A program made the translations under genes and the position numbers. A model generated the notes under the pieces. The model was not told the DNA's origin and made no database searches. It was given only the letters and a program-made list of their open reading frames with translations. Shown here one piece after another: positions 1 to 64,000 of a stretch of DNA of 64,000 bases. The stretch is from a virus. Location of the stretch: positions 33,764 through 97,763 of the IMG/VR virus record IMGVR_UViG_3300014834_000367. One strand, written 5' to 3'. Numbering within the stretch: the first letter of the stretch is position 1; each line of letters opens with the position of its first letter.

Positions 1-1
1 A

Positions 2-1522
2 AATTTTGAGCCAATATATTCTCCACATGCTCCGCTCAACCCACAGTTAGATCAACATTGGTTTGATAAATCTGTTTCCAAGATGAAGGTCTGGACTGGC
101 ACAAAATGGCAAGATAAGCTTCGCCTTTTTGCTGGCATATATCAATCATCTGGTTCAGTAACATTATTTGTTAATTCTTCAACTGCGGGATCTGATTACT
201 CAGCTGAGACTAATGGTGGTTATATTTTACGTGATTATGATGGCCGCCCAATCAGATTGGCCACTGGCGAATTTTTAACCACAGACACTGATATTAAAGT
301 TTCAGCTTACTTGTCTCAAGCTGTTACAAAACCATCTGCACAGTTTTTAGATGTTTCCGCCGCAGAATATATTCCACGTTTTTCTATTGTGGCTCTTTCA
401 TCACCCAATAAAGTAGTTTTAGCAAGTTCTAATCCTTCAGATTATAAAAAACCAGTTGGGATAGTTACGGTAGATTTGATTCCTGGTGAAGTGACCTCAA
501 TGATATTTGAGGGAGTTATAGTTAACCCACTATGGAATTTTTCAAACAGCGCTCTAGGAGAACCATTATTTTGTGACCCTACTGGCCAATTAACATTATC
601 TAGACCAATAACTGATATATCCTTTAGGGTTGGAACAGTTCTTGGACCTAATATTATTCGTGTTTTGATAGAAGATGATTTAACGGGATTGGTTCAAAGA
701 ACCGCAACATTCGTAGTTAAATACTTGGACGATCTGTTAGACGTCACCGCAACTACGAGTCCAATAGATCAGCAAGTTTTAGCTTTTTATACAGCCACCA
801 ATCAATGGCAACCGCTTACTCTGCCAAAAACAGAATATCTCGACGATCTGCTTGATGTAACCGCCACAAATACCGCGTTAGATCAACAAGTTTTAACATT
901 CTCAACATTGACTCAGCAATGGCAACCAGCTTCTGTGCCAATGGTTGAATATTTGGAACAGCTGCTTGATGTCACAGGTACTACTAGTCCATTAGATCAG
1001 CAAGTTTTAACATTTTCTACAGCATCTGGCCAATGGCAGCCAGCGGAAGTTCCAAGAACCGAATATTTAGATGATTTACTTGATGTTACTATAGATGAAG
1101 AAACGCTTGAAGCAGGCAATGCACTAATCTATGATGGCGTAGAATGGAAAAATAAAAAGTTTGACTTTTACGATATTGCATGTTTTATCGAGAGTAAGCC
1201 GACATCAAGCACCACGTTATTATCATTTGTTGCGCCAAGGTCATTTGACTTTTTACCAAGTTTCACGAATTCACAAGCCGTTTCACTCGTGGCGCCTTCA
1301 TCAAATTATGTTTTAACGATAAAGAAAAATCTTGAATCAATAGGTTTTGTAACTTTCGAAGCTTCTTCATCAACTGGAAATGTATCAATTATTCCAGAAT
1401 CAGAAGATGCTACGTTATTATCATTTAATTTTGGCGACGTCTTAACAATACATTCTCCACCAGCAGTGGATACTACAATTCAAGATATCGCGATAACACT
1501 TATAGCTAAAACAATACTTTAA
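2..1522 (+). CDS. Virion structural / tail-fibre-like protein, 5'-truncated by the window edge
   Basis: Frame is open from base 2 (NFEPIYSPHAP...QHWFDKSVSKMKVW). Contains about four 38-aa repeats EYLDDLLDVT...DQQVL.F...QWQP typical of phage fibres. Confidence 0.7.
   Translation, partial: NFEPIYSPHAPLNPQLDQHWFDKSVSKMKVWTGTKWQDKLRLFAGIYQSSGSVTLFVNSSTAGSDYSAETNGGYILRDYDGRPIRLATGEFLTTDTDIKVSAYLSQAVTKPSAQFLDVSAAEYIPRFSIVALSSPNKVVLASSNPSDYKKPVGIVTVDLIPGEVTSMIFEGVIVNPLWNFSNSALGEPLFCDPTGQLTLSRPITDISFRVGTVLGPNIIRVLIEDDLTGLVQRTATFVVKYLDDLLDVTATTSPIDQQVLAFYTATNQWQPLTLPKTEYLDDLLDVTATNTALDQQVLTFSTLTQQWQPASVPMVEYLEQLLDVTGTTSPLDQQVLTFSTASGQWQPAEVPRTEYLDDLLDVTIDEETLEAGNALIYDGVEWKNKKFDFYDIACFIESKPTSSTTLLSFVAPRSFDFLPSFTNSQAVSLVAPSSNYVLTIKKNLESIGFVTFEASSSTGNVSIIPESEDATLLSFNFGDVLTIHSPPAVDTTIQDIAITLIAKTIL
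719..1150 (+). repeat. Degenerate ~114-bp tandem coding repeat (38 aa, about 4 copies)
   Basis: YLDDLLDVT / YLDDLLDVT / YLEQLLDVT / YLDDLLDVT spaced 38 aa apart. Confidence 0.85.
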
Positions 1523-1578
1523 TTATGGTTTAATACTTAATTTCCATCAATAAACAACTTAAATAGAATAAAATTATC

Positions 1579-1977
1579 ATGACACCTGAAAATATATTAA
1601 CATCAACAATAAATTCGCTAGCCGTGATATCTTCCGACGAATTTCTTGGCTTCTTTGTAATTTTCTTATTAATCATTTTTGTGTACGCTTTCTGGAAAGC
1701 ACAGAAAGCTCAAAAACTTGATTGGACAGACATAATTACTAAGCCAAATACAAATGAAGTCTCATTGACAAAAATTTTACAATTTGTTGGTGGCATAGTT
1801 GCAACATGGATCATGATAAAGCTGACGTTGTCAGAAAAGATGACATGGGATTTATTTGCAATATATCTAGCATATGTTGCATCAATTGAGGGTTACAGTA
1901 AATTCATTTTAGCTCGCTACTATGGCAACAATGAACAGAAAAACAAAAATATTGAAAAAACTGAAAGCTCTGAATAA
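1579..1977 (+). CDS. Small three-TM membrane protein (holin-like)
   Basis: Three hydrophobic segments and a charged C-terminus. Confidence 0.45.
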   Translation: MTPENILTSTINSLAVISSDEFLGFFVIFLLIIFVYAFWKAQKAQKLDWTDIITKPNTNEVSLTKILQFVGGIVATWIMIKLTLSEKMTWDLFAIYLAYVASIEGYSKFILARYYGNNEQKNKNIEKTESSE

Positions 1978-2015
1978 AACTGTTATAAAATTATAAATCA
2001 TACAAGGATCTATAC

Positions 2016-2453
2016 ATGAAAGATGCCCGAATTAAGCGTGCAGGAATTATTCCATTTGTGTTCAATGATGATGGTGTCGTTGAAATGTATTTCATGAAAC
2101 CATCAACCCCACATTTTGGTGGCGACCGTTTTCAGATTGCTAAAGGCAAAATAGAAGATGGTCTTTCAGAATTGGAAACAGCCATCAAGGAAGGCCATGA
2201 AGAGCTTGGCCTCAAAAAATCAAACTTCTGTTCACCTGTGCATAAGCTCGGAACATTCATGCACGGAATAACAATTTTCTTCGTTCAAGTAAAATCACAA
2301 TATGATTTTGATGATCCTCATTTTGAAACTGGCGAAACTCGCTGGATGACTGCTGAACAATTTGAACGCGAAGGCCGAGAGCTTCATCGTCATGTTGTTG
2401 ATTTTGCTCATCAAAAAATTTTAAAAATTTATGAAAAGGAGTATCAAGGATGA
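2016..2453 (+). CDS. Nudix hydrolase
   Basis: Nudix box variant KGKIEDGLSELETAIKEGHEELG. Confidence 0.85.
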   Translation: MKDARIKRAGIIPFVFNDDGVVEMYFMKPSTPHFGGDRFQIAKGKIEDGLSELETAIKEGHEELGLKKSNFCSPVHKLGTFMHGITIFFVQVKSQYDFDDPHFETGETRWMTAEQFEREGRELHRHVVDFAHQKILKIYEKEYQG

Positions 2454-2674
2454 ATGCAGTTGTTTGGTCAAAACCAAATTGCCCCCAATGTGAACAAGCT
2501 AAGACCTTGTTGAAAATGAAACATGTTCCATTTGAAGAAAGAAAAATCGGAGATGGTTGGACTGTAGATCAACTAAAACAACTTGTGCCAGATGCTAAAT
2601 CTGTTCCACAAATTTTTATCAATAACGAACATATTGGCGGCTATCAACAACTTCAGAAGTTATTCATTCTGTAA
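2450..2674 (+). CDS. Glutaredoxin
   Basis: CPQC, SVPQIFI and IGGY motifs. Confidence 0.92.
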   Translation: MNAVVWSKPNCPQCEQAKTLLKMKHVPFEERKIGDGWTVDQLKQLVPDAKSVPQIFINNEHIGGYQQLQKLFIL

Positions 2675-2825
2675 TATTAAAGAAGTTATATTTAAGCTAA
2701 ATTATTTTTCATAAATAGGTCGTCCCCACAAAAACAAATTATTTTAGATTAGCAAATAATCTTGGGCAGTTGGGGGAAATATGATACAATATGCGTATCA
2801 TTAATTTATTCTCAATGGAGATTCT

Positions 2826-4076
2826 ATGAAAATTGCAGTGCTACTAGGTCGTGGCGTTGAAGGCTGCGGAGTTACACAGTGCGCAGTTCAACTGCAGAAA
2901 GTAACAGGCGCAACAATTTTTGCTACGTCAGATCATAAATGGCCACGAGCTAAAGGTATTGAATTTCCACATACATTGTTTAAAGCTGCAGATTTATCAG
3001 CATGCCAAGATGTTCAACGGCAGCTCGCCGAAATGGATTTAGTTGTCGTATATTCTGTTCCGTCTATATCGCACCCAGTTGAATGCCAAGACAATTTCGT
3101 AACCTTAGTTGAAAATTTAAATGTTCGAAAAGTCCTGATTAACGTTGACCACAAAAATGCCTCCATCATTCGCAATGCCAAGCTGAAAGAAATCTGTCAA
3201 GCGATGGATGTTCTAATGACACACTCACTTGATAATGATTTTTGCCGTTGGGCCAAAAAGAATGATGTCACAACTAACATCGTTAAAATGGGTTTAGGCT
3301 TTGACTTTGATGGTCATCGTGCCAAGTATTGGAAGCCAATCGAGCAACAAAATGACATGGTCATTCGTTGGATCGGGCGCAGCACTGGTTGGAAAGGTCC
3401 AGATATTATTCTAGATTTGGCTGATGAATATCTCCATGAGCGTGGTTTCATTACAATTCTTGAAGGTCTTGAAGCCAGTATTGGTTACCCGTTTGTTTTG
3501 TATCGCGATGTTAAAAAATTGGCCGGCCGCCGGAAAGTTATGAATTATTTCCGACCAGAAAAAGGTTTGGACAATGTAGAAAAATTTAATAAATCGATGC
3601 ACGGGCAAGAAAAAGTAGGTGTTGGTTCATACTTATATCCTCCATATGTTAACACAGAATGTATGGAAAGGATGTCATTGTCTGCGTTCGGTTCTGATCT
3701 ATATCATCTACCGGCACAGATGTATGGAAACAATATTGAAAATTGTCATGCTGAAGTTATTGCCTCAGGCGCAATTCCTATTTTCCATAAGCACTTTGGT
3801 GACAATGTTGTTCACGCAAAACAAGGTGATCCAATTAGCCAGTGTAAAAATACCGGTACAATTTTGCTTGATACAACTAATTTTGCTGAAGTTGCTGAAC
3901 AGTTAGAAAAATTGGCAAAAGATCGTGGATTACGTGATGAATGGCGCGAAATGGCGTTTTCATTCTGGAAACAACACGCGAATGCCGATGAGATCGTGAA
4001 AGAAATTCTTGAGCTCGCCTTTGTAAAAAGCGATACTAAAAATCAAAGCCGTCAGGCGAGTTTATTACAGTATTAA
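2826..4076 (+). CDS. DNA alpha-glucosyltransferase homologue (T4 AGT family, GT-B fold)
   Basis: N-terminal LGRGVEGCGVT, then YSVPS, DHK..S..RN, HS.DNDF and WIGR...WKG, all resembling T4 alpha-gt. Confidence 0.8.
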   Translation: MKIAVLLGRGVEGCGVTQCAVQLQKVTGATIFATSDHKWPRAKGIEFPHTLFKAADLSACQDVQRQLAEMDLVVVYSVPSISHPVECQDNFVTLVENLNVRKVLINVDHKNASIIRNAKLKEICQAMDVLMTHSLDNDFCRWAKKNDVTTNIVKMGLGFDFDGHRAKYWKPIEQQNDMVIRWIGRSTGWKGPDIILDLADEYLHERGFITILEGLEASIGYPFVLYRDVKKLAGRRKVMNYFRPEKGLDNVEKFNKSMHGQEKVGVGSYLYPPYVNTECMERMSLSAFGSDLYHLPAQMYGNNIENCHAEVIASGAIPIFHKHFGDNVVHAKQGDPISQCKNTGTILLDTTNFAEVAEQLEKLAKDRGLRDEWREMAFSFWKQHANADEIVKEILELAFVKSDTKNQSRQASLLQY

Positions 4077-4096
4077 GAAAAGAGGAGAAAATAAAA

Positions 4097-5044
4097 ATGA
4101 GAGTGTTTATTACTGGAATGGCAGGAATGATTGGTTTTCACCTGGCGCAAAAATTACAATCTGCTGGTCATGATGTTTATGGCATTGATAATTTTAACAA
4201 TTATTATGAACCACAGCTGAAACATGACCGCGATGCCATTTTGGCTAAAAAGGGTTTAAGGACTCATGTTGGTGATATTTGCGATGTTAATTTTGATGCG
4301 TTATTCAAATCTGCTGGCGTGCCAGATGTAGTTGTTCATCTAGCGGCGTACGCCAATCCACGCCATTCAATGGTTTCACCATGGGATTATATTAACACGA
4401 ACATTGGTGGCACTCAAAAATTGATTGAAGCTTGTGAACGCAATGGAATTGATAAAGTTGTTTACGCTTCATCATCATGTGTTATGCATGGCCAACCATT
4501 ACCATGGAATGAGACAGATCGACCAGGTTTACAAAACAATCCATACGGTTGGTCTAAGCGTAGCAATGAATGCCAATTTGGGCATTCCAAAATTGAAAAA
4601 ACAATTGGTCTACGATTCTTTACTGTTTATGGTCCATATGGTCGCCCGGATATGGCACTATTCCTTTTCACTAAAGGTATTATTGACGGTACGCCAATTA
4701 TTGCTTATAATAACGGTAACATGATTCGTGATTTTACGTATGTTGATGACATTGTTCAAGGTGTAGAAATTGTCGTCAACCATACGAATGTGATGCCAAA
4801 GAGTCATGAGATTTTTAATATTGGATATGGAAAACAAGTTCAGCTCATGGATTTCATTCAAAATATTGAAACCGTCGTTGGTAAAAAAGCAATCATTGAT
4901 TATCGCCCAGCACACCCAGCTGATGTTCCGGCAACATGGTCAGACACCAGCAAGCTGCAAGCGTTAGGCTATAAACCAACAACTCCGACAACAGAAGGGA
5001 TTGAACATTTCATCAAATGGTACAGGGGCTATTACAATGTATAA
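4097..5044 (+). CDS. UDP-glucuronate 4-epimerase-like NAD-dependent epimerase
   Basis: ITGMAGMIG, YASSS, YGWSK, LRFFTVYGPYGRPDMA, RDFTYVDDIV. Confidence 0.88.
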   Translation: MRVFITGMAGMIGFHLAQKLQSAGHDVYGIDNFNNYYEPQLKHDRDAILAKKGLRTHVGDICDVNFDALFKSAGVPDVVVHLAAYANPRHSMVSPWDYINTNIGGTQKLIEACERNGIDKVVYASSSCVMHGQPLPWNETDRPGLQNNPYGWSKRSNECQFGHSKIEKTIGLRFFTVYGPYGRPDMALFLFTKGIIDGTPIIAYNNGNMIRDFTYVDDIVQGVEIVVNHTNVMPKSHEIFNIGYGKQVQLMDFIQNIETVVGKKAIIDYRPAHPADVPATWSDTSKLQALGYKPTTPTTEGIEHFIKWYRGYYNV

Positions 5045-5924
5045 AATGAAAAAATTAACAATTGGTATCGTTGGTCATGGTTTTGTTGGAAAAGCTATTG
5101 ATGAAGGTTTTAAATCAACAGGCTTAACTAAAGTTATTGTCGATCCACGACTTGGCACAACAATTATAAATGATTTAGCTCCGATGGTGCCTGAAATTGT
5201 TTTCGTGGCGGTGCCAACCCCGATGGGAGATAATGGCAGTATAGATTCAAACATTATCGAGGATGTGGTTTACCAATTATCTAATCTCACATATAGGCCA
5301 ACTATCGTTATTAAGTCAACTGTAACGCCTCCTATTTTAGATAAACTTTCTAAATTGAGCGATAGAATTGTTTATAATCCTGAGTTTTTAACTGAAAGAA
5401 ATGCCGCACAAGATTTCATTAATGCTGAACTTCATGTGTTTGGTGGACCAGAGCATTTAGTTCATGAGGTATATGAAGCATATCGCGGCTTTTCTGTTTG
5501 TGAAAATTTGCGAAGAGAGAATGTAGTTTTTACTGATCTAAAAACTGCATCAATGATTAAGTACACCATGAATTCATTCTTGGCATTAAAAGTTTTATTT
5601 TTTAATCAGGTATATTCTGTATATAATGCAGTTAACGCGCAGGATTCTTGGGAAAACTTTATTGGTGCTCTCGCAAAAGATACACGAATTGGACCAACGC
5701 ATATGGCAGTTCCTGGCCCAGATGGTCGATATGGCTATGGTGGCGCCTGTTTTCCGAAAGATACTGCCGCGATGCTGAGAATGGCGAATCTAGCTGGCGT
5801 AGATTTTTCAGTGCTGGAAGCTGCAGTCATAGCTAATCAGGAGATTAGGTCGGCATATACTGATCTTGATTCACGCGAAAAAGAACAGAATGTCAATTTT
5901 AATATTTTTAAGAAATCAGCATGA
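5037..5924 (+). CDS. UDP-glucose 6-dehydrogenase family protein (short; lacks the C-terminal domain)
   Basis: GIVGHGFVG, VAVPTP, IKSTV, YNPEFL, GYGGACFPKD. Confidence 0.88.
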   Translation: MYKMKKLTIGIVGHGFVGKAIDEGFKSTGLTKVIVDPRLGTTIINDLAPMVPEIVFVAVPTPMGDNGSIDSNIIEDVVYQLSNLTYRPTIVIKSTVTPPILDKLSKLSDRIVYNPEFLTERNAAQDFINAELHVFGGPEHLVHEVYEAYRGFSVCENLRRENVVFTDLKTASMIKYTMNSFLALKVLFFNQVYSVYNAVNAQDSWENFIGALAKDTRIGPTHMAVPGPDGRYGYGGACFPKDTAAMLRMANLAGVDFSVLEAAVIANQEIRSAYTDLDSREKEQNVNFNIFKKSA

Positions 5925-6460
5925 CACCTAAAGAATATCGTTATCATAACTTTTACATGGACATTGCTCGTAATTGCGCGAGCATGTCTCATGCTTTACG
6001 TAAACAAGTTGGCGCCGTAATTGTTCGTGATGATAATATTATCTCTTATGGTTGGAATGGTACGCCGACCGGCCAGCCAAATGAATGTGAAGACAAGCAA
6101 TATATGCCAGATGAAACTATTTTTTCTAAGCAGCAGGAAGAAGAAACTTGGCCATATGTTGAAGAAAATCCCGATGGTAATTATAAACGTTATTCTCTTG
6201 TGACTAAGCCAACAGTTTTGCATGCTGAACTTAACGCAATTTGTAAATTAGCAAGAACCACCGGAAATAGTGATGGTGCAAGCTTATACGTTACATTATC
6301 GCCATGCCCAGAATGCGCCAAATTATTAATTCAGGCAAAAATCAAAAAAGTATTTTATCTTGAAAAGTATCGAGATACTGCTGGGATAGATTTACTTGAA
6401 AAATCAGGAATATCAGTGGTCAATTTATCAACAACAGATTTATCAGATTTTAATATATGA
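5921..6460 (+). CDS. dCMP deaminase
   Basis: HAELNAI and SPCPEC zinc motifs; GWNGTP. Confidence 0.92.
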   Translation: MTPKEYRYHNFYMDIARNCASMSHALRKQVGAVIVRDDNIISYGWNGTPTGQPNECEDKQYMPDETIFSKQQEEETWPYVEENPDGNYKRYSLVTKPTVLHAELNAICKLARTTGNSDGASLYVTLSPCPECAKLLIQAKIKKVFYLEKYRDTAGIDLLEKSGISVVNLSTTDLSDFNI

Positions 6461-7020
6461 ATCTCGCGCTAAACGCAGAAATGGAAAAAGTTAAAACGCA
6501 ATTTGGTAATTACGCCATCAAGTATGATGGCGTTTATCAACTTTCTGCCGAATTAATTCCAGAATTTTTAATGCTTGGCACACCTGTTTCACGTTTAACA
6601 GTTTATGATAAAAATAATGATATTGAAATTTTTAACAAATTATCGGATGAACAAATTTTAACAGCTACAGATGATGTGCCAAAAATTAATCTGGATTGGA
6701 AAATTCCAGAACCATTTTTATCACTTGATTTGCATGCATTCTTAATTGAAAAATTTTTAGAAAAACAAAATGAGTTTGAAAATAATTTAGATGATGCCGC
6801 ACTAAGATTGCAAAAAGAATTAGAAGAAATAGAAAAAAGAAATTTAACAAATCTTTTTAGAACCATCATATATGTTGTAGATGTATTCAACAAAAAAGAT
6901 GTACCGTGGGGAGTTGGTCGTGGTTCATCCTGCGCCTGTTTCATTTTATATCTTATTGGATTAAATCTCGTTAATCCTCTTGAATACGACATTCCTTTAG
7001 AAGAATTTTTCCACGATTAA
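6457..7020 (+). CDS. DNA polymerase III alpha (DnaE)-like fragment 1
   Basis: GVGRGSS...LYLIGL..VNPLEYDIPLEEFF matches the DnaE GPGRGS...FERFL segment. Confidence 0.8.
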   Translation: MNLALNAEMEKVKTQFGNYAIKYDGVYQLSAELIPEFLMLGTPVSRLTVYDKNNDIEIFNKLSDEQILTATDDVPKINLDWKIPEPFLSLDLHAFLIEKFLEKQNEFENNLDDAALRLQKELEEIEKRNLTNLFRTIIYVVDVFNKKDVPWGVGRGSSCACFILYLIGLNLVNPLEYDIPLEEFFHD

Positions 7021-7049
7021 CCCAAAAATACAGTTTTGGCAAAAATCCC

Positions 7050-7057
7050 TATAAATA
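7050..7057 (+). promoter_or_regulatory. T4-type late promoter TATAAATA
   Basis: Exact TATAAATA in the intergenic gap. Variants occur near 25226, 28605 and 49881. Confidence 0.6.
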
Positions 7058-7106
7058 TAAGGGAGTGCAATTGTCATAAAATTTAGCCTATAAAAAATAT
7101 CCTTTA

Positions 7107-7412
7107 ATGGAGATAATCATAATGACCAGAAAAGTCAGATCAGCAAGAGGCGATGTAGTTGATTTTGATCTTCTCGCGATAACCCGCTCATTGGCAACCG
7201 CCCCGGCACCAATAAATGTGGAAGCTCGCAGAAAATTCATCGACGAAAAAGAAGGAATCAAAGTAATCAAAGGCGTACCTCTAAATCAAGCGGAAATTGT
7301 AGAATCACAAGAAGAAATGCCCGATGCTCTTAAAATGTCACTTGAAGCTGCAGAAAAATCTTCAGCTGCTGCCAAGAAGACAAAAAACGCTATTGAAAAG
7401 GATGAAAAATAA
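7107..7412 (+). CDS. Hypothetical phage protein
   Basis: ORF in an operon; true start probably MTRKVRS. Confidence 0.6.
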   Translation: MEIIIMTRKVRSARGDVVDFDLLAITRSLATAPAPINVEARRKFIDEKEGIKVIKGVPLNQAEIVESQEEMPDALKMSLEAAEKSSAAAKKTKNAIEKDEK

Positions 7413-7414
7413 TT

Positions 7415-7729
7415 ATGGCCGCTATACCTATTAGAAACAATATCTTATTCGCCTTTATGGATGACACCGCAGGTGGAAAATTTATTACCAAAACACGTTC
7501 TGGAATTCTTACGACAAATCAAGATGTTATGTCACAGCCAGGACCTCGTTGGGGTAAAGCACTTGCGGTGGGTCCAGAATGTACAGATGTTCGCAATGGA
7601 GATTTAATTCTAATTGAATCTTTAATGTGGACAAAAGGTTTTGAATATGATGAAGTTAAAATTTGGAAAACAGATGAAAGCAAAGTTTTAGCAGTCACCG
7701 ATCGAGCTGAGGACTGTTATCAGTTGTAA
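7415..7729 (+). CDS. GroES-like co-chaperonin
   Basis: PIRNNILF, TRSGIL, GKALAVGP..DVRNGD, ESKVLAV. Confidence 0.8.
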   Translation: MAAIPIRNNILFAFMDDTAGGKFITKTRSGILTTNQDVMSQPGPRWGKALAVGPECTDVRNGDLILIESLMWTKGFEYDEVKIWKTDESKVLAVTDRAEDCYQL

Positions 7730-7731
7730 TT

Positions 7732-8793
7732 ATGTTTTTTACATTTTTAACTTTCCTTGCTGCGTTTAGCATCGAGGCACTAGGCACTTATATTAGTGTT
7801 GTAGGTTTATCGAGCTTATTCGCTTCTAATCCAATAATTATTCTTTTGGCGGTGTCTCTAGACATTGGCAAAGTTGTTGCTGTGTCCTTCATATACAAGT
7901 ATTGGAAAAAGATTAATCTGTTGATGAAATCATATATGTTAGCAGCTACGATAGTGCTCGTCACAATAACGTCTGCTGGTGCATTTGGATTTTTATCTGG
8001 AGAATTTCAAAAAGCAATTGCCGGAAATAATCAACAGACAATTATAATCTCCGCGCTTGAAGAAGAAAAAATAAGACTTCAAAAACGTAAAGAAGAAATT
8101 GATAGCCAAATTGCGAGACTGCCAGAAAATAGCGTGCGCGGTAGATCAACATTGATGAAACAATTTGCGCCAGAAGTCAATAGATTAAATTCACGCTTGG
8201 CTGATATTGATGAAAAGTTGCCAGAATTAAAAGTAAAAAACATTGAGAAAGAAGTTAAAGTTGGCCCAATCATTTATGTTGCTGAGGCATTTGGCACTAC
8301 TCCAGAGCACGCAGTTAAATGGGTTATCTTAGTTATTATTTTCGTGTTTGATCCTCTTGCTATTGCACTGTTACTCGCTGGCAACTTTTTAGTAGAGAAT
8401 AGAAATAAGAACGAAGAAAAAACAGATAATGAGTCACCATTGCCAAAAATAATTCCAGATGAATATTCTCCGGAATCTAAAATAGAAAATGTAGTAGATT
8501 CCGTAGAATATAAACTTGATGAACTCGTTTCTGAAATAAATGATAAAAATATTCATGAAGAAGAATTGAAGACAGAAGAATTAATATTAGAGCCTGAGGC
8601 ACCCCAAGAAATGGAAATGCCAGAGCCAGAAAAAGTTGCTGAAACACCTCCGGCCAAATCAATTGTGCAACCCTCCATAGAAGATGGGCCACCAGCTATT
8701 AGCAAATCTCTAGAGAAAATTGATCATACGCGTGCCGATGTCAGTTTCAGCAACAACAGAAGATCTGCTGTTAGGAGCACGTATAAGCGTTAG
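7732..8793 (+). CDS. Membrane protein with coiled coil and acidic tail
   Basis: Three N-terminal TM helices, a coiled coil, and an IIFVFDPLAI TM segment. Confidence 0.6.
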   Translation: MFFTFLTFLAAFSIEALGTYISVVGLSSLFASNPIIILLAVSLDIGKVVAVSFIYKYWKKINLLMKSYMLAATIVLVTITSAGAFGFLSGEFQKAIAGNNQQTIIISALEEEKIRLQKRKEEIDSQIARLPENSVRGRSTLMKQFAPEVNRLNSRLADIDEKLPELKVKNIEKEVKVGPIIYVAEAFGTTPEHAVKWVILVIIFVFDPLAIALLLAGNFLVENRNKNEEKTDNESPLPKIIPDEYSPESKIENVVDSVEYKLDELVSEINDKNIHEEELKTEELILEPEAPQEMEMPEPEKVAETPPAKSIVQPSIEDGPPAISKSLEKIDHTRADVSFSNNRRSAVRSTYKR

Positions 8794-8865
8794 TATAGCG
8801 TTCCCTATGATTATGTTTTTGCTTTATGATATAATCAAACTATCCTCTTTTGATGGAATCTTACG

Positions 8866-9795
8866 ATGAAAAAGAATATGTTGTGGACCGAAAAGTATCG
8901 GCCCAAGAAAATTGCTGACTACATTTTCCATGATCAGAATCAGAAAAAACGATTTGAGAAGATGATCTCTGAAGGAGAAATTCCTCATCTTCTCCTTTCC
9001 GGCGTGCAAGGTTCAGGAAAAACATCACTGTCCGGAATTCTGGTCAATGAGCTAGGAATTGACCCAATTGATGTTCTTAGGATTAATGCGTCTGATGAGA
9101 AAACAGAATCACTGCGTGAAAAAGTTATCTCATTTGCACAGACATATGCCATGGGCAAAATTAAAATTGTCCAGCTTGAAGAAATGGATCAACTTCTTCC
9201 GGTGGCTCAAGCGCTATTGCGTTCTATTTTGGAAGACTATTCGGCTAATTGCAGATTTATTTGCACCTGCAATTATGAGAATAAAATCATGCCAGCACTC
9301 AAATCAAGAATGCAGCACTTTCATTTTTCTGCACCAGAGCATGATGATGTGATTATTCGCGCAGCTGATATTCTTGATGCTGAAGGTGTCACGTATGATG
9401 TTGACGTTTTAACAAAATATATTTCAGCTGGTTATCCAGATATTCGTAAAATAATCGTGCTGCTTCAACAAAACACGATTGATGGAGTTTTACAAGCAAC
9501 GAATACTTCAACTGAAGTTGCGGATTTTAAATTGCAGCTCATTGATCTTTTGAAAGAATCAAATATTCGTGAAGCACGAAAACTCGTATGTTCACAGGCA
9601 ACTCGTGATGAACTTGAAGATGTTTATACGTTTCTTTATAATAATGTTAATATTCTCAGTAATGATGTTGCTGTGCAAGAAGAAGCAATTGTTATTATCG
9701 CAAACTATCTATATAAACACTCTTTGGTCGCAGATCCCGAAATTAATATGGCTGCAGCATTCATTGAGCTCAATCAGGTGATTAATGGAAAATAA
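8866..9795 (+). CDS. Clamp loader AAA+ subunit (RFC/gp44-like)
   Basis: WTEKYRP, GVQGSGKT, INASDE, LKSR, PDIRK. Confidence 0.93.
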   Translation: MKKNMLWTEKYRPKKIADYIFHDQNQKKRFEKMISEGEIPHLLLSGVQGSGKTSLSGILVNELGIDPIDVLRINASDEKTESLREKVISFAQTYAMGKIKIVQLEEMDQLLPVAQALLRSILEDYSANCRFICTCNYENKIMPALKSRMQHFHFSAPEHDDVIIRAADILDAEGVTYDVDVLTKYISAGYPDIRKIIVLLQQNTIDGVLQATNTSTEVADFKLQLIDLLKESNIREARKLVCSQATRDELEDVYTFLYNNVNILSNDVAVQEEAIVIIANYLYKHSLVADPEINMAAAFIELNQVINGK

Positions 9796-10255
9796 ACGTG
9801 CTCTAGACATTTTTTCATTATTTGAAAAAATAAATGCTGGCGAGCATGACTTCTATGATAAACTTACAGCAGAAGAAAAGAAACAATTTTCTGCCCTAAT
9901 TTTCATGAGGTGGTTATCTGGTACAAACGATGCGTGTCAGATTGTGCTGTTGAATAATTTGGTTAATGAACACGTGTTCAATCTTGGCAAACACCCAAGC
10001 CTTTTATCAAAGCTATTGGTTGTCGCAACTACTCGTAAACAAAAAAGGTATCAGTGGTTAAAAGCTAATTCAAAAGCAGCTAAGACAGAAGAAAGGTTTA
10101 AAATACTTAACAGATACTATGGGCTATCGAGTAAAGAAGCTAAGCAGCAATTGGAACTGCTGAAAGCAGAAGATTATTTGGAACTAGCTGCTGAGCTAGG
10201 TTATCAAAAAGATGAAATTGAAAAATTGAGGAAGGAGTGTAATGCAACCATCTGA
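9785..10255 (+). CDS. Probable clamp loader small subunit (gp62-like)
   Basis: Overlaps the gp44-like gene; similar size; YYGLSSKEA motif. Confidence 0.6.
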   Translation: MENKRALDIFSLFEKINAGEHDFYDKLTAEEKKQFSALIFMRWLSGTNDACQIVLLNNLVNEHVFNLGKHPSLLSKLLVVATTRKQKRYQWLKANSKAAKTEERFKILNRYYGLSSKEAKQQLELLKAEDYLELAAELGYQKDEIEKLRKECNATI

Positions 10256-10961
10256 TACAGCAACACATTCACGAAAGAATAAATTTAGCACAACATGGAA
10301 ATGTGAATTTTGTGCGAAAGTGTTGTCGTCTGAAAGATCGTTTGAAACACACCGTGAAACCTGTGAAGTAAAAAAGAAAATCGATACATTGAGAACCCCA
10401 CTTGGACAAATGGCATATGAGTCATATAGGCTGTGGTTTAAATTAAAGGGCCGTAAACAGCCAAGTCATGAAGCTTTTATTGGTTCCAGATATTTCACCC
10501 CAATTATTAAATTTTCAGAACAAGCGCGGAAAGTTAAACTTTCGGATTTGGAAATGTTTATAAATTTAATGGTTCGAAAAGATTGGGCCCCATCTCTTTG
10601 GAGAAGTGAAAGCGCGTATAAGCTTTATCTTGACGCCTTAAATAAGGAAGATCTTAAAACTTCAGCATTACGTACAATCCAGTTTTTGGATAATTTGGCT
10701 GCACAAAAAGATATTCAGATTGAAGAAATATTGCCAGCACTCGGAATTAGAGAAATCATCTCATTAATTAGAGCTAAGAAAATATCACCGGTTATTTTAT
10801 TGCGATCATCTAAGTTTGAGAAAATGTATTGTGAGCTTGATGAAAATGATACTCATGCACTTCATCAAGTTATTAATGCTACCTACTGGCAAGACCGGAT
10901 GTCTGAAGATCCTGAAGCCATAATTGAAATAACTGGTTGGTTAAAAGAATTAGGAATTTAA
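10242..10961 (+). CDS. Hypothetical protein with an N-terminal zinc-finger-like motif
   Basis: CEFC...H...C. Confidence 0.55.
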   Translation: MQPSDTATHSRKNKFSTTWKCEFCAKVLSSERSFETHRETCEVKKKIDTLRTPLGQMAYESYRLWFKLKGRKQPSHEAFIGSRYFTPIIKFSEQARKVKLSDLEMFINLMVRKDWAPSLWRSESAYKLYLDALNKEDLKTSALRTIQFLDNLAAQKDIQIEEILPALGIREIISLIRAKKISPVILLRSSKFEKMYCELDENDTHALHQVINATYWQDRMSEDPEAIIEITGWLKELGI

Positions 10962-11534
10962 ATGGATATTGATATTGATACCCCATCAAAATTTATTGCG
11001 GCGACAATATTTTCAAATACTGTTAAGGCAAGTATTTTTGATGGCACAAAAATTACACCACACCCGTGCGGCGTTTACTTTCAAGAAATGCCGGTTGATA
11101 TTATGACAAATTTGGCAGCTATTCCTTATGATACTGCTGAAGACTTAGGATATACTAAAATTGACTTTTTGCATCTTCGTGTTTACGATCATTTTAAAAA
11201 TAGAAAAGAAATTGAAGATATGACAAAGCAGTCAACGCCGTGGCAGTTATTACTTTTGCCATCGGTAGTTGAAAAATTATTCCAGCTTTCAAAACATGGG
11301 GAACTTTTGAAAAAATTAAAACCAGCTTCGACTTTAGAATTAGCTGATGCTTTGGCTCTTATCCGGCCTGGCAAATCTGATCTCTTACCAATATATCTTA
11401 AGAATAAAGATGTGGCCAGAAAATTGCTTTATGCCAAAGAAGAAACTGGTTACTCATTTAAAAAATCTCACGCCATTGCATATGCCATGGTTGTTGAATT
11501 ACAACTTAAGTTGGCAGATCTTGATAGGTTATAA
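10962..11534 (+). CDS. DNA polymerase III alpha (DnaE)-like fragment 2 (catalytic aspartates)
   Basis: MDIDID, HPCGVY, KIDFL, ALIRPG, GYSFKKSHAIAYA. Confidence 0.85.
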   Translation: MDIDIDTPSKFIAATIFSNTVKASIFDGTKITPHPCGVYFQEMPVDIMTNLAAIPYDTAEDLGYTKIDFLHLRVYDHFKNRKEIEDMTKQSTPWQLLLLPSVVEKLFQLSKHGELLKKLKPASTLELADALALIRPGKSDLLPIYLKNKDVARKLLYAKEETGYSFKKSHAIAYAMVVELQLKLADLDRL

Positions 11535-11608
11535 TATTCTGAGATCCCTTTACGCCGGCCACAATAAATAACCAGCAGTTCTCATATTAAACTTTAATTA
11601 CTTTATAA

Positions 11609-13132
11609 ATGAATACCATAAACGTTATCAAAAGAAATGGTCTCAAAGAGCCATTGACCATTGAAAAATGGCAAAATCAAATCGCAAATGTGTGTAATGG
11701 CGTAGCGGATGTGAGCCAGAGCATGATTGAAATAAAAGCTCAACCACATTTCTACGACAAAATTACAACACGTGAGATTGATGAAATTACTCTTCGAGCA
11801 ATTGTCGATCTTATCGATGTTGAAGCTAATCCAGACATCGGCCACACGAATTATCAATATGTTGCAGGCAAACAACGTCTCAGCATGCTACGTAAAGACG
11901 TTTATGGGCAGTATGATCCTCCGCGTTTATTTGAAATCGTAAAGAAAAATATTGCTGCTGGGCTATACACTTCTGAACTTCTTGAATGGTATTCAGAAGA
12001 TGATTGGAATAAGATGGATGAAATCATAGATCATAGTAAGGATGAACAATATAGCTATGCGGCAATTGAACAATTAATTGAAAAATATCTTGTTCGTAAT
12101 CGCGCCACAAAGGAAATCTATGAAACTCCTCAAGTTCGTTACATGGTTGCAGCTGCAACTGTCATGCATAAAGAAGAGCCAAATAACGCCAGAATGCGTT
12201 ATATCAAAGAATATTATACTGCGGCCAGTGATGGTCTTTTCACGCTGGCTACACCGGTTCTTGCCGGGCTTGGTACCCCTACTAAACAGTTCAGTAGTTG
12301 TGTTCTTATTCGCAGTGATGATGACCTTGATTCTATCTTTGCTTCTGGCGAGATGATGGCAAAATACGCTGCCAAGCGAGCAGGAATTGGACTTGAAATC
12401 GGAAGGCTACGGCCGCTCGGTTCACCAATTCGTGGTGGCGAGGTTATGCATACTGGCATGATCCCATTTTTGAAAAAATGGTTTGGCGACTTACGGTCAT
12501 GCAGCCAAGGCGGAATTCGCAACGCGTCAGCTACCGTGTTTTACCCAATCTGGCATTATCAGTTTGATGATTTGATTGTTTTAAAAAATAATCAAGGAAC
12601 TGATGAAACTCGCGTTAGACACTTGGACTATGGCGTAGTATTGAGCGCATTTTTCTTTAGGCGTTTCAAGAATAAACAGGATATTACTTTCTTTGATCCG
12701 AATGAAGTGCCAGATTTATATGAAGCATTTTATTCTGATATGAATAAGTTTGAAGCGTTGTATGTGAAATATGAGCAAGATCCAAAACTGCGCAAAAAAG
12801 TTATTTCTGCTGAAGAAGTTTTCAAAAGTGGCATTTTAAAAGAGCGCACTGATACCGGCCGCATTTACCTCGTCTTCATTGATAACGTTCTGAAGCAAGG
12901 TCCATTTGACGGCAAGCATCATCCAATCTATCAAAGTAACCTCTGTCTCGAGATCCTGTTGCCAACAGTTCCGTTTAAATCCCTAGATGATGAAGGTGAA
13001 TTTAAATTAACACTTGATAATGGACAAGAATTAACATTGCCGGGACAACATAAAGTTTTATTGGCTAATGGAGATAAAAAGAAAGTTAGAGAGTTAACCG
13101 AAGAAGATGATATACGGGATTTATTATTATGA
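11609..13132 (+). CDS. nrdA: Ribonucleotide reductase class Ia alpha subunit, N-terminal fragment
   Basis: ATP cone VIKRNG, QFSSCVL, CSQGGIR, QSNLCLEI; ends in a non-RNR tail. Confidence 0.95.
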   Translation: MNTINVIKRNGLKEPLTIEKWQNQIANVCNGVADVSQSMIEIKAQPHFYDKITTREIDEITLRAIVDLIDVEANPDIGHTNYQYVAGKQRLSMLRKDVYGQYDPPRLFEIVKKNIAAGLYTSELLEWYSEDDWNKMDEIIDHSKDEQYSYAAIEQLIEKYLVRNRATKEIYETPQVRYMVAAATVMHKEEPNNARMRYIKEYYTAASDGLFTLATPVLAGLGTPTKQFSSCVLIRSDDDLDSIFASGEMMAKYAAKRAGIGLEIGRLRPLGSPIRGGEVMHTGMIPFLKKWFGDLRSCSQGGIRNASATVFYPIWHYQFDDLIVLKNNQGTDETRVRHLDYGVVLSAFFFRRFKNKQDITFFDPNEVPDLYEAFYSDMNKFEALYVKYEQDPKLRKKVISAEEVFKSGILKERTDTGRIYLVFIDNVLKQGPFDGKHHPIYQSNLCLEILLPTVPFKSLDDEGEFKLTLDNGQELTLPGQHKVLLANGDKKKVRELTEEDDIRDLLL

Positions 13133-13845
13133 AAATTTATAAACCAGCATATCTATACATAAAAATACACAATAAAACAGGTTTAAAATATTTTGGAAAA
13201 ACATCACAAGATCCATATGCATATTTTGGTAGTGGAATTGATTGGTTAAAACACTTAAAAACATATGGCTATGATATTTCTACAGAATTGTTGAATGATA
13301 ATAAACCATATACTGATGAAAACAAATTAATTGAAGATGCGATAAAGTTTTCTATAGAGAATAATATAGTTGAGTCATGCAAATGGGCGAATAAAAGAAT
13401 TGAAAGCGGTGATGGTGGCGATACTTCCATGTGTGAAAACTATATAAAAGCTATGGCATCAAGAAACCAGCGTGGTCCTAATAATCCAATGTGGGGTAAA
13501 AAATCCGTCGCAAAAGGAAAAACTTATGAAGAAATGTATGGGATAGAAAAAGCAAATCAGTTAAAATCTGAAAGAATAAAATCAGCAACTGGTAGAAAAT
13601 TATCCACAGAATCTTTAGAAAAGATGGCAAAATCTATCTCAGCAGCAACAAGAGGAATTCCAAAATCTGAACAACATAAAAAGAATATGAGAAAACCGAA
13701 GACACAGGAACATAAAAATAACCTTAAAGGTCCACGCGAAAGAATAGAATGTCCGCATTGCAAAAATGTAGGCGGAATAAGCCAAATGAAGCGCTGGCAT
13801 TTCTATAACTGTAAATTATTTAAGGATAAAAATGAAAGTAATTAA
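13129..13845 (+). mobile_element. Free-standing GIY-YIG (Seg-like) homing endonuclease with NUMOD3-like repeats, splitting nrdA
   Basis: YLY.K....GLKYFGK, YFGSG, NNPMWGK, KSEQHK; overlaps both nrdA pieces. Confidence 0.8.
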
Positions 13846-14803
13846 AAAGGAATGCATTAGAAAAGTACCGCAAATTGCGCTGTGTACACTTGGTAGTATA
13901 AATTGGGGCAGCTTTAGACACCCAGAAGACATGCGTCGGGCGTGTCGCATACTTCATCGCTCTCTTAACAATATACTTGATTACCAAGATTTTTTGAGTA
14001 TTCATAGCAAATTGTCGAATGACTTTATACGGCCGCTGGGTATCGGTGTTACTAATTTAGCATACTGGCATGCAAAACGCGGATTAAAATATGGAACAGC
14101 AGAGGCATTACAGGAAGTAAAATCTTTCATGGAACATCAAGCATATTACTTGACAGAAGCTAGCGTAGAACTTGCTAAAGAACGTGGTGCATGTCTTCAT
14201 AGTGATAAAACGCGGTATGGACAAGGATTTTTCCCATGGGAATTACGCGCTGAAGGCGTGAATGAACTTGCAAATTTTGCACCAGAGCTTGATTGGGAAA
14301 CTTTACGTGCCAATATGAAAAAGTATGGCGTACGCAACGCAACTCAGATGGCGGTAGCACCAGTTGAATCGAGCTCAGTTGTTATCAATTCAACTAATGG
14401 AATTGAAATGCCAATGAGTTTAATTTCAACTAAGGAAAGTAAAGCCGGTTCATTTACTCAAGTGGTTCCTGAATATCATAAGTTAAAAAATAAATATCAG
14501 CTTATGTGGGAACAGGAAGATTGTGTTGGCTATTTAAAAACAGCTGCAGTTATTGCAGCTTATGTTGATCAAAGCATCAGCACGAATACTTTTTATTCGC
14601 CAAAGCATTTTCCAGATCGTAAAGTTCCATCAACATTAATTGCAAAGAATTTGATGTTGGCACACCATTGGGGGATAAAAAGCTTCTATTATAGCCTCAT
14701 TGAAAAACAAGGTTCAAAATTTGTAGATGAAACGCCGCAAGATACACCGCTTAAACAAATCGATTTTGACGATGAATCCGATTGTGAAAGCTGTAAACTT
14801 TGA
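13832..14803 (+). CDS. nrdA: Ribonucleotide reductase class Ia alpha subunit, C-terminal fragment
   Basis: IALCTLGSIN, RPLGIG, APVESSS, DQSIS, KSFYY, terminal CESCKL. Confidence 0.95.
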   Translation: MKVIKKECIRKVPQIALCTLGSINWGSFRHPEDMRRACRILHRSLNNILDYQDFLSIHSKLSNDFIRPLGIGVTNLAYWHAKRGLKYGTAEALQEVKSFMEHQAYYLTEASVELAKERGACLHSDKTRYGQGFFPWELRAEGVNELANFAPELDWETLRANMKKYGVRNATQMAVAPVESSSVVINSTNGIEMPMSLISTKESKAGSFTQVVPEYHKLKNKYQLMWEQEDCVGYLKTAAVIAAYVDQSISTNTFYSPKHFPDRKVPSTLIAKNLMLAHHWGIKSFYYSLIEKQGSKFVDETPQDTPLKQIDFDDESDCESCKL

Positions 14804-14819
14804 CAAGCAAAATAATAGC

Positions 14820-15581
14820 ATGAATTACAAAAAACACTATAATCTGTTAATTGAAAGAAGCCGCAATAGAATAATTGAAGGATATGTTGAAAAACATCAT
14901 ATTATCCCCAGATGTCTAGGCGGCTCTGACAATATAGACAATATCGTAGTATTGACTCCAGAAGAGCATTTTTTAGCACATCAGCTTTTACTCATAATGC
15001 ACCCCAACATTCAATCTCTGGTATATGCCGCAGTTTTAATGACCACTCATCATACTAAACAGCGGGTCAATAATAAGCTGTTTGGCTGGCTTAAACGGAG
15101 AGCATCGACAGCTAGAAAGCAGTGGTATGCTGAAAATGAACACCCTAAGGGAATGTTAGGAAAAATTCATACTGAAGAAAAGAAACAACAAATATCAGCG
15201 TCTACTAAAAAATCAAAGATAGAATCAATTGGAGTCAAAGTATACGCGTACAACTTAGATGGATCTTTTTATAAAAAATATTTAACTTTGACAGATTGCG
15301 CTTTGGATCTAAAAACAAATGCTTCTAATGTGAAATATACAGCAGAAGGTAAATTTGGGCACTGTAAAGAAAAACAATTAAGATACGAGTTTTCAGAAAG
15401 CTTGCTTGCTTATAAAAAATCTAATCCTTTAAAAGGGAAGAAAAAGTCAGAAGAACACATTGAGAATATGAAAAAATCTTTTAAGAATCGTCCTAAAAGA
15501 ACACCTGAACAAAATGCTGCGCACAGCGCAAAAATGAAAGAATATCACGCAAGGATAAAAAATGTCAAAACAACAGTATGA
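14820..15581 (+). mobile_element. HNH homing endonuclease (MobE-like) between nrdA and nrdB
   Basis: MNYKKHY...EKHHIIPRCLGGSD...LTPEEHFLAH; same position as T4 mobE. Confidence 0.85.
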
Positions 15582-16659
15582 TTTAACCGCGCCAACAAAT
15601 TACTTAACTCGCAAAATGTTTTTGGATCCGGCGGGTCCAGTTACTATTCAACGTTTTGAAGAATTTCGTTACCCTCGTATTGCCAAATTTGAAACAACTG
15701 CTCGTGGTTTCTTTTGGGTTCCGGAAGAAGTATCATTAACCAAAGATGCGGCTGATTTCAAAGATGCATCTGAAGCTATTAAACATATTTTTACGAGCAA
15801 TCTTCTTCGTCAAACGGCGTTAGATAGTCTTCAAGGCCGTGGCCCAACACAAGTATTCACCCCAGTTGTTTCACTGCCTGAGCTAGAAGCGCTGATGTTT
15901 AATTGGGGCTTTTTTGAATCAAACATTCATAGCCGCTCATACAGCCATATTATCCGTAACATTTATAATGTTCCTAAGGATGTTTTTAATTCAATCCATG
16001 ATACTAAAGAAATCATTTCAATGGCCGCAAACGTAGGCCGATATTATGATCGATTACATCATTTGAATTGTCTATCTGAAATTGATAAATCTAGCGTTAA
16101 CGAACAGGATGTTATCGAAGCAATTTGGTTAGCGCTAAACGCTTCATATGCTTTAGAGGCTCTTCGCTTCATGGTTTCATTTGCGACCAGTTTAGCTATG
16201 GTCGAAAATAAAATTTTTATTGGCAATGGAAATATCATCAGTCTGATTTTACAAGATGAACTGTTGCATAAAGAATGGACCGCATACATTATAAATCAAG
16301 TTGTTAAAGAAGACGAAAGATTTGCAGCAGCAAAAGTTAAATGCGCCGATGAAGTTATGAAGATGTACCAAGAGGTTATTGCTGAAGAAAAAGCTTGGGC
16401 CGATTATCTTTTCAAGAAAGGTCCTGTGATTGGCCTGAACGCCGCTATTCTTAAGGAGTTCGTTGATTTTACTGCCGTAAATGCTTTGCGTGAAATTGGT
16501 CTAAAATATCATGGACCTAAAGCGACACCAATTCCTTGGTTCAACAAGCACGCAGATACAAGCAAGAAGCAGACTGCGCTCCAAGAAAATGAAAGTGTGA
16601 ATTACGTTATTGGTGTCATGTCTGATAGTATAGATTATAATCAACTTCCAGACATCTGA
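15562..16659 (+). CDS. nrdB: Ribonucleotide reductase class Ia beta subunit
   Basis: FFWVPEEV, ESNIHSRSY, LEALRF, DELLH, QENE. Confidence 0.95.
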   Translation: MSKQQYDLTAPTNYLTRKMFLDPAGPVTIQRFEEFRYPRIAKFETTARGFFWVPEEVSLTKDAADFKDASEAIKHIFTSNLLRQTALDSLQGRGPTQVFTPVVSLPELEALMFNWGFFESNIHSRSYSHIIRNIYNVPKDVFNSIHDTKEIISMAANVGRYYDRLHHLNCLSEIDKSSVNEQDVIEAIWLALNASYALEALRFMVSFATSLAMVENKIFIGNGNIISLILQDELLHKEWTAYIINQVVKEDERFAAAKVKCADEVMKMYQEVIAEEKAWADYLFKKGPVIGLNAAILKEFVDFTAVNALREIGLKYHGPKATPIPWFNKHADTSKKQTALQENESVNYVIGVMSDSIDYNQLPDI

Positions 16660-16686
16660 TTTTTACGCAACTGTTGTTAAGGAGCG

Positions 16687-17592
16687 ATGATGAATGTTAT
16701 GTTGCGGTGCCTTTATGGTTCAAGGCTGTACGGAACACATACCACAAACAGCGACTATGATTATCGAATCGCAACTCTGCCAGATATTTCAGATCTGCTT
16801 TTATGTCGTGAGGTGGGTATTGTCCAGGCCGAGCGTGATATCCAGCATGTTCCAGTTCAGGTTTTTATCTCAGCATATGAAACAGGGCAGGCATATGCGA
16901 TTGAACTCGCATGGCACGTGGCTGAAAATTATTTCGACTCAGAACTCATCTTAGATTGCCATCCAGAATTTTATGCTCTGTGTTCTGAGTTAACTCAAGC
17001 GGGCCGGCCACCAATTTCAAAAATGGTATCTTACGCCAAGGCTATGGCGCATCGTTATGTTGGCGCCAACCGGAGGTTAAATCAACTCTCACAATTAAGA
17101 GATCGGCTTTTCTCATATAATGAAAAGAGCAGTATTCAACACGCCTTAGACGCAGGACTAGATTTATCTGGGCTAGATGAAATTATCGAGTATAAGGAAG
17201 GAGCTCAGTTTATTAAACTGCTATATGGCAACTGTCATCGCACACACCTGCTCACTGTTAAACTTTCGCAGTTAATAAATGCCGTCGGAAGTGCAATAGG
17301 TCGTTTTAATGGGTCGCGAGTTACTGGACAGGGTGAAGATTGGAAATCAATCCACCACGCACTTAGAGTTACTTATCAAGCAATTGAATTATTGAAAACA
17401 AGCAAACTACAAATTCCTCTGCGCGAGGATATCGCAAAATGGCTTTTAGACGTTAAGCTTGGGAAAATTCCTTACGAGCAATGTGAAGTTTCTTTAGAAG
17501 AAATGGTTTCACAAATTGCTGATGTTAAGGATGTTAATTTGGATTGTTCTGAAATTTCGCTCAGCTGGCTTAAGCGAATGTATGGAATTTAA
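16687..17592 (+). CDS. Pol-beta-superfamily nucleotidyltransferase (RNA-repair type)
   Basis: YGSRLYGTHTTNSDYDY and a C-terminal WK...HALR motif. Confidence 0.75.
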   Translation: MMNVMLRCLYGSRLYGTHTTNSDYDYRIATLPDISDLLLCREVGIVQAERDIQHVPVQVFISAYETGQAYAIELAWHVAENYFDSELILDCHPEFYALCSELTQAGRPPISKMVSYAKAMAHRYVGANRRLNQLSQLRDRLFSYNEKSSIQHALDAGLDLSGLDEIIEYKEGAQFIKLLYGNCHRTHLLTVKLSQLINAVGSAIGRFNGSRVTGQGEDWKSIHHALRVTYQAIELLKTSKLQIPLREDIAKWLLDVKLGKIPYEQCEVSLEEMVSQIADVKDVNLDCSEISLSWLKRMYGI

Positions 17593-18020
17593 TCCTGTTT
17601 TGTTTTTAATCTTATTTCTATAGTATCAGGAATTTGTACCACCCGACGCCGTTTTACGCGTTTCATCATGAGTTTATACATGAAGGGATATCCGATAATC
17701 CGTGAAACACAGTTCAAATCAAATGACTTGATCATTGGTGCTACGGCTGGCGTTAAGCCATGTTTGGCAAATTCTATTGATAAGGGGTGGTTTTTTGAAT
17801 CAGAATAATACCAGCGATTTGCGACACTTAAGAATTGTTGAAGTGTGATTCCTTCCTGTTCTGCTATATCAAGCACAAATGCGATTACTTCATCTTCAGT
17901 AATATTATCAATAACAGTTAAGTAATTTTCCCTTTTATACTCGATAACAGTGAGATATAATAGATTTGATGGTTGTTGAATTATCTCAAATTGAAGGTCT
18001 GGTATTTTTTTCTTAGGCAT
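17589..18020 (-). CDS. Hypothetical phage protein
   Basis: 143-aa ORF filling a gap, convergent with the upstream gene. Confidence 0.65.
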   Translation of the reverse strand: MPKKKIPDLQFEIIQQPSNLLYLTVIEYKRENYLTVIDNITEDEVIAFVLDIAEQEGITLQQFLSVANRWYYSDSKNHPLSIEFAKHGLTPAVAPMIKSFDLNCVSRIIGYPFMYKLMMKRVKRRRVVQIPDTIEIRLKTKQD

Positions 18021-18359
18021 GATATTCTTAATATGATATTAGGTTGAATATTTATTTTTATAATTTAGCTATTTTATATGCACTAAAATTAAGTAAATTG
18101 GAAAAAATTCCTACTGATTTTCTAATAAATATGTATAGTACAGCAACATAAGGAACTGAAGTGAAGGTTCTACATTTGAATGATTATAGCATCAACCGTA
18201 AAAGGACAGAAAAACACAAAGTTGAGGTTAAACTGTCGGAGATGTTATCGTCTGAAAAACCGCCAATAGCTTCAGTAAAACGCTGTTTATCGCTATTATC
18301 TGCATTAAATTCGGATATTAACCGTCAAGAATAAATTCAACAAATCAAATCAAAACAAA

Positions 18360-18557
18360 GTGGAGACAAATATGGATGACTTATCATTGGATGATCAAAT
18401 TGATCTTCTCTTAAAAAAATTTGGTGTTTCTGAGGAATGCGTTATTGAGGAAAGCGCTAAGCCTATGCTGCTCACCGCGCTGCAATCAGAAAACATTAAA
18501 TCCGTATCATATAGCAAAGAAGCTGGTTTAATGATTGAATTTGAAATTGATGTTTAA
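18360..18557 (+). CDS. Small acidic hypothetical protein
   Basis: GGAG RBS before the MDDLS start. Confidence 0.55.
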   Translation: METNMDDLSLDDQIDLLLKKFGVSEECVIEESAKPMLLTALQSENIKSVSYSKEAGLMIEFEIDV

Positions 18558-18579
18558 TTAACCGATCCAGGAGGATTAG

Positions 18580-18864
18580 ATGATAAACGATAATACAAAA
18601 TCTCCTACACTGCATAGTTTCTATGCGGTTGTAAATGATGATGGCAAATATTTTGCTGGTTTTAATCCAACAGAAAAAGTTGCTCAGCACGTTACTTCAC
18701 CACTCGCAGCAAAATTATTCACCAATAAGTACGAAGTTAAACTGCGCCCGAACGAAAGGCTCGTAGAAATTAAGGTCGACTTTGCTGCAACAGACGCTGA
18801 AATTTCTGCGCCATTTAGGCCACGTCGTCGAGCTGTCGAAAAACCACAAAGCAAATCAGAGTAA
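18580..18864 (+). CDS. Hypothetical protein
   Basis: Strong AGGAGGA RBS. Confidence 0.65.
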   Translation: MINDNTKSPTLHSFYAVVNDDGKYFAGFNPTEKVAQHVTSPLAAKLFTNKYEVKLRPNERLVEIKVDFAATDAEISAPFRPRRRAVEKPQSKSE

Positions 18865-18867
18865 ATC

Positions 18868-19239
18868 ATGACGCAACTTAAAGGCTATGTCGCCAAGGGT
18901 TGGGGACATGAAAATATTTGGGCGACCAATGATAAGTACTGTGGAAAAGCCATGGTGTTTGAGAAACCAGGAGCAAAATTTAGTATGCATTTTCATCAAT
19001 TCAAAGATGAAACTTGGCATGTTATCAGTGGAAAATTTGTTGTACGCTGGATCGACACGAGTAATGCAGAACGCCATGAAACACCATTAGAAGTTGGAAG
19101 TACTTGGCACAACCCACCATGTTTGCCGCATCAGCTTATTTGTATTGAGCCAGGAACAATAATTGAAGTCTCAACTCCAGACAGCGTAGAGGATAATTAT
19201 CGTGTTGAACCAGGCGATAGTCAAGCCAGTAAATCGTAA
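18868..19239 (+). CDS. Cupin (sugar isomerase-like)
   Basis: KGWGHE, SMHFH..KDETW, PHQL, EVST. Confidence 0.8.
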   Translation: MTQLKGYVAKGWGHENIWATNDKYCGKAMVFEKPGAKFSMHFHQFKDETWHVISGKFVVRWIDTSNAERHETPLEVGSTWHNPPCLPHQLICIEPGTIIEVSTPDSVEDNYRVEPGDSQASKS

Positions 19240-19795
19240 GCCGCTGCTTATTGGCTTGGATCGCGACGGCACGATTAATCGTGATTTGGGGACGTACTGT
19301 TACAAAGAGCAAGACTTTGAAATTCTTCCGGGCGTTATTGAAGCTATTAAAAGACTAAAACGCGCAGGACATGTTATAGCAGTTATAACAAATCAAGGAG
19401 GCATAGAAAAAGGCCTTTATACAGAAGTTGAAGTTAAAAAACTGCATGGCATTTTACAGCGTGAATTATTGATTTCTGGCAGCGCTCCAGTAGATGCATT
19501 ATTTTACTCACCATCAAGCAAACCGGATTTTGTTTTAGCTAAACCAAATCCAACCATGTTACAGCAGGCCGAGTTATTATTAGGTCTTAGATTTTCAAAT
19601 GGCGGGTTCTATATTGGAGATGCTAGCAGAGACTTAATAGCAGCTGAGCGCGCAAATGCTACTGCGGTTCTAGTTAAAACGGGAAAAGGCCAAGAAACAT
19701 TCGCCGGCCTCAATGGTCTTAGATTAGCAACTTATCCAAAAATATTTGAAACGTTATTAGACTTTGCTAAATGGCTAGTTCCGGAGGAGAAATGA
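19202..19795 (+). CDS. gmhB: D-glycero-D-manno-heptose-1,7-bisphosphate phosphatase-like HAD enzyme
   Basis: LDRDGTIN, ITNQGGI, KPNPTM, IGD...D, LVKTGKG. Confidence 0.85.
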   Translation: MLNQAIVKPVNRKPLLIGLDRDGTINRDLGTYCYKEQDFEILPGVIEAIKRLKRAGHVIAVITNQGGIEKGLYTEVEVKKLHGILQRELLISGSAPVDALFYSPSSKPDFVLAKPNPTMLQQAELLLGLRFSNGGFYIGDASRDLIAAERANATAVLVKTGKGQETFAGLNGLRLATYPKIFETLLDFAKWLVPEEK

Positions 19796-20214
19796 ACGTT
19801 GTAGTAAATGGAACTTTTGATGTGTTACACGTCGGGCATTTAAGATTATTATCTTATGCCAAGCATTTAGGACTAAAAGAAAATCCTGAAGCAAAATTGA
19901 CCGTGTTGATTGATAGCGACGAAAGAGTAAAACAACTTAAAGGTAATAATAGACCAATAAATTCTCTTTCAGAGCGCCTTGAAATGCTTATAAATTTGCG
20001 TGTCGTAGATGCAGTAGATCAATTTGATTCAGATGAACAGTTATCAGCTTTAATAAAAGGACTGGCGCCAGACATCATGGTGAAAGGTTCAGATTATATT
20101 GGAAAACCAATTATTGGCGCTGAATTTTGCAAAAGGATAGAATTTTATGACAGAACTCCACACTCCTCAACTCAAAAAATCGAAGATATTGCTTCTCGGG
20201 GAAAGTTGCGTTGA
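19792..20214 (+). CDS. HldE/RfaE domain II-like nucleotidyltransferase
   Basis: NGTFDVLHVGH, LKG..RPIN, VKGSDY, SST. Confidence 0.85.
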   Translation: MNVVVNGTFDVLHVGHLRLLSYAKHLGLKENPEAKLTVLIDSDERVKQLKGNNRPINSLSERLEMLINLRVVDAVDQFDSDEQLSALIKGLAPDIMVKGSDYIGKPIIGAEFCKRIEFYDRTPHSSTQKIEDIASRGKLR

Positions 20215-20953
20215 CGAATATTTTTATGGCGTCTGTGAAAGATTAAGTCCAGAGGCACCAGTTCCGGTTTTACGAGTAACTCGCAATTTTTCACTTGATG
20301 GCATGGCCGCAAATGTTTTAAAAAATCTTCAAACACTAGGCCAAGACGTAGAATTTTTTACAGCTTCTGCTGGTCGTAAAACTAGATATCTGGATGAAAG
20401 AAGCGGCCAGCACATAGTTAGAGTTGATGATGATGTTAATTTGACACCATTAGATGGTAAACTTGTTTTTGATAGAATAGCCGATCAATCCTCAAAGATA
20501 GACGCTATTGTTATTTCTGATTACAATAAAGGCTATATTGCGTATGAATTGGTCGAAGAACTAAGAAAACGATTCGCTGGGCCAATTTTCATCGATACCA
20601 AGAAAACAGACCTCAAAAGATTTGAAGGCTGTTATGTTAAAATCAATGAAGTAGAACGTAAAGCAGCAAGTTCTGTACCGGATTCTGGTCTCATTACGAC
20701 TTTAGGAGGAGCAGGCTGTGTTTTTGATGGAGTAACATTTAAAGGTAGAACAGTCGAAGTTGTTGATATTTGCGGTGCCGGCGACACGTTTTTTTCAGCT
20801 CTAGTAGCTAATTTTCTTAATAATACTTATGCAAACTCAATTCATGCCGCAATAGAATTTGCAAATGTCGCAGCAGCAATTTCTGTTAAACATCAGGGCG
20901 TATACGCGCCGTCATATGATGAAATAGAAGAACTTCTTGGGCAGGGGAAGTAA
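20147..20953 (+). CDS. HldE/RfaE domain I-like heptose kinase (PfkB family)
   Basis: RLSPEAPVPV, ISDYNKG, DICGAGDTF. Confidence 0.88.
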   Translation: MTELHTPQLKKSKILLLGESCVDEYFYGVCERLSPEAPVPVLRVTRNFSLDGMAANVLKNLQTLGQDVEFFTASAGRKTRYLDERSGQHIVRVDDDVNLTPLDGKLVFDRIADQSSKIDAIVISDYNKGYIAYELVEELRKRFAGPIFIDTKKTDLKRFEGCYVKINEVERKAASSVPDSGLITTLGGAGCVFDGVTFKGRTVEVVDICGAGDTFFSALVANFLNNTYANSIHAAIEFANVAAAISVKHQGVYAPSYDEIEELLGQGK

Positions 20954-21029
20954 ATTACTTGACTTTTGTTTATCTTTCTAATATTGATGATATAATTGTT
21001 CCTACATATTTTTGACGAGGAATTCTAAG

Positions 21030-21530
21030 TTGAAACGTGCACTTAATTTGAACACTGCGATATCTAGTAATATATCTAACGCCCATGATGGAATTTTTGG
21101 AGACACATCCCGTATAACCGGCGATGTATCACGCATAACTGGAGACACATCCCGTATAACCGGCGATGTATCACGCATAACTGGTGATGTAACCCGCATC
21201 TTCGGCGATGTATCTGGCATTTCGGGTGACGTGTCTGACATCTTTGGCTATGTATCTGGCGTCTCAGGCGACGTATCCTATCTCGCGGGCGATGTATCTG
21301 GCATTTCGGGTGACGTGACCCGTATCTCAGGTTATGCTTGTGGAATCTATGGAGATGTCTCTAATATCTACGGAGATGTATGTTGCATCTTTGGAGATGT
21401 ATCTGGTCTCTCTGGCGATGTAACTGGCGTGTCTGGCAATGCAAGCGGAATTGTTGGCAACATTGACGATTGCGAAATATCTGATGAAGACAGGAAAAAA
21501 GGAATTGACATCAGAAAGCTGCGCGCATAA
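21030..21530 (+). CDS. Heptad-repeat (GDVSxIx) protein, paralogue 1
   Basis: TTG start at 21030 after GAGG gives MKRAL, matching MKRRL of paralogue 2; C-terminal DDCEISDEDRK. Confidence 0.75.
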   Translation: MKRALNLNTAISSNISNAHDGIFGDTSRITGDVSRITGDTSRITGDVSRITGDVTRIFGDVSGISGDVSDIFGYVSGVSGDVSYLAGDVSGISGDVTRISGYACGIYGDVSNIYGDVCCIFGDVSGLSGDVTGVSGNASGIVGNIDDCEISDEDRKKGIDIRKLRA

Positions 21531-21534
21531 AGTT

Positions 21535-21563
21535 GTTTACATTTCTCATATGTATGGTATAAT
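21535..21563 (+). promoter_or_regulatory. Early (sigma70-type) promoter
   Basis: GTTTACA-N16-TATAAT. Confidence 0.65.
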
Positions 21564-21607
21564 ATGTCTATTGACTAATTAACCTGCAACCTGCTTGGGG
21601 ATCTTAA

Positions 21608-22333
21608 ATGAAACGTCGCTTAACTAAAATTAGCTCAAATCAGATTATTGGCATGCATGATGGCATCCATGGTGATGTCTCTAACATCTCTGGTGATGTC
21701 TCCAACATCTCTGGTGATGTCTCTAATATTCGAGGCGATGTCTACGGCATCCACGGCGATGTCTCCGGCATTCGCGGAGATGTCTCCAAAATTCGTGGCT
21801 ATGCCTCCGCCATCTCTGGTGATGTCTCTAATATTCGAGGCGATGTCTACGGCATCCACGGCGATGTCTCCGGCATTCGCGGAGATGTCTCCAAAATTCG
21901 TGGCTATGCCTCCGCCATCTCTGGTGATGTCTCTAATATTCGAGGCGATGTCTACGGCATCCACGGCGATGTCTCCGGCATTCGCGGAGATGTCTCCAAA
22001 ATTCGTGGCTATGCCTCCGCCATCTCTGGCAATGTTTCAGGCATGTATGGGAATGTTTCCAACATCTCCGGTAATGTCTCCAACATCTCTGGCTATGTCA
22101 CCGATATGCGTGGCCATGTCTCCAATATACACGGTGATGTCTCCGATATCTGTGGCGATGTCTCCAATATCCGCGGCGATGTCTCAAACATCTCTGGCGA
22201 TGTCTCTAATATCCGTGGAGATGTCTCTAATATCTGTGGAGATGCAACCGGAATTACTGGCAACATGGATGATTGCGAAATATCTGATGAAGACAGGAAA
22301 AATAGAATTAATATTAACGAACTAATTGCATAA
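21608..22333 (+). CDS. Heptad-repeat (GDVSxIx) protein, paralogue 2
   Basis: About 29 heptads and the same C-terminal DDCEISDEDRK. Confidence 0.8.
   Translation: MKRRLTKISSNQIIGMHDGIHGDVSNISGDVSNISGDVSNIRGDVYGIHGDVSGIRGDVSKIRGYASAISGDVSNIRGDVYGIHGDVSGIRGDVSKIRGYASAISGDVSNIRGDVYGIHGDVSGIRGDVSKIRGYASAISGNVSGMYGNVSNISGNVSNISGYVTDMRGHVSNIHGDVSDICGDVSNIRGDVSNISGDVSNIRGDVSNICGDATGITGNMDDCEISDEDRKNRININELIA
21706..22020 (+). repeat. Three exact 105-bp tandem copies nested in a 21-bp degenerate repeat
   Basis: catctctggtgatgtctctaatattcgagg... starts at 21706, 21811 and 21916. Confidence 0.92.
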
Positions 22334-22393
22334 AGTTGTTTACAATTCATACACTCCGTAATACAATCATCCTATAAATTTTAGGAGCCAAAC

Positions 22394-22750
22394 ATGCGTT
22401 GGAGTTTATTTCTAGATGATATTAGACATCCAAAAACGCGAAGCCCATATGGCGGATGGGTGGTTGCTAGAAGCTTCGATGAAGCAATTGTCGCTATAGT
22501 TACATTAGGCGCCCCGTCTTTCATATCATTCGATCATGACCTTGGCGAAGATGTTCCAACTGGAATGGATCTAGCAAAATGGTTGGTTGAAAATGATATG
22601 GATAGGACAATCAATCTTCACAATGATTTTTCATTTGCAGTACATTCAGCAAATCCTGTTGGTGCGGCTAATATAGAAGGTCTGCTTAAACAGTACTTAC
22701 GAGTTAAACACGTAAACACCATCCATGGAACACCACACAAAAAGCCATGA
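22394..22750 (+). CDS. Cyclic-phosphate-processing receiver-domain protein
   Basis: LFLDDIRHP, ISFDHDLG, TG.DLAKWL, HSANPVG. Confidence 0.75.
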   Translation: MRWSLFLDDIRHPKTRSPYGGWVVARSFDEAIVAIVTLGAPSFISFDHDLGEDVPTGMDLAKWLVENDMDRTINLHNDFSFAVHSANPVGAANIEGLLKQYLRVKHVNTIHGTPHKKP

Positions 22751-23142
22751 CAATAATTTATACCGATACGCGAAAAAAATTAACAAAAAAGCAACAGGCG
22801 AAAGCCAAACAAGCTTTTGATAAATATCAACTTGAGTTTTGCAAAAAGGTTGGTTTAAATGTTGAACAGCTCAAAACAAAACAAAAATTTAAACCAATTG
22901 ACACGTACTCCTTATCATATCGTGGTCAACACGATAAAAAGGTATCTATAGATTCTGGAATTGGAATTGCTGCGAAAAGATCCATCATGGATCCAATGGT
23001 GTTACAGCGTGAGAAACCAGAAATTGTTGAAGCTATTAAACAGAAGGCAATGCGCACCGCGCCCCTCTTTAATAAAGGTGGATTGCAGTACATCTCTGAT
23101 GGTGAAGATTTAACCTCAATTGGAAAAAAGGTGGTAAGATAA
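22747..23142 (+). CDS. Basic hypothetical phage protein
   Basis: Translationally coupled ORF; C-terminal APLFNKGGLQY. Confidence 0.6.
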   Translation: MTIIYTDTRKKLTKKQQAKAKQAFDKYQLEFCKKVGLNVEQLKTKQKFKPIDTYSLSYRGQHDKKVSIDSGIGIAAKRSIMDPMVLQREKPEIVEAIKQKAMRTAPLFNKGGLQYISDGEDLTSIGKKVVR

Positions 23143-23984
23143 TGGCTAAATTTTTAATGGCGTGGAATCGCGAATTCCAGGTACAAAGTGAAATCAATCC
23201 TTGGATGGTCGGCAATAAACAACAAGTTAATCCGATTGTTGCAGCTACACAATGGGAACAACTTGTTTCAACGCTTTATGATTGCGGCGCACAGATTTCT
23301 TTTATGAATTTTGCAGATAAAAGTATTCCAGATATCGTGTTCACCGCAAATGCCGCTGTTGTCGTCAACAAAAAAGTTTTAATTGCAAACTTTAGACATC
23401 CCGAACGGAAGAGGGAACAAGGGTATAATTTTAATCATTTTTCAAATGGCATGTTGCTCGAATATAAAGCAATCACGGTGCCTCAAAAACACATTAGTTT
23501 TGAAGGCGCTGGCGACGCGCTATTAGACAATAAAGGTCGACTTTTCATGGGCTTTGGCTTTAGGTCAACACTTGGCGCAAAGCAAGAACTTGAACTCGCC
23601 TTCCCTGAAGTTTTAGTTAGGCCACTCCAGCTTGTTGATCCACGCTTCTACCATTTAGATACTTGCTTCTGCCCTCTTGAAGGAGCCAATGGAGAGACAG
23701 CAGTCATGTACTATCCTGGCGCTTTTGATGAATATGGCAATTATGTAATTCACAATTGCTTCGATAACATCATCGAGTTAACCGAAGATGAAGCAACGGT
23801 TTTCACTTGCAACGCAGTTCAGGTAAAACAGAATATTGTGTTAAGCGAATGTTCTCAACGGGTTGAAAATGAACTTGCCAAATTTGGCCTTAAAGTACGA
23901 CGTACGCCTTTAAGTGAATTCATGAAGTCTGGCGGTCAAGCGAAATGTTTAACGCTGAGAATTGATCAGATGTTCTCAGAGTAA
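23142..23984 (+). CDS. Amidinotransferase / DDAH-family (arginine dihydrolase-like) enzyme
   Basis: INPWM, PDIVFTANA, FEGAGD, FYHLDTCF, EFMKSGG.AKCLT. Confidence 0.88.
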   Translation: MAKFLMAWNREFQVQSEINPWMVGNKQQVNPIVAATQWEQLVSTLYDCGAQISFMNFADKSIPDIVFTANAAVVVNKKVLIANFRHPERKREQGYNFNHFSNGMLLEYKAITVPQKHISFEGAGDALLDNKGRLFMGFGFRSTLGAKQELELAFPEVLVRPLQLVDPRFYHLDTCFCPLEGANGETAVMYYPGAFDEYGNYVIHNCFDNIIELTEDEATVFTCNAVQVKQNIVLSECSQRVENELAKFGLKVRRTPLSEFMKSGGQAKCLTLRIDQMFSE

Positions 23985-24120
23985 ATAGGAACGCAGCTCC
24001 ACTATGGTTTGAGGCCTGGTCATAGCCAGCGTAGCGAATATGGCGACACAAGTTAGGGAGCTTTTACTTTTCTCCATAAAAATGTTATAATCTTTTTATG
24101 GATCCTATTAGGAGATATTA

Positions 24121-24489
24121 ATGAAGATGAAAGGAATTTCAGAAGCACGTGCAGTTGAATATTCATTCACTGTTAAAGAGTGGGATGGCAATGAACCAGA
24201 TGACGACACATATCTCGAACCATTTGATGTTGAAGTCACATATGAGGTAGAAGACCTAACCACAGCTCATCCATATGGCGAAGGTTCTGCTGTTGAAAGA
24301 ATTTATGATCTTGGCGTAATTAGTATGGAAACGGTAGACCCAGTGAGTTTGTTTGATGCTGACACTGAAGAAGTCATTGAAGTTTTCCCGGCAGGCACAG
24401 ATGTTCGTAAAATTCCTGGCTGGACGGATGACCATGAGGAATGGTTCTATGACGCCGCTGTAGAACATTACGAAAAACATGGACGATAA
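24121..24489 (+). CDS. Highly acidic hypothetical protein
   Basis: Promoter-like sequence and GGAG RBS upstream; D/E-rich. Confidence 0.65.
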   Translation: MKMKGISEARAVEYSFTVKEWDGNEPDDDTYLEPFDVEVTYEVEDLTTAHPYGEGSAVERIYDLGVISMETVDPVSLFDADTEEVIEVFPAGTDVRKIPGWTDDHEEWFYDAAVEHYEKHGR

Positions 24490-24631
24490 TTTTTTCATTG
24501 AACATGATACATGTTTTGAAATTAAAAATTACACGCCTATTATAGAGAAAGACGATAAAGGAAATATCATAAGTATGATTTGTTGTCCTTACATACCTAA
24601 GATATTTCCTGATGATCATGAAGCAAAGTGA
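24479..24631 (+). CDS. Small hypothetical protein (50 aa) ending inside a tmRNA remnant
   Basis: MDDNFFIEHD...DHEAK*, read by hand; overlaps the upstream stop. Confidence 0.4.
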   Translation: MDDNFFIEHDTCFEIKNYTPIIEKDDKGNIISMICCPYIPKIFPDDHEAK

Positions 24632-24673
24632 AAAGTGTTCTGGACGTGGGTTCAACTCCGCCCGGCTTCACCA
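24612..24673 (+). pseudogene. Degenerate copy of the tmRNA acceptor piece
   Basis: atgaagcaaagtgaaaagtgttctggacgtgggttcaactccgcccggcttcacca closely matches 25247-25302. Confidence 0.8.
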
Positions 24674-24682
24674 TAAGGAAGT

Positions 24683-24889
24683 GTGATGACTATAGACGAT
24701 CTGAAATATATTTTTAAGGCACAGCTTGATTCAGATATTCCTGATGTTTTATTGTGGTTTATGTTGACCGACGGTGAGCATAATCTAATAGAACGACATT
24801 CATCTGATGACTTAGAAGGTCTATTGCCCATGTTGAGTAGTTTCCAATATGTAGGCAAAGCGGCTGATGTTCCAAGATTCGTCAAGTAA
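24683..24889 (+). CDS. Small protein inside tmRNA-remnant intervening segment 1
   Basis: AAGGA RBS directly after the CCA; 68 aa. Confidence 0.6.
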   Translation: MMTIDDLKYIFKAQLDSDIPDVLLWFMLTDGEHNLIERHSSDDLEGLLPMLSSFQYVGKAADVPRFVK

Positions 24890-24903
24890 GTTTTTCTTAT
24901 GAT

Positions 24904-24940
24904 GGGTCAGTCATGGTTTCGACTCCCGCCATCTCCACCA
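24904..24940 (+). pseudogene. Fused tmRNA 5' end and 3' end remnant
   Basis: GGGTCAGTCATGGTTTCGAC joined through TTCGAC to TCCCGCCATCTCCACCA. Confidence 0.7.
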
Positions 24941-24952
24941 TAAGGAAGTATA

Positions 24953-25132
24953 ATGAATTGTCCAAAATGCGGAACTGAAATGAAGTTGGGTAGGGCTATA
25001 GATCCAATTGAGGAATCAAATTGTCATTATTTTGCTCCTCAACCTTTGATTAACAGTGAAACGTTACGACTCATTGATGTTCTAAAATGCCCTAAATGTG
25101 GGCATTCAGATGACGAATTAAATTCTTTATGA
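24953..25132 (+). CDS. Zinc-ribbon protein (59 aa) inside tmRNA-remnant intervening segment 2
   Basis: MNCPKCG...CPKCGH; AAGGA RBS directly after the CCA. Confidence 0.7.
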   Translation: MNCPKCGTEMKLGRAIDPIEESNCHYFAPQPLINSETLRLIDVLKCPKCGHSDDELNSL

Positions 25133-25238
25133 TGCGCCTGTCATGGTTTCGACATGACAAAGTGCAATAGCGCGCCATAACCCTCGATAAGCTGGGAAAC
25201 GAAGCTTCAGATGCATTTTATTTTTAATAAATAAGTTT

Positions 25239-25563
25239 ATGGTCGTATGAAGCAAAGAGAAAAGTGTTGCGGACGGCGGTTCGATTCCGCCCGGGTCCAC
25301 CATAAAACACACTAACAAAATGGGTTCAATTCCCTGCTATTTAGTGTGGGTCACGGAAGCTAGTGTGTTTTATAATGGGCCTGACCAGGTTTCGACGGAG
25401 CAAAGAGTATCTGAGTGGACGATTCGGCAATGCGAAAGCCGTTAGGGTTGGGGTCACCCGGCCGAAGAAGCAAAAACCGTAGAAGCAAACGACTCTACAT
25501 TCGCTCTCGCCGCGTAAGTGGCAAGCTGAGGCTTACTGAAAGCCAAGAAACAGAAAAATCAGT
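25239..25563 (+). ncRNA. ssrA: Circularly permuted (two-piece) tmRNA
   Basis: Acceptor piece ends GGTTCGATTCCGCCCGGGTCCACCA (25302). IVS 25303-25376 is closed by a 13-bp inverted repeat. Coding piece starts GGGCCTG (25377), giving a G3:U70 pair. Tag ANDSTFALAA* at 25485-25517. Confidence 0.92.
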
Positions 25564-25590
25564 ACGGGACCGCAAGCGGTCCCGTTTTAT
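25564..25590 (+). terminator. Intrinsic terminator after tmRNA
   Basis: acgggaccgcaagcggtcccgt followed by a T run. Confidence 0.85.
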
Positions 25591-25604
25591 TTTAGCAGAC
25601 ATGA

Positions 25605-25633
25605 TTTACAACAAGCAAAAAGTAGTGTATAAT
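25605..25633 (+). promoter_or_regulatory. Early promoter
   Basis: TTTACA-N17-TATAAT. Confidence 0.65.
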
Positions 25634-25662
25634 AATCATATACAAACTCATTGGGATTAATC

Positions 25663-26121
25663 ATGCTTAAGATTCTTGCAGCGTTCTTGATGATCTATGC
25701 AATGACAACTGCCGTGGCAGCAGCAGAGACTTATCATAGGAATGATGTTAGATTATACGCCGAATCAGCATATTTGTCTGCTTGTACTATTCTCCTTAAG
25801 AGATTTGAACCAAGCAATTCAGACACTATCGTAAATGAATCATGCGTTTCTAGATTGTTCAATTCACCAGAAGAATTAAAAGCTGGAATTTTTAAAGATG
25901 CCACAGAATCTTCCGAAGGACCATTCACCGTAATTCAGGCAACAAATGTCGCGCGCTTTTACTTCGCTTTCGCTTGTGTAGATTTAGTAATGGTCGCAAA
26001 TGAAAAAGAATACCAACAAAATAAAGCCAGTTATGATGATCAGTGCGCAGATATGGCCATGAAGATGGTTGGCGAAAATACCACAGTTAAATGGTTCAAT
26101 AAACGTAAAGGATCATTATGA
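25663..26121 (+). CDS. Exported four-Cys protein
   Basis: Signal peptide MLKILAAFLMIYAMTTAVAAA; four Cys in two internal repeats. Confidence 0.6.
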   Translation: MLKILAAFLMIYAMTTAVAAAETYHRNDVRLYAESAYLSACTILLKRFEPSNSDTIVNESCVSRLFNSPEELKAGIFKDATESSEGPFTVIQATNVARFYFAFACVDLVMVANEKEYQQNKASYDDQCADMAMKMVGENTTVKWFNKRKGSL

Positions 26122-26615
26122 TTAAGAAAGCTTTAACGGCTGTAGTTTTAAGTTTGTCATTGTTGGTAAACAACGCCGTTCGTGCTGATGGAGGTTTTCA
26201 GCCTGAAAGTATATTATACTCTGAAGCAATCGCAAAGGAATTTGGAATTGCAAATGTAATTTTTGGCTGTGCTGTAGTTAGAAATAAGTTCTATTCAGAT
26301 ATGTATAAACAGGATACTTTCAAAACGTGTGTTGAAGATGTTAATGCATTGCCGAATGAAATGAAAGAAAATATTTTTTCAAAATTACATATTAAAAAGA
26401 ACACAAATCCGCCATGGTATTCAATGCATGATATGCTGATCATAGGAAAATTCCATTACATTTTAGGTTGTTATAGCGCTCACACTACTGCGCTACCAGA
26501 AAATGACTTAAATAAAACGGCATTGATAAAACAGTGCACTCGATTATCAGATATGGTTACACCAACTTTGATTCATAATTTTGGCATGCAACAAAAAACA
26601 AAGAAAACAACGTAG
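26118..26615 (+). CDS. Exported four-Cys protein, probable paralogue of the upstream gene
   Basis: Signal peptide and similar Cys spacing. Confidence 0.6.
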   Translation: MIKKALTAVVLSLSLLVNNAVRADGGFQPESILYSEAIAKEFGIANVIFGCAVVRNKFYSDMYKQDTFKTCVEDVNALPNEMKENIFSKLHIKKNTNPPWYSMHDMLIIGKFHYILGCYSAHTTALPENDLNKTALIKQCTRLSDMVTPTLIHNFGMQQKTKKTT

Positions 26616-26624
26616 GAATATAAA

Positions 26625-27386
26625 ATGGAAAAATTTGGAATTATTCAGAGCCGCGGCCTTGGAGATATTGTTATTGCTCTGCCTATTGCCCATCACTTTC
26701 ACACTGTAGAAAATAAAGAGGTGTATTGGCCAATCTGTGAAGAATTTATTCCAGCAGTTGAGAAACATGTTCCTTGGGTAAATTGGTTATCAGTAAAAAC
26801 TGATAAGACCGGACTCTTCTTTTCCAAAGAGCCACTTAGATTACTTCAGGCCGCTGGCGTATCTGACATGATTTGCCTGTATCAAGCATTAACTAATATG
26901 CCTGAGTTGAAACAAGAGCCATCATTCCAATACATGAAATTTGATCAGTCTAAATATAATAGAGCCGGGATTCCTTTTCTCAATAAGTGGAAGCTTGCAA
27001 AATGCATCTCACGAGATCTAGAGGTCGAACAAGCCGTTTGCAAGAAATTAACTAACGGCAAGCCATATGTGGTAGCCCATTTGGAGGGTTCTGATTATTC
27101 TGCAAATATTGATTTAAGTCATGTCATTCAACAGGGCTATGAATTAATTAAATTAACAAAAGACACAGTATCATCTCCATTTGATGCCATCTCGCTGCTT
27201 GAAGGGGCAGAGGCATTATTTTTACTCGACAGTGTTTATGCAAATATGGTTGATCAGCTTCAGATTGATGTTGATAAGTATTTTATTCCTAGATCTCATA
27301 TCCAATTAACTCCAGTTCTTGGATCAGATTGGACAATTTTAGAGCCAGAACAAATTATCAAACAACGCACAACTATTTTTGGGTAA
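26625..27386 (+). CDS. GT9-like glycosyltransferase
   Basis: RGLGDIVIALP and a C-terminal DS motif. Confidence 0.65.
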   Translation: MEKFGIIQSRGLGDIVIALPIAHHFHTVENKEVYWPICEEFIPAVEKHVPWVNWLSVKTDKTGLFFSKEPLRLLQAAGVSDMICLYQALTNMPELKQEPSFQYMKFDQSKYNRAGIPFLNKWKLAKCISRDLEVEQAVCKKLTNGKPYVVAHLEGSDYSANIDLSHVIQQGYELIKLTKDTVSSPFDAISLLEGAEALFLLDSVYANMVDQLQIDVDKYFIPRSHIQLTPVLGSDWTILEPEQIIKQRTTIFG

Positions 27387-27390
27387 AACT

Positions 27391-28587
27391 ATGAAAATCG
27401 CAATCATCGGCGCGGGGTTAGCCGGCATGTTGCCAGCGTATTATTTAGCAAAGTCTGGGCATAAAGTTACGATCTTTGATCAGGAACGTTATGCGGCGAT
27501 GCGAACAAGCTTCGCAAATGGCGGGCAAATGTCCGTTAGCAACAGCGAAGTTTGGACAACTTGGGCAAATGTCGGAAAGGGCCTAAAATGGCTGGCACAA
27601 AAAGATGCGCCTCTTCTGATTAGGCCGTCTCTCGATCCAGAAAAATTTGCTTGGCTTTTTAAATTCATATTATCTACTGCTCGAGGCGACGCCGAAAAAC
27701 GCACGCTTGAGACCATTAAATTAGGAATTGAAAGTCGTGAATTATACAGCTGTATTGCCTCCGAAGAAGAAATTTCTTTTTCACAGAGCAACTGCGGTAT
27801 CATGCACGTTTATTGGGATAAAGCACAACTTGAAGCAAGTGAAAAAATACAACCACTTTTTGAGAATGCTGGCTGCGGCTGGGAAATTATTAATAGGGCC
27901 AGAATAGCTAGAGTAGCAGAAATAGAACCAACACTGGCCAACCGTTCAGTTTTCATGGCAGGTGCAGCCTGGACGCCAGATGACAGCGTTGGTGACGCGC
28001 ATCAATTCTGTGTACAACTTTTAAGTGTTTTAAAGAAAAAGTATAATGTTTATTTTTCTCATGAATTGTTATCACCCAAAAAATTAAAAGAACTGATTTC
28101 AGAATTTGACACTGTAGTTGTAGCAGCAGGAGTGGGATCTCCAAAATTAGCCAAATCTATTGGTGATAATTTGCCAATTTATCCAGTAAAGGGTTATAGC
28201 ATAACAGTGTCTATGCCTGAAGATAAAGCAAATACATTATTTCCAAAAGTAAGTATTCTTGATGATAAGGCAAAAATCGTGACCAGCACGCTTGGCAACC
28301 GCCTTCGCGTCGCCGGAACAGCAGAATTAGCTGGTCATAATTATGACATTACCCGCAGTAGAATCGAGCCATTGCTTAAATGGGTTCATGCCACGCTGCC
28401 AAAAGTTGAAACAAGAGAATATTCGCAATGGGCATGTTTAAGGCCAATGACGCCAGACATGATGCCTATAGTTAAACAATCTAAGAAAAATCCAAAAGTA
28501 TTTTACCACACGGGCCATGGCCATTTAGGATTTACATTATCACCAGCTACTGCACAACACTTAGCAAAGATGATTGAACAAGTATAA
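27391..28587 (+). CDS. dadA: D-amino acid dehydrogenase
   Basis: IIGAGLAG, TSFANGGQ, IYPVKGYS, RVAGTAE, WACLRPMTPD, TGHGHLG. Confidence 0.9.
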   Translation: MKIAIIGAGLAGMLPAYYLAKSGHKVTIFDQERYAAMRTSFANGGQMSVSNSEVWTTWANVGKGLKWLAQKDAPLLIRPSLDPEKFAWLFKFILSTARGDAEKRTLETIKLGIESRELYSCIASEEEISFSQSNCGIMHVYWDKAQLEASEKIQPLFENAGCGWEIINRARIARVAEIEPTLANRSVFMAGAAWTPDDSVGDAHQFCVQLLSVLKKKYNVYFSHELLSPKKLKELISEFDTVVVAAGVGSPKLAKSIGDNLPIYPVKGYSITVSMPEDKANTLFPKVSILDDKAKIVTSTLGNRLRVAGTAELAGHNYDITRSRIEPLLKWVHATLPKVETREYSQWACLRPMTPDMMPIVKQSKKNPKVFYHTGHGHLGFTLSPATAQHLAKMIEQV

Positions 28588-28645
28588 AAACGCTCTCGCT
28601 ATAATAAATAATCTTTATTAAATCAACCTAATTGGGATAAAGATT

Positions 28646-29992
28646 ATGATGTTAAAAACTCTAGCTTCTCTTCTGGCATTAACACAAAAAATAGAAGAGG
28701 CCGAAGACCATTCACACGGTTATCAGCCACATGGCCATAAAGCTTTAGATTTGCCAGAATATCATGATGATGAAGATGGCGGCAAGTGGGTCCCAACTGG
28801 TAAAACGGCTAAACATTCTGAGACCGGCAAAACCACCTATGAATATGCCAAATATGATAAAGATGGTAATAAAACCGGGCAACGTCATTACAAAGACGCA
28901 GAAGGCAATTTCATGGGCGAAAGCGTAAAATTAAAAGAAGAAACCGCCTTTGCTAGAGCCATGAAAAAAGCCATTGACGCCGAAGAGCGTGGAGATACCA
29001 AGCGCCTTCAGTATCATCTTAAAAATGCAAAAATGGCGCGTTATGGTTTAAAATCAACTGAAATGTCCAAGCTTAAAGATCTGCTTGACAAATATATGGA
29101 ATTGCGTGATAAGCATGCCCCTTTGGAAGAAGCCAAAGGAAAATTGATGTATGAGCCAAAACACACATTATGGGCAGTTATTCCTAAATCCAAGAAAGAA
29201 TTTGTTAAAACTTTTGCCATGAATAAACATGCAGACGCCGAGCAATACGCACACGAAACTGCTGGTAAATTAGTTAAGATAGATCAAGCCGGCAGAGTCA
29301 TCAAAGAGCAAAAAGCATCAGAAGAAGCGCTCCATTTAATGGAGCCAATTGGTCAAGTAAGAAGAGCAATTAACGGCTTGCACGATTTTAAAGCCATTAT
29401 GTCTGCTACACACGGCGTCGCACAACGAAAAGTTGGCAAAGACGGTAAAGTTTATTATGTAGTTAGAGGTAAATTAGCTGGCCGTTACGATCCACTTGAG
29501 GGAGCTGGAGTAATTTATTCAAAGTCCAAAACAGAAGTGTCAGAAGATTATCGTTATCTTGGCGCCGCTGCAGCATATGAGGCTGAAGAGTTTAAGGTTG
29601 GCGATAAGGTCAAAGTTAAAATGGGCGGCATGTGGCACGATGCCGAAGTTACTGATGGCCCACATAAGATGTCTGGTCATATTGAAGCAAAGTTCAAATA
29701 TGGTAAGAAGACATTCAAAACACGTTTTGATCCAAAAATGGAAGTAAAAAAGATCAGCGAAGAAGTTCAAGAATCACAGCATGACATGGTATCTTTCTAT
29801 CTTGAAACAGAAAGAGCTTATGAACACGTTATGGATAAATTTGGCCATGTTATAGATTGGAATGAAGACACTGGCATGATGGTTATGCCCAGGAAATATT
29901 GGGGCGCAATGCAAGAAATAGCTCTCGCAGCCGATGGTATTGGTGCTACTGAAGAGGATTATATCGAAAAAAATCCGGAACATTATAAATGA
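28646..29992 (+). CDS. Putative internal head protein (modular, Glu-site rich)
   Basis: Late-promoter-like AATAAATA upstream; modules separated by LKE/LEE/ISE/VQE sites. Confidence 0.55.
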   Translation: MMLKTLASLLALTQKIEEAEDHSHGYQPHGHKALDLPEYHDDEDGGKWVPTGKTAKHSETGKTTYEYAKYDKDGNKTGQRHYKDAEGNFMGESVKLKEETAFARAMKKAIDAEERGDTKRLQYHLKNAKMARYGLKSTEMSKLKDLLDKYMELRDKHAPLEEAKGKLMYEPKHTLWAVIPKSKKEFVKTFAMNKHADAEQYAHETAGKLVKIDQAGRVIKEQKASEEALHLMEPIGQVRRAINGLHDFKAIMSATHGVAQRKVGKDGKVYYVVRGKLAGRYDPLEGAGVIYSKSKTEVSEDYRYLGAAAAYEAEEFKVGDKVKVKMGGMWHDAEVTDGPHKMSGHIEAKFKYGKKTFKTRFDPKMEVKKISEEVQESQHDMVSFYLETERAYEHVMDKFGHVIDWNEDTGMMVMPRKYWGAMQEIALAADGIGATEEDYIEKNPEHYK

Positions 29993-30789
29993 AATTAAAT
30001 TGTTTATTTGAAGACGCGAGCTCAGCTGAAGAAATACTGCGTAAAATTTTAAATGCCGCCGCGAATGATAAAGGTCTCTCCATATCTATTCGCGGCGTAG
30101 AAGGCCCACCTCTACCTGCGGCGTACGTTAAAGCGATTGCGAAATTTTACGAAATGTCGCCAAAGTATATGGCCAAAGAAAAATTTTTGCAGCTTTTTGA
30201 TGATCCAAATCTATTTGTGCAAATGCTCAAAGACGCATCTTTTAAAAAGCTTGTTGCGTATTATCAGGATGCTGAAAATTATATGTCACGTTCTGATACA
30301 TTTAAACCCATGTCATGGCAAAGTAAAACGCAAAAAGATAAAGAATTTAAACCATTTGAAATGCCAAATAAACCAAAAACTGGATTTACTGATTTTGACA
30401 CATTTATGAAAAAGAGCGCAGAGACAGTATTTCCTAAAGAGCCTCATGATATTAAACGTCATGCATCAGCTGCAGCTGCTTATAAAACAGTTTCCAAAAT
30501 GGAAAATATTATCCTTAATAAATTTATTCAAAATATAATAACCGAAGTGTGGGACGATAGTGCAGCAAAAGACGCCGAAGGCCGTTGGGCAAAATATCGA
30601 GATGGAAAAATAGGTGTTACGGCTATGGCGAAATGGTTGTATTCTTCAAGAGTTCATAAAAGCTCCAAGGCAGATAAATTAAAATCAGCGTATGGCGCCA
30701 TCGCGCAGCAACAAAACACTTCAAAATTAATTTCTGCCGCTAAAGCCGAGGCACTGCGAGCAGAATTAAAGAAACTTTACCAGGCCTAA
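29989..30789 (+). CDS. Putative internal head protein
   Basis: Leader MKLNCLFE. Confidence 0.5.
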   Translation: MKLNCLFEDASSAEEILRKILNAAANDKGLSISIRGVEGPPLPAAYVKAIAKFYEMSPKYMAKEKFLQLFDDPNLFVQMLKDASFKKLVAYYQDAENYMSRSDTFKPMSWQSKTQKDKEFKPFEMPNKPKTGFTDFDTFMKKSAETVFPKEPHDIKRHASAAAAYKTVSKMENIILNKFIQNIITEVWDDSAAKDAEGRWAKYRDGKIGVTAMAKWLYSSRVHKSSKADKLKSAYGAIAQQQNTSKLISAAKAEALRAELKKLYQA

Positions 30790-30791
30790 TT

Positions 30792-30989
30792 ATGATCACG
30801 TTTAAAGAATTTATTGACTTAGCTGAGCTTAAGTATCCAGGCAACATTGGGATTATGGAACTTTCAAAGTTTTATAAAATTGCAACCCCTGAAGAAAAAG
30901 CTCAGATGAAAAAATTATTAGCAACTGATAAGAAAGCTGCTTGGGAATTCCTTCAAAAAGTAACTGGCACTGAGCTTGAACCAGTATAA
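30792..30989 (+). CDS. Small putative internal head protein
   Basis: Leader MITFKEFIDLAE resembles the T4 IP capsid-targeting sequence. Confidence 0.6.
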   Translation: MITFKEFIDLAELKYPGNIGIMELSKFYKIATPEEKAQMKKLLATDKKAAWEFLQKVTGTELEPV

Positions 30990-31003
30990 ATCGAGAAACA
31001 AAA

Positions 31004-31240
31004 ATGCAATTATTAAAATCACTTATCAATCTGCGTGAAGCGCTTGAACAATCTGAAAAAGATTCGATTGAGCGTTCAATTGAAAGATTAGCAAAATATA
31101 AAAAGGCAGCAGCGGCTGATGCAAAAATGGCTGACGCTGAAGAAGATTTTGAACGTGGAAATAAACGATTTAAAGGTATAAATCGTGCCACCAAAAAACA
31201 ATTCGCGCTGGCTTTAAGGAAAATAAAAGGCGAAAGCTAA
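31004..31240 (+). CDS. Small putative internal head protein
   Basis: Leader MQLLKSLINLRE. Confidence 0.55.
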   Translation: MQLLKSLINLREALEQSEKDSIERSIERLAKYKKAAAADAKMADAEEDFERGNKRFKGINRATKKQFALALRKIKGES

Positions 31241-31245
31241 TTGTC

Positions 31246-32070
31246 ATGATTACGTTTAAAGAATTCTTATACGAAAATGATCAAAAGTTGCAGGCCACTT
31301 CCTTGCAAATGGATGATGCTCTTAGCGAGTTGAATGAGAACGCGTCAGATGCTTCATGGATGCTTACAAAAAATATGCCATTTTACCGTGGAGAAAATTC
31401 ACGGGCCATTCTAGAAAAAATAGCAGAAACAGGTTTTGTTATTGTTGATCCAAGCAAAACTTCAAGAAAGAGCGTCAGCACTAGTAATTATTACACGACC
31501 ATTTTTGATAATATCCCTTCACGGAAAGATTTTCCTAAAAGATCTCGTTCTTTAATTGCTTCAACTGATGAAACAACGGCTAAGGGGTATACGTCTTCAA
31601 CTCCACTTAGACTTATCCCGCTGAACGGCGTAAAAATTGGCGTAGTGAATAAACCAGACATGTGGAATACTAAGCTTAATAAATTTTATAATATGTCAAA
31701 GATCTCAGTCGATGATTTGAATAAAATCTGGCAAAAGATTAAAGATATTGATGATTCGGATTGGTCATCATTTTTAGAATTTGATAAACGTCTTAAGGCT
31801 GGAGATAAAAAAGCTTCTGAACAGTTACGTCAAGCACTGTATGATTCTGGTTGGCATTTTGGTAGAATTGAATTCACTGGAGAAATTCCAAAACAGTTTA
31901 CGGATTTTATAGAAGAAGTCGATTCGGCTTATAGTCCAGAATCCACTGGCCATGCCTGGTACACGACGAAAAATCTCCCGCATGATTTGGGCAATACTGA
32001 AGTCTGGATTGGCGGTCCAGTAATGTGCATAAGTAAAAACAAGTGGGAAGAATTGCGCCAGATGGTGTAA
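31246..32070 (+). CDS. Putative internal head protein
   Basis: Leader MITFKEFLYE; YRG...S...EVW pattern. Confidence 0.55.
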   Translation: MITFKEFLYENDQKLQATSLQMDDALSELNENASDASWMLTKNMPFYRGENSRAILEKIAETGFVIVDPSKTSRKSVSTSNYYTTIFDNIPSRKDFPKRSRSLIASTDETTAKGYTSSTPLRLIPLNGVKIGVVNKPDMWNTKLNKFYNMSKISVDDLNKIWQKIKDIDDSDWSSFLEFDKRLKAGDKKASEQLRQALYDSGWHFGRIEFTGEIPKQFTDFIEEVDSAYSPESTGHAWYTTKNLPHDLGNTEVWIGGPVMCISKNKWEELRQMV

Positions 32071-32087
32071 TTTTAAATGTAAAGAAA

Positions 32088-32118
32088 ATAAAATCGGGAG
32101 CAATGCTCCCGATTTCTT
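32088..32118. terminator. Bidirectional terminator between convergent genes
   Basis: aaatcgggagc-aat-gctcccgattt. Confidence 0.8.
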
Positions 32119-32393
32119 TAGGCTCTGCCAATCTCAAATTGCGTTTTATCTTTTCCGACCAGCCATTTAGGAGTTTTACCCCTTCCTGCCCATGTCTCTC
32201 CAGTTTCTGGATTGACATACTTTGGCTCGACCTTAATCGAGATATCGGAAAATAAATCCTGCGCAACTAGAGAGTGTTTTGCTATAAGCCCTTTAATCAT
32301 CGTAATATCACTATCTCTTTCGCTTTGTTTTATACTTTTTATTTTTGATTCTAATTCTTCTCTCTGTTTTATTAGTTCTTCTAATGATGTCAT
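32118..32393 (-). CDS. H-NS family nucleoid-associated protein
   Basis: PKYVNPETGETWAGRGKTPKW and an N-terminal coiled coil. Confidence 0.9.
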   Translation of the reverse strand: MTSLEELIKQREELESKIKSIKQSERDSDITMIKGLIAKHSLVAQDLFSDISIKVEPKYVNPETGETWAGRGKTPKWLVGKDKTQFEIGRA

Positions 32394-32586
32394 ATGATTT
32401 TCCTAAAATGTCTAAACTTTAAAAATATAAACTACAAAATACGCTAAACAACAAAAAATAATTGTACTTTTGTATATTTATATTCCACCTGGAACTTTTC
32501 CTTAATTTTACTGATTTATTTATTAATTATTTACTAACTTTTCTTACAAAATAGCGCTGAGTTTTTTGCGGTTTTTTCGCGTATTT

Positions 32587-32594
32587 TATAAATA
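32587..32594 (+). promoter_or_regulatory. Late promoter TATAAATA heading the 32.7-38.1 kb module
   Basis: Exact motif in the intergenic region. Confidence 0.6.
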
Positions 32595-32683
32595 GATTTT
32601 GATAATATTTTCAAATATTATCTGATGACATTTAGATAATGTTGAAGTAATATTAACTGGTAATCATTAAGGGAGAAACTAGT

Positions 32684-33226
32684 ATGGATCCACTTTTCCA
32701 AATTTACACAAAGATGGGAGAAATCGAAACCAAAGTTGCTGATAGCGTTTTCGAGAACTACAAGCTGCAAGTTGCGCAAGCAAATGATATTAACAACCGT
32801 GCGATGCAAACCGCATTTCACACTGATTCCGCTTTAGCTGCATTGAAACAAGCTGTTGCTGATGCCAACACACAAACCCTCCTCGGCTTCGAGCGTCTCA
32901 ACGCCGCTGTTCAGCTGGCCGCCGCTCATACCAATGAAGTCACAATGAACGAAGCCGGGGCCACCCGCGCTCTCATTGGCACAATTGATCGTGAAAACCT
33001 GAATCGTCAGCTCACAGATCGCTTTACTGAAATTGCTGCTCTCCGTGAAGGCTATCGCGGTTTTGAGCGTGATTGGGGCCGTCTCAATGGCGCCTATCAA
33101 GCTCTTGGCGTCAATTCACAGCTTAGCGCTCTTGCTAGCCAAATTCAGGGAGTCCGTCAAGGCGTCATCAACACTGGCACAATGACAGGCACTTCACAGA
33201 CAGCTACACCTACTAACATTGGCTAA
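32684..33226 (+). CDS. Ala/Gln/Asn-rich helical protein, paralogue A
   Basis: Near-duplicate of the next gene; C-terminus QGVINTGTMTGTSQTATPTNIG. Confidence 0.75.
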   Translation: MDPLFQIYTKMGEIETKVADSVFENYKLQVAQANDINNRAMQTAFHTDSALAALKQAVADANTQTLLGFERLNAAVQLAAAHTNEVTMNEAGATRALIGTIDRENLNRQLTDRFTEIAALREGYRGFERDWGRLNGAYQALGVNSQLSALASQIQGVRQGVINTGTMTGTSQTATPTNIG

Positions 33227-33237
33227 GGAGTAATATT

Positions 33238-33822
33238 ATGAATGGTACTGAAACATCATGGGCTAGTTTCGTTTCTGACCCGCTTTTTCAAGTTTACACA
33301 AAAGCTGGCGAAATTGAAACAAAGGTCTCGGAAAGTATTTTCGAGAACTACAAGTTGCAAGTTGCGCAAGCAAATGACATGAACAATCGCGCTATGCAGA
33401 CTGCATTTCACACAGCAAACGCAATTGCCGCGCTGAAAGATGCTGTTAATAGCGCAAACACTCAAGCATTACTTGGTTTTGAGCGTGCTAAAGCTGCTGT
33501 TCAGCTGGCTGCTGCTCATACCAATGAAGTCACAATGGCTGAATCGGGCAGCACAAATGGCGTTCTCGGCTCAATTGATCGTGAAAATCTGAATCGTCAG
33601 CTCACAGATCGTGCTACTGAGATCGCTGCGTTATCTGCCGGTTATCGTGGCTTTGAGCGTGATTGGGAAGCGTTGAATTCTTCAGTGCAAGTTGCTGGAG
33701 TCAATAGCCAAGTTGCTGCGGTTGGAAGTCAGTTGCAGGGTGTTGGACAGGGTTTTGTGAATACGGGAGTTGCTACTGATACAACTCAGACAGCAACGCC
33801 GACAAATATTGGTCCTCTTTAA
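33238..33822 (+). CDS. Ala/Gln/Asn-rich helical protein, paralogue B
   Basis: Shares FENYKLQVAQAND and IDRENLNRQLTDR; C-terminus QGFVNTGVATDTTQTATPTNIGPL. Confidence 0.75.
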   Translation: MNGTETSWASFVSDPLFQVYTKAGEIETKVSESIFENYKLQVAQANDMNNRAMQTAFHTANAIAALKDAVNSANTQALLGFERAKAAVQLAAAHTNEVTMAESGSTNGVLGSIDRENLNRQLTDRATEIAALSAGYRGFERDWEALNSSVQVAGVNSQVAAVGSQLQGVGQGFVNTGVATDTTQTATPTNIGPL

Positions 33823-33846
33823 TTCTTAATTAAGAAAGGACCAATT

Positions 33847-33978
33847 ATGTTTGGATATTACCCGTACCCATGCAATTACGGTTATCCTTATGGAAACCCC
33901 TTTTGCTATGGGCCATATTACTCATATCCATACTCATATTGGTACGCACGTCCATATTACAGGCCGTATTGGTATTAA
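33847..33978 (+). CDS. Tyr/Pro-rich peptide (43 aa, 17 Tyr)
   Basis: AAAGGA RBS; MFGYYPYPCNYGYPYGNPFCYGPYYSYPYSYWYARPYYRPYWY*. Confidence 0.7.
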   Translation: MFGYYPYPCNYGYPYGNPFCYGPYYSYPYSYWYARPYYRPYWY

Positions 33979-34012
33979 AAGACGTGAAGTGAGTTGAACT
34001 GTTGTAAACGTG

Positions 34013-34042
34013 ACCAAAACGGGCGAAAGTCCGTTTTGGTTG
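34013..34042 (+). terminator. Hairpin / probable terminator
   Basis: accaaaacgggc-gaaa-gtccgttttggt. Confidence 0.6.
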
Positions 34043-34060
34043 CAAATTTAAGGAAATACT

Positions 34061-34606
34061 ATGTTTAAAGTTAATATTGAAACGAAAAAAGATCGAGAAA
34101 ATGTAAGAGTGATGATGCGCGATTGTATGTGGAAAATTCGCACTATGACAGTCAGCAGTGTTGCATTATCCCCAGACGAAAGAATTGCTGAGCGTTGGGT
34201 TATTGACGCAATTAATGAATTGCGAAAATTTTTTATTTCTAAAATTAATGAGGAAGTTGGAAGTTTATTTTATGTCGTAATGATGAGGCTCTTATTAATT
34301 TTAAAAACCAAAATTTATGAAATTAGGCACGAACAATTTAGAACAACATTAACTGATGAAGATGAAGAATTCATCAATCAATTATCACAGCTTTTAATTA
34401 TGTTAAACAAAAATATAAAAACTACATCAGAACCAAAGGAAATTTCACACATATTTTTACAACTTTGGTTAAATCAGATTTTAGCTCGCACTGCCCAAGA
34501 ATGGGAATTGGAACAATCTTATGTTGATGAGTTATTTGAAACCGCTGACATGCTTTCGAATCTCATAAATCGTAATATTTCGTTCACGACAAACATAGGA
34601 GCTTAA
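34061..34606 (+). CDS. Helical hypothetical protein
   Basis: AAGGA RBS; ends TTNIGA. Confidence 0.65.
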   Translation: MFKVNIETKKDRENVRVMMRDCMWKIRTMTVSSVALSPDERIAERWVIDAINELRKFFISKINEEVGSLFYVVMMRLLLILKTKIYEIRHEQFRTTLTDEDEEFINQLSQLLIMLNKNIKTTSEPKEISHIFLQLWLNQILARTAQEWELEQSYVDELFETADMLSNLINRNISFTTNIGA

Positions 34607-34612
34607 GCTATC

Positions 34613-34822
34613 ATGTATTACAGATATTATTGCACGCCATATAGCCAATATTGTAGAGCATACGTTCCATATTGGGAATTATATAAACAGTACTATTATC
34701 CATCAATTTACGGCAGCCAGCTGCAGTACGCAAACCAGAACCTGGTTAATACTGGATTTATGTCTGATACAAATCAGATTATTTCACAAACAAATTTAGG
34801 CCGTTCTGGCCTGCCAGAGTAG
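34613..34822 (+). CDS. Tyr-rich small protein carrying the shared C-terminal motif
   Basis: MYYRYYCTPY...QNLVNTGFMSDTNQIISQTNLG. Confidence 0.7.
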   Translation: MYYRYYCTPYSQYCRAYVPYWELYKQYYYPSIYGSQLQYANQNLVNTGFMSDTNQIISQTNLGRSGLPE

Positions 34823-34831
34823 AGGCAAAAA

Positions 34832-35479
34832 ATGTCTCAAAACGATAATTTAAACAAACAGCTGCATGATTTAAATTCTGTGCTGGCATTCCTGAAATAT
34901 TCTAAAAATTCGCCGTTGGTCGGAATCCCAACCGCATATCAAGATGTCGTTTTGGGAGCACTGCTCGATGGAGACTGTTCAGATATGGTAGCTATAGATG
35001 TCAATGGCCAACAGGGCCCGCCTGGACCTCCAGGACCTCCAGGACCTCCAGGACCTCCAGGACCTCCAGGACCACAAGGCGATCAGGGCATACAGGGCTT
35101 GCAGGGAGAGCCAGGACCCCCAGGAGAACAAGGCATACAAGGAGAACAGGGGCCTCCAGGGCCACAGGGAGATCCAGGGCCACAGGGCCCTCCTGGAGAA
35201 CTTATCGTCCCAGTTGTTATCGTCACAGAGACACCTTATAATGCAGCTGCTGGAGATTATTATATTGGTGTGAATGTTATTTCTCCAAGTGTCATTAATC
35301 TACCAGCCGGCCCTATTGGAAAAATTTATGTAGTTAAGGACATTTCCGGAACTGCTGATACAAATCCAATAACAATTCAGGACGTAACTACGATAGATGG
35401 CGCTGCTTCAGCGGTGATTAACACGTCATACGGCAGTTTAACTTTCATATTCAACGGAATTGAATGGAGTCTAGTATAA
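34832..35479 (+). CDS. Collagen-like fibre protein
   Basis: Uninterrupted G-X-Y tract with a (GPP)n run; C-terminal DYYIGV..LP..TIDG..W domain. Confidence 0.85.
35024..35075 (+). repeat. 9-bp tandem repeat (ggacctcca) encoding GPP
   Basis: About 5-6 consecutive copies. Confidence 0.85.
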
Positions 35480-36033
35480 TGGCATTCAAAGAACCATTAG
35501 CCAGCACGTCTTCTCATGGCGTAGTAAAAATCGGAGCTGGATTATCCGTAAACAACGGAATAATATCTGTGAGTTCAACTGGAATCTTAGATCAGGCATA
35601 TTTTTATGATACTTCCATACAAACAAATCCTGTTGCAAATGCCATCAATCTTGTTTCTTTTAATAACACCGGCATAAGTTCTGGCATTTCAATAATTGCC
35701 GGAACACAAATAACGGTTTCGAAAACTGCAAATTACAACTTGCAGTTTTCAGTTCAGCTTGACAAAACGGATGCTGGTACTGATGACGTCGATATTTGGA
35801 TTTTGAAAAATGGTTTAACATATCCAGACACCAATACTTCATTATCATTAGTTGGAAATAATACAGTGCTTTTGGCAGGCTGGAGCTATATACTGTCTCT
35901 TAATTCTGGTGATTATGTTGAATTAGCTTGGCAGTCAACAGATATTAATCTTAGGCTATTTGCAAAACCGGCGCAAGTTGCCCCAATTAGACCAGTAACG
36001 CCCAGCGCCAGAGTCACAATAGTTCAACTGTAA
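35479..36033 (+). CDS. Fibre/decoration protein with a C1q/TNF-like beta domain
   Basis: ASTSSHGVVKIGAGLSV fibre motif; YNLQFSVQL and LNSGDYVEL. Confidence 0.65.
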   Translation: MAFKEPLASTSSHGVVKIGAGLSVNNGIISVSSTGILDQAYFYDTSIQTNPVANAINLVSFNNTGISSGISIIAGTQITVSKTANYNLQFSVQLDKTDAGTDDVDIWILKNGLTYPDTNTSLSLVGNNTVLLAGWSYILSLNSGDYVELAWQSTDINLRLFAKPAQVAPIRPVTPSARVTIVQL

Positions 36034-36048
36034 AACGGAACTACAAAA

Positions 36049-36552
36049 ATGGCTTATACGAGACCACCAAATACTACTAAAGCCGGAAGAGGATTAAAAC
36101 AGAATCCAGCGCCGTCACCACTAAGTCCATCAGGCGCACTGCCAGTAACACTTGATGCGGAGATAGCCACAACCACAACTTTAGGCATGGTTATTGTCGG
36201 CAATGGGATTAATGTTACACCAGAAGGCGTTATTTCAGTAAACACCAGTTCTTCTACATCAAGTTGCAAATGTTCTTCAATTTTAATTACAGGAAATTAT
36301 ACAGCGACTTTAGAAAATTATTTTATTGGTGCAAAATTAGATGAGGCTGCTACGATAACACTACCATTAGATCCACCAGATTGTATAGAGTATATCATAA
36401 AATTAGAGTTTGGACCACCAGTAGGAACAAGAAAACTTACTATTGTTCCAAGTGGAACAAATACGATTGACGGAAATAATTCAATTGTTCTAACAACTCC
36501 ATATCAGTCTGTTAATCTAATAAGCCACGATAGCAGCTGGTATCTCATATAA
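36049..36552 (+). CDS. Fibre/decoration protein
   Basis: ATTTTLGMVIVGNGINV and a YFIG..ITLP..TIDG..W domain. Confidence 0.65.
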   Translation: MAYTRPPNTTKAGRGLKQNPAPSPLSPSGALPVTLDAEIATTTTLGMVIVGNGINVTPEGVISVNTSSSTSSCKCSSILITGNYTATLENYFIGAKLDEAATITLPLDPPDCIEYIIKLEFGPPVGTRKLTIVPSGTNTIDGNNSIVLTTPYQSVNLISHDSSWYLI

Positions 36553-36562
36553 AGGTGATTAA

Positions 36563-37180
36563 ATGTCTTACTTATATCCTATTAGTACCTCAACAGAATT
36601 TGGCGTAGTAAAAGTAGGCAATAACATAAATGTTATTGACGGCGTTATTTCTGTGCCGCAGTATGTTGCTACAACTTCAAGTGTAAGTTTCTCTGGTGTT
36701 AGTGTTAGCGGAAATTTAAGTTTAGCCGGAAAATCTGTTATAACGAGCGTTACGCCAAGTGCTGGTCCAGGAATTTCATTAACAAGTGTTATATCGACTG
36801 GCACTTCGACTTCTTTCGTTATCAATAATACTGGCGTTTTAAGCTTAACACCAGGCGTCGGAATTTCGATTACCACGTCAACCGGTAATATTACTATTTC
36901 CGCTTCTGGTGTCGAAGTGGTCAATACTGTCGGAACAACAACCGCTACGTATGCCGTGACAACTAGCGACTATTATATTGGCGTAACATCATCTCCGTGT
37001 GTGGTAACATTACCAACAGGTATTACTGGCACAACATATATTATCAAAAATGAATCAAGTTCAAACGGTGTAAGCGTTCAGGGAACGTCCGAAACGATAG
37101 ATAATGCTTCAGTTAGAAATTTAAACAACGGCGCATCAATCACAGTAATATTCAGAGCAGGACAATGGCGCATCGTATAA
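36563..37180 (+). CDS. Ser/Thr-rich fibre/decoration protein
   Basis: FGVVKVGNNINV, GPGISL/GVGISI beta-spiral-like repeats and a DYYIGV domain. Confidence 0.65.
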   Translation: MSYLYPISTSTEFGVVKVGNNINVIDGVISVPQYVATTSSVSFSGVSVSGNLSLAGKSVITSVTPSAGPGISLTSVISTGTSTSFVINNTGVLSLTPGVGISITTSTGNITISASGVEVVNTVGTTTATYAVTTSDYYIGVTSSPCVVTLPTGITGTTYIIKNESSSNGVSVQGTSETIDNASVRNLNNGASITVIFRAGQWRIV

Positions 37181-37191
37181 TGAGGTGAAAT

Positions 37192-38115
37192 ATGAAAAAG
37201 GAATCTCAGGCTATGGAAATTTTACGAATGGCACGCGAATTGGTTATTAATGAACATACTGATAAGCGTGCTCAGATGCATAATGAATGGCTTGCCCAAT
37301 CAGAATATTTGTGGAAAACAAAAAAGCAGAAATTGCCGTATCCGACGATTCCTCCTTATCCAACTGAAGCTGAAATTTTAGTTCGTGCAAAAACTTTAAT
37401 AGGGTTTTTAAAAGATGATGAAGATATCAGTGTTGCTAAAATACAAAATGAAGTTCAACCTGAAACACCACTCGCAAAAATAACAGAATCTCAAAAGGAA
37501 GTTCCGTTAATAACAGCAGCTAATCAGATTTCTTCACCAAAGGAAAATGAAATAACTGATGCGATAGTGGTAGATGTACCAAAATCTGAACCAGAAACGT
37601 CAAGCAACGTATTAATTAAAAACCAAGTATCCCCGATGGTGCAGTCTGAAAACGCTTCAACTTTTTTGCCTGTCGAGCAATCAAATGGCAAAAAAGTTGA
37701 AGACTTTCAGGAATACGGCGAATGGGTACCAAAACTTATTACAAGTTCAAATGGCGGTGCAATTCAAGTTAAAAACAATTTTTCAGACTACGTAAAAATT
37801 GGAAAAATCATTTATCTGAATTTTGACATTAGCATAGAATCGTTGGCAGCTGGTTCAGATTCTAGTTTTGTTTTGTTAGATAATCTTCCATATATTTCTC
37901 GTGATGGAGGAACCTACTGCGGTTCATTAATAGTTTCATATTCTGAAGATATGAAAGTTTCTGTTTCCTCTATCACCGGTTCAGTAATTTCTGGAAGTTA
38001 TTCATGCGACATGTGGATTAAAAAAGCGACCGAATTAAATTTAGTTAGATTACAAAAAGGCGATTTAAAAAATAAAACGCGCCTGGTTGGAACAGTGAAT
38101 TATCTAACGAAATAA
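37192..38115 (+). CDS. Two-domain protein with a fibre-tip-like C-terminus
   Basis: N-terminal PYPTEAEIL.RA; C-terminal GEWVP..YVKIGK..LDNLPY. Confidence 0.5.
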   Translation: MKKESQAMEILRMARELVINEHTDKRAQMHNEWLAQSEYLWKTKKQKLPYPTIPPYPTEAEILVRAKTLIGFLKDDEDISVAKIQNEVQPETPLAKITESQKEVPLITAANQISSPKENEITDAIVVDVPKSEPETSSNVLIKNQVSPMVQSENASTFLPVEQSNGKKVEDFQEYGEWVPKLITSSNGGAIQVKNNFSDYVKIGKIIYLNFDISIESLAAGSDSSFVLLDNLPYISRDGGTYCGSLIVSYSEDMKVSVSSITGSVISGSYSCDMWIKKATELNLVRLQKGDLKNKTRLVGTVNYLTK

Positions 38116-38134
38116 AGATTATAAGATCCGCTTT

Positions 38135-38170
38135 GGGGCCGGCTACGGGCATTGCCGGCCCCTTTTTCTT
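38135..38170 (+). terminator. Intrinsic terminator
   Basis: ggggccggc...gccggcccc followed by a T run. Confidence 0.8.
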
Positions 38171-38242
38171 TATATTAATAGCGCATGTGTATTATAATAT
38201 CCAAATTGTAAATATTGCCATAACATATATGGAGATTTCATA

Positions 38243-39703
38243 ATGCACACATTCAAACATAGCGGTCATATCGAAGAGTTGATTTATTCTTTACCAGTAG
38301 TCAAGCATTTTGGTGGCGGAAAATTTTTCATCCATCTTAATCAGATGGAATGGATCATCCAAAACTTTTATGGCGGTGAAGCCCCTGAAGAATTAAAAAA
38401 TCAATTAACTCCCGAAATGTTTGCTGAGATATCTGAGCTTCTCACGGGGCAGGAATATATCACTTCAGTTGAAGTGTTTTCAAATCAAGAAATCACACAT
38501 AACTTAGATAGATTCAGAACAGCATTTGCAAATTGGCGTGGCAATTTAGTTGATTGTTACACCTCAATATTTCCGATACCAAATGAACAAACAGAATCAT
38601 TACGAAATACTGCCTGGCTGAAAGTGGCACCAAAAAAGTTTGAAGATAAAACAATTGCCGTATACCGCTCTCCTTTCAAAAAGCCAGAATTAACTTCACC
38701 GCAATGGGCGCAGTGGAAAAATGAAGGCCTTGACAAAAAAGCATTTTTTATTGGTAAAAAGCAAGAGTATATTAATTTCGTTAATGAATTCGGGTGGGAT
38801 TTACCATTAGTTGAACCGAAATCTCTTTTAGAAAAAGCTAGATATATTGCTGGCGCACAAAAATTTATTGGCTCGACCAGCGTTGAGCTGGCATTAGCTA
38901 ACGCGCTGGATATTGAAGTTTTTTGGGAAAAAACACACCCAGCAAAAGCTGAAGTTCAACCGTGGTATTTTACAAATAAAAAGAATTCAACAGCCTTTTA
39001 CGAGAACAGGCCAGAAGTACTTGCCGCGATTAATGTTTTTCCAGGAAAGCCAAAAAGCAAGTATATGGTAGTCAGCATGAATGATGAGAACTATCAGCCA
39101 TTGGCCGATTTAACTTGGAATAGAAATAAAAAATTATATTGCGAGCGCCATGGTTATGCAGGCCATAACAAAACTACAGGAATTCGAAAAGACATTCCAA
39201 TCGGCTTTGAGAAAATTTTCTTACTTTTAGATTTAATGAAAAGCAATCCTGAATGTGAATGGTTTTGGTGGACTGGTTCAGACGCGATGATCATGAATTT
39301 TTCTACTAAAATTGAAGATAAAATTGATGAAAACTATGATATGATTATTGCAACTGATTGTAATGGTCTGAACGCCGATAGCATTCTACTTAAAAATTCA
39401 GAATGGTCTAGAAACTATATGCAGTACATTATAGATTCCATTCCAAAATATATCAATCATTATTTCTATGAACAGCAAGCAATGATTGAATCATATCAGA
39501 AACATCCAAACAACATTAAGGTTGTTCCGCAGCGTTATATGAACTCTTATCTAAATCAGCTTTATCCTAATCAGCCAGTGTTTGACAAGCTTGGCACTGA
39601 TGGCACTTGGCAGAAAGGCGACTGGTTCATTCATTGGCCAGGAACAAGTTTGGAAATGAGATTACAACTGGCTCATATGTTCATGGCTGAGGTAGTTGAA
39701 TGA
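38243..39703 (+). CDS. Fused glycosyltransferase: GT9-like N-domain plus GT34/Mnn10-like C-domain
   Basis: N-half resembles 44189; C-half has YCERHGY, WFWWTGSDA, GLNADS, EQQA, DWFIHWPG. Confidence 0.7.
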   Translation: MHTFKHSGHIEELIYSLPVVKHFGGGKFFIHLNQMEWIIQNFYGGEAPEELKNQLTPEMFAEISELLTGQEYITSVEVFSNQEITHNLDRFRTAFANWRGNLVDCYTSIFPIPNEQTESLRNTAWLKVAPKKFEDKTIAVYRSPFKKPELTSPQWAQWKNEGLDKKAFFIGKKQEYINFVNEFGWDLPLVEPKSLLEKARYIAGAQKFIGSTSVELALANALDIEVFWEKTHPAKAEVQPWYFTNKKNSTAFYENRPEVLAAINVFPGKPKSKYMVVSMNDENYQPLADLTWNRNKKLYCERHGYAGHNKTTGIRKDIPIGFEKIFLLLDLMKSNPECEWFWWTGSDAMIMNFSTKIEDKIDENYDMIIATDCNGLNADSILLKNSEWSRNYMQYIIDSIPKYINHYFYEQQAMIESYQKHPNNIKVVPQRYMNSYLNQLYPNQPVFDKLGTDGTWQKGDWFIHWPGTSLEMRLQLAHMFMAEVVE

Positions 39704-40518
39704 AGATTTTCATAACAGGAGCTACTGGCTTCGTTGGAAAAAACTTAGTTGAGTTGTACGATGATCAAGACGTTTATCAGTTTGATAGGTCAAAATCTGT
39801 TACGGCACAACTAGAATATTTTTCACCTGATGTTGTCATTAACTGCGGTGCCGAGATTTATAATCCTGATTTGATGTGGGATGCTAATATCTGTTTAACG
39901 AAAGATATTCTAGATTATGTTAAGAAACATGAAATAAACATGGTGCAAATTGGCTCAAGCTCAGAATATGGTAAATTACCAAGAGCCAGCAATGAAAATG
40001 ATAGAATCAATCCTGTTGACATGTATCAAGCAACAAAGGGCGCCGCAACTTTACTGTGCCAGGGTTATGCAAGATTATATAATCTAAACATAAATGTTGC
40101 GCGCCCATACAGCGTATATGGAAAATATGAAAGGTCACATCGTCTTTTTCCACGCCTATGGAGAGCATTCATGCTGAATCAGCCAATGAAATTATTTCAT
40201 GGCGTTCATGACTTTATTCATATTGAAGATTTTGTTAGAGGTATCGATTTACTAGTTAAAACGCAACAACCTGGCGTAGGAGATATTGTTAATTTTGGTT
40301 CTGGTACACAATATACAAATTTAGAAGTTTTAAAGCTTTTTGAAAAAGTAACTGGCAAATCAGCGCCGGTTGAAATAGTTTCTGAAATGTCAAAGAATTT
40401 TGAAAGTGAAGTATGGCTCTGTGATACTGAATACGCGAAACGTAAATATGACTTTATTGTCAAATACAATCTAGAAAATGGAATCCAGCGTTTCCTGGAA
40501 ACCGCTAATTACAATTAG
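39700..40518 (+). CDS. NAD-dependent sugar epimerase/reductase
   Basis: ITGATGFVG, GSSSEYG, YQATK. Confidence 0.85.
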   Translation: MKIFITGATGFVGKNLVELYDDQDVYQFDRSKSVTAQLEYFSPDVVINCGAEIYNPDLMWDANICLTKDILDYVKKHEINMVQIGSSSEYGKLPRASNENDRINPVDMYQATKGAATLLCQGYARLYNLNINVARPYSVYGKYERSHRLFPRLWRAFMLNQPMKLFHGVHDFIHIEDFVRGIDLLVKTQQPGVGDIVNFGSGTQYTNLEVLKLFEKVTGKSAPVEIVSEMSKNFESEVWLCDTEYAKRKYDFIVKYNLENGIQRFLETANYN

Positions 40519-40526
40519 GAGTTATC

Positions 40527-41255
40527 ATGGCATTGAATCGTAAATTGCTGACAAGCAAAGGGCAGGTTATTGACATCGCAACAGAAGATAACGCGGCAAT
40601 AGCGCACTTTGTAAACCCACACAATTATGCTGACGTTGTTTTAAATCAAATCAATCATGATCGCTTCTATGATGAATTTTTAGGCGATGCAGAAGATTTA
40701 GTAATTTTGGACATCGGTGGAAATATTGGCCTTTTTACGCTGTATGCCCATGACCGTGCAAAAGCGATTTATCCAATTGAACCAACTCCAGGTCATTTTC
40801 ATATTCTTAAAGAATTAACTAAAGATTATCCACAGGTTCACCCACTGAATTACGCGGCACATGCCGAAGATACCACAATTGATTTTTATATCAGCGAAGA
40901 AAATTCAACGATGAATAGTAGTGTTAACCAATATGGCACGAAAGTTGCGGTTAATGCACGAACAATTGGCACTATTATTAAGGAGCTCAACTTAGATCAC
41001 GTTGATTTTATTAAGTGTGATATTGAGGGCTCAGAGATGGCGGCGCTCACTGATGAAACGGTTGGAGCGGTAAAAGATATCGTAGATTTTTGGTTCATTG
41101 AAGTTCATGCTACACAGCAAGAAACAGAAATGCATTGGGAACAAAGTCTACAAGTTAATCGTGAAAAGCTCGCAGCACTTTTCACGCGGCAGGGATATAC
41201 TGTAGCTATGTTTAGACATGACGGCATAGTTGCTTTTAAGGAAGAGGAAGAATGA
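40527..41255 (+). CDS. FkbM-family methyltransferase
   Basis: LDIGGNIG, IEP, IKCDIEGSE. Confidence 0.85.
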   Translation: MALNRKLLTSKGQVIDIATEDNAAIAHFVNPHNYADVVLNQINHDRFYDEFLGDAEDLVILDIGGNIGLFTLYAHDRAKAIYPIEPTPGHFHILKELTKDYPQVHPLNYAAHAEDTTIDFYISEENSTMNSSVNQYGTKVAVNARTIGTIIKELNLDHVDFIKCDIEGSEMAALTDETVGAVKDIVDFWFIEVHATQQETEMHWEQSLQVNREKLAALFTRQGYTVAMFRHDGIVAFKEEEE

Positions 41256-41869
41256 GCACTTTAGAAAAACTGCAAAAGCGAATTCTTGAAATAACTTTTC
41301 AGGAGAAGCTGAGTCACTTAAGCAGTTGTCTCAGCGCTCTACCAATCATTCATGAAATCTATGATCAGAAGAAAGAAGATGAAATCTTTATTCTATCAAA
41401 TGGTCATGCCGGTCTGGCGCTGTACTGCGAATTAGAATCACGTTATGGCATAGATCCTGTTATGCTTTTGCACAAGCATGGGATTCATCCTGGTAAAGAT
41501 CTTGAAAATAAGTTATATTGTTCAACCGGAAGTCTTGGATCAGGTTTGCCGATCGCTGTAGGCCACGCTCTCGCTGATCGCAACAAAAATGTATGGTGCA
41601 TGATTTCAGATGGTGAGGCAGCTGAAGGCAGTATTTGGGAAAGCTTAAGATTTGCCCATGAACAGCAGCTTGACAACTTACGCGTCTATGTTAATATCAA
41701 TGGTATGGGAGCTTATGATTACATTGATGTTGATTATCTTGAAAAAAGGCTATTAGCATTTTTACCAACAATTAATATCAGAAAAAGCGAGCCTACTAAG
41801 CTCCCATTTGCTGAAGGACTATTATCACATTATTATGTCATGAAACCTGAGGACTATGCAAAATTATGA
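41252..41869 (+). CDS. Transketolase N-terminal (TPP-binding) subunit
   Basis: FILSNGHA, STGSLGSG, SDGEAAEGSIWE. Confidence 0.88.
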   Translation: MSTLEKLQKRILEITFQEKLSHLSSCLSALPIIHEIYDQKKEDEIFILSNGHAGLALYCELESRYGIDPVMLLHKHGIHPGKDLENKLYCSTGSLGSGLPIAVGHALADRNKNVWCMISDGEAAEGSIWESLRFAHEQQLDNLRVYVNINGMGAYDYIDVDYLEKRLLAFLPTINIRKSEPTKLPFAEGLLSHYYVMKPEDYAKL

Positions 41870-42348
41870 GAAAAGAATGTGCTGATTTGTTATTAAGTGA
41901 AATGACTAATAACGAACAAATTATTACTCTAACTGCCGATTTGGGTTTTGGTATTTTAGATAAAGTTAAGGAATCATTTCCACAAAGATTCTTCAATGTT
42001 GGTGCTGCGGAACAGTTACTGATTGGCGCAGCTGTCGGGCTGGCCGAAGAAGGAAAAATTCCTGTATGTTATTCAATGAGTAGTTTTATCCTTTATCGCC
42101 CATTTGAATTTTTACGTAATTATGTTGATTATGAAAAAGTTCCAGTGAAATTAATTGGCAGCGGCAGGGATAAAGATTATAGCCATGATGGAATTAGTCA
42201 TTGGGCACATGATGATGAGATCGTGTTGAGCAGCTTGCCAAATATCAAAATTTATAAACCAAAATCTATCGCTGAGTTAGAAAACATTTGGCCAGAATTC
42301 ATCAACGAAAAAGTTCCGGCGTATCTGAATCTAACCAGAAAAATATAA
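41866..42348 (+). CDS. Transketolase pyrimidine-binding subunit (no C-terminal domain)
   Basis: TADLG, NVGAAEQ, GISH; only 160 aa. Confidence 0.85.
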   Translation: MRKECADLLLSEMTNNEQIITLTADLGFGILDKVKESFPQRFFNVGAAEQLLIGAAVGLAEEGKIPVCYSMSSFILYRPFEFLRNYVDYEKVPVKLIGSGRDKDYSHDGISHWAHDDEIVLSSLPNIKIYKPKSIAELENIWPEFINEKVPAYLNLTRKI

Positions 42349-42364
42349 TATCGAGGCTAATAGT

Positions 42365-43312
42365 ATGTCTACTAAAGTTGTTTATGTGACAGGATGTTTA
42401 GGATTTATTGGTTATCATGTCACGTTGGCGTGCTTAGAACAAGGCTGGTATGTTCGCGGCATTGATTCTTTGACTTATGCGGCTAATAAAAACTTGCTGC
42501 CAGAACTAGAAAAATATAAAAATTTCTTTTTTGAATCAAAAGACATTAACGAAATTGATACGCTTTATGACTGTGATTATTTTATAAACACAGCGGCCGA
42601 AACACACGTTGATAATTCAATCGTCAGCAGCGACGTTTTTCTAAAAAGCAATATCAACGGCGTTCATCGTATTTTAGAGTTAATTAAAACTAAGAGCACC
42701 GCCAAGCGGCCAGTCTTTTTACATTTTAGCACAGATGAAGTTTATGGTGATATTGTGGAAGGCGCTCACGCTGAAACAGATTTATTAAAACCGAGTAATC
42801 CATATTCTGCAACCAAAGCTGCTGCAGATATGTTAATTTTAGCTTGGGCAAGAACATTTAATGTGCCTTATATTATAGTGCGCCCAACAAACAATTACGG
42901 AATTGGACAATATACCGAGAAGTTTATTCCGCATGCCATAAAGTATCTCAGCTTGGGCAAGAAGGCGCAACTTCATGATGAGGGTACTCCACGTCGAACA
43001 TGGCTCCACGCCAGCGATACCGCAGCTGCGGTTATTACGATCATTGAAGCCGGTGTCGTAAATGAAATTTATAATATTTCCGGAAACTACGAAGAACAAA
43101 ATATTGTTGTTATTAGAAAAATTTTAAAGCTCATGAAGCTAACTGGAGATGAATCGGAATATTTAGATTTTTCAGTTAAACGTCCTGGTCAGGATGTTCG
43201 TTACGCAATTGACGACTCTAAGCTTAAAGGATTAGGCTGGACAGCTAAAGCAAATTTTGATGTTGAATTAAAAAAGATTGTAAAATATTATACAAAAAAC
43301 TTTATTTGGTGA
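42365..43312 (+). CDS. rfbB: dTDP-glucose 4,6-dehydratase
   Basis: AAETHVDNS, STDEVYG, PYSATKA, NNYG..Q..EK.IP, RPGQD.RY. Confidence 0.88.
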   Translation: MSTKVVYVTGCLGFIGYHVTLACLEQGWYVRGIDSLTYAANKNLLPELEKYKNFFFESKDINEIDTLYDCDYFINTAAETHVDNSIVSSDVFLKSNINGVHRILELIKTKSTAKRPVFLHFSTDEVYGDIVEGAHAETDLLKPSNPYSATKAAADMLILAWARTFNVPYIIVRPTNNYGIGQYTEKFIPHAIKYLSLGKKAQLHDEGTPRRTWLHASDTAAAVITIIEAGVVNEIYNISGNYEEQNIVVIRKILKLMKLTGDESEYLDFSVKRPGQDVRYAIDDSKLKGLGWTAKANFDVELKKIVKYYTKNFIW

Positions 43313-43323
43313 TGGGGGTTTAA

Positions 43324-44187
43324 ATGCGCGTTTTTGACTGTTTCACCTTCTTTAATGAATTCGAAATTCTCGAATTAAGACTTGCAGAATTATATGATGT
43401 TGTAGATTGTTTCGTGATTTGCGAAGCTAGTACAACTCACAACAATAATCCAAAGCCATTTTATCTAAAAGATAATTTCTCAAGATTTGAAAAATACGCA
43501 GATAAGATTAAGTTGTTATCTATATCTGATATGCCGCGCGATAAAAATACTTGGGTTGATGAAAAATTTCAAAGAAAAGCATTAGAGCGTGGCTTAACTG
43601 ATCTGAGGGCAGATGATTTGGTGATAGTGAGTGATGCTGATGAAATTCCTCGCGCTGATGCCGTTCAGGCAGTAAAAGAAGATACGAATGATTATGACAG
43701 ATATTTGTTGAGCATTCCAATGTTTTATTTCAAATTGAATTTCTATATGCACGCCCCACAATATAGACAACGTAATATTGCTATTTCACGTGGCCGAGTG
43801 TTTTCAGATCCTCAAAAAGAGCGCGAATTTTATTTTGATAAAACAGGTTTACCAACCAATTACGCTTGTGAAGAATTTTGCATTTTGGAACATGCAGGTT
43901 GGCACTTTACTTATTTTGCGCATGACAACGATCTTGCGGTTAATAAGCTTAAAAACTTTGCTCACGCGAATGACGCAAATACTAATGATGTTATTCAGAA
44001 AATAAACGTCGATTATATGATTCAGAATAAAGTTGGATTCTCTGGTTTCAATTCTCCAGAAAAGTTTGAATATATCACCGTAGATGATTATTTCCCACAA
44101 ACAGTTTTAGATAATCCAGAAAAATATGATCATCTAATTGTAAAAGGCGATACTAAATCAATTTACGAATTTTATCCGGAGTGCTAA
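43324..44187 (+). CDS. GT17-like glycosyltransferase
   Basis: DCFTFFNE..ILELR, SDADEIP, AGWHFTY. Confidence 0.8.
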   Translation: MRVFDCFTFFNEFEILELRLAELYDVVDCFVICEASTTHNNNPKPFYLKDNFSRFEKYADKIKLLSISDMPRDKNTWVDEKFQRKALERGLTDLRADDLVIVSDADEIPRADAVQAVKEDTNDYDRYLLSIPMFYFKLNFYMHAPQYRQRNIAISRGRVFSDPQKEREFYFDKTGLPTNYACEEFCILEHAGWHFTYFAHDNDLAVNKLKNFAHANDANTNDVIQKINVDYMIQNKVGFSGFNSPEKFEYITVDDYFPQTVLDNPEKYDHLIVKGDTKSIYEFYPEC

Positions 44188-44188
44188 A

Positions 44189-44965
44189 ATGACAAATCTA
44201 GCTTTTTCTCATTCAGGAACATTTGGCGATATCATTTACGCGTTGCCAATCATGAAACAAATGGGAGGCGGAGATTTATATTTACGCCTCCATAATATGG
44301 ATAATATGGCACGTCGAGTTCTCGGTGCGCCTAATGCGGGCGCACATGCCGGTGAAATGTCGAAAGAGCAATTTGACAGCCTGACTCCACTGATAGAACA
44401 ACAGCCTTATGTCAAAAATTGGAAAATTTGGAATGGTGAACACATAGATGTAGCGTTCGAAGAATATTGTTTACAGATTCCCAGAGATCAGCCCGGCAAT
44501 TATGCTTTTAAGTATGGTTTAGCTGCTGGTGTAAATTTTTATGAGAACTACGAAGAATTAATGATTAGACCTTGGCTTGACGTTAAGGATCCAATTAAAA
44601 TTCCAAATAGGCCAATAGTTATTAATAGGATTAGTCGGCATTTGTACGGTTGCGATCCTGAATTGAAGAGATGGAAAAAGTTTATCAGAACAGGACTCCT
44701 TACGACCGCAGTTTACGTTGGCTTGCCACAAGAACACCTTTGGTTTCAAGATATTCTTGGGGTAAAAATTGATTATTATCCAACACAAAATATTTTAGAT
44801 TTAGCGCGCGTAATTGCTGGAGCTGAAATGTTTATTGGCAGTCAGAGTTTATGTCTAAGCCTGGCACTTGGTCTCGGAAAAACTATCTACTGTGAAGGCC
44901 GTAGAGACGTAAGGCCTGGTCGCAATGAGTGCTTCTACATAAGACCAAATGTATTTTACTTCTAA
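44189..44965 (+). CDS. GT9-like glycosyltransferase
   Basis: HSGTFGDIIYALP, ARVIAGAEMFIGSQS. Confidence 0.7.
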   Translation: MTNLAFSHSGTFGDIIYALPIMKQMGGGDLYLRLHNMDNMARRVLGAPNAGAHAGEMSKEQFDSLTPLIEQQPYVKNWKIWNGEHIDVAFEEYCLQIPRDQPGNYAFKYGLAAGVNFYENYEELMIRPWLDVKDPIKIPNRPIVINRISRHLYGCDPELKRWKKFIRTGLLTTAVYVGLPQEHLWFQDILGVKIDYYPTQNILDLARVIAGAEMFIGSQSLCLSLALGLGKTIYCEGRRDVRPGRNECFYIRPNVFYF

Positions 44966-44978
44966 TAGGTGATCAATA

Positions 44979-45740
44979 ATGTCTACAAACGTTGTCAAAT
45001 TTTATTCTCATGAACAGCAAGATGAATTCATTTTCAATCTATTTGGAGCAAAAAGAGGTGGCTCCTTCTTAGATATTTCATGTAGCCATCCGGTTGTTGG
45101 CAGTAATACTTATGCGTTAGAAGAATCATTAGGTTGGGATGGAATAGGATTTGACATCGTAGATGTTGTCGAAAAACTGAACTGGAACAAATATAGAAAA
45201 GCAAAATTTGTTCAGGCCGATGCAACTTCAGTAGAATTGACAAATTATCTTAAAAACAATATCACTGACGTTGTTGATTACATTTCAATTGATGTTGACG
45301 CATACCCAAATAATTATAGCAAAGAGGCATTAGAAAAAGTTATTGATTCTGGAATTAGATTTAAAGCTATGACATTTGAACACGAATTCTATAAATTTGG
45401 TCATTTTGTCAGGGATCCAGCTCGCGACATTTTAGAGAGCCAGGGTTATGTAATGCTTTTTGAAAATGTAAAATTTTGGCAACCAGGTTTGGCCAATACG
45501 GTTTGGGAAGATTGGTGGATTGATCCTAAGCATTTTGATGATAAAATTCTAGCATGCCGTAAAAAGGATATTTTTTATTTCGAGTGTATTGATATTCTTC
45601 AAGACGCTCAAAAAATTAATTATATGGCACAACACGAGTTCTGTGCCGCTTATGCCGAAGAATATAATGTTGAAGGCCATAATGATCATTGGGGTCATTA
45701 TCCAAATGTTATGAGAGAATGGCAAAGACCTCCAAAATAA
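44979..45740 (+). CDS. FkbM-like methyltransferase
   Basis: YSHEQQD, SNTYALE...W.G, DYISIDVD, TFEH, EDWW. Confidence 0.7.
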   Translation: MSTNVVKFYSHEQQDEFIFNLFGAKRGGSFLDISCSHPVVGSNTYALEESLGWDGIGFDIVDVVEKLNWNKYRKAKFVQADATSVELTNYLKNNITDVVDYISIDVDAYPNNYSKEALEKVIDSGIRFKAMTFEHEFYKFGHFVRDPARDILESQGYVMLFENVKFWQPGLANTVWEDWWIDPKHFDDKILACRKKDIFYFECIDILQDAQKINYMAQHEFCAAYAEEYNVEGHNDHWGHYPNVMREWQRPPK

Positions 45741-45818
45741 AAATAGTATGCTAAATACCCTTTAATGATAATATTATTAGTAAATAGACTATTAACTAAT
45801 TTATTTCTGGGGATTAGC

Positions 45819-47192
45819 ATGTCAAAATTAATAATATTTGACTTAGATGGCGTCTTGATTGATAGCAAAGATTTGCATTTTGAATCTTTAAATATGGCGT
45901 TAAAAGAAATAGACGAAAAATTCCTAATAAGCAGAGATGAGCACGTATCAATTTATGATGGTCTGAATACGTCAAAGAAGTTAGAATTACTTTCAAAATT
46001 AAAAAAATTTCCAAAGTCACACCATCAGACCGTGTGGGAGTTAAAACAAACGACAACAGTAAAATTAATTAAACAATTTAAAAAAGATAAAAAACTGATA
46101 AGCATTTTCAAAAAATTGAAAGATGCTAATTATCAAATTGCTGTTGCTAGTAATAGCATAAGAGAGACTGTTAAGCAGGCGTTAATATCGATTGGTGTAA
46201 TAGAATTTGTTGATTTCTATGTAAGCAATCAAGACGTGAAGCAACCAAAACCATTTCCAGAAATGTACTGGAAGTGCATGACAACATTAAACTGTTTACC
46301 AAAAGATACGATAATTATTGAAGATAGCGCTGTTGGCAGAAAAGCAGCTTTGGACAGCGGTTGTCATTTGTTGCCTATTAAAAGCGCCGGTGAATTGACA
46401 TGGCAGTTAATTTCTCATAAAATTTCAGAAATAGAAAACGAAAATCAAATATTATCTCAACAATGGAAAGACCCGAAATTAAATATATTAATTCCAATGG
46501 CGGGCGCCGGTTCTAGATTTGCTGAAGCGGGATACTCTTTGCCTAAACCTCTTATAGAAGTAAATGGCAAACCAATGATAGAAGTCGTTTGTAAAAATTT
46601 AAACATTATAGGAAATTATATCTTTTTGGTTCAGAAAGAACATTACAAAAAATATAATTTAAAATATATGTTAAATCTGATAGCGCCTGGATGTAAAATA
46701 GTTCAAATAGATAGGATGACAGAAGGCGCAGCTTGCACAACACTTCAAGCAAAACAATTCATCAATAATGAGAATCCTCTCTTAATTGCTAATAGCGATC
46801 AGTTTGTTGAGTGGAATTCAAGCGAGTGTATGTATACATTTTCAGAAGATAAAGTTGATGCTGGAATTATCACGTTCAAAGCTAAAGACAAAAAATGGAG
46901 TTATGCAAAAGTCGATGAAAACAATTTTGTAGTAGAAGTTGCTGAAAAAAGAGTTATAAGTGATGATGCTACAGTTGGGATCTATTATTGGAAACATGGA
47001 AGCGATTATGTAAAATATGCTGAGCAGATGATTTCTAAAAATGTTCGCGTAAATAATGAATTTTACGTGTGTCCAGTTTTTAATGAAGCTATTGAAGATG
47101 GCAAAAAGGTAAAAATTAAAAGAGCCAACAAGATGTGGGGCTTAGGAACGCCAGTAGATCTTACCATGTATTTGGAAAATCATAAAAAATGA
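45819..47192 (+). CDS. HAD phosphatase fused to a sugar-nucleotidyltransferase domain
   Basis: FDLDGVL, KP.PE, IEDS; IPMAGAGSRF, PKPLI, WGLGTP.DL. Confidence 0.85.
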   Translation: MSKLIIFDLDGVLIDSKDLHFESLNMALKEIDEKFLISRDEHVSIYDGLNTSKKLELLSKLKKFPKSHHQTVWELKQTTTVKLIKQFKKDKKLISIFKKLKDANYQIAVASNSIRETVKQALISIGVIEFVDFYVSNQDVKQPKPFPEMYWKCMTTLNCLPKDTIIIEDSAVGRKAALDSGCHLLPIKSAGELTWQLISHKISEIENENQILSQQWKDPKLNILIPMAGAGSRFAEAGYSLPKPLIEVNGKPMIEVVCKNLNIIGNYIFLVQKEHYKKYNLKYMLNLIAPGCKIVQIDRMTEGAACTTLQAKQFINNENPLLIANSDQFVEWNSSECMYTFSEDKVDAGIITFKAKDKKWSYAKVDENNFVVEVAEKRVISDDATVGIYYWKHGSDYVKYAEQMISKNVRVNNEFYVCPVFNEAIEDGKKVKIKRANKMWGLGTPVDLTMYLENHKK

Positions 47193-47632
47193 AGCTCATA
47201 GCGCACCGAGGTCTTATTAGCGGCCCAGATAAAAGCTTTGAGAATTCACCAAATCAGATTAATATTGCGTTATCATTAGGATACGAGTGCGAAATAGACA
47301 TTTGGAAATGCAATGATAAATTGTTTCTTGGACATGATTTACCTCAATATGAGATAGATTTAGAATTTCTATCAAATGAAAAATTTTGGATTCACGCGAA
47401 AAATTTAGAAGCTTTGCATTTTCTATTAAGCACGAACTTAAATTACTTTTGGCATCAAACTGACGATTTTACATTAACAAGTCACGGATTCATTTGGGCG
47501 TACCCTGGAAAAGAGTTGACAGAAAAAAGTATTATGGTTATGCCAGAATTGATTTCATCTGATTTTCAAATGTACGCAAATAGCATAAATTGTTATGGGA
47601 TATGCAGTGATTATGTTGGAGTATTTAAATGA
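47189..47632 (+). CDS. Glycerophosphodiester phosphodiesterase-like protein
   Basis: IAHRG, EN, EID, GHD, GICSD. Confidence 0.7.
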   Translation: MKLIAHRGLISGPDKSFENSPNQINIALSLGYECEIDIWKCNDKLFLGHDLPQYEIDLEFLSNEKFWIHAKNLEALHFLLSTNLNYFWHQTDDFTLTSHGFIWAYPGKELTEKSIMVMPELISSDFQMYANSINCYGICSDYVGVFK

Positions 47633-48399
47633 AAATAGCTGTATGTTTTAGCGGCCAACTTTCCAGATTTAACATAAACCTACACGTTTTTAAAGAACAG
47701 TTGGCAATTTATGCAAAACATTCTATTGATTTGTTTTTTAGTTTTTGGGGAAATGAAGATTTAAACAGTTTTCATAAAAAAATTGAAGATAACATAAAAC
47801 CTGAATTTAAAAATAACATAAACATTAGAAATGTAGAATTAATTCAAAACTGTGAGTGGAAATCAAAACATCCTAATTCGAAATGTTGGTCTAGAGGAAA
47901 TTCTGCTGAATCAATAATATGCATGTATAAAAGCATAAAAAATGCTGATATTCTTAGACAGAATTTTGAGAAACAAAATAACTTAAACTATGATCTAGTG
48001 ATACGATCAAGACCAGATATTCTTATTTCTGGAGATATAGATTTTGAAAAATGGAAACATAAATTAGATTCAGAAAAAATAGCTATAATACCTAAAAACT
48101 ATAATTGGTGCGAACAATGGTCTGAAAATGGAATGCTTTGCGATTTGTGGTTTGTAGCCAAACCAAAAGCTATGGAAGAAATTTGTAAAATTGCAGATTT
48201 GGTAGACGATCATGTTGATTCTGGATGTAGATTACACCCAGAAAGTTTATTGTGGTGGCAAATAGAAAAGCATGTAAATATTTCTTCATTTTTTCAAACT
48301 AATAATATAATCCGACCTCTTTACTCATTTGAACACTGCGAAGTTATCTTACACAGAAATGGCAACGCCGTTAAATACAAAGACAAATCAGCAATATAA
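47629..48399 (+). CDS. Putative glycosyltransferase-like protein
   Basis: KIAVCFSGQ, YDLVIRSRPD, HPE. Confidence 0.55.
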   Translation: MKIAVCFSGQLSRFNINLHVFKEQLAIYAKHSIDLFFSFWGNEDLNSFHKKIEDNIKPEFKNNINIRNVELIQNCEWKSKHPNSKCWSRGNSAESIICMYKSIKNADILRQNFEKQNNLNYDLVIRSRPDILISGDIDFEKWKHKLDSEKIAIIPKNYNWCEQWSENGMLCDLWFVAKPKAMEEICKIADLVDDHVDSGCRLHPESLLWWQIEKHVNISSFFQTNNIIRPLYSFEHCEVILHRNGNAVKYKDKSAI

Positions 48400-48564
48400 T
48401 TATGCGAAATCATTAAATTTATTTTAATGGTTAGAGATCATTTACTAATTAATCATTCATACGTGATAACATGTGTTATAATTATATTTGAGTTAAGTAA
48501 CACAACTCAATAAGGCGTGCCATCAAAAATGGCATATTCTAATAGTTTTACCTAAGGAGTTTTT

Positions 48565-48870
48565 ATGACCAGCGTTGAAAAGATTGACAACTATTCTTCC
48601 CGTTATTATGAAGTTATGGAATATATTCTTGGCGGTAAAGATGTTACGCCAGATTTATTGGGATTTTCACCAGAAGAAGTTGTCTGGTCTCAAGAACAAT
48701 GGAGTTCAAGCACGCAAGAGGCATTTCGTCTTTATCTAAATGGCCTTCGCGTTAAATATGGTTTCTCACAAGGCGAGGGTCGCATTGCACTAGTCGACAA
48801 TGGTGCAGAAACTTACGCACTGCCAAAGGATTTCGCGCAGCGCTATCTTGGTACCAAAGCACAAGCATAA
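48565..48870 (+). CDS. Hypothetical protein
   Basis: AAGGAG RBS, promoter-like sequence upstream, terminator downstream. Confidence 0.7.
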   Translation: MTSVEKIDNYSSRYYEVMEYILGGKDVTPDLLGFSPEEVVWSQEQWSSSTQEAFRLYLNGLRVKYGFSQGEGRIALVDNGAETYALPKDFAQRYLGTKAQA

Positions 48871-48883
48871 GGTGTAACAAAAT

Positions 48884-48918
48884 AGAAAGGCCTAATTTAA
48901 AATCAGGCCTTTCTTTTT
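48884..48918 (+). terminator. Intrinsic terminator
   Basis: agaaaggcct...aggcctttct followed by a T run. Confidence 0.7.
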
Positions 48919-49113
48919 AGTATTAAAAATATATGATTGACCCTACTACGTGTTGTCATACCTATTAAATTTTTATGCGTAATTCTTAAAATTTATAAGA
49001 ATTGCCACCGTTAATAAAAGCACAATATAGTAATATCTAAAATATAGATTTTTCATTTGAATAAATAAAAACGCATAGCATTTGTAGATCTCATATTCAT
49101 AAGGAATACATAA

Positions 49114-49866
49114 ATGAAAAAGGTAAAAGGCAAGTTGAACATTCCTACTCGTGGCGCCCAAGGCATGCAAACTGGAGTTCCATATTCAGCGCCATCAGCA
49201 GCACAGATGGGGCAAGGCCAGGCTCAAGCCGGCCAACGTCCTCCAGTAATCATGATTGCTGTACCGGCCATGGAAACAGTTCACACTGAATTTGCACAAC
49301 ACTTGGCAATGGCAACTGCCCATCTAACTCGCGCCGGAGCTCTAGTAACTTGTGCTTTTAACATTGGCTCAGTTATCACACTCGCTCGTCGTAATCTAGT
49401 TAATCATTTCTTGCAATCTGGTGCTGATTATATGTGGTGGCTTGACAGCGATATGAAATTCCCAATTGATGCTGGCGTAAGGCTGCTCAATCGTAATAAA
49501 GATATCGTGGGAATTAATTATCGTCGCCGGCGCTTCCCAAATCCAACATTTACCGCGATGGTCGGTAAACCAGGTACTTACACTGAGCTTCAAACTACTC
49601 CAAACTCGCCGCCAATGGAAGCAATTGATGTACTGCCACACGGCTGTGTAATGGTAAAACGTGAAGTTTATCTAAAAGTGCCACAGCCACATTATCTGCA
49701 AGAATATATCCCAGAACTCAACATTGAGCTCGGCGAAGATCTTTATTTCTGCCGTGAAGCGCAAAAAGCTGGTTATACGGTATGGTGCGATCATGAATTA
49801 AGCCGTGAATGTGCCCATATTGGTGTTTTCCACTTTAATTGGGATCTGAGCGTGCCAAATCAATAA
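49114..49866 (+). CDS. GT-A (GT2-like) glycosyltransferase
   Basis: ARRNL, WLDSDM, GED.YFC..A...G..VW.D, HIG. Confidence 0.75.
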   Translation: MKKVKGKLNIPTRGAQGMQTGVPYSAPSAAQMGQGQAQAGQRPPVIMIAVPAMETVHTEFAQHLAMATAHLTRAGALVTCAFNIGSVITLARRNLVNHFLQSGADYMWWLDSDMKFPIDAGVRLLNRNKDIVGINYRRRRFPNPTFTAMVGKPGTYTELQTTPNSPPMEAIDVLPHGCVMVKREVYLKVPQPHYLQEYIPELNIELGEDLYFCREAQKAGYTVWCDHELSRECAHIGVFHFNWDLSVPNQ

Positions 49867-49952
49867 TTTATTAATTTCCGAATAAATATGTAGTTAACTA
49901 CCTGCGAAGATGTTTAAAAAGAACATCTTCGCAATTTATTTGGAGAAATATT

Positions 49953-50777
49953 ATGGGGATCGCTGTTTCTACTCTATATAATACACAGCCAGACACCAAA
50001 ATTGATTGGAAGCAAGATTGGAAAGAAGATACTAAAATGGATTTTCTTCTTGATGATGCTCTGCCAGTCGGTACAATGACACAGACCCTATGCGCCACGA
50101 TAGATCCTATTGGACAAGGCACTCCAAATTGTATGTGGATTGGTAACCTCGGGCAGGTTAATGGATTATCTGCAACAGAATTCATCAAAGTTAGAAATGA
50201 AACATACGGCATTGAGCTGGCGATGAGAATTCGTTCACGCTCAAGTAGCGTTAATACTGCTACTATGCTTTTAAGCGGTGCGCCAGGTGAATTGATTACT
50301 TGCCGTGTTCCGGCTCTCGCGATGCCTTCAGCGTATCGTTTGGCTTGGCAATTTGACTACTCTGTTGTTACCGGAATTTCTGGCACACAGAGCAGATTAT
50401 CAGACTTCGAAATCAAGATGCTTTGGGATATGGATCCAACAACAGAATCTTTTGATCTAGCTGCATCAACCACGCTTGTCTTAAATTACGCCGGTAACGG
50501 CAATTGGTCAACAACTGACCTGCGAGCTATTAATCCTATCGTTGTTACGCCTGACGCAGGCATGACATCAAGAAATGCTGATAGAACGAGAGTTGAACAG
50601 GACAGCTCAAATCTTGGATTTGACATTCTGCTTCCATTTTTGCGCCCAAATCTTCCAGCAAATTGGCCTTCTTCAACAGGCACTCATCACCTCTATATGA
50701 TTGCTTCAATCGGTGGCCAAGAAGTCGCAGCAATTAGAACCAAAATTATGGTAGTCCCAGGAGCTGCTTGGATTTAA
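49953..50777 (+). CDS. Hypothetical beta-rich late protein
   Basis: AATAAATA and GGAG upstream; GIELAMR...WQFDYSV. Confidence 0.55.
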   Translation: MGIAVSTLYNTQPDTKIDWKQDWKEDTKMDFLLDDALPVGTMTQTLCATIDPIGQGTPNCMWIGNLGQVNGLSATEFIKVRNETYGIELAMRIRSRSSSVNTATMLLSGAPGELITCRVPALAMPSAYRLAWQFDYSVVTGISGTQSRLSDFEIKMLWDMDPTTESFDLAASTTLVLNYAGNGNWSTTDLRAINPIVVTPDAGMTSRNADRTRVEQDSSNLGFDILLPFLRPNLPANWPSSTGTHHLYMIASIGGQEVAAIRTKIMVVPGAAWI

Positions 50778-50779
50778 TT

Positions 50780-51967
50780 ATGAAACTTTACCAGCTGTTA
50801 ACTGAAGCAAAAAAGATGATTGACGTCTCAGCCACGCTTGAAAGTGTGGCTGAGATTTTAACACAGGCTGGTATTCATAAAAGTAAATTAGAAGATTTAC
50901 GTTGCAGATTATCTGAGCTGACTCCAGTGTTAAATGGCACCGGTTCGGTTTACAATCGTGATTGGGTTAAATTAAAAGAATCGCTGATTCTTATTTTTAA
51001 TGAAGCATTCGAAAAAATATATTTCGAAACAGCTGTAACAGAAGATAGTTCTGATGAATGGTATTTTAGCACGAGCCCGCATTTTCATTTAAGCCAAACA
51101 ATCGCGCCGCAGCTTTCAACCAATGTTTCTAAAAATGTTAGGCAACTAAATTCTTCACTTAAGCAGCTGGGTGATGACGAGGCATCTGATGCTCTAAAAT
51201 TAAAATTGAAAAAATTAAAACAACTGGCCGAAGCGTATGCAGAATTGATTGAGGCGCAAAGAATCGCAAGTGAAAAAGTTATAGCCAAAAGACGTCAAGC
51301 TGCAACAATTCCGGCCAACTTGCTTGAGGATTCTAACTTCAAGTTGATAGTCGACTCGTTAAAAGATTTAATCGCCAAACCGCTTAATACTCTTGAAAAA
51401 GATTTAAAAGAAGAGTTTCACGATAAAATAACACGTCTGCGAGCTAAAATAAAAAGACTCGACGGTAAAGTAGTTGCGCCAGGGCATGATGAAGCTGGTG
51501 ATTTAACCGCTGGCGAACTGCAGCTGTTCATAAAGTTGTTTGATTATGAAAGTGTAGATTCGTATTCTGGAAAAAAAGCAAAAACTCTTTTTGTTAATAT
51601 TAGGCCAACAGAATTTATTAAATCGTATGCAGCTGAAAAAGCAAAGAAAGAAAGAGATGAAATTGAGGCTACGTTTATTGCAAAAAATGCAAATAAGCTT
51701 TTGGCCATCATTAAGAACAAAAAAGAAGCACCATCAATCGAGCAGCTTGGAGAGCCAAAAGTTACAGCAGGCTCGATCACCACTACATTAAAATTTATTT
51801 TCCCAGACGGCGCCCACTTTACAGTTATAAATAAAGTTACCACCAACAGGTCTCCAAAGGGTGAAGCATTTTATCAATACCCTATCACATTTCATAACGT
51901 GAGACTAAGCGATGGAACCAAAATTTCTTCACCTTCGGAAGATAAAATGTTAACGCAGTTCAAGTGA
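50780..51967 (+). CDS. Putative internal head protein
   Basis: Leader MKLYQLLTE; helical body. Confidence 0.5.
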   Translation: MKLYQLLTEAKKMIDVSATLESVAEILTQAGIHKSKLEDLRCRLSELTPVLNGTGSVYNRDWVKLKESLILIFNEAFEKIYFETAVTEDSSDEWYFSTSPHFHLSQTIAPQLSTNVSKNVRQLNSSLKQLGDDEASDALKLKLKKLKQLAEAYAELIEAQRIASEKVIAKRRQAATIPANLLEDSNFKLIVDSLKDLIAKPLNTLEKDLKEEFHDKITRLRAKIKRLDGKVVAPGHDEAGDLTAGELQLFIKLFDYESVDSYSGKKAKTLFVNIRPTEFIKSYAAEKAKKERDEIEATFIAKNANKLLAIIKNKKEAPSIEQLGEPKVTAGSITTTLKFIFPDGAHFTVINKVTTNRSPKGEAFYQYPITFHNVRLSDGTKISSPSEDKMLTQFK

Positions 51968-51970
51968 TTC

Positions 51971-52393
51971 ATGAATAAAGATCATTTAGCTAGAATAAAT
52001 TACGATAAAATTATTAATGATAATAGTTTACATTTTATCACCCGCATGACCGCGTTAAATCTCAGAATAAATCCATATTCAACTGTTGGTGATTTTTTTA
52101 ATCGCCTAGCTCGTCGTGAGCTATACCAGCTTCATGATATGGTAATGTCAGTAGAAGACGGAGAAGAAGAATCAATCGACGATTTATTGCTTTTATGTGA
52201 AATGCTTTCAAACGCTGAAGGTATTTTTTCGTCATGCATAGATGAAATTTATATTAATCTGAATTTATTCTGTGTAATGGTTCGTTCAGTTGTAATGCAT
52301 AAAAAAGGAGAACTTGTTGTAAATTTTGAAAATTTATCTTTTGGCTCAGAATATTATGATTCTAAGCCTTTTATCAACCACAAGCAGCAATAA
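51971..52393 (+). CDS. Hypothetical protein
   Basis: ORF in an operon. Confidence 0.55.
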   Translation: MNKDHLARINYDKIINDNSLHFITRMTALNLRINPYSTVGDFFNRLARRELYQLHDMVMSVEDGEEESIDDLLLLCEMLSNAEGIFSSCIDEIYINLNLFCVMVRSVVMHKKGELVVNFENLSFGSEYYDSKPFINHKQQ

Positions 52394-52414
52394 TAACTCA
52401 TAAGGAAAATTAAT

Positions 52415-52693
52415 ATGAAATTCTCACCATTAGCTTGGGCACAGCAAAACGTAGACAAAGTTGCACACGCTTCAGTAAGCTTCGCCATCATGACGCTTTT
52501 GTCATTAATGCTATTAGATGTTCCATTTGGACTTCTCATCAGCTTTGCCGTAACACTCGTAATCGGTCTCTTGAAAGAATGGCATGATGCAGTGAAACCA
52601 CACGGTACCGGTTGGTCAAATGCTGATGTTGTTGCAGATTTAGTTGGAATTCTTGTATCTTTAGTTTCGATTGGTTTACTATTCGGGTTTTAA
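52415..52693 (+). CDS. Small membrane protein (VanZ/YfiM-like)
   Basis: DKVAH...KEWHD...S.AD..AD..G. Confidence 0.65.
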   Translation: MKFSPLAWAQQNVDKVAHASVSFAIMTLLSLMLLDVPFGLLISFAVTLVIGLLKEWHDAVKPHGTGWSNADVVADLVGILVSLVSIGLLFGF

Positions 52694-52814
52694 TAACTTT
52701 TTGCTGATGGTTGAATAAAATCGATCATTAGCAATTTGTTTGTGTATCATAACAACACAACAGCTTTATGTTGATACTTCTAACTAATTTTTCTTCTTTT
52801 ATAAAAATTTTTAT

Positions 52815-53009
52815 ATGATAAAGTACAATGTAGAAATAGTTTTGGCGCAGAAAACCATCTCAACTAAAAAGCGCCAGCTGGACATGTTTGACATAAGTCT
52901 TATGGAAGCTCTGGATTACGTTAAACGCGTTTCTTCGCATGAAGCAGTACTTAACGCCAGAATCATAGACGAGACAGGAAGAGAAATAAACATCTCAAGT
53001 TTGAACTAA
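52815..53009 (+). CDS. Hypothetical protein
   Basis: Short ORF in a gap. Confidence 0.45.
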   Translation: MIKYNVEIVLAQKTISTKKRQLDMFDISLMEALDYVKRVSSHEAVLNARIIDETGREINISSLN

Positions 53010-53013
53010 AGCT

Positions 53014-53043
53014 GTTTACATTTTTCAAGGCAGATGATATAAT
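53014..53043 (+). promoter_or_regulatory. Early promoter
   Basis: GTTTACA-N17-TATAAT. Confidence 0.65.
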
Positions 53044-53074
53044 CATCATACGTTACTCAACCTGGGGTATTACC

Positions 53075-53320
53075 ATGAATCCAACGCCTAAGCTGAAACA
53101 CACTGAAAGCTCAATCATCGAGGCATTCAACGAAATCAACTCCGGAGAGATCAGCAATACTCATTTCTTAGGTGCAAATGTTGTCATGCTGAGCAAATTT
53201 GAGTATGATAAACTTGTCAATCAAATCGAATCTCTTAAAGACGAATTAGAAAAAGCAACCAGCTCCAAGAATAAATCTCTACGGACCATGAATTCTCGCC
53301 AATTTTTACGAAATGAATAA
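53075..53320 (+). CDS. Hypothetical protein
   Basis: Directly follows an early promoter. Confidence 0.55.
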   Translation: MNPTPKLKHTESSIIEAFNEINSGEISNTHFLGANVVMLSKFEYDKLVNQIESLKDELEKATSSKNKSLRTMNSRQFLRNE

Positions 53321-53340
53321 GTCCGCCAAAATAAAATAAC

Positions 53341-53925
53341 ATGGCATATACGTTTCTTTCAGCATTCATTCTTTTGTTCCTGATCATAGATCCATTAGGG
53401 AACATTCCAATCTTTGCGAATGTGCTGAAGAAATTTTCGCCAGCTACCCGTCTTAAAATCATCATTCGAGAACATGCAATCGCATTCACGATTCTGATTG
53501 GATTCATGTTCGCTGGTCAACCATTCTTAAATGCGCTTGGTCTATCTAGCGCAAGTCTGCAAATCGCCGGTGGCTTAATTATGTTTTTGTTGGCGATTAG
53601 AATGATTTTCCCGCCGATTGAAATTAATTCTGAGATCCCTGATCATGAGCCGCTCATTGTTCCGCTCGCGATCCCGGCTGTTGCTGGACCAAGCTCAGCC
53701 GCGACTGTTATGTTGCTCGTTAGCCAGCAGCCAGAATTAATTGTTGATTGGGTTCTAGCGTTGTCAGCAGCAATAGTGTGTAGCTTAATTATTTTAGTTG
53801 CGGCAGACAAATTGCAAAAAGTTCTTGGTCGTAGTTTTGTTATAGCTTTAGAAAAGCTTATGGGATTAATTTTAGTTGCAATCTCTATTGAGATGATGAT
53901 CAGAGGCATTAAGTCAATATTTTAA
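53341..53925 (+). CDS. MarC family membrane protein
   Basis: IIDPLGNIP, IAGG, VPLAIP..AGP, KLMGLIL. Confidence 0.9.
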   Translation: MAYTFLSAFILLFLIIDPLGNIPIFANVLKKFSPATRLKIIIREHAIAFTILIGFMFAGQPFLNALGLSSASLQIAGGLIMFLLAIRMIFPPIEINSEIPDHEPLIVPLAIPAVAGPSSAATVMLLVSQQPELIVDWVLALSAAIVCSLIILVAADKLQKVLGRSFVIALEKLMGLILVAISIEMMIRGIKSIF

Positions 53926-54061
53926 ATTGGAGATTATTATGTTGCGTATGGGCTTATTCTGTGTAGCAGTTTTGTTGATGGTCTATATGATCTTCAAGAG
54001 TGAGTAATATGATTTCCCTTCTAACGATTGCAACAATAATTATTATTTTATTTTACTGCAT

Positions 54062-54340
54062 ATGAAAAAATCACTTTTGCTAATCGCCGTATTCGTTCTT
54101 ACCGTTTTTGTAGGAGTAAAAACGCTCGAATTAATTGAACATTATAGTGTCATTATTGCAGAACATTTTCGCGCTGATCAAAAATTAGATAGCTTGATTC
54201 GTGAGTATGAAGAGCTACGAGCGCGTAATTCACAAATTCGTCGTGAGAAAGGCATTCCTGAACCAGAGGTCAATCAAAACGCAGTTTATATAGATGGCAG
54301 ATTGGTTTTTCGTGAATTGAAAGTTATTCGCGAAGAATAA
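54062..54340 (+). CDS. Membrane-anchored hypothetical protein
   Basis: N-terminal hydrophobic segment and coiled coil. Confidence 0.55.
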   Translation: MKKSLLLIAVFVLTVFVGVKTLELIEHYSVIIAEHFRADQKLDSLIREYEELRARNSQIRREKGIPEPEVNQNAVYIDGRLVFRELKVIREE

Positions 54341-54447
54341 AAAGATTATAATCTTACTCTTTAAAAATACATTTATCATTTAATTCGTAAACAAGTTTAC
54401 GATATAACAATCTTTTGATATAATTGCCGAGTTATTTGGAGAAAAAA

Positions 54448-55290
54448 ATGTCAAAAATGTCAAAAATGTCAAAAAAGTATAGAACTATTTTTATCAGCGA
54501 TGTTCATCTTGGCACAAAAGATTGTAAAGCTGAACTTTTAGAAAATTTTTTGAAGCATAATAGCTGTGATAAATTGTATCTTATTGGCGATATTATTGAT
54601 GGCTGGAAAGTTCAACAAAACAGGTTACGTTGGAAACAATCACATAGCAACGTCCTAAGACGCATTCTTGGCTTCTCCAAGCATGGTTCAAAAGTAATTT
54701 ATGTTGCTGGAAATCATGATGAATTTCTAAGAACATTTATACCGTATGGAATTGGGCTCGGTAATATAACAATTTGTAATCACATTGAACATATTGGAAA
54801 AGATGGTAAGCATTATCTAGTAGTGCACGGTGATATGTTTGATGGGATTACTCGCCTTCATAAGTGGCTCTCTTTACTAGGCGACCGTGCATATGATTTT
54901 GTTTTGGACCTAAACACCAAATTTAATTGGATTAGACATCGCCTCGGCTTTGGTTATTGGTCACTTAGCAAATATCTAAAAAATCGTGTTAAAAAAGCAG
55001 TCGATTTTATATTCCAATTTGAAAAAAATATTTCATCATATTGTAAACGTAAAGGATATGATGGAGTGATTTGCGGCCACATTCATCATGCTGAAATAAA
55101 AGAAATCGATGGAATCACGTATATGAATGATGGAGATTGGGTTGAATCATGTACAGCTTTAGTTGAACATCATGATGGTGCCTGGGAAATTATACATTGG
55201 GGAGAAATGGTAAATGTGGATTCTGATTTTGATGGCAGTTCACGTAAAAAATCCAAACGACATCCCGGGAAGAGTAGAAATAAAGTTTAA
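54448..55290 (+). CDS. PlcP/LpxH-like metallophosphoesterase (probable phospholipase C)
   Basis: FISDVHLG, GDIIDGW, GNHD, HGD.FD, CGHIH, NDGDWVESCTAL. Confidence 0.85.
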   Translation: MSKMSKMSKKYRTIFISDVHLGTKDCKAELLENFLKHNSCDKLYLIGDIIDGWKVQQNRLRWKQSHSNVLRRILGFSKHGSKVIYVAGNHDEFLRTFIPYGIGLGNITICNHIEHIGKDGKHYLVVHGDMFDGITRLHKWLSLLGDRAYDFVLDLNTKFNWIRHRLGFGYWSLSKYLKNRVKKAVDFIFQFEKNISSYCKRKGYDGVICGHIHHAEIKEIDGITYMNDGDWVESCTALVEHHDGAWEIIHWGEMVNVDSDFDGSSRKKSKRHPGKSRNKV

Positions 55291-55384
55291 TAGTGAACAA
55301 GAGTGTATGAGTGCACTTAATAACATGACGTATTGGTTAAAATTTGAATCTTTTAAAGTGATAGGACAATGCAAAAAATCTTAA
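55214..55384 (+). CDS. Small protein (56 aa) overlapping both neighbours
   Basis: GGAG RBS; MWILILMAVHVKNPNDIPGRV...C...C. Confidence 0.5.
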   Translation: MWILILMAVHVKNPNDIPGRVEIKFNSEQECMSALNNMTYWLKFESFKVIGQCKKS

Positions 55385-56370
55385 TTATCACGGATGCCTG
55401 GGCACCACAAGTAAATGGCGTCGTAAGAACATACCAGAATATAATTTCAATTTTGCAAAAACAAGGTGTTGAAATTAAAGTTATTCACCCATACTTGCCA
55501 CAGTTCAATAGATTAAAATTTTCAGCGTATCCGGAAATTGAACTTGTAAAAAACCCATGGAAGATGAAAGCGCTTCTCAGACAATGTGAACTTGAAAACT
55601 ACAACATTCATATTGCTACTGAAGGACCTCTAGGCATATATGCACGATTATTATTACGTAAGAAAAAGTTTACTACCTGTTATCACACCCAATTTCCAGA
55701 ATTTATAGAAGCTAGGACAAAATTGCCAGCATTTTTATTTTATCCATTTTTCCGTTGGTTTCATAACTCTTCAAAATGTTGCATGGTTCCAACTAAAACC
55801 ATGTTCAATTTTCTTAAACAAAAAGGATTTAAATCTCTTGGAATTTGGTCGCGCGGCGTCAATTCAGAAATTTTTAATCCTTCTCGCAAAACTGATAAAG
55901 GAGAACCTTATATCTTATGTGTATCTAGAGTATCACATGAAAAAGGGTTGGATGATTTCTGTAAATTGTCATTCCCGAGGAAAGTTTTAATAGGCGATGG
56001 TCCATACTTGAGTGCTCTCAAAAATACATATCGCGATGTAGAATTTATTGGCAAGAAGGAAGGCGTTGAGTTAGCTGAATGGTATGCCTCAGCTGAAGTT
56101 TTTGTATTTCCAAGCAAAAAAGATACATTCGGAATTGTTATTCTTGAGGCGTTGGCATCTGGTACACCAGTAGCATCATACTGGCAGCCAGGGCCGATGG
56201 AATGCATAAGATTAACTCATAATGGTATGATGAGTGACAATTTGCAATATGCTGTTGACACATGTGCCAAGTCGGTGTTTCGCGATGATGTTTATGAATC
56301 ATCTAAATCTTGGACTTGGAAAGCATCTGCTGAAAATTTTATTGACTTAGTTAAAAAAAGCGTGTTATAA
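55369..56370 (+). CDS. GT4 glycosyltransferase (Agt-like glycolipid synthase)
   Basis: ITDAWAPQVNGVVRT, HIATEGPLG, YHTQFPE, FVFPS..DTFG.V.LEA. Confidence 0.85.
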   Translation: MQKILIITDAWAPQVNGVVRTYQNIISILQKQGVEIKVIHPYLPQFNRLKFSAYPEIELVKNPWKMKALLRQCELENYNIHIATEGPLGIYARLLLRKKKFTTCYHTQFPEFIEARTKLPAFLFYPFFRWFHNSSKCCMVPTKTMFNFLKQKGFKSLGIWSRGVNSEIFNPSRKTDKGEPYILCVSRVSHEKGLDDFCKLSFPRKVLIGDGPYLSALKNTYRDVEFIGKKEGVELAEWYASAEVFVFPSKKDTFGIVILEALASGTPVASYWQPGPMECIRLTHNGMMSDNLQYAVDTCAKSVFRDDVYESSKSWTWKASAENFIDLVKKSVL

Positions 56371-56393
56371 TCTCCCTATACATAGGAGACAAT

Positions 56394-57677
56394 ATGTCAA
56401 ACTTCATTGAAGTTATCAAACAATGTCAGGCTGCAGGCGGAGCTGGCTCCAAGAAAGTAATCATGGAGGCCATCGCAACTGCTGACTTTATTGCTAAAGA
56501 TTTGATCAAAGAAGCTCTTGATCCATATCGCGTATTTGGCGTTAAAAAATATCCCGCGTCAACTGCTGAAGGTTCAGGCGATGAAGCAGCATATAACAGT
56601 TTCTTGGCCATGTTAGATGATCTTGCAAATAGGCGAGTCACTGGCAAAGCCGCTCAACAGCTGGTCGCCGATACGCTCGGTCTGTTTCCGAAAGATGACC
56701 AAAAGTATTTGGCACTGGTCATCGGTAAAGATCTTAAATCTGGTTTTTCTGGAGATACCGTAAACAAGGTTTTTAAAGGATTGGTACCATCTTTCGAGGT
56801 GATGCTTGCTGACAAATGTGAAAGCATCGAGGAATTTGAGAAATCAATCAGCTTCCCTTGTCAAGCAGATTTCAAATATGATGGCCAGCGCACAATCGCC
56901 TTGGTTGAAAATGGCAATGTGACCTACTATGCTCGCTCAGGAAAAGAAAGCGAACATCTCAACGGGCTATTTGATCAAGAATTAATTAAGCTTGCACAGT
57001 GGTATGGCAGTGATATCATCCTTGATGGTGAAGCATTTGCATCTGATTTTACCGAAACGATGAATGCCAAGAAAGAGGGCAATGACGCCGCAAAAGCTAA
57101 TCTCAAACTTCGTGCGTTTTTTATCATGCCGCTTTCTGATTGGAAAGCGCAAAAGACACAGATCACCATGCGGCAAGCTCGAAGCTTTTTGTGTGATGGC
57201 CTTAATTTTATTAAGGCACAAAAGATTATTGTCTCAGAAGGCAGAATGGTGAATGACTATTCTGACATGATGAAATATTGCAACGAAGTAATTGATGTTC
57301 ATAAGCAAGAAGGTTTGATTCTAAAAGATTTTAATGCTGTATATGAATGGGATAGAACAATGTCATGGTGCAAGGTCAAAAGGTTCTATGACGTTGATGT
57401 AAAGATTGTTGACATTTACGAAGGTAGAGCTGGTACTCGGCTCGCTGGAACTCTAGGTGGCCTAATGGTTGAAGGTGAAGATGAAAAAGGCCGTAAGATC
57501 GTCTCTAATGTTGGCAGCGGTTTTAGCGATGAGATGCGAAAAGAAATTTGGGAAAATAAAGATAAGTATATTGGCCAAACTGCGGTAGTAAAATATCAAG
57601 AAATCAGCAAGGCTAAGAATAGCGATACATGGTCATTACGATTCCCAACCTTTGAACATACGCGAGATGATAAATAA
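56394..57677 (+). CDS. ATP-dependent DNA ligase
   Basis: KYDGQR, LDGE, EGLILK, W.KVK, VGSGFSD, SLRFP. Confidence 0.95.
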   Translation: MSNFIEVIKQCQAAGGAGSKKVIMEAIATADFIAKDLIKEALDPYRVFGVKKYPASTAEGSGDEAAYNSFLAMLDDLANRRVTGKAAQQLVADTLGLFPKDDQKYLALVIGKDLKSGFSGDTVNKVFKGLVPSFEVMLADKCESIEEFEKSISFPCQADFKYDGQRTIALVENGNVTYYARSGKESEHLNGLFDQELIKLAQWYGSDIILDGEAFASDFTETMNAKKEGNDAAKANLKLRAFFIMPLSDWKAQKTQITMRQARSFLCDGLNFIKAQKIIVSEGRMVNDYSDMMKYCNEVIDVHKQEGLILKDFNAVYEWDRTMSWCKVKRFYDVDVKIVDIYEGRAGTRLAGTLGGLMVEGEDEKGRKIVSNVGSGFSDEMRKEIWENKDKYIGQTAVVKYQEISKAKNSDTWSLRFPTFEHTRDDK

Positions 57678-57720
57678 ATTGATAAACTTTTTAAACACAT
57701 AAAATATAAAGAGAATTATT

Positions 57721-58203
57721 ATGTCAAAAAACACAAGAATTCTTTTGACCACAAAAAGAGAATTAACTACCCGCTCTCCGGAATTACAGGAATTTTTAGA
57801 ATCTGTATACTTTAAAATTAATGAGGGCACGATTCCTCTTTGGGACTCATACGGAAAAAATTCTTGGACATTATTGGCCGGAAATTACGATACTGATTCC
57901 GATAATGGGTGGTCGGCGCAAATCACATTTGACATTGTTTCTGGTGTAATCTATGAAATTGATGCTATTACGTATGAGCCACTTTCAAATATTCCGCCAT
58001 ATTTGAGTAATATCGGAACGATTCTTCCATCCGCTTGGATCTGGAGAAATTTGGCTTTTGTGAAAAGCGTCGAAAAAGAAGCTGATTTCAGAAATATGCA
58101 AGAAGCATTTTTTGTCGCTTTCGATGATGTGCCATATTTAACTGTCACTAAAGAAAAAGCTTTGGAATGGGTAAAATTTCTCGCAATTAGAAATTGGAAA
58201 TAA
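57721..58203 (+). CDS. Hypothetical protein
   Basis: ORF with no recognised motif. Confidence 0.55.
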   Translation: MSKNTRILLTTKRELTTRSPELQEFLESVYFKINEGTIPLWDSYGKNSWTLLAGNYDTDSDNGWSAQITFDIVSGVIYEIDAITYEPLSNIPPYLSNIGTILPSAWIWRNLAFVKSVEKEADFRNMQEAFFVAFDDVPYLTVTKEKALEWVKFLAIRNWK

Positions 58204-58255
58204 TCAATTTTTAATTTCACAAAATTAATTTTCTTTTCAATAAGGGATTCAATAA

Positions 58256-58762
58256 ATGCATTCATCAATTTTGACATCATTCGCGTGGCCAGGTGAACCT
58301 GAAGAAGCGAGTATTAAATTACGCTTAGTGCAGCGCTTGGCCACATACCATGAAGTCATGACATATGGCAAATATGAATTGGTGCATGGCAGAATTTTAT
58401 TGGTTGGAGATACCCCATCACCAAGCAGGCCTGACGACGTAAATTATCATTTTACGCCATTTTTCTCGATGCATAATTCTTCGCGCTGGCTTAATAAGCA
58501 ACTTGAAAAATATCAAATTGATGAAAGTCGTTTAGCGTGGTTAAATTCAACTAGGTTTGATGGCACCCCAGAAGATGTTCGAATTATTTCATTATTGAAC
58601 CCAAGCAGGATTATTGCCTTAGGCGGCGCAGCTAGCAAATGGTTAGGTAATATTCAACATGAGGTTGTTGGACATCCTCAACATCAGAAACGCTTTTTGT
58701 CTACGCAAGAATATCCATTAATGCAACTTCTTGGTGGAAAATTAATTGAGGAGCAGGCGTAA
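58256..58762 (+). CDS. Uracil-DNA-glycosylase-fold protein (divergent)
   Basis: LLVGDTP, IIALG..A, HP. Confidence 0.55.
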   Translation: MHSSILTSFAWPGEPEEASIKLRLVQRLATYHEVMTYGKYELVHGRILLVGDTPSPSRPDDVNYHFTPFFSMHNSSRWLNKQLEKYQIDESRLAWLNSTRFDGTPEDVRIISLLNPSRIIALGGAASKWLGNIQHEVVGHPQHQKRFLSTQEYPLMQLLGGKLIEEQA

Positions 58763-58996
58763 ATGGCAATTTGCATCTATGATAACTTTGTTACGTTGAA
58801 GCGCGAACTATGGGAAAACGGAAAGCTCATTCTTGATATTTCACAGGAGTTTATGCAGAATATCAAAAATGAATGTGAAATTTGTTTCGGTCTGCGCGTT
58901 GATCGGCAGTTTAAGGCTGGAGCAATTTATGGAGATGCAGCTGCAATTGAAGTGCGTTATTATTATACTCCTGACTATTACGAACACCTAAAATAA
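58763..58996 (+). CDS. Hypothetical protein
   Basis: GAGGAG RBS; terminator gggacccattgggtccc follows. Confidence 0.55.
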   Translation: MAICIYDNFVTLKRELWENGKLILDISQEFMQNIKNECEICFGLRVDRQFKAGAIYGDAAAIEVRYYYTPDYYEHLK

Positions 58997-59121
58997 ATTT
59001 GTAGATTGAATAATTTATGGGACCCATTGGGTCCCTTTTTATTTTTAGCATAAGTAATTGAATTCTTTTATTTTACTTGACATAGTAAATATACATGAAG
59101 TAACTTAACTGAGTATGAAAT

Positions 59122-59940
59122 ATGCCATTTTTGACGCCAGGCGATTGGGAAAAAACAAGATTCCAGCGCCTAACTTTAGAGACAGCTGATACAATAATTC
59201 CACTCTATGACGCGGACGTATGGCAACATTTTCCACAACAAAGATGGCTTTTTAATAAGCTCACTTTATCTGCAGAACTCGGGTATGATGTAGCTCCACA
59301 TGGCATAATGCCAAATAAATATCCAGCCTTCAGCAAGCCAATTTTAAGCTTACAAGAAACCACCGTTAATTATGACGTGTGGACATCAGAGAAAGATGTA
59401 AGATTCCAATCTGGATATTTTTGGATGCCATTTTTCGAAGGAGAACATCTATCAACTGATGTTTTGGTGCATGATAATCATATTATCTGGTCATGTTCAG
59501 CTATAGGCACACCAATCGGCGATGGCAGAATTTCTGAGTGGACGATAGACACTGATATTAAATTGCCAAAGGCAATTAAAGAATTCGTCAAACATAAAAT
59601 TTATATGAGCTATAATGGCGCTTTAAATTTTGAAACAATAGGCGGAAATATTATTTCTGTTCATTCACGCTTCACCACGCAATGGTTTGATTTTTATGAC
59701 CCAAGATTTTTGGGAGCGCTGATCACTTTATACCGAGATAAAAACCCACTGCCTGCTACGAAATTGAAACCGGGACTTTGCGGCACTTCAAAATGTTTTT
59801 GGGGAAAGACGCAGCAGGGAACTGAAGATGAAACAGTTGGTATGAAAGTAGACACTCGCGTTAAGAATAATCTTTGCAGCAACAAAGAATGGTATAAGCT
59901 AGGATATAGCAACGAAAGAGTTGTCAAAAAAGAAGTTTAA
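59122..59940 (+). CDS. ATP-grasp-like protein
   Basis: KPI.SL, FWMPFFEGEHLS.D, NFE.IGG..I.VH.R. Confidence 0.55.
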   Translation: MPFLTPGDWEKTRFQRLTLETADTIIPLYDADVWQHFPQQRWLFNKLTLSAELGYDVAPHGIMPNKYPAFSKPILSLQETTVNYDVWTSEKDVRFQSGYFWMPFFEGEHLSTDVLVHDNHIIWSCSAIGTPIGDGRISEWTIDTDIKLPKAIKEFVKHKIYMSYNGALNFETIGGNIISVHSRFTTQWFDFYDPRFLGALITLYRDKNPLPATKLKPGLCGTSKCFWGKTQQGTEDETVGMKVDTRVKNNLCSNKEWYKLGYSNERVVKKEV

Positions 59941-60078
59941 TAAAATTGCCCAGTAGTACAATATGTGAGAGAAAGCGGACTCTCCTTTGATGTTGAATTT
60001 ATTTCAACATTCGTTCGTTTTAACTCTTTTCATGAAAGCAATAATAACATATCATGAAATCATATTGTTGGTGTAATT

Positions 60079-60600
60079 ATGGAAACTTCAATCACATGTG
60101 GTAGTTGGAAATTAACTCGAAAAATAAGTCAAGGCGAAAGAGAAAATGTTCGCGCTGGTTTATTTCAGGTTTTATTAATAGATTCACCGCAATTACAAAC
60201 TCAGCTTCTTTCATGCAAAATAGTTGCAAATCGTCTTGGTCATCGTCTTAGAATATTTTTAAATCATTCAAGAATTGTTCGTCTTAATCAACAAGATGAA
60301 TTACAACTTTCGTGGATCAATGCCGTGAATGATGATCTGATGTTGCAGGACGATTTGTCATTTGAGGAATTTTCAAAAATATATCGAAAAGTAGACATTA
60401 TTGTAGAAGCAGTTGGAAATAAATTAACGGCGCCTGAACTTGAATTCGGATTATTTTCTTTGTGGAAAAACACCGGAGGCAGAGGAGGTTTTCTGGGAGG
60501 AAAAGGCGCTTGGCTGTCTGAAGAAGAACAGGTCAAAATGTTTCCAGATCCTGAACTTGATGAGAAGAAATTATGGAAAAGATTTATCTCTCGTAAATAA
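60079..60600 (+). CDS. Hypothetical protein
   Basis: ORF with no recognised motif. Confidence 0.5.
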   Translation: METSITCGSWKLTRKISQGERENVRAGLFQVLLIDSPQLQTQLLSCKIVANRLGHRLRIFLNHSRIVRLNQQDELQLSWINAVNDDLMLQDDLSFEEFSKIYRKVDIIVEAVGNKLTAPELEFGLFSLWKNTGGRGGFLGGKGAWLSEEEQVKMFPDPELDEKKLWKRFISRK

Positions 60601-60679
60601 CATTAGTATATTGTTTGTAATTTTTAAACGGTTGATATATAATTACATCATCTTGCAAATATTGATGTATTAAAAATAT

Positions 60680-60768
60680 GCGGGCTGTTCCCTGCGGATG
60701 ACTGTAAATCATTTGCCATAATATGCAGGGTGGCTGGTGATTAGGTTCAATTCCTTCAGTCCGCACCA
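60680..60768 (+). tRNA. Atypical tRNA-Tyr(GUA)-like RNA without a canonical D-arm
   Basis: GCGGGCTG/CAGTCCGC acceptor stem plus ACCA; GATGA-CTGTAAA-TCATT anticodon arm; long variable arm; GGTTCAATTCC T-loop. Confidence 0.7.
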
Positions 60769-61057
60769 TTATTGAAAAACGAGGGTGCCACGCCTATGTC
60801 CACTAATCCCTATGTGGTTATGCGCAACATGGCGAAAAATGATTGGAAAGGTCAAGCGAGTCCAATCATCCCCTGTCTAGCGAGCGGGATCGTCGTCCTG
60901 ATACAGACAATATGGGATCAGTTTAGGGACTGAGACCATATTGAAGTATACTCGCGATCTGAATAGATATGAACAAGTGTACTTCAATATGGTGAATATA
61001 ATTAGTAAAAACAGTGTACGATTTCAAAAGTTGTTGTTATAATAGACACATAAATTG

Positions 61058-61172
61058 AAAATCTAGATATCTGATATCTGATATCTGATAACTGAGTCCC
61101 ATTGGAAGGGAGCAGCGCTAAGTTGAAAATCTGTTGGTTCGATTCCAACCAGTTATCAGTTACCTAGGTTTT
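61058..61172 (+). ncRNA. tRNA-like RNA with an extended closing stem and no CCA (Y-RNA-like candidate)
   Basis: CTGATAACTG/CAGTTATCAG stem, TCCC-ATTGGAA-GGGA D-like arm, GTTGG-TTCGATT-CCAAC T arm; promoter-like sequence near 61014. Confidence 0.55.
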
Positions 61173-61562
61173 AACAGAATTGATGGGTGGAGATTACGTC
61201 TCCCTTAACTGGTGGCCTGGTAATCAGGGAACTGCATGTCTGCAACAGTGGCATGAGAAATACAGGAGCAACAGTGACGTAATTGACAGATCGGAAAGAC
61301 GATCTTTATATTGAAGCGTATTTTAAAATCCCGTAACTTCCTAGCAAATCCGGAATAATCTAGGAAGCAACCGGAAAAAGGGTAAAAATCGCAAGAGTGG
61401 GATATTCGGCGGTGAGAATCCGCAGAGAGTATGCTTCAATATAAATTAGCAAAAGCTGTTTACAATTGCCGCGAACTTACATTATACGTTATTTTGGTCG
61501 GTAGAACTGAGTCGCTCTCAGATTGAGACTAAGATACACAGTGTGTTTCCATATGGAAAATA

Positions 61563-61627
61563 GTGTACAAATTGGAAAACTCTTGTTATAATAGCTACAT
61601 CAGTTAAACAAGTTGGAGATTGAAATG
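61563..61627 (+). promoter_or_regulatory. Duplicated early promoter plus RBS cassette, copy 1
   Basis: GTGTACA-N17-TATAATAG.TACATCAGTTAAAC.AG.TTGGAG.TTGAAATG. Confidence 0.75.
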
Positions 61628-62116
61628 ATTTACTCTCAATATCTTCAAATTGGAAAAAACGAAATGCAGCGCGGGGAAGTAGCTCAGAGCTTAACACCAC
61701 GAGCAGAAAAACATATTAAACGCGCCCAAAAACGTGCCACAGCAGCTCAAGCCTTAGCAAACCTTCATGCTCTACAGCAAGCCGAAAAAAGAGCAGCATT
61801 CGACGCTAAGTACAATGATGGCCGGGCAGTCAAGATAGAGCTTACCGTAAGTGTTGGTCGGAAGTTAGAAAAACGCGAATTTATCATTGACAATTTTATT
61901 GAAGTTAGGCACAAGTTAGAAGGTATAGTTCTCGTGGATATGAGTCACCTCTCAGGTCATATTGGAGAAAAATCTACTTACGCCATTAAGAAGGATGCTA
62001 TTCAATTTTATACTGGCTCTATTCCAGAGTACTTATTTGATCTGCCAAAACGGACTCGTCAGAAGCCAGAGTTTGTTGGAACAAATGATCTTAGGCGTGA
62101 AACTTTTGAGGTATAA
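61625..62116 (+). CDS. Hypothetical early protein
   Basis: Directly follows the promoter cassette. Confidence 0.65.
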   Translation: MIYSQYLQIGKNEMQRGEVAQSLTPRAEKHIKRAQKRATAAQALANLHALQQAEKRAAFDAKYNDGRAVKIELTVSVGRKLEKREFIIDNFIEVRHKLEGIVLVDMSHLSGHIGEKSTYAIKKDAIQFYTGSIPEYLFDLPKRTRQKPEFVGTNDLRRETFEV

Positions 62117-62128
62117 AATTTTTAAAAA

Positions 62129-62194
62129 GTGTACAACTTCAAAAGATGTTGTTATAATAGTTACATCAGTTAAACCAGTTTGGAGTTTGAAATG
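62129..62194 (+). promoter_or_regulatory. Duplicated early promoter plus RBS cassette, copy 2
   Basis: Near-identical to 61563-61627. Confidence 0.75.
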
Positions 62195-62455
62195 CTTACT
62201 ATTGAAAAACTTCTGGCAAAAATCGAATTGTCAAACAATGGTTACATTTCTTACCCAACTGCTGCCGAACTTCGACTGGCGCGCCAAAACCCAGGTGTGG
62301 TAAAAATTGAAAACGGCCTGATCAGCAAAGTGTCAACCAAAATTGAATATCTTAAAACTTCAACTAAACAAGTTACTTCTAAAGTTTTAGTTAACGATTT
62401 CGATTACGAAGGCGCAATTCTTGCTCGTCAAGAATCTAAGATGATCGATTTCTAA
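62192..62455 (+). CDS. Hypothetical early protein
   Basis: Follows the cassette; C-terminal DFDYEGAILARQE. Confidence 0.65.
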   Translation: MLTIEKLLAKIELSNNGYISYPTAAELRLARQNPGVVKIENGLISKVSTKIEYLKTSTKQVTSKVLVNDFDYEGAILARQESKMIDF

Positions 62456-62472
62456 AAATTTTGGAGATTAGA

Positions 62473-62667
62473 ATGATAGCTTACGGAAATTGGATGGTTA
62501 GATATGCCACCGTGTATCGCAAATATCTAATTGAAGCTTGTGGATATTCTAAAGAAAAAGTAAATTCGTTCGATTTCTCTGATCTGCAAAAAGAAGTAAA
62601 ATCCTTTGGCGGCATCAAAGCAGACAGCTTTAAACCATACCGCAACATGCTGAATGGCGCTTGGTAA
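62473..62667 (+). CDS. Hypothetical protein
   Basis: GGAG RBS. Confidence 0.55.
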   Translation: MIAYGNWMVRYATVYRKYLIEACGYSKEKVNSFDFSDLQKEVKSFGGIKADSFKPYRNMLNGAW

Positions 62668-62925
62668 ATTAAGTTGTTTCAATTATGCTGTATTGTTTTG
62701 GAAAAATCCTGTGTACACCAGGATAATGCACTCTCACTGTACTGGATGTCGACTATCAAGGTACATGAGTTAGCATACATGAAAACGTCGCGACGGCGGC
62801 TCATATAAGTGTGTGCTGGTAAAAGCAAACGGCAGTAGGGTTATTGCTGTCCATAACAAGACAATACACCATAGCTGGAACAACAACATGTTTTATGTTA
62901 AAAATTAATAAAGACAATTCGGGAG

Positions 62926-63411
62926 ATGAAAATGATCTTCAACAAAGTTCGTGAACTCAAAGACCGTGGCCTGAAAATCGGAATCACATTTTCTACATTT
63001 GACTTGTTGCACGCTGGTCATGTTGCTATGTTGGCTGAAGCCAGAAATCACTGTGACTATCTGATCGCGGCCCTTCAAACTGATCCAACTATTGACCGTC
63101 CTAATACTAAAAATAAGCCGGTTCAATCAATTGTTGAACGTCAAATTCAACTTGCGGCCACCCGGTACGTCGATGAAATTGTTGTTTATCAGACCGAAAA
63201 AGATCTTGAAGACATTATGTTGACGCTGCCAATCAATGTCAGAATTCTTGGCGTTGAGTATCTTGGCAAAGAATTCACTGGTAAGGAGATTTGTCAACAA
63301 CGTAATATAGAATTGATCTACAACAGTAGAGATCATAGCTTTAGCTCAAGCAGCCTAAGAAAGCGCGTAGCCGAATCAGAAGCCAATTCAAAGCTTGCTA
63401 AAAACAAGTAG
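62926..63411 (+). CDS. Glycerol-3-phosphate cytidylyltransferase-like protein (TagD family)
   Basis: TFDLLHAGH, KNKPVQSIVER, RDHSFSSS.LR. Confidence 0.85.
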   Translation: MKMIFNKVRELKDRGLKIGITFSTFDLLHAGHVAMLAEARNHCDYLIAALQTDPTIDRPNTKNKPVQSIVERQIQLAATRYVDEIVVYQTEKDLEDIMLTLPINVRILGVEYLGKEFTGKEICQQRNIELIYNSRDHSFSSSSLRKRVAESEANSKLAKNK

Positions 63412-63451
63412 TAATAGCTCTGCTGGTCTTAGGACTCATTTTATCTGCGCC

Positions 63452-63489
63452 TATAAATAGTTTACAATCACACATTTGAATGATATAAT
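63452..63489 (+). promoter_or_regulatory. Abutting late (TATAAATA) and early (TTTACA-N17-TATAAT) promoters
   Basis: TATAAATA 63452-63459; TTTACA 63461-63466; TATAAT 63484-63489. Confidence 0.65.
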
Positions 63490-63524
63490 TCAAACATCTG
63501 CAAAAGATTTGAACGGAGCTTGAC

Positions 63525-63680
63525 ATGCAAATCACTCTTAAGAGCTTCATCGAAGAACAGGCTATTCTTAAAGCAATTCAGGCTGAAGGCGGTATTCTAA
63601 CTGAAGAGCAGGAGTGGACAGAAGGCCAAACTGCGGATGAGTTACTCGCGGAGTTAGGTCTTGGCAACAATAACGTTTAA
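63525..63680 (+). CDS. Short acidic putative antitoxin (DinJ-like C-terminus)
   Basis: MQITLKSFIEE...GQTADELLAELGL; GGAG RBS; overlaps the toxin start. Confidence 0.6.
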   Translation: MQITLKSFIEEQAILKAIQAEGGILTEEQEWTEGQTADELLAELGLGNNNV

Positions 63681-64000
63681 GCGCTCAAAGCTATTCAACA
63701 AAACATTTGAGAAAATAGAGCAGCAAGTTAAAAAGAAGTTTGCTGACTTCATCGACTGGAAAACCAAAAATCCAACACAACCATTTGGCGGCAGTGATTA
63801 CGCTTTTAGCAATAGGAGTGCTCTGGCTGGATATTGGCACGCCCATTTAACCCGCGACATGAGTCTTGTTTATAGGTTTGAAAATGGAGTTTTTTATCTA
63901 TACGGCATTTTCAGTCATCGTGATTTGGGCACTGGCACCCCACCAAATTTGCAAAAGCAAAAACAATCTGGTCAAAAATTTGATAATCAAACATTTGAAC
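63661..64000 (+). CDS. YafQ/RelE-family mRNA interferase-like toxin, 3'-truncated by the window edge
   Basis: TTG start after GGAG; F.K.F.K, YWHAHLTRDMSLVY, LYGIFSHRDL. Confidence 0.7.
   Translation, partial: MATITFKRSKLFNKTFEKIEQQVKKKFADFIDWKTKNPTQPFGGSDYAFSNRSALAGYWHAHLTRDMSLVYRFENGVFYLYGIFSHRDLGTGTPPNLQKQKQSGQKFDNQTFE

Follow-up and report, generated by a model that had tools for sequence, protein, structure and literature searches.

In the T-even phages, the glucosylation of 5-hydroxymethylcytosine (hmC) in DNA involves gp42, the Cd deaminase, the gp56 dCTPase and alpha- and beta-glucosyltransferases, and the second DNA glucosyltransferase of T2 and T6 belongs to the TAGT family (PMC13216743). 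Uronic acids are also known from modified DNA. The DNA of the Bacillus phage SP-15 carries glucose and glucuronolactone 1-phosphate on dihydroxypentyluracil. Hexuronic-acid (HexA) 5hmC has been made in E. coli with a metavirome glycosyltransferase and an epimerase, and was detected by LC-MS, including an epimerase-dependent isomer; in the metaviromes, glycosyltransferase clusters also adjoin genes for ThyS homologues and for dCMP deaminase (bioRxiv 10.1101/2023.12.21.572611). The locus described below is therefore less novel than a sequence-only reading had assumed, as the HexA-5hmC was obtained with unrelated phage enzymes and SP-15 provides a natural uronate adduct.

The locus lies in a window of 64,000 nucleotides (the whole stretch that was analysed), which is part of a 97.7 kb record, about 29% complete, from an uncultured marine phage; this is a jumbo phage related to RsoM2USA, PA5oct and XacN1. 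Genes for a homologue of the T4 alpha-glucosyltransferase (AGT), an epimerase (EPI), a short UDP-glucose-dehydrogenase-like enzyme (UGDHs) and a dCMP deaminase (2826-6460) are arranged as a single early operon with translational coupling, preceded by genes for a Nudix protein and a glutaredoxin (Table 1). With a probability of about one half, this block would be a donor-plus-transferase cassette for post-replicative hexuronic-acid glycosylation of phage DNA. As predicted from its genes, the cassette probably puts an acidic sugar on phage DNA, which would make it a variation on a known way of evading restriction.

Table 1. Features in and around the AGT-EPI-UGDHs block (positions in the window).
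Feature	Length	Position	Strand	Evidence and remarks
Nudix hydrolase	145 aa	2016..2453	+	PF00293 E 8e-9; phrog_1185 E 1e-17
Glutaredoxin	74 aa	2450..2674	+	PF00462 E 2.8e-14; start overlaps Nudix stop
Sigma-70-like promoter match		2763..2790	+	TGGGCA, 16 nt spacer, TACAAT, TG extension
AGT-family (GT-B) DNA alpha-glycosyltransferase homologue, clade A	416 aa	2826..4076	+	PF11440 E 2.3e-29
EPI, NAD-dependent SDR nucleotide-sugar 4-epimerase, UDP-glucuronate 4-epimerase type	315 aa	4097..5044	+	PF01370 E 3e-47
UGDHs, short UDP-glucose-dehydrogenase-like enzyme	295 aa	5037..5924	+	PF03721 and PF00984 only
T4-type dCMP deaminase	179 aa	5921..6460	+	PF00383 E 2e-24; phrog_174 E 3e-55
Split DnaE-like (PolIII alpha) polymerase, first piece		6457..7020	+	PF07733 E 1e-12; phrog_11127 E 2e-33
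PolIII-alpha-related piece		10962..11534		Closest are jumbo phages Xoo-sp13, XacN1 and RsoM2USA

Pfam and PHROG profile matches recover every gene that the sequence-only reading had named, on the same strand and at the same positions. The last 8 nt of the epimerase gene are shared with the start of UGDHs, and the deaminase gene overlaps each of its neighbours by 4 nt. The block has a single non-coding gap, which is 150 nt long and precedes the AGT gene; it holds the promoter-like match, which is a weak one, agreeing at 9 of 12 positions and belonging to a kind no commoner here than in shuffles. Further downstream follow split PolIII-alpha pieces, the clamp loader and ribonucleotide reductase; the replication block begins with the first polymerase piece, which also shows what type of phage this is. 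The Nudix protein may act as a dCTP/dNTP pyrophosphatase. No homologue of it occurs among the relatives' cassettes, which have a MazG-like gene instead.

The window AGT is a full-length member of its family, scoring 103 bits against PF11440 (cut-off 25) and matching phrog_2888 at E 6e-68; its residues 1-395 align with residues 2-396 of the T4 alpha-glucosyltransferase (PDB 1xv5, E 3.5e-38), and its identity to T4-like AGTs is 31%. In an alignment of 24 marine and enterobacterial AGTs 43 columns are invariant, and all family-invariant residues are kept in the window protein (R9, G10, E12-V16, D108, H109, W182-R185, W189-G191, E213, E216, E305, H308 and E310 among them). These fall in the N-terminal RGxEGCGV loop, the DH pair and the WIGR...WKG, EGxE and E-x2-H-x-E motifs. 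In the AGT tree, the copies linked to EPI and UGDHs form one clade (clade A) on a long stem of 1.52 changes per site, apart from the clades in which AGT occurs without these genes, and the window AGT is nested inside it with support of 100/99. There are two exceptions: the linked AGT of L031 falls outside clade A, and the clade A AGT of L007-L009 sits 13 kb from its UGDHs. A further trait of clade A is an insertion of about 20 aa, basic in character, that follows the EGLE motif. The AGT alignment yielded no donor-specific residue signature; the linkage, the separate clade and the insertion indirectly suggest a donor other than UDP-glucose.

The order AGT-EPI-UGDHs recurs in about 20 independent and divergent marine phage contigs of IMG/VR at 43-73% protein identity (L001-L006, L010, L011, L028, L032, L033, L063, L070, L084, L085, L091, L092, L095 and L101; identities of 54-60%, 57-73% and 43-54% for AGT, EPI and UGDHs). 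Because the same order is found in so many independent contigs, the linkage is far beyond chance, and the synteny that the sequence-only reading proposed to look for in relatives does exist. It is unlikely, but conceivable, that the AGT homologue, like its T4 counterpart, takes plain glucose from the UDP-glucose of the host and adds it to hmC. EPI and UGDHs would then serve another purpose as auxiliary metabolic genes, remodelling host surface polysaccharide or LPS against superinfection or feeding a different transferase. In pelagimyophages, a UDP-glucose 6-dehydrogenase, rfaE and glycosyltransferases were read as serving LPS O-chain modification (PMC7029224), although the hydroxymethylase was annotated there as a second thymidylate synthase, so that DNA modification was not considered. 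AGT-only clades adjoining a hydroxymethylase exist as well (L012-L025). Of the UGDHs loci, 35 extend 5 kb or more upstream; AGT or TAGT lies within 5.4 kb in 20 of them and neither is nearby in 15. UGDHs is often alone, and the complete genome of phage C48C1 contains EPI and UGDHs with no AGT, TAGT or PF00303. The EPI-UGDHs pair must therefore have at least one role independent of these transferases. Against the purely metabolic explanation, however, stand the invariant order of the cassette, its often overlapping and coupled genes and its position within the replication and hmC module, outside the tail-fibre/LPS hypervariable region. The separate long-stem clade of the linked AGTs tells against it too, as does the finding that UGDHs and EPI also adjoin TAGT (PF20691), a DNA glycosyltransferase family unrelated to AGT.

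EPI shows the SDR fold over its full length (PF01370), with an NAD-binding GMAGMIG at residues 7-13. Its best PDB matches are 5u4q (E 1e-66), BcUGAepi of B. cereus (6zl6, 2e-42) and MoeE5 (2e-37), followed by GalE-type enzymes at 1e-26 or weaker. The first of these, deposited as a dehydratase, is presumably the Klebsiella UDP-GalA epimerase. The three closest solved relatives thus include the UDP-GlcA 4-epimerases BcUGAepi and MoeE5, and this ranking places EPI nearer to the UDP-GlcA epimerases that have been characterised than to GalE enzymes or dehydratases; it reaches no NCBIfam equivalog level (for GalE it scores 119 bits, below the cut-off of 262). The YGWSK of EPI aligns with Tyr149 and Lys153 of BcUGAepi, the catalytic YxxxK. 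In the alignment to 6zl6, T126 is replaced by S and S128 by C (most phage copies have Cys at the latter place), while S127, T178 and R185 are kept, the last in a GRPDMA motif that 35 of the 46 phage copies retain; the motif FFTVYGPYGRPDM is common to 35 of the 46 relatives. In BcUGAepi, Arg185 and the Thr/Ser network hold the carboxylate of the substrate UDP-GalA (PMC12338863). EPI hence resembles BcUGAepi and MoeE5 in fold, in YxxxK and in the carboxylate-binding Thr178 and Arg185.

The UGDH of the sequence-only reading is present as a UGDH-like gene, but not in standard form. UGDHs has the NAD and central domains of bacterial UGDHs (PF03721 and PF00984) and their catalytic Cys, Lys, Asn and Asp, but not the C-terminal UDP-binding domain (no PF03720 match). 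The motifs GHGFVG, NPEFLTE, KYTMN and GGACFPKD (with the catalytic Cys) are invariant in 28 homologues, as are the catalytic residues and the NAD site. The alignment to 3gg2 stops at about residue 310 of 450, and the TIGR03026 score of 127 bits lies below the cut-off of 190, as do its scores for every NCBIfam UGDH equivalog. The predicted model (pLDDT 88) suggests a fold matching UGDH structures, with TM 0.74 on the query and about 0.5 on the UGDH targets. Homologues number in the thousands and are about 287 aa long; PF03720 is absent from all of the roughly 120 among the matches listed, and a new conserved C-terminal tail stands in place of the domain. Nor is the domain supplied in trans in five records (G000-G003 and the complete C48C1 genome), by a search that was positive in 13 of 14 control genomes. 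UGDHs is here classed as a truncated UGDH-like subfamily, not as UGDH. Since the whole UDP-binding domain is missing and no separate copy is present, UGDHs is a putative dehydrogenase whose substrate is only predicted. The missing domain, the low equivalog scores and the new tail would all fit an enzyme that oxidises another substrate, such as another sugar nucleotide or a DNA-attached sugar, in which case the final adduct would differ from GlcA or GalA. This is very unlikely given that the catalytic residues and NAD site are kept throughout and that the constant partner, EPI, has the carboxylate residues of a UDP-GlcA 4-epimerase and a full nucleotide-binding domain, and needs UDP-GlcA.

In the marine relatives, each cassette locus that extends far enough upstream has a gene for a T4 gp42-type dCMP hydroxymethylase (about 55% identity) at a distance of 1-6 kb on the upstream side of AGT; 10 of these copies are whole, and 3 are truncated by the ends of their contigs. 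The hydroxymethylase matches the T4 enzyme (PDB 1b49) at E 3e-68 and keeps Cys148 and Asp179. All full-length copies read RSND...ND, combining the dCMP-specific Asp with the 5hm-type Asp, a signature of 5hm-type dCMP-specific enzymes (PMC13326640). The window phage differs from these T4-like relatives in exactly this acceptor-defining feature. That no hydroxymethylase or TET gene is visible, as the sequence-only reading stated for the window, also holds for the whole 97.7 kb record, and the wider search that it proposed thus found neither in this 29% of the genome. The record gave no PF00303 match, no homologue of the relatives' gene and no ThyX, MazG-like dCTPase, TAGT or C5-methylase homologue; it also gave no Tet_JBP match, a result shared by the positive control. 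Of the hydroxymethylase, dCTPase and deaminase of the T4-type hmC nucleotide pathway, the record yielded the deaminase alone. Loci with TAGT, EPI and UGDHs but no hydroxymethylase or TET also exist elsewhere, for example in G002 (86% complete).

Since the window AGT is nested among those of marine T4-like phages, the cassette most likely reached the jumbo phage from them by horizontal transfer. It may have arrived without its usual acceptor, so that the phage would have no hmC; the substrate of the transferase would be 5hmU, a different base or something other than DNA, or the enzyme would be decaying. This possibility, which we consider quite unlikely, would account for a record without hydroxymethylase, though the gene is adjacent in all T4-like relatives, and for the rearranged neighbourhood: the deaminase adjoins the hydroxymethylase in the relatives, whereas in the window it lies downstream of the cassette, with Nudix and glutaredoxin upstream. 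AGT is absent from all five cultured jumbo relatives, and T4 beta-glucosyltransferase can glucosylate 5hmU in some contexts (PMC4111573). However, all three ORFs are intact, with their catalytic and invariant residues, and AGT copies 99% identical and UGDHs copies 97% identical to those of the window occur on 8-9 other contigs, which indicates that the cassette is maintained in the population. The record also lacks ThyA, which is present in all five cultured relatives and lies far from the clamp loader in each; nucleotide-metabolism genes must therefore sit in the missing part of the genome. In RsoM2USA, the closest relative, a second TS-like gene encodes the dCMP-type Asp.

Under the hexuronic-acid reading, UGDHs would oxidise UDP-glucose to UDP-glucuronate with NAD, EPI would invert C4 to give UDP-galacturonate, and the AGT-family GT-B enzyme would transfer galacturonate, not glucose, onto 5-hydroxymethylcytosine in duplex DNA, at its hydroxymethyl group. 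With this sugar tag, the DNA would be protected against restriction enzymes, against CRISPR nucleases and against enzymes specific for glucosyl-hmC. The reading requires a hydroxymethylase gene in the part of the genome that the record does not cover, which is roughly 70%. From the gene content we infer the identity of the donor, that of the acceptor in the window phage, and the activity of the truncated dehydrogenase. The core proposal of the sequence-only reading, an AGT homologue working with UDP-uronate enzymes to place an acidic sugar on a pyrimidine with a hydroxymethyl group, gains from comparative genomics, from Arg185 and Thr178 of EPI, from the gp42-type hydroxymethylase of the relatives and from the pairing with TAGT; the "UGDH" does not stand as proposed, having no UDP-binding domain.

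Compared with the cassettes of marine T4-like phages, what is new here is the jumbo-phage host genome of the cassette and its separation from the hydroxymethylase. With SP-15 the locus shares a uronic acid on phage DNA, predicted in this case, and there too a UGDH gene lies by glycosyltransferases and a UDP-glucose pyrophosphorylase. By contrast, the SP-15 base replaces thymine, the uronate is attached through a phosphodiester, no AGT homologue is present, and the UGDH of 436 aa (27% identity to UGDHs) is complete, whereas that of the window is truncated. The metavirome "subclass II" clusters likewise pair a DNA glycosyltransferase with an adjacent sugar epimerase, and this adjacency is the only common point. 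They combine a GT-A enzyme with post-replicative 5mYOX/TET and a C5-methyltransferase; the searches found neither of the latter two in the 97.7 kb record, where a GT-B alpha-glucosyltransferase homologue occurs with its own truncated UGDH and has relatives tied to the pre-replicative gp42 pathway (metavirome contigs 57 and 91 were compared by description only). The T-even system shares the alpha-glucosyltransferase homologue and the T4-type dCMP deaminase within the operon. It differs in that the 98 kb available from the window phage contain no homologue of gp42 or gp56, and in that the backbone of this phage is of the RsoM2USA/PA5oct/XacN1 type and not the T4-like one in which the cassette usually resides. 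Finally, in contrast to the T-even arrangement, the window AGT is set apart by its long-stem clade and the basic insertion, and its operon adds two sugar-nucleotide enzymes, implying a donor other than glucose.

The genes between positions 2016 and 7020 of the window all lie on the plus strand (see the table). The window itself corresponds to bases 33764-97763 of a linear 97.7 kb IMG/VR virus record with a CheckV completeness of 29%. The gene for the T4 alpha-glucosyltransferase homologue (AGT) is preceded by a 150 nt gap after the glutaredoxin gene. The only other gap lies between AGT and the SDR epimerase gene (EPI); it is 20 nt long and contains a strong ribosome-binding site. EPI and the gene for the short UDP-glucose-dehydrogenase-like enzyme (UGDHs) overlap by 8 nt, and the following two junctions, UGDHs/deaminase and deaminase/polymerase piece, are 4 nt overlaps. 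Through these overlaps and the short gap with its ribosome-binding site, the block reads as one translationally coupled operon. The 150 nt gap includes a weak sigma-70-like promoter match, of a kind no commoner than in shuffled sequence. The most fitting reading of the block is a putative DNA glycosylation cassette, AGT-EPI-UGDHs, with its own uronic-acid donor supply. The probability that the cassette serves DNA modification is put at about 0.7; that the transferred sugar is a hexuronic acid (HexA) has roughly even odds.

Features of the window discussed in the text (empty cells, strand not given)
Feature	Position in window	Strand
Nudix	2016-2453	+
Glutaredoxin	2450-2674	+
AGT homologue	2826-4076	+
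SDR epimerase (EPI)	4097-5044	+
Short UGDH-like enzyme (UGDHs)	5037-5924	+
dCMP deaminase	5921-6460	+
Split DnaE-like polymerase, first piece	6457-7020	+
Split DnaE-like polymerase, further piece	10962-11534	
NrdA	11609-14803	
ORF splitting NrdA	13129-13845	
Cupin	18868-19239	
Phosphoheptose-isomerase-like	19202-19795	
PfkB-family sugar kinase	20147-20953	
DDAH/amidinotransferase-fold protein	23142-23984	
DAO-family FAD oxidoreductase	27379-28587	
Weak counterpart of the ~125 aa protein	58391-58729	
Cytidylyltransferase-like	62926-63411	

The alignment to the T4 alpha-glucosyltransferase (PDB 1xv5) spans the whole AGT (E 3.5e-38), and the window protein retains all residues invariant among 24 marine and enterobacterial AGTs. 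The AGT search returned at least 300 matches at E <= 0.001. In the AGT tree all EPI/UGDHs-linked AGTs except one, that of locus L031, form a single long-stem clade (clade A), in which the window AGT is nested. Clade A also includes the AGT of the relative G005, which has a canonical ThyA and, 13 kb from the AGT, its UGDHs. A donor-specificity signature drawn from group-specific AGT residues was rejected: the differences follow phylogeny, since the linked AGT of L031 matches the AGT-only clades at these residues and that of L007, with UGDHs not adjacent, matches clade A. Among cultured phages there is no clade A AGT (best match 31% identity) and no DNA near-identical to the window, and the matches in a metagenome scan for close relatives are all at or below 50% identity.

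The closest solved relatives of EPI are 5u4q (E 1e-66), the B. cereus UDP-glucuronate 4-epimerase (BcUGAepi) and MoeE5, with GalE-type enzymes ranking much lower. In the alignment, Tyr149, Lys153, Thr178 and Arg185 of BcUGAepi are all kept, the last being the residue that holds the UDP-GalA carboxylate (PMC12338863), and the motif around Arg185 is common to most phage copies.

The genes named in the sequence-only reading are all confirmed, save that its UDP-glucose dehydrogenase proves to be a truncated form and not a standard UGDH. Both the NAD-binding and the central domain are present in UGDHs, as are all UGDH catalytic residues (GGACFPKD, KxxxN, NPEFL), which are invariant across 28 homologues; the confidently predicted model of the protein (pLDDT 88) matches UGDH structures over their first two domains. 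In the alignment the protein ends at the point where the UDP-binding domain of UGDH would begin. The search matched 7,688 of 8,000 scored candidates; among the matches listed, the homologues are 281-309 aa long, mostly about 287, and all are without PF03720. A split UGDH, with the C-terminal domain supplied by a separate gene, was rejected, as no PF03720 gene is present in the record, three large relatives or one complete genome. UGDHs thus lacks a defining feature of UGDH and is filed as a truncated UGDH-like subfamily. A bolder, improbable proposal is that the truncated enzyme stands for a novel way to produce uronic-acid DNA: UGDHs may oxidise the sugar after transfer (glucosyl-hmC to glucuronosyl-hmC in DNA), or use UDP-glucose only via a new C-terminal tail, and the cassette would be a mobile unit that passed from marine T4-like phages to a jumbo phage and there decorates an acceptor base from an enzyme so far unseen.

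Scanning IMG/VR with AGT and with an alignment of UGDHs yielded 105 loci. The AGT-EPI-UGDHs linkage, whose conservation in relatives the sequence-only reading had set as a check, holds with unchanged gene order in about 20 of these loci, with identities of 54-60% (AGT), 57-73% (EPI) and 43-54% (UGDHs). The cassette-bearing relatives are T4-like marine phages of ~150 kb, with the typical order gp43, MazG-like, primase-like, cupin, cytidylyltransferase-like, thymidylate synthase (TS) homologue, dCMP deaminase, small protein, AGT, EPI, UGDHs, C5-methylase-like, UvsX, gp41 and ThyX. Their TS homologue is a T4 gp42-type dCMP hydroxymethylase (E 3e-68 to PDB 1b49, with Cys148 and Asp179 kept); wherever a cassette locus extends far enough upstream, it is found 1-6 kb before AGT. 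The full-length copies all read RSND...ND, a diagnostic that marks the 5-hydroxymethyl and not the 5-hydroxy type (PMC13326640), and by which the relatives' enzyme is predicted to be of the 5-hydroxymethyl type. UGDHs, usually with EPI, also adjoins TAGT (PF20691), the family of the second DNA glucosyltransferase of T2/T6. In the 35 UGDHs-seeded loci that have 5 kb or more of upstream DNA, AGT or TAGT lies within 5.4 kb in 20, and the hydroxymethylase is found in 10.

Further genes recur around these loci. In 36 loci of hmC-pathway phages, a C5-cytosine-methylase-like gene of ~400 aa (PF00145, E 4e-19) comes immediately after UGDHs, or after AGT in loci that lack EPI/UGDHs; it is found at L091:10809-11999 and in the same position in L001, L006, L010, L012, L024, L033 and L092. 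A conserved protein of ~125 aa with no clear Pfam family lies immediately upstream of AGT in T4-like relatives (16 loci, e.g., L014:4399-4791 and L091:7440-7811), and its only counterpart in the record is weak (29% identity, E 7e-6).

The linkage also has exceptions. UGDHs is frequently alone in the UGDHs-seeded loci, and the complete Kyanoviridae genome C48C1 contains EPI and UGDHs with no AGT, TAGT or PF00303. Phages with TAGT, EPI and UGDHs exist that have no hydroxymethylase or TET match, such as G002 (177 kb record, 86% complete), with zero PF00303 or Tet_JBP matches; TET as the acceptor source in such phages found no match. G002 falls in a group of T4-like marine phages (L071, L039, L056, L057, L059, L068, L082 and L106) that has TAGT, EPI and UGDHs with no gp42-type hydroxymethylase within 10 kb, TAGT being sometimes present in two copies and sometimes accompanied by a GT4-like gene.

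The phage of this record does not belong to the gp43-bearing T4-like type. For both its clamp loader (48% identity) and its split PolIII-alpha pieces (45-48%), the nearest counterparts are those of the jumbo phages RsoM2USA, PA5oct, XacN1 and Xoo-sp13, a kinship that would fit a genome of ~340 kb. The small, separate pieces of its DnaE-like polymerase resemble those of Rak2/XacN1-type jumbo phages, and a 238 aa ORF without PHROG match divides NrdA into two parts. The DDAH/amidinotransferase-fold protein and the DAO-family oxidoreductase (E 3e-57) are unusual phage cargo. Beyond the cassette, the deaminase, clamp loader genes and a few sugar-nucleotide genes, the record shares little with the T4-like relatives; together with the jumbo-type backbone, this means that the cassette has most likely been transferred between phage backbones.

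No hydroxymethylase or TET gene had been visible in the window to the sequence-only reading, and the whole 97.7 kb record likewise has no homologue of hydroxymethylase, ThyA, ThyX, TET/JBP, MazG-like, TAGT or the C5-methylase, the silence of the Tet_JBP profile being uninformative as it matched in no control genome. The absence of the hydroxymethylase is weak evidence, because the fragment lacks even the ThyA found, far from the clamp loader, in 5/5 cultured relatives of this jumbo type. AGT is found in 0/5 of these. RsoM2USA (L141, MG752970.1 7739-8398) carries two TS-family genes: a canonical ThyA and another that shares 34% identity with the marine hydroxymethylase and has Asp at the position that specifies dCMP. 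The latter suggests C5-modified cytosine in that phage.

The window also includes a cupin (phrog "cysteine dioxygenase", E 1e-37), a weak phosphoheptose-isomerase-like match, a PfkB-family kinase and a cytidylyltransferase-like gene whose product is 62% identical to that of the gene adjoining the T4-like relatives' hydroxymethylase. As a set, these genes recall GmhA/HldE (NDP-heptose) and may form a second sugar-nucleotide route. This could also feed DNA glycosylation, since 5hmC receives heptose from a metavirome cluster that combines a GT-B transferase with a cytidylyltransferase (bioRxiv 10.1101/2023.12.21.572611). The same study reports Kdo-modified cytosine made by a metavirome GT-B; in the cassette-bearing relative G001 (locus L110), the cytidylyltransferase and hydroxymethylase are closely preceded by a KDO-8-phosphate-synthase-like ORF (3-719) and a cupin (706-1047).

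If the cassette acts as predicted, a very abundant uncultured marine phage group carries a negatively charged sugar on its cytosines. Pelagimyophage-like genes annotated as LPS auxiliary metabolic genes and "second thymidylate synthase" (PMC7029224) would then need reinterpretation, sequencing and enzymatic treatment of marine viromes would be biased, and the 5hmC-labelling toolbox would gain an alpha-GT-family enzyme with a new donor. The question would also arise of how a UGDH works lacking its UDP-binding domain. The general interest lies in this truncated dehydrogenase and in how abundant the module is in the ocean; for the window, it lies in a cassette that most likely moves between unrelated phage backbones.

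A limited literature search found no published description of an alpha-GT homologue coupled to a UDP-GlcA epimerase and a truncated UGDH. HexA on 5hmC already has precedent: LC-MS showed HexA-5hmC in E. coli both with a phage GT-A plus the epimerase that partners it and with another GT on its own, the isomers differing; a 433 amu species was reported, and GT clusters adjoining ThyS homologues, dCMP deaminase and epimerases were noted in the same work (bioRxiv 10.1101/2023.12.21.572611). What is new in the window is the jumbo-phage backbone and a cassette apart from the hydroxymethylase. The DNA of SP-15 bears glucuronolactone 1-phosphate, and this phage encodes a full-length UGDH beside its glycosyltransferases, whereas UGDHs is truncated. 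Read as a DNA glycosylation cassette, the block is a variant of two known systems, T4 hmC glucosylation and the GT-plus-epimerase clusters already published.

Follow-up and report, generated by a model that had tools for sequence, protein, structure and literature searches.

A row of permuted tmRNA frames in a phage genome fragment, with a probable relic stack of former spacer genes upstream of the intact tmRNA gene

The window analysed here, a 64,000-nucleotide stretch of DNA corresponding to bases 33764–97763 of a 97,763-base IMG/VR virus record, most probably contains a row of permuted tmRNA frames in which only the last (25241–25590) is working, the part upstream of it being a relic stack of former spacer genes that was built by recombination at tmRNA ends; we place the probability of this reading at about 0.78. 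Few small RNAs are as well studied as tmRNA, and in its two-piece form the spacer (the IVS) has been treated as disposable. Many uncultured aquatic phages use this spacer as a standard socket for small protein genes: one arm of the closing stem carries a ribosome-binding site (SD), and the other often supplies the stop codon. The addition made by the window is a stacked row of relics with what appear to be three former slot genes, in which the probable life history of such a socket can be followed: stacking at tmRNA ends, genes that outlive the RNA gene that housed them and, finally, ordinary small genes. The completeness of the record is 29% (CheckV), implying a genome of roughly 330 kb, i.e. 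that of a jumbo phage.

The intact tmRNA gene and the frames upstream of it

The features of the locus are as follows, with the three frames named A, B and C in their order along the plus strand.

24479–24631, plus strand: ORF0, 50 amino acids, probable former spacer gene; 48% identity over 48 amino acids (E = 3e-13) to the IVS cargo of loci L475/L476
24617–24673, plus strand: degenerate acceptor (3') piece of frame A, with its CCA end at 24673
24674–24903, plus strand: spacer A, 230 nt, with the 5' SD arm at 24674–24682 and the 3' arm at 24891–24903; the arms pair over 10 bp, including the SD
24686–24889, plus strand: ORF1, 67 amino acids, with the ATG at 24686 as the most likely start
24904–24940, plus strand: mini junction, in which frame A's 5' start (24904–24923) meets the T-loop-to-CCA end of frame B (24924–24940) in a fusion at TTCGAC
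24941–25133, plus strand: spacer B, 193 nt, with the SD arm at 24941–24949 and the 3' arm at 25121–25133; the arms pair over 9 bp, including the SD
24953–25132, plus strand: ORF2, 59 amino acids, double-CPKC zinc ribbon; the TGA of the 3' arm serves as its stop and lies 1 nt ahead of the 5' start
25134–25225, plus strand: relic of the frame B coding piece, with about 150 nt of the piece deleted relative to relatives
25134–25153, plus strand: 5' start of frame B, followed by what is left of the P2 strand (as far as about 25165); over 56 nt, 87% identical to the 5' piece of L399
25164–25180, plus strand: putative tag-end remnant of frame B, aligning to L301 and L399 (reached by 1 of 200 shuffles)
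25197–25225, plus strand: putative decayed terminator of frame B, aligning to L301 and L399 (reached by 0 of 200 shuffles); the significance of the remnants within 25154–25225 is borderline only
25241–25590, plus strand: frame C, the intact permuted tmRNA (ARAGORN, Rfam, fold and terminator search)
25241–25302, plus strand: acceptor piece of frame C, with its CCA end at 25302
25303–25376, plus strand: spacer of frame C, 74 nt and ORF-free, with a 13-bp closing stem
25377 onwards, plus strand: coding piece of frame C, starting from G1, with the tag frame at 25479/25485–25517
25564–25585 plus a T tract, plus strand: strong terminator of frame C

Frame C is the intact permuted tmRNA with a stem-closed spacer that had been recognized in a preliminary description of this DNA. 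Membership of RF04321 was taken as a full-length covariance-model match above the gathering score of 47 bits, and frame C scores 107.7 bits over model positions 1–213, the whole model, as well as 99.4 bits with RF01850. ARAGORN reports a permuted tmRNA (tmRNA*) at 25210–25608 with a tag ending in ..ANDSTFALAA. The acceptor stem has seven of seven pairs, including G–U at position 3 (G3:U70), the T stem has five of five and the CCA is encoded, so that all of the RF04321 features tested are present: score, acceptor stem, T arm and CCA, and the ..ALAA-stop tag followed by a terminator. Only tmRNA models gave matches in the window at the Rfam gathering score; the group I intron model Intron_gpI gave none in the window at that score, nor any in 24540–25240 at E values of up to 10. 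A search of a phage GenBank collection returned a single weak match of 75 nt.

The two degenerate cassettes of tmRNA ends around protein genes that the same description had placed upstream of the intact gene were confirmed by alignment. A 59-nt copy of the acceptor piece (24618–24676) is 85% identical to the intact copy (BLAST E = 7e-8, with the whole contig searched), and the frame A acceptor piece is about 90% identical to a piece of the L399 type. The 5' start is present in three copies (24884–24923, 25114–25153 and 25357–25396), as is the T-loop-to-CCA end, and the 5' starts of the two cassettes match each other at 24 of 27 positions (E = 0.002). BLAST found no such tmRNA-end copies elsewhere in the 97.8-kb contig, the repeats being confined to the locus. 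The fusion of a 5' end to a 3' end at the shared TTCGAC also proved to be correct, with the motif itself lying at 24918–24923, and the boundaries that had been drawn at 24673, 24904, 24940 and 25134 were all accurate. Rfam reads the mini junction as a standard-order tmRNA from which everything internal has been deleted, with a score (7.7 bits) that is not significant; its fold is weak (−7.7 kcal/mol) and is without a minihelix. L221 has a 3' end identical to the T-loop-to-CCA end of frame B. The possibility that 24904–24940 is an acceptor piece with an internal deletion was rejected, as 17 of the 20 positions in its left part agree with the other 5' start.

Frames A and B fail as working tmRNA. 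With thresholds relaxed, frame A is matched by Rfam as a truncated tmRNA 3' part with 27.6 bits, against the cut-off of 47, and has two non-standard T-stem pairs; its acceptor stem retains five of seven pairs and its T stem three of five. In frame B the acceptor stem retains four to five of seven pairs, the T arm is without its 5' half and the score is the 7.7 bits of the junction. The tag and terminator are absent from frame A and are present only as remnants in frame B. The 9-mer SD arm that follows the CCA occurs twice in the 64 kb, both times at this locus, and is the same 9-nt arm as in L399, L358, L259 and L301. The idea that this arm is simply the usual ribosome-binding context of the phage was rejected, as the 9-mer occurs nowhere else in the 64 kb. 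The preliminary description had also set the ribosome-binding site within the stem arm, which is borne out by the pairing of the arms in spacers A and B.

The three ORFs each belong to a conserved family, and proteins identical to ORF0, ORF1 and ORF2 are found on 30, 38 and 37 contigs, respectively. The tail of ORF0 is encoded by a decayed 3' arm (24605–24616), the only arm that it has kept, and by the start of the frame A acceptor piece, to which this arm is directly joined. Its homologous cargo lies in L475, the tmRNA of which matches RF04321 over its full length with 99.3 bits, and the comparison of ORF0 with the L475/L476 cargo gives a pS of 0.76 and a pN of 0.30. The ORF1 family comprises 11 database proteins (five at 79–87% identity) and 80 lake metagenome loci, with 27 invariant columns and with pS well above pN, and it is the IVS cargo of four intact tmRNAs (L399, L479, L488 and L511). 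The AF2 model of ORF1 has a pLDDT of 92, and its comparison with the PDB gave nothing significant (best Foldseek E value of 0.16). Neither ORF0 nor ORF1 has a match in PHROGs or Pfam. In ORF2 the last two codons and the stop are arm sequence; its family comprises ten proteins, with the nine relatives showing 51–70% identity and variable C-terminal tails. The zinc-ribbon Pfam matches of ORF2 are weak and sub-threshold, and beyond these there is no match in PHROGs or Pfam; in the IMG/VR loci examined its family was not found inside an intact IVS. As judged from these sequence features, the window would hold three former slot genes in a row. The earlier account of whole genes enclosed by the stem stands for ORF1 and ORF2, with the correction that ORF1 most likely has 67 rather than 68 residues; its inventory of cassettes covered these two and missed ORF0, as well as the coding-piece and terminator relics of frame B.

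Protein genes in the tmRNA spacers of related phages

In this aquatic phage group, the IVS is a stem-closed slot that very often contains one small protein gene. Distant syntenic relatives, traced through a neighbouring DDAH-like gene, carry their permuted tmRNA in the corresponding position, with ORF-free spacers of 20–64 nt. When IMG/VR was scanned with gap patterns and the matches were filtered for a perfect 7-bp acceptor stem, 17 contigs with spacers of 138–237 nt were obtained; the unfiltered matches were mostly tRNA or tmRNA ends with a chance TTCGAC, hence the acceptor-pairing filter. ARAGORN identified all 17 contigs as permuted tmRNA with canonical tags, and did the same for L475, L479 and L488. 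With two loci added from a wider filter (L383 and L314), the set comprised 19 loci, all of which match RF04321 over its full length with 81–147 bits; 18 of the 19 hold one ORF, the remaining locus, L392, having a compound non-coding spacer. Seven further loci, including the thioredoxin carriers L422 and L486, were confirmed as full-length by Rfam, which brings the total in IMG/VR to 26 intact permuted tmRNA genes with a long IVS (full-length RF04321), 25 of which hold a single ORF of 30–133 amino acids. L434 gave no Rfam match, and in five loci the SD arm and the ORF are present with no 5' start detected.

The layout is shared: after the CCA comes the SD-bearing 5' arm, and the ORF, whose start codon lies no more than about ten bases on, is followed by the complementary 3' arm and G1. 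This slot class can be defined by a CCA that is directly followed by a purine-rich SD arm, a complementary 3' arm that ends 3 nt before G1, and a single conserved ORF that takes up the spacer. Cassettes A and B of the window have the SD arm and 3' arm of this class, whereas a position inside an intact tmRNA frame is found in the 25 relatives and not in frames A and B. The basal stem of the IVS covaries across loci, with or without an ORF.

A wider view was obtained with an exact 16-mer (the acceptor-stem end, the CCA and the SD arm), for which there are at least 119 matches in IMG/VR. Among the matches listed, at least about 98 are tmRNA 3' ends followed by the SD arm and about 20 are chance matches in coding DNA. 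The ends comprise 56 with a canonical T arm and a detectable frame, about 28 with a reduced T arm as in L131 and 14 that are cut or unresolved; at least 80 of those listed have a scorable cargo ORF, representing 61 distinct sequences. Together with ORF1 and ORF2 of the window, these cargo ORFs fall into at least 30 cargo families, one of which is thioredoxin (PF00085, 75 bits). Of the 82 cargo proteins listed, 39 end in ..SL because their frame stops at the TGA in the 3' arm, 1 nt ahead of G1, and ORF2 is built alike. In pairs of cargo genes, including that of L399 and L131, pS is well above pN, and slot cargo is under purifying selection.

In related phages, the IVS of the tmRNA gene is a slot in which the protein gene varies while the flanks are conserved. 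The preliminary description had proposed that the IVS is a gene-capture slot, which holds for the related intact tmRNAs, as for the ORF1 family in L399, L479, L488 and L511, and does not hold in the same form for the cassettes of the window, which are not in working frames. The comparison that it had suggested, of empty and ORF-bearing spacers between conserved flanks, came out in its favour, with an ORF in 25 of the 26 intact tmRNAs with long spacers and ORF-free spacers in the syntenic relatives. A full-text literature search found no description of protein genes in a tmRNA spacer. Programs and annotators that look for tmRNA should expect gene-containing spacers, with lengths from 100 to over 400 nt.

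Exchange, stacking and decay of the slots

The acceptor pieces (64 nt) of L399, L259 and L292 are 100% identical and that of L264 is 98% identical to them, with unrelated spacers and cargo. L399 also matches cassette A almost base for base in its flanks, arms included, and the cargo matches too. A second stack, non-coding, is found in L392, an intact tmRNA (140 bits) the spacer of which is made up of two units, each closed by a stem, with a tiny fusion of a 5' acceptor strand to a CCA end between them. These identical acceptor pieces around unrelated cargo, the TTCGAC junction of the window and the L392 stack fit recombination at tmRNA ends, the process by which the preliminary description had supposed cassettes to be swapped or stacked. 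L131 is syntenic with L399 and has an ORF1 homologue that is 78% identical to that of L399; this gene lies immediately upstream of a short-IVS tmRNA, between remnants of both arms, and looks like a later stage of the decay seen in the window. An exact-motif scan of IMG/VR for two CCA–SD motifs 212–273 nt apart revealed no other stacked ORF array, the only hit being a coding repeat in the jumbo phage L403. Junction candidates from a looser pattern were dropped, as ordinary T arms matched it.

A history of the locus can be proposed on this basis. Slots with different cargo would be stacked when unequal recombination joins two short, nearly identical motifs, one from the 5' start and the other from the T loop, as at the junction at 24918–24923, and tandem tmRNA frames may also arise by recombination anchored on the tmRNA. 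Once a downstream tmRNA supplies the function, the redundant upstream frames would erode, while selection would keep the protein genes as the frames decay. The three ORFs are today most likely translated as ordinary small genes on a transcript that runs into the intact tmRNA; no terminator-like site was found on the plus strand between about 23900 and 25564. In the intact relatives, the cargo is part of the pre-tmRNA, from which RNase P and 3'-end maturation would release it as a small messenger, a step that we infer. The order of events at the locus is likewise a deduction. The proposed history would give a concrete and testable route by which phages gain and shuffle small genes of unknown function, and it raises the question of whether the precursor of a stable RNA doubles as a messenger, with translation tied to RNA processing.

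A more far-reaching version is tentative, and in our estimate more probably wrong than right by a wide measure. In it, the spacer would be a recombinase-free platform for gene capture and expression: any small gene set between the two arms would be transcribed from the tmRNA promoter and released by RNase P and 3' maturation as a mini-mRNA with the SD at its 5' end and the stop 1 nt from its 3' end, its translation would be coupled to tmRNA maturation and perhaps to trans-translation, crossovers at TTCGAC would stack or exchange slots, and the relic ends of the window might still act as punctuation.

That the relic ends are still working punctuation, either because RNase P and 3' enzymes release mini-mRNAs of ORF1 and ORF2 or because pairing of the arms gates their translation, is improbable when it is taken as the explanation of the window itself. 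In its favour, the SD is masked by arms that have kept their pairing (10 and 9 bp), the intact relatives share the layout and no terminator divides the units; however, the acceptor stems (4–5 of 7 pairs) and the T stem (3 of 5) are degraded, frame B is without the 5' half of its T arm, the Rfam scores of 27.6 and 7.7 bits stand against a cut-off of 47 and the junction folds only weakly, at −7.7 kcal/mol, and forms no minihelix. Processing of the tRNA type at 24673, 24904, 24940 and 25134 is doubtful because the cassettes of the window are not in working tmRNA frames. Less probable again is a reversed polarity, with ORF0–ORF2 as ordinary genes that are being bracketed by partial tmRNA duplications, so that slots are being born rather than lost. 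The direction is not directly readable without an outgroup, and the ORF1 homologue of L131 does lie outside the tmRNA, but cassette A matches the complete and working arrangement of L399 in its arms and flanks, the mismatched stems, the internal deletion and the broken terminator are marks of decay, and the tails of ORF0 and ORF2 derive from arm sequence, which is also the case in working slots.

Integrative elements classically insert at tmRNA genes, and a T-loop motif contains one junction of the locus, which would suit an origin of the copies as att scars of elements directed at the tmRNA T loop, their integrase being supplied in trans. The preliminary description had named such an origin as one that would count against it, and the duplicates do not behave as att scars: no tyrosine integrase gene (PF00589) is present in the 97.8-kb contig, which is a genome fragment, the 5' starts are duplicated too, which is not a product of integration, the units are only 230–267 bp in length and the same arms occur inside single intact tmRNA genes. 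We regard this origin as very unlikely, and an assembly chimera of strain variants with different spacer cargo as more unlikely still. The source is a metagenome assembly and many slot variants exist in nature, as a chimera would call for, but the repeats are short (20–60 nt) and 65–89% identical rather than exact, the copies differ by many substitutions as well as deletions, and the exact proteins are found on 30 (ORF0), 38 (ORF1) and 37 (ORF2) contigs. The relic stack of former spacer genes is the reading that we prefer to all of these.

Comparison with known systems

Tandem genomic islands at tmRNA and tRNA genes are att arrays built by integrases. As in these islands, repeated copies of tmRNA ends mark successive units at the locus; unlike in them, no integrase gene is found in the contig (a fragment), the repeats include the 5' starts and each unit has the length of one small gene. 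Of the features of an att array, neither an integrase gene nor a limitation of the repeats to the part 3' of the crossover is seen in the window.

Permuted tmRNA carried by phages has been described, for example in Methylophilales phage Melnitz (PMC9004378; PMC11915505), and the IVS has been described as a short discarded segment, with a tRNA-Ala inside one IVS given as a unique feature in a database paper (PMC11915505). The genes described here resemble the known two-piece tmRNA (RF04321/RF01850) in the order of acceptor piece with CCA, IVS and coding piece, in the basal IVS stem, in the canonical tag and in carriage by aquatic myophage-like phages, and differ from it in having protein genes within the IVS, at no fewer than about 98 phage loci, and in the stacked and decayed frames of the window. 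Group I introns with homing endonuclease genes occur in the tmRNA T loop (PMC11915505), where a tmRNA gene likewise contains a protein gene that is lost from the mature RNA, whereas the window has no match to an intron core at the Rfam gathering score, the cargo is not an endonuclease and removal would occur by end processing of the tRNA type and not by splicing.

The PeSL regulatory cassettes of T4-type phages, in which small variable ORFs lie between short conserved repeats that are believed to promote their shuffling by recombination (PMC2839356; PMC4122927), differ in that the repeats are promoter–terminator motifs, whereas here they are the ends of a stable-RNA gene and the unit lies inside that gene. 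In Coxiella burnetii, the IVS of the 23S rRNA with S23p is reported to be a selfish element with one conserved ORF, the protein of which is probably not made (PMC4990558). Both this IVS and the tmRNA slots are stem-closed, ORF-containing segments cut from the precursor of a stable RNA; set against that account, the tmRNA slots have at least 30 unrelated cargo families, purifying selection on the cargo and an SD in the stem arm.

Contents and limits of the tmRNA spacers

The small ORFs held in the spacers of five related phage contigs (L178, L255, L475, L407 and L505) have no stop codon within the spacer; they extend past the predicted RNase P site and run 15–50 nt into the tmRNA coding piece. 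As these ORFs cross the predicted site, processing there would sever the message 5' of its stop codon.

Some spacers may hold tRNA relics in place of ORFs. A T-arm-like hairpin is found at 25321–25333 of the window, within the ORF-free spacer of the intact permuted tmRNA, and the compound, non-coding spacer of another intact tmRNA (contig L392, 1177–1413) carries in its first unit a tRNA-like insert, which is called as tRNA-Leu(aag) by ARAGORN at a relaxed threshold.

A tmRNA subgroup with a reduced T arm

In one subgroup of phage tmRNAs, represented by contig L131 (5215–5449) and about 28 loci among the matches listed, the T arm is non-canonical and reduced, consisting of a GC stem and a 7-nt loop without the TTCGA motif. 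Despite this reduction, the L131-type tmRNAs still score 100 bits against the permuted tmRNA model RF04321, and they contain spacer slots of the same type, with the Shine–Dalgarno sequence in the 5' arm.

Genomic surroundings and ORF1-family genes outside tmRNA

The following genes lie in the window; the three protein genes are among the neighbours of the tmRNA.

22394–22750, cREC_REC domain protein (PF20274, 86 bits)
23142–23984, DDAH/amidinotransferase-like protein (PF19420)
27379–28587, DAO-family FAD oxidoreductase (195 bits)
61066–61158, tRNA-Pro(tgg) (ARAGORN; 93 nt, anticodon at position 38)

The synteny of the PF19420 gene and the tmRNA is kept in distant relatives. The length of the tRNA-Pro, 93 nt, is unusually great for this tRNA.

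Homologues of ORF1, the 67-aa former spacer gene of the window, that lie outside tmRNA genes are mostly found within a recurring small-gene module (L087–L166), in which the upstream gene has a conserved ..HFGVE tail that overlaps the start of the ORF1-family gene, and the downstream gene begins with MNERI..; their other neighbours are variable. In a lake phage contig (L088), a GOLLD RNA (RF02032, 194.5 bits) at 687–1150 adjoins a tRNA array of about 12 genes and an ORF1-family gene.

Two related contigs show further RNA elements. L102 matches a group I intron at 3680–3880 (61.9 bits), in a tRNA region of the phage, and L465 has a COG2908 RNA motif (70.9 bits) at 159–203, which precedes by approximately 1.9 kb a tmRNA whose spacer gene has 133 codons.
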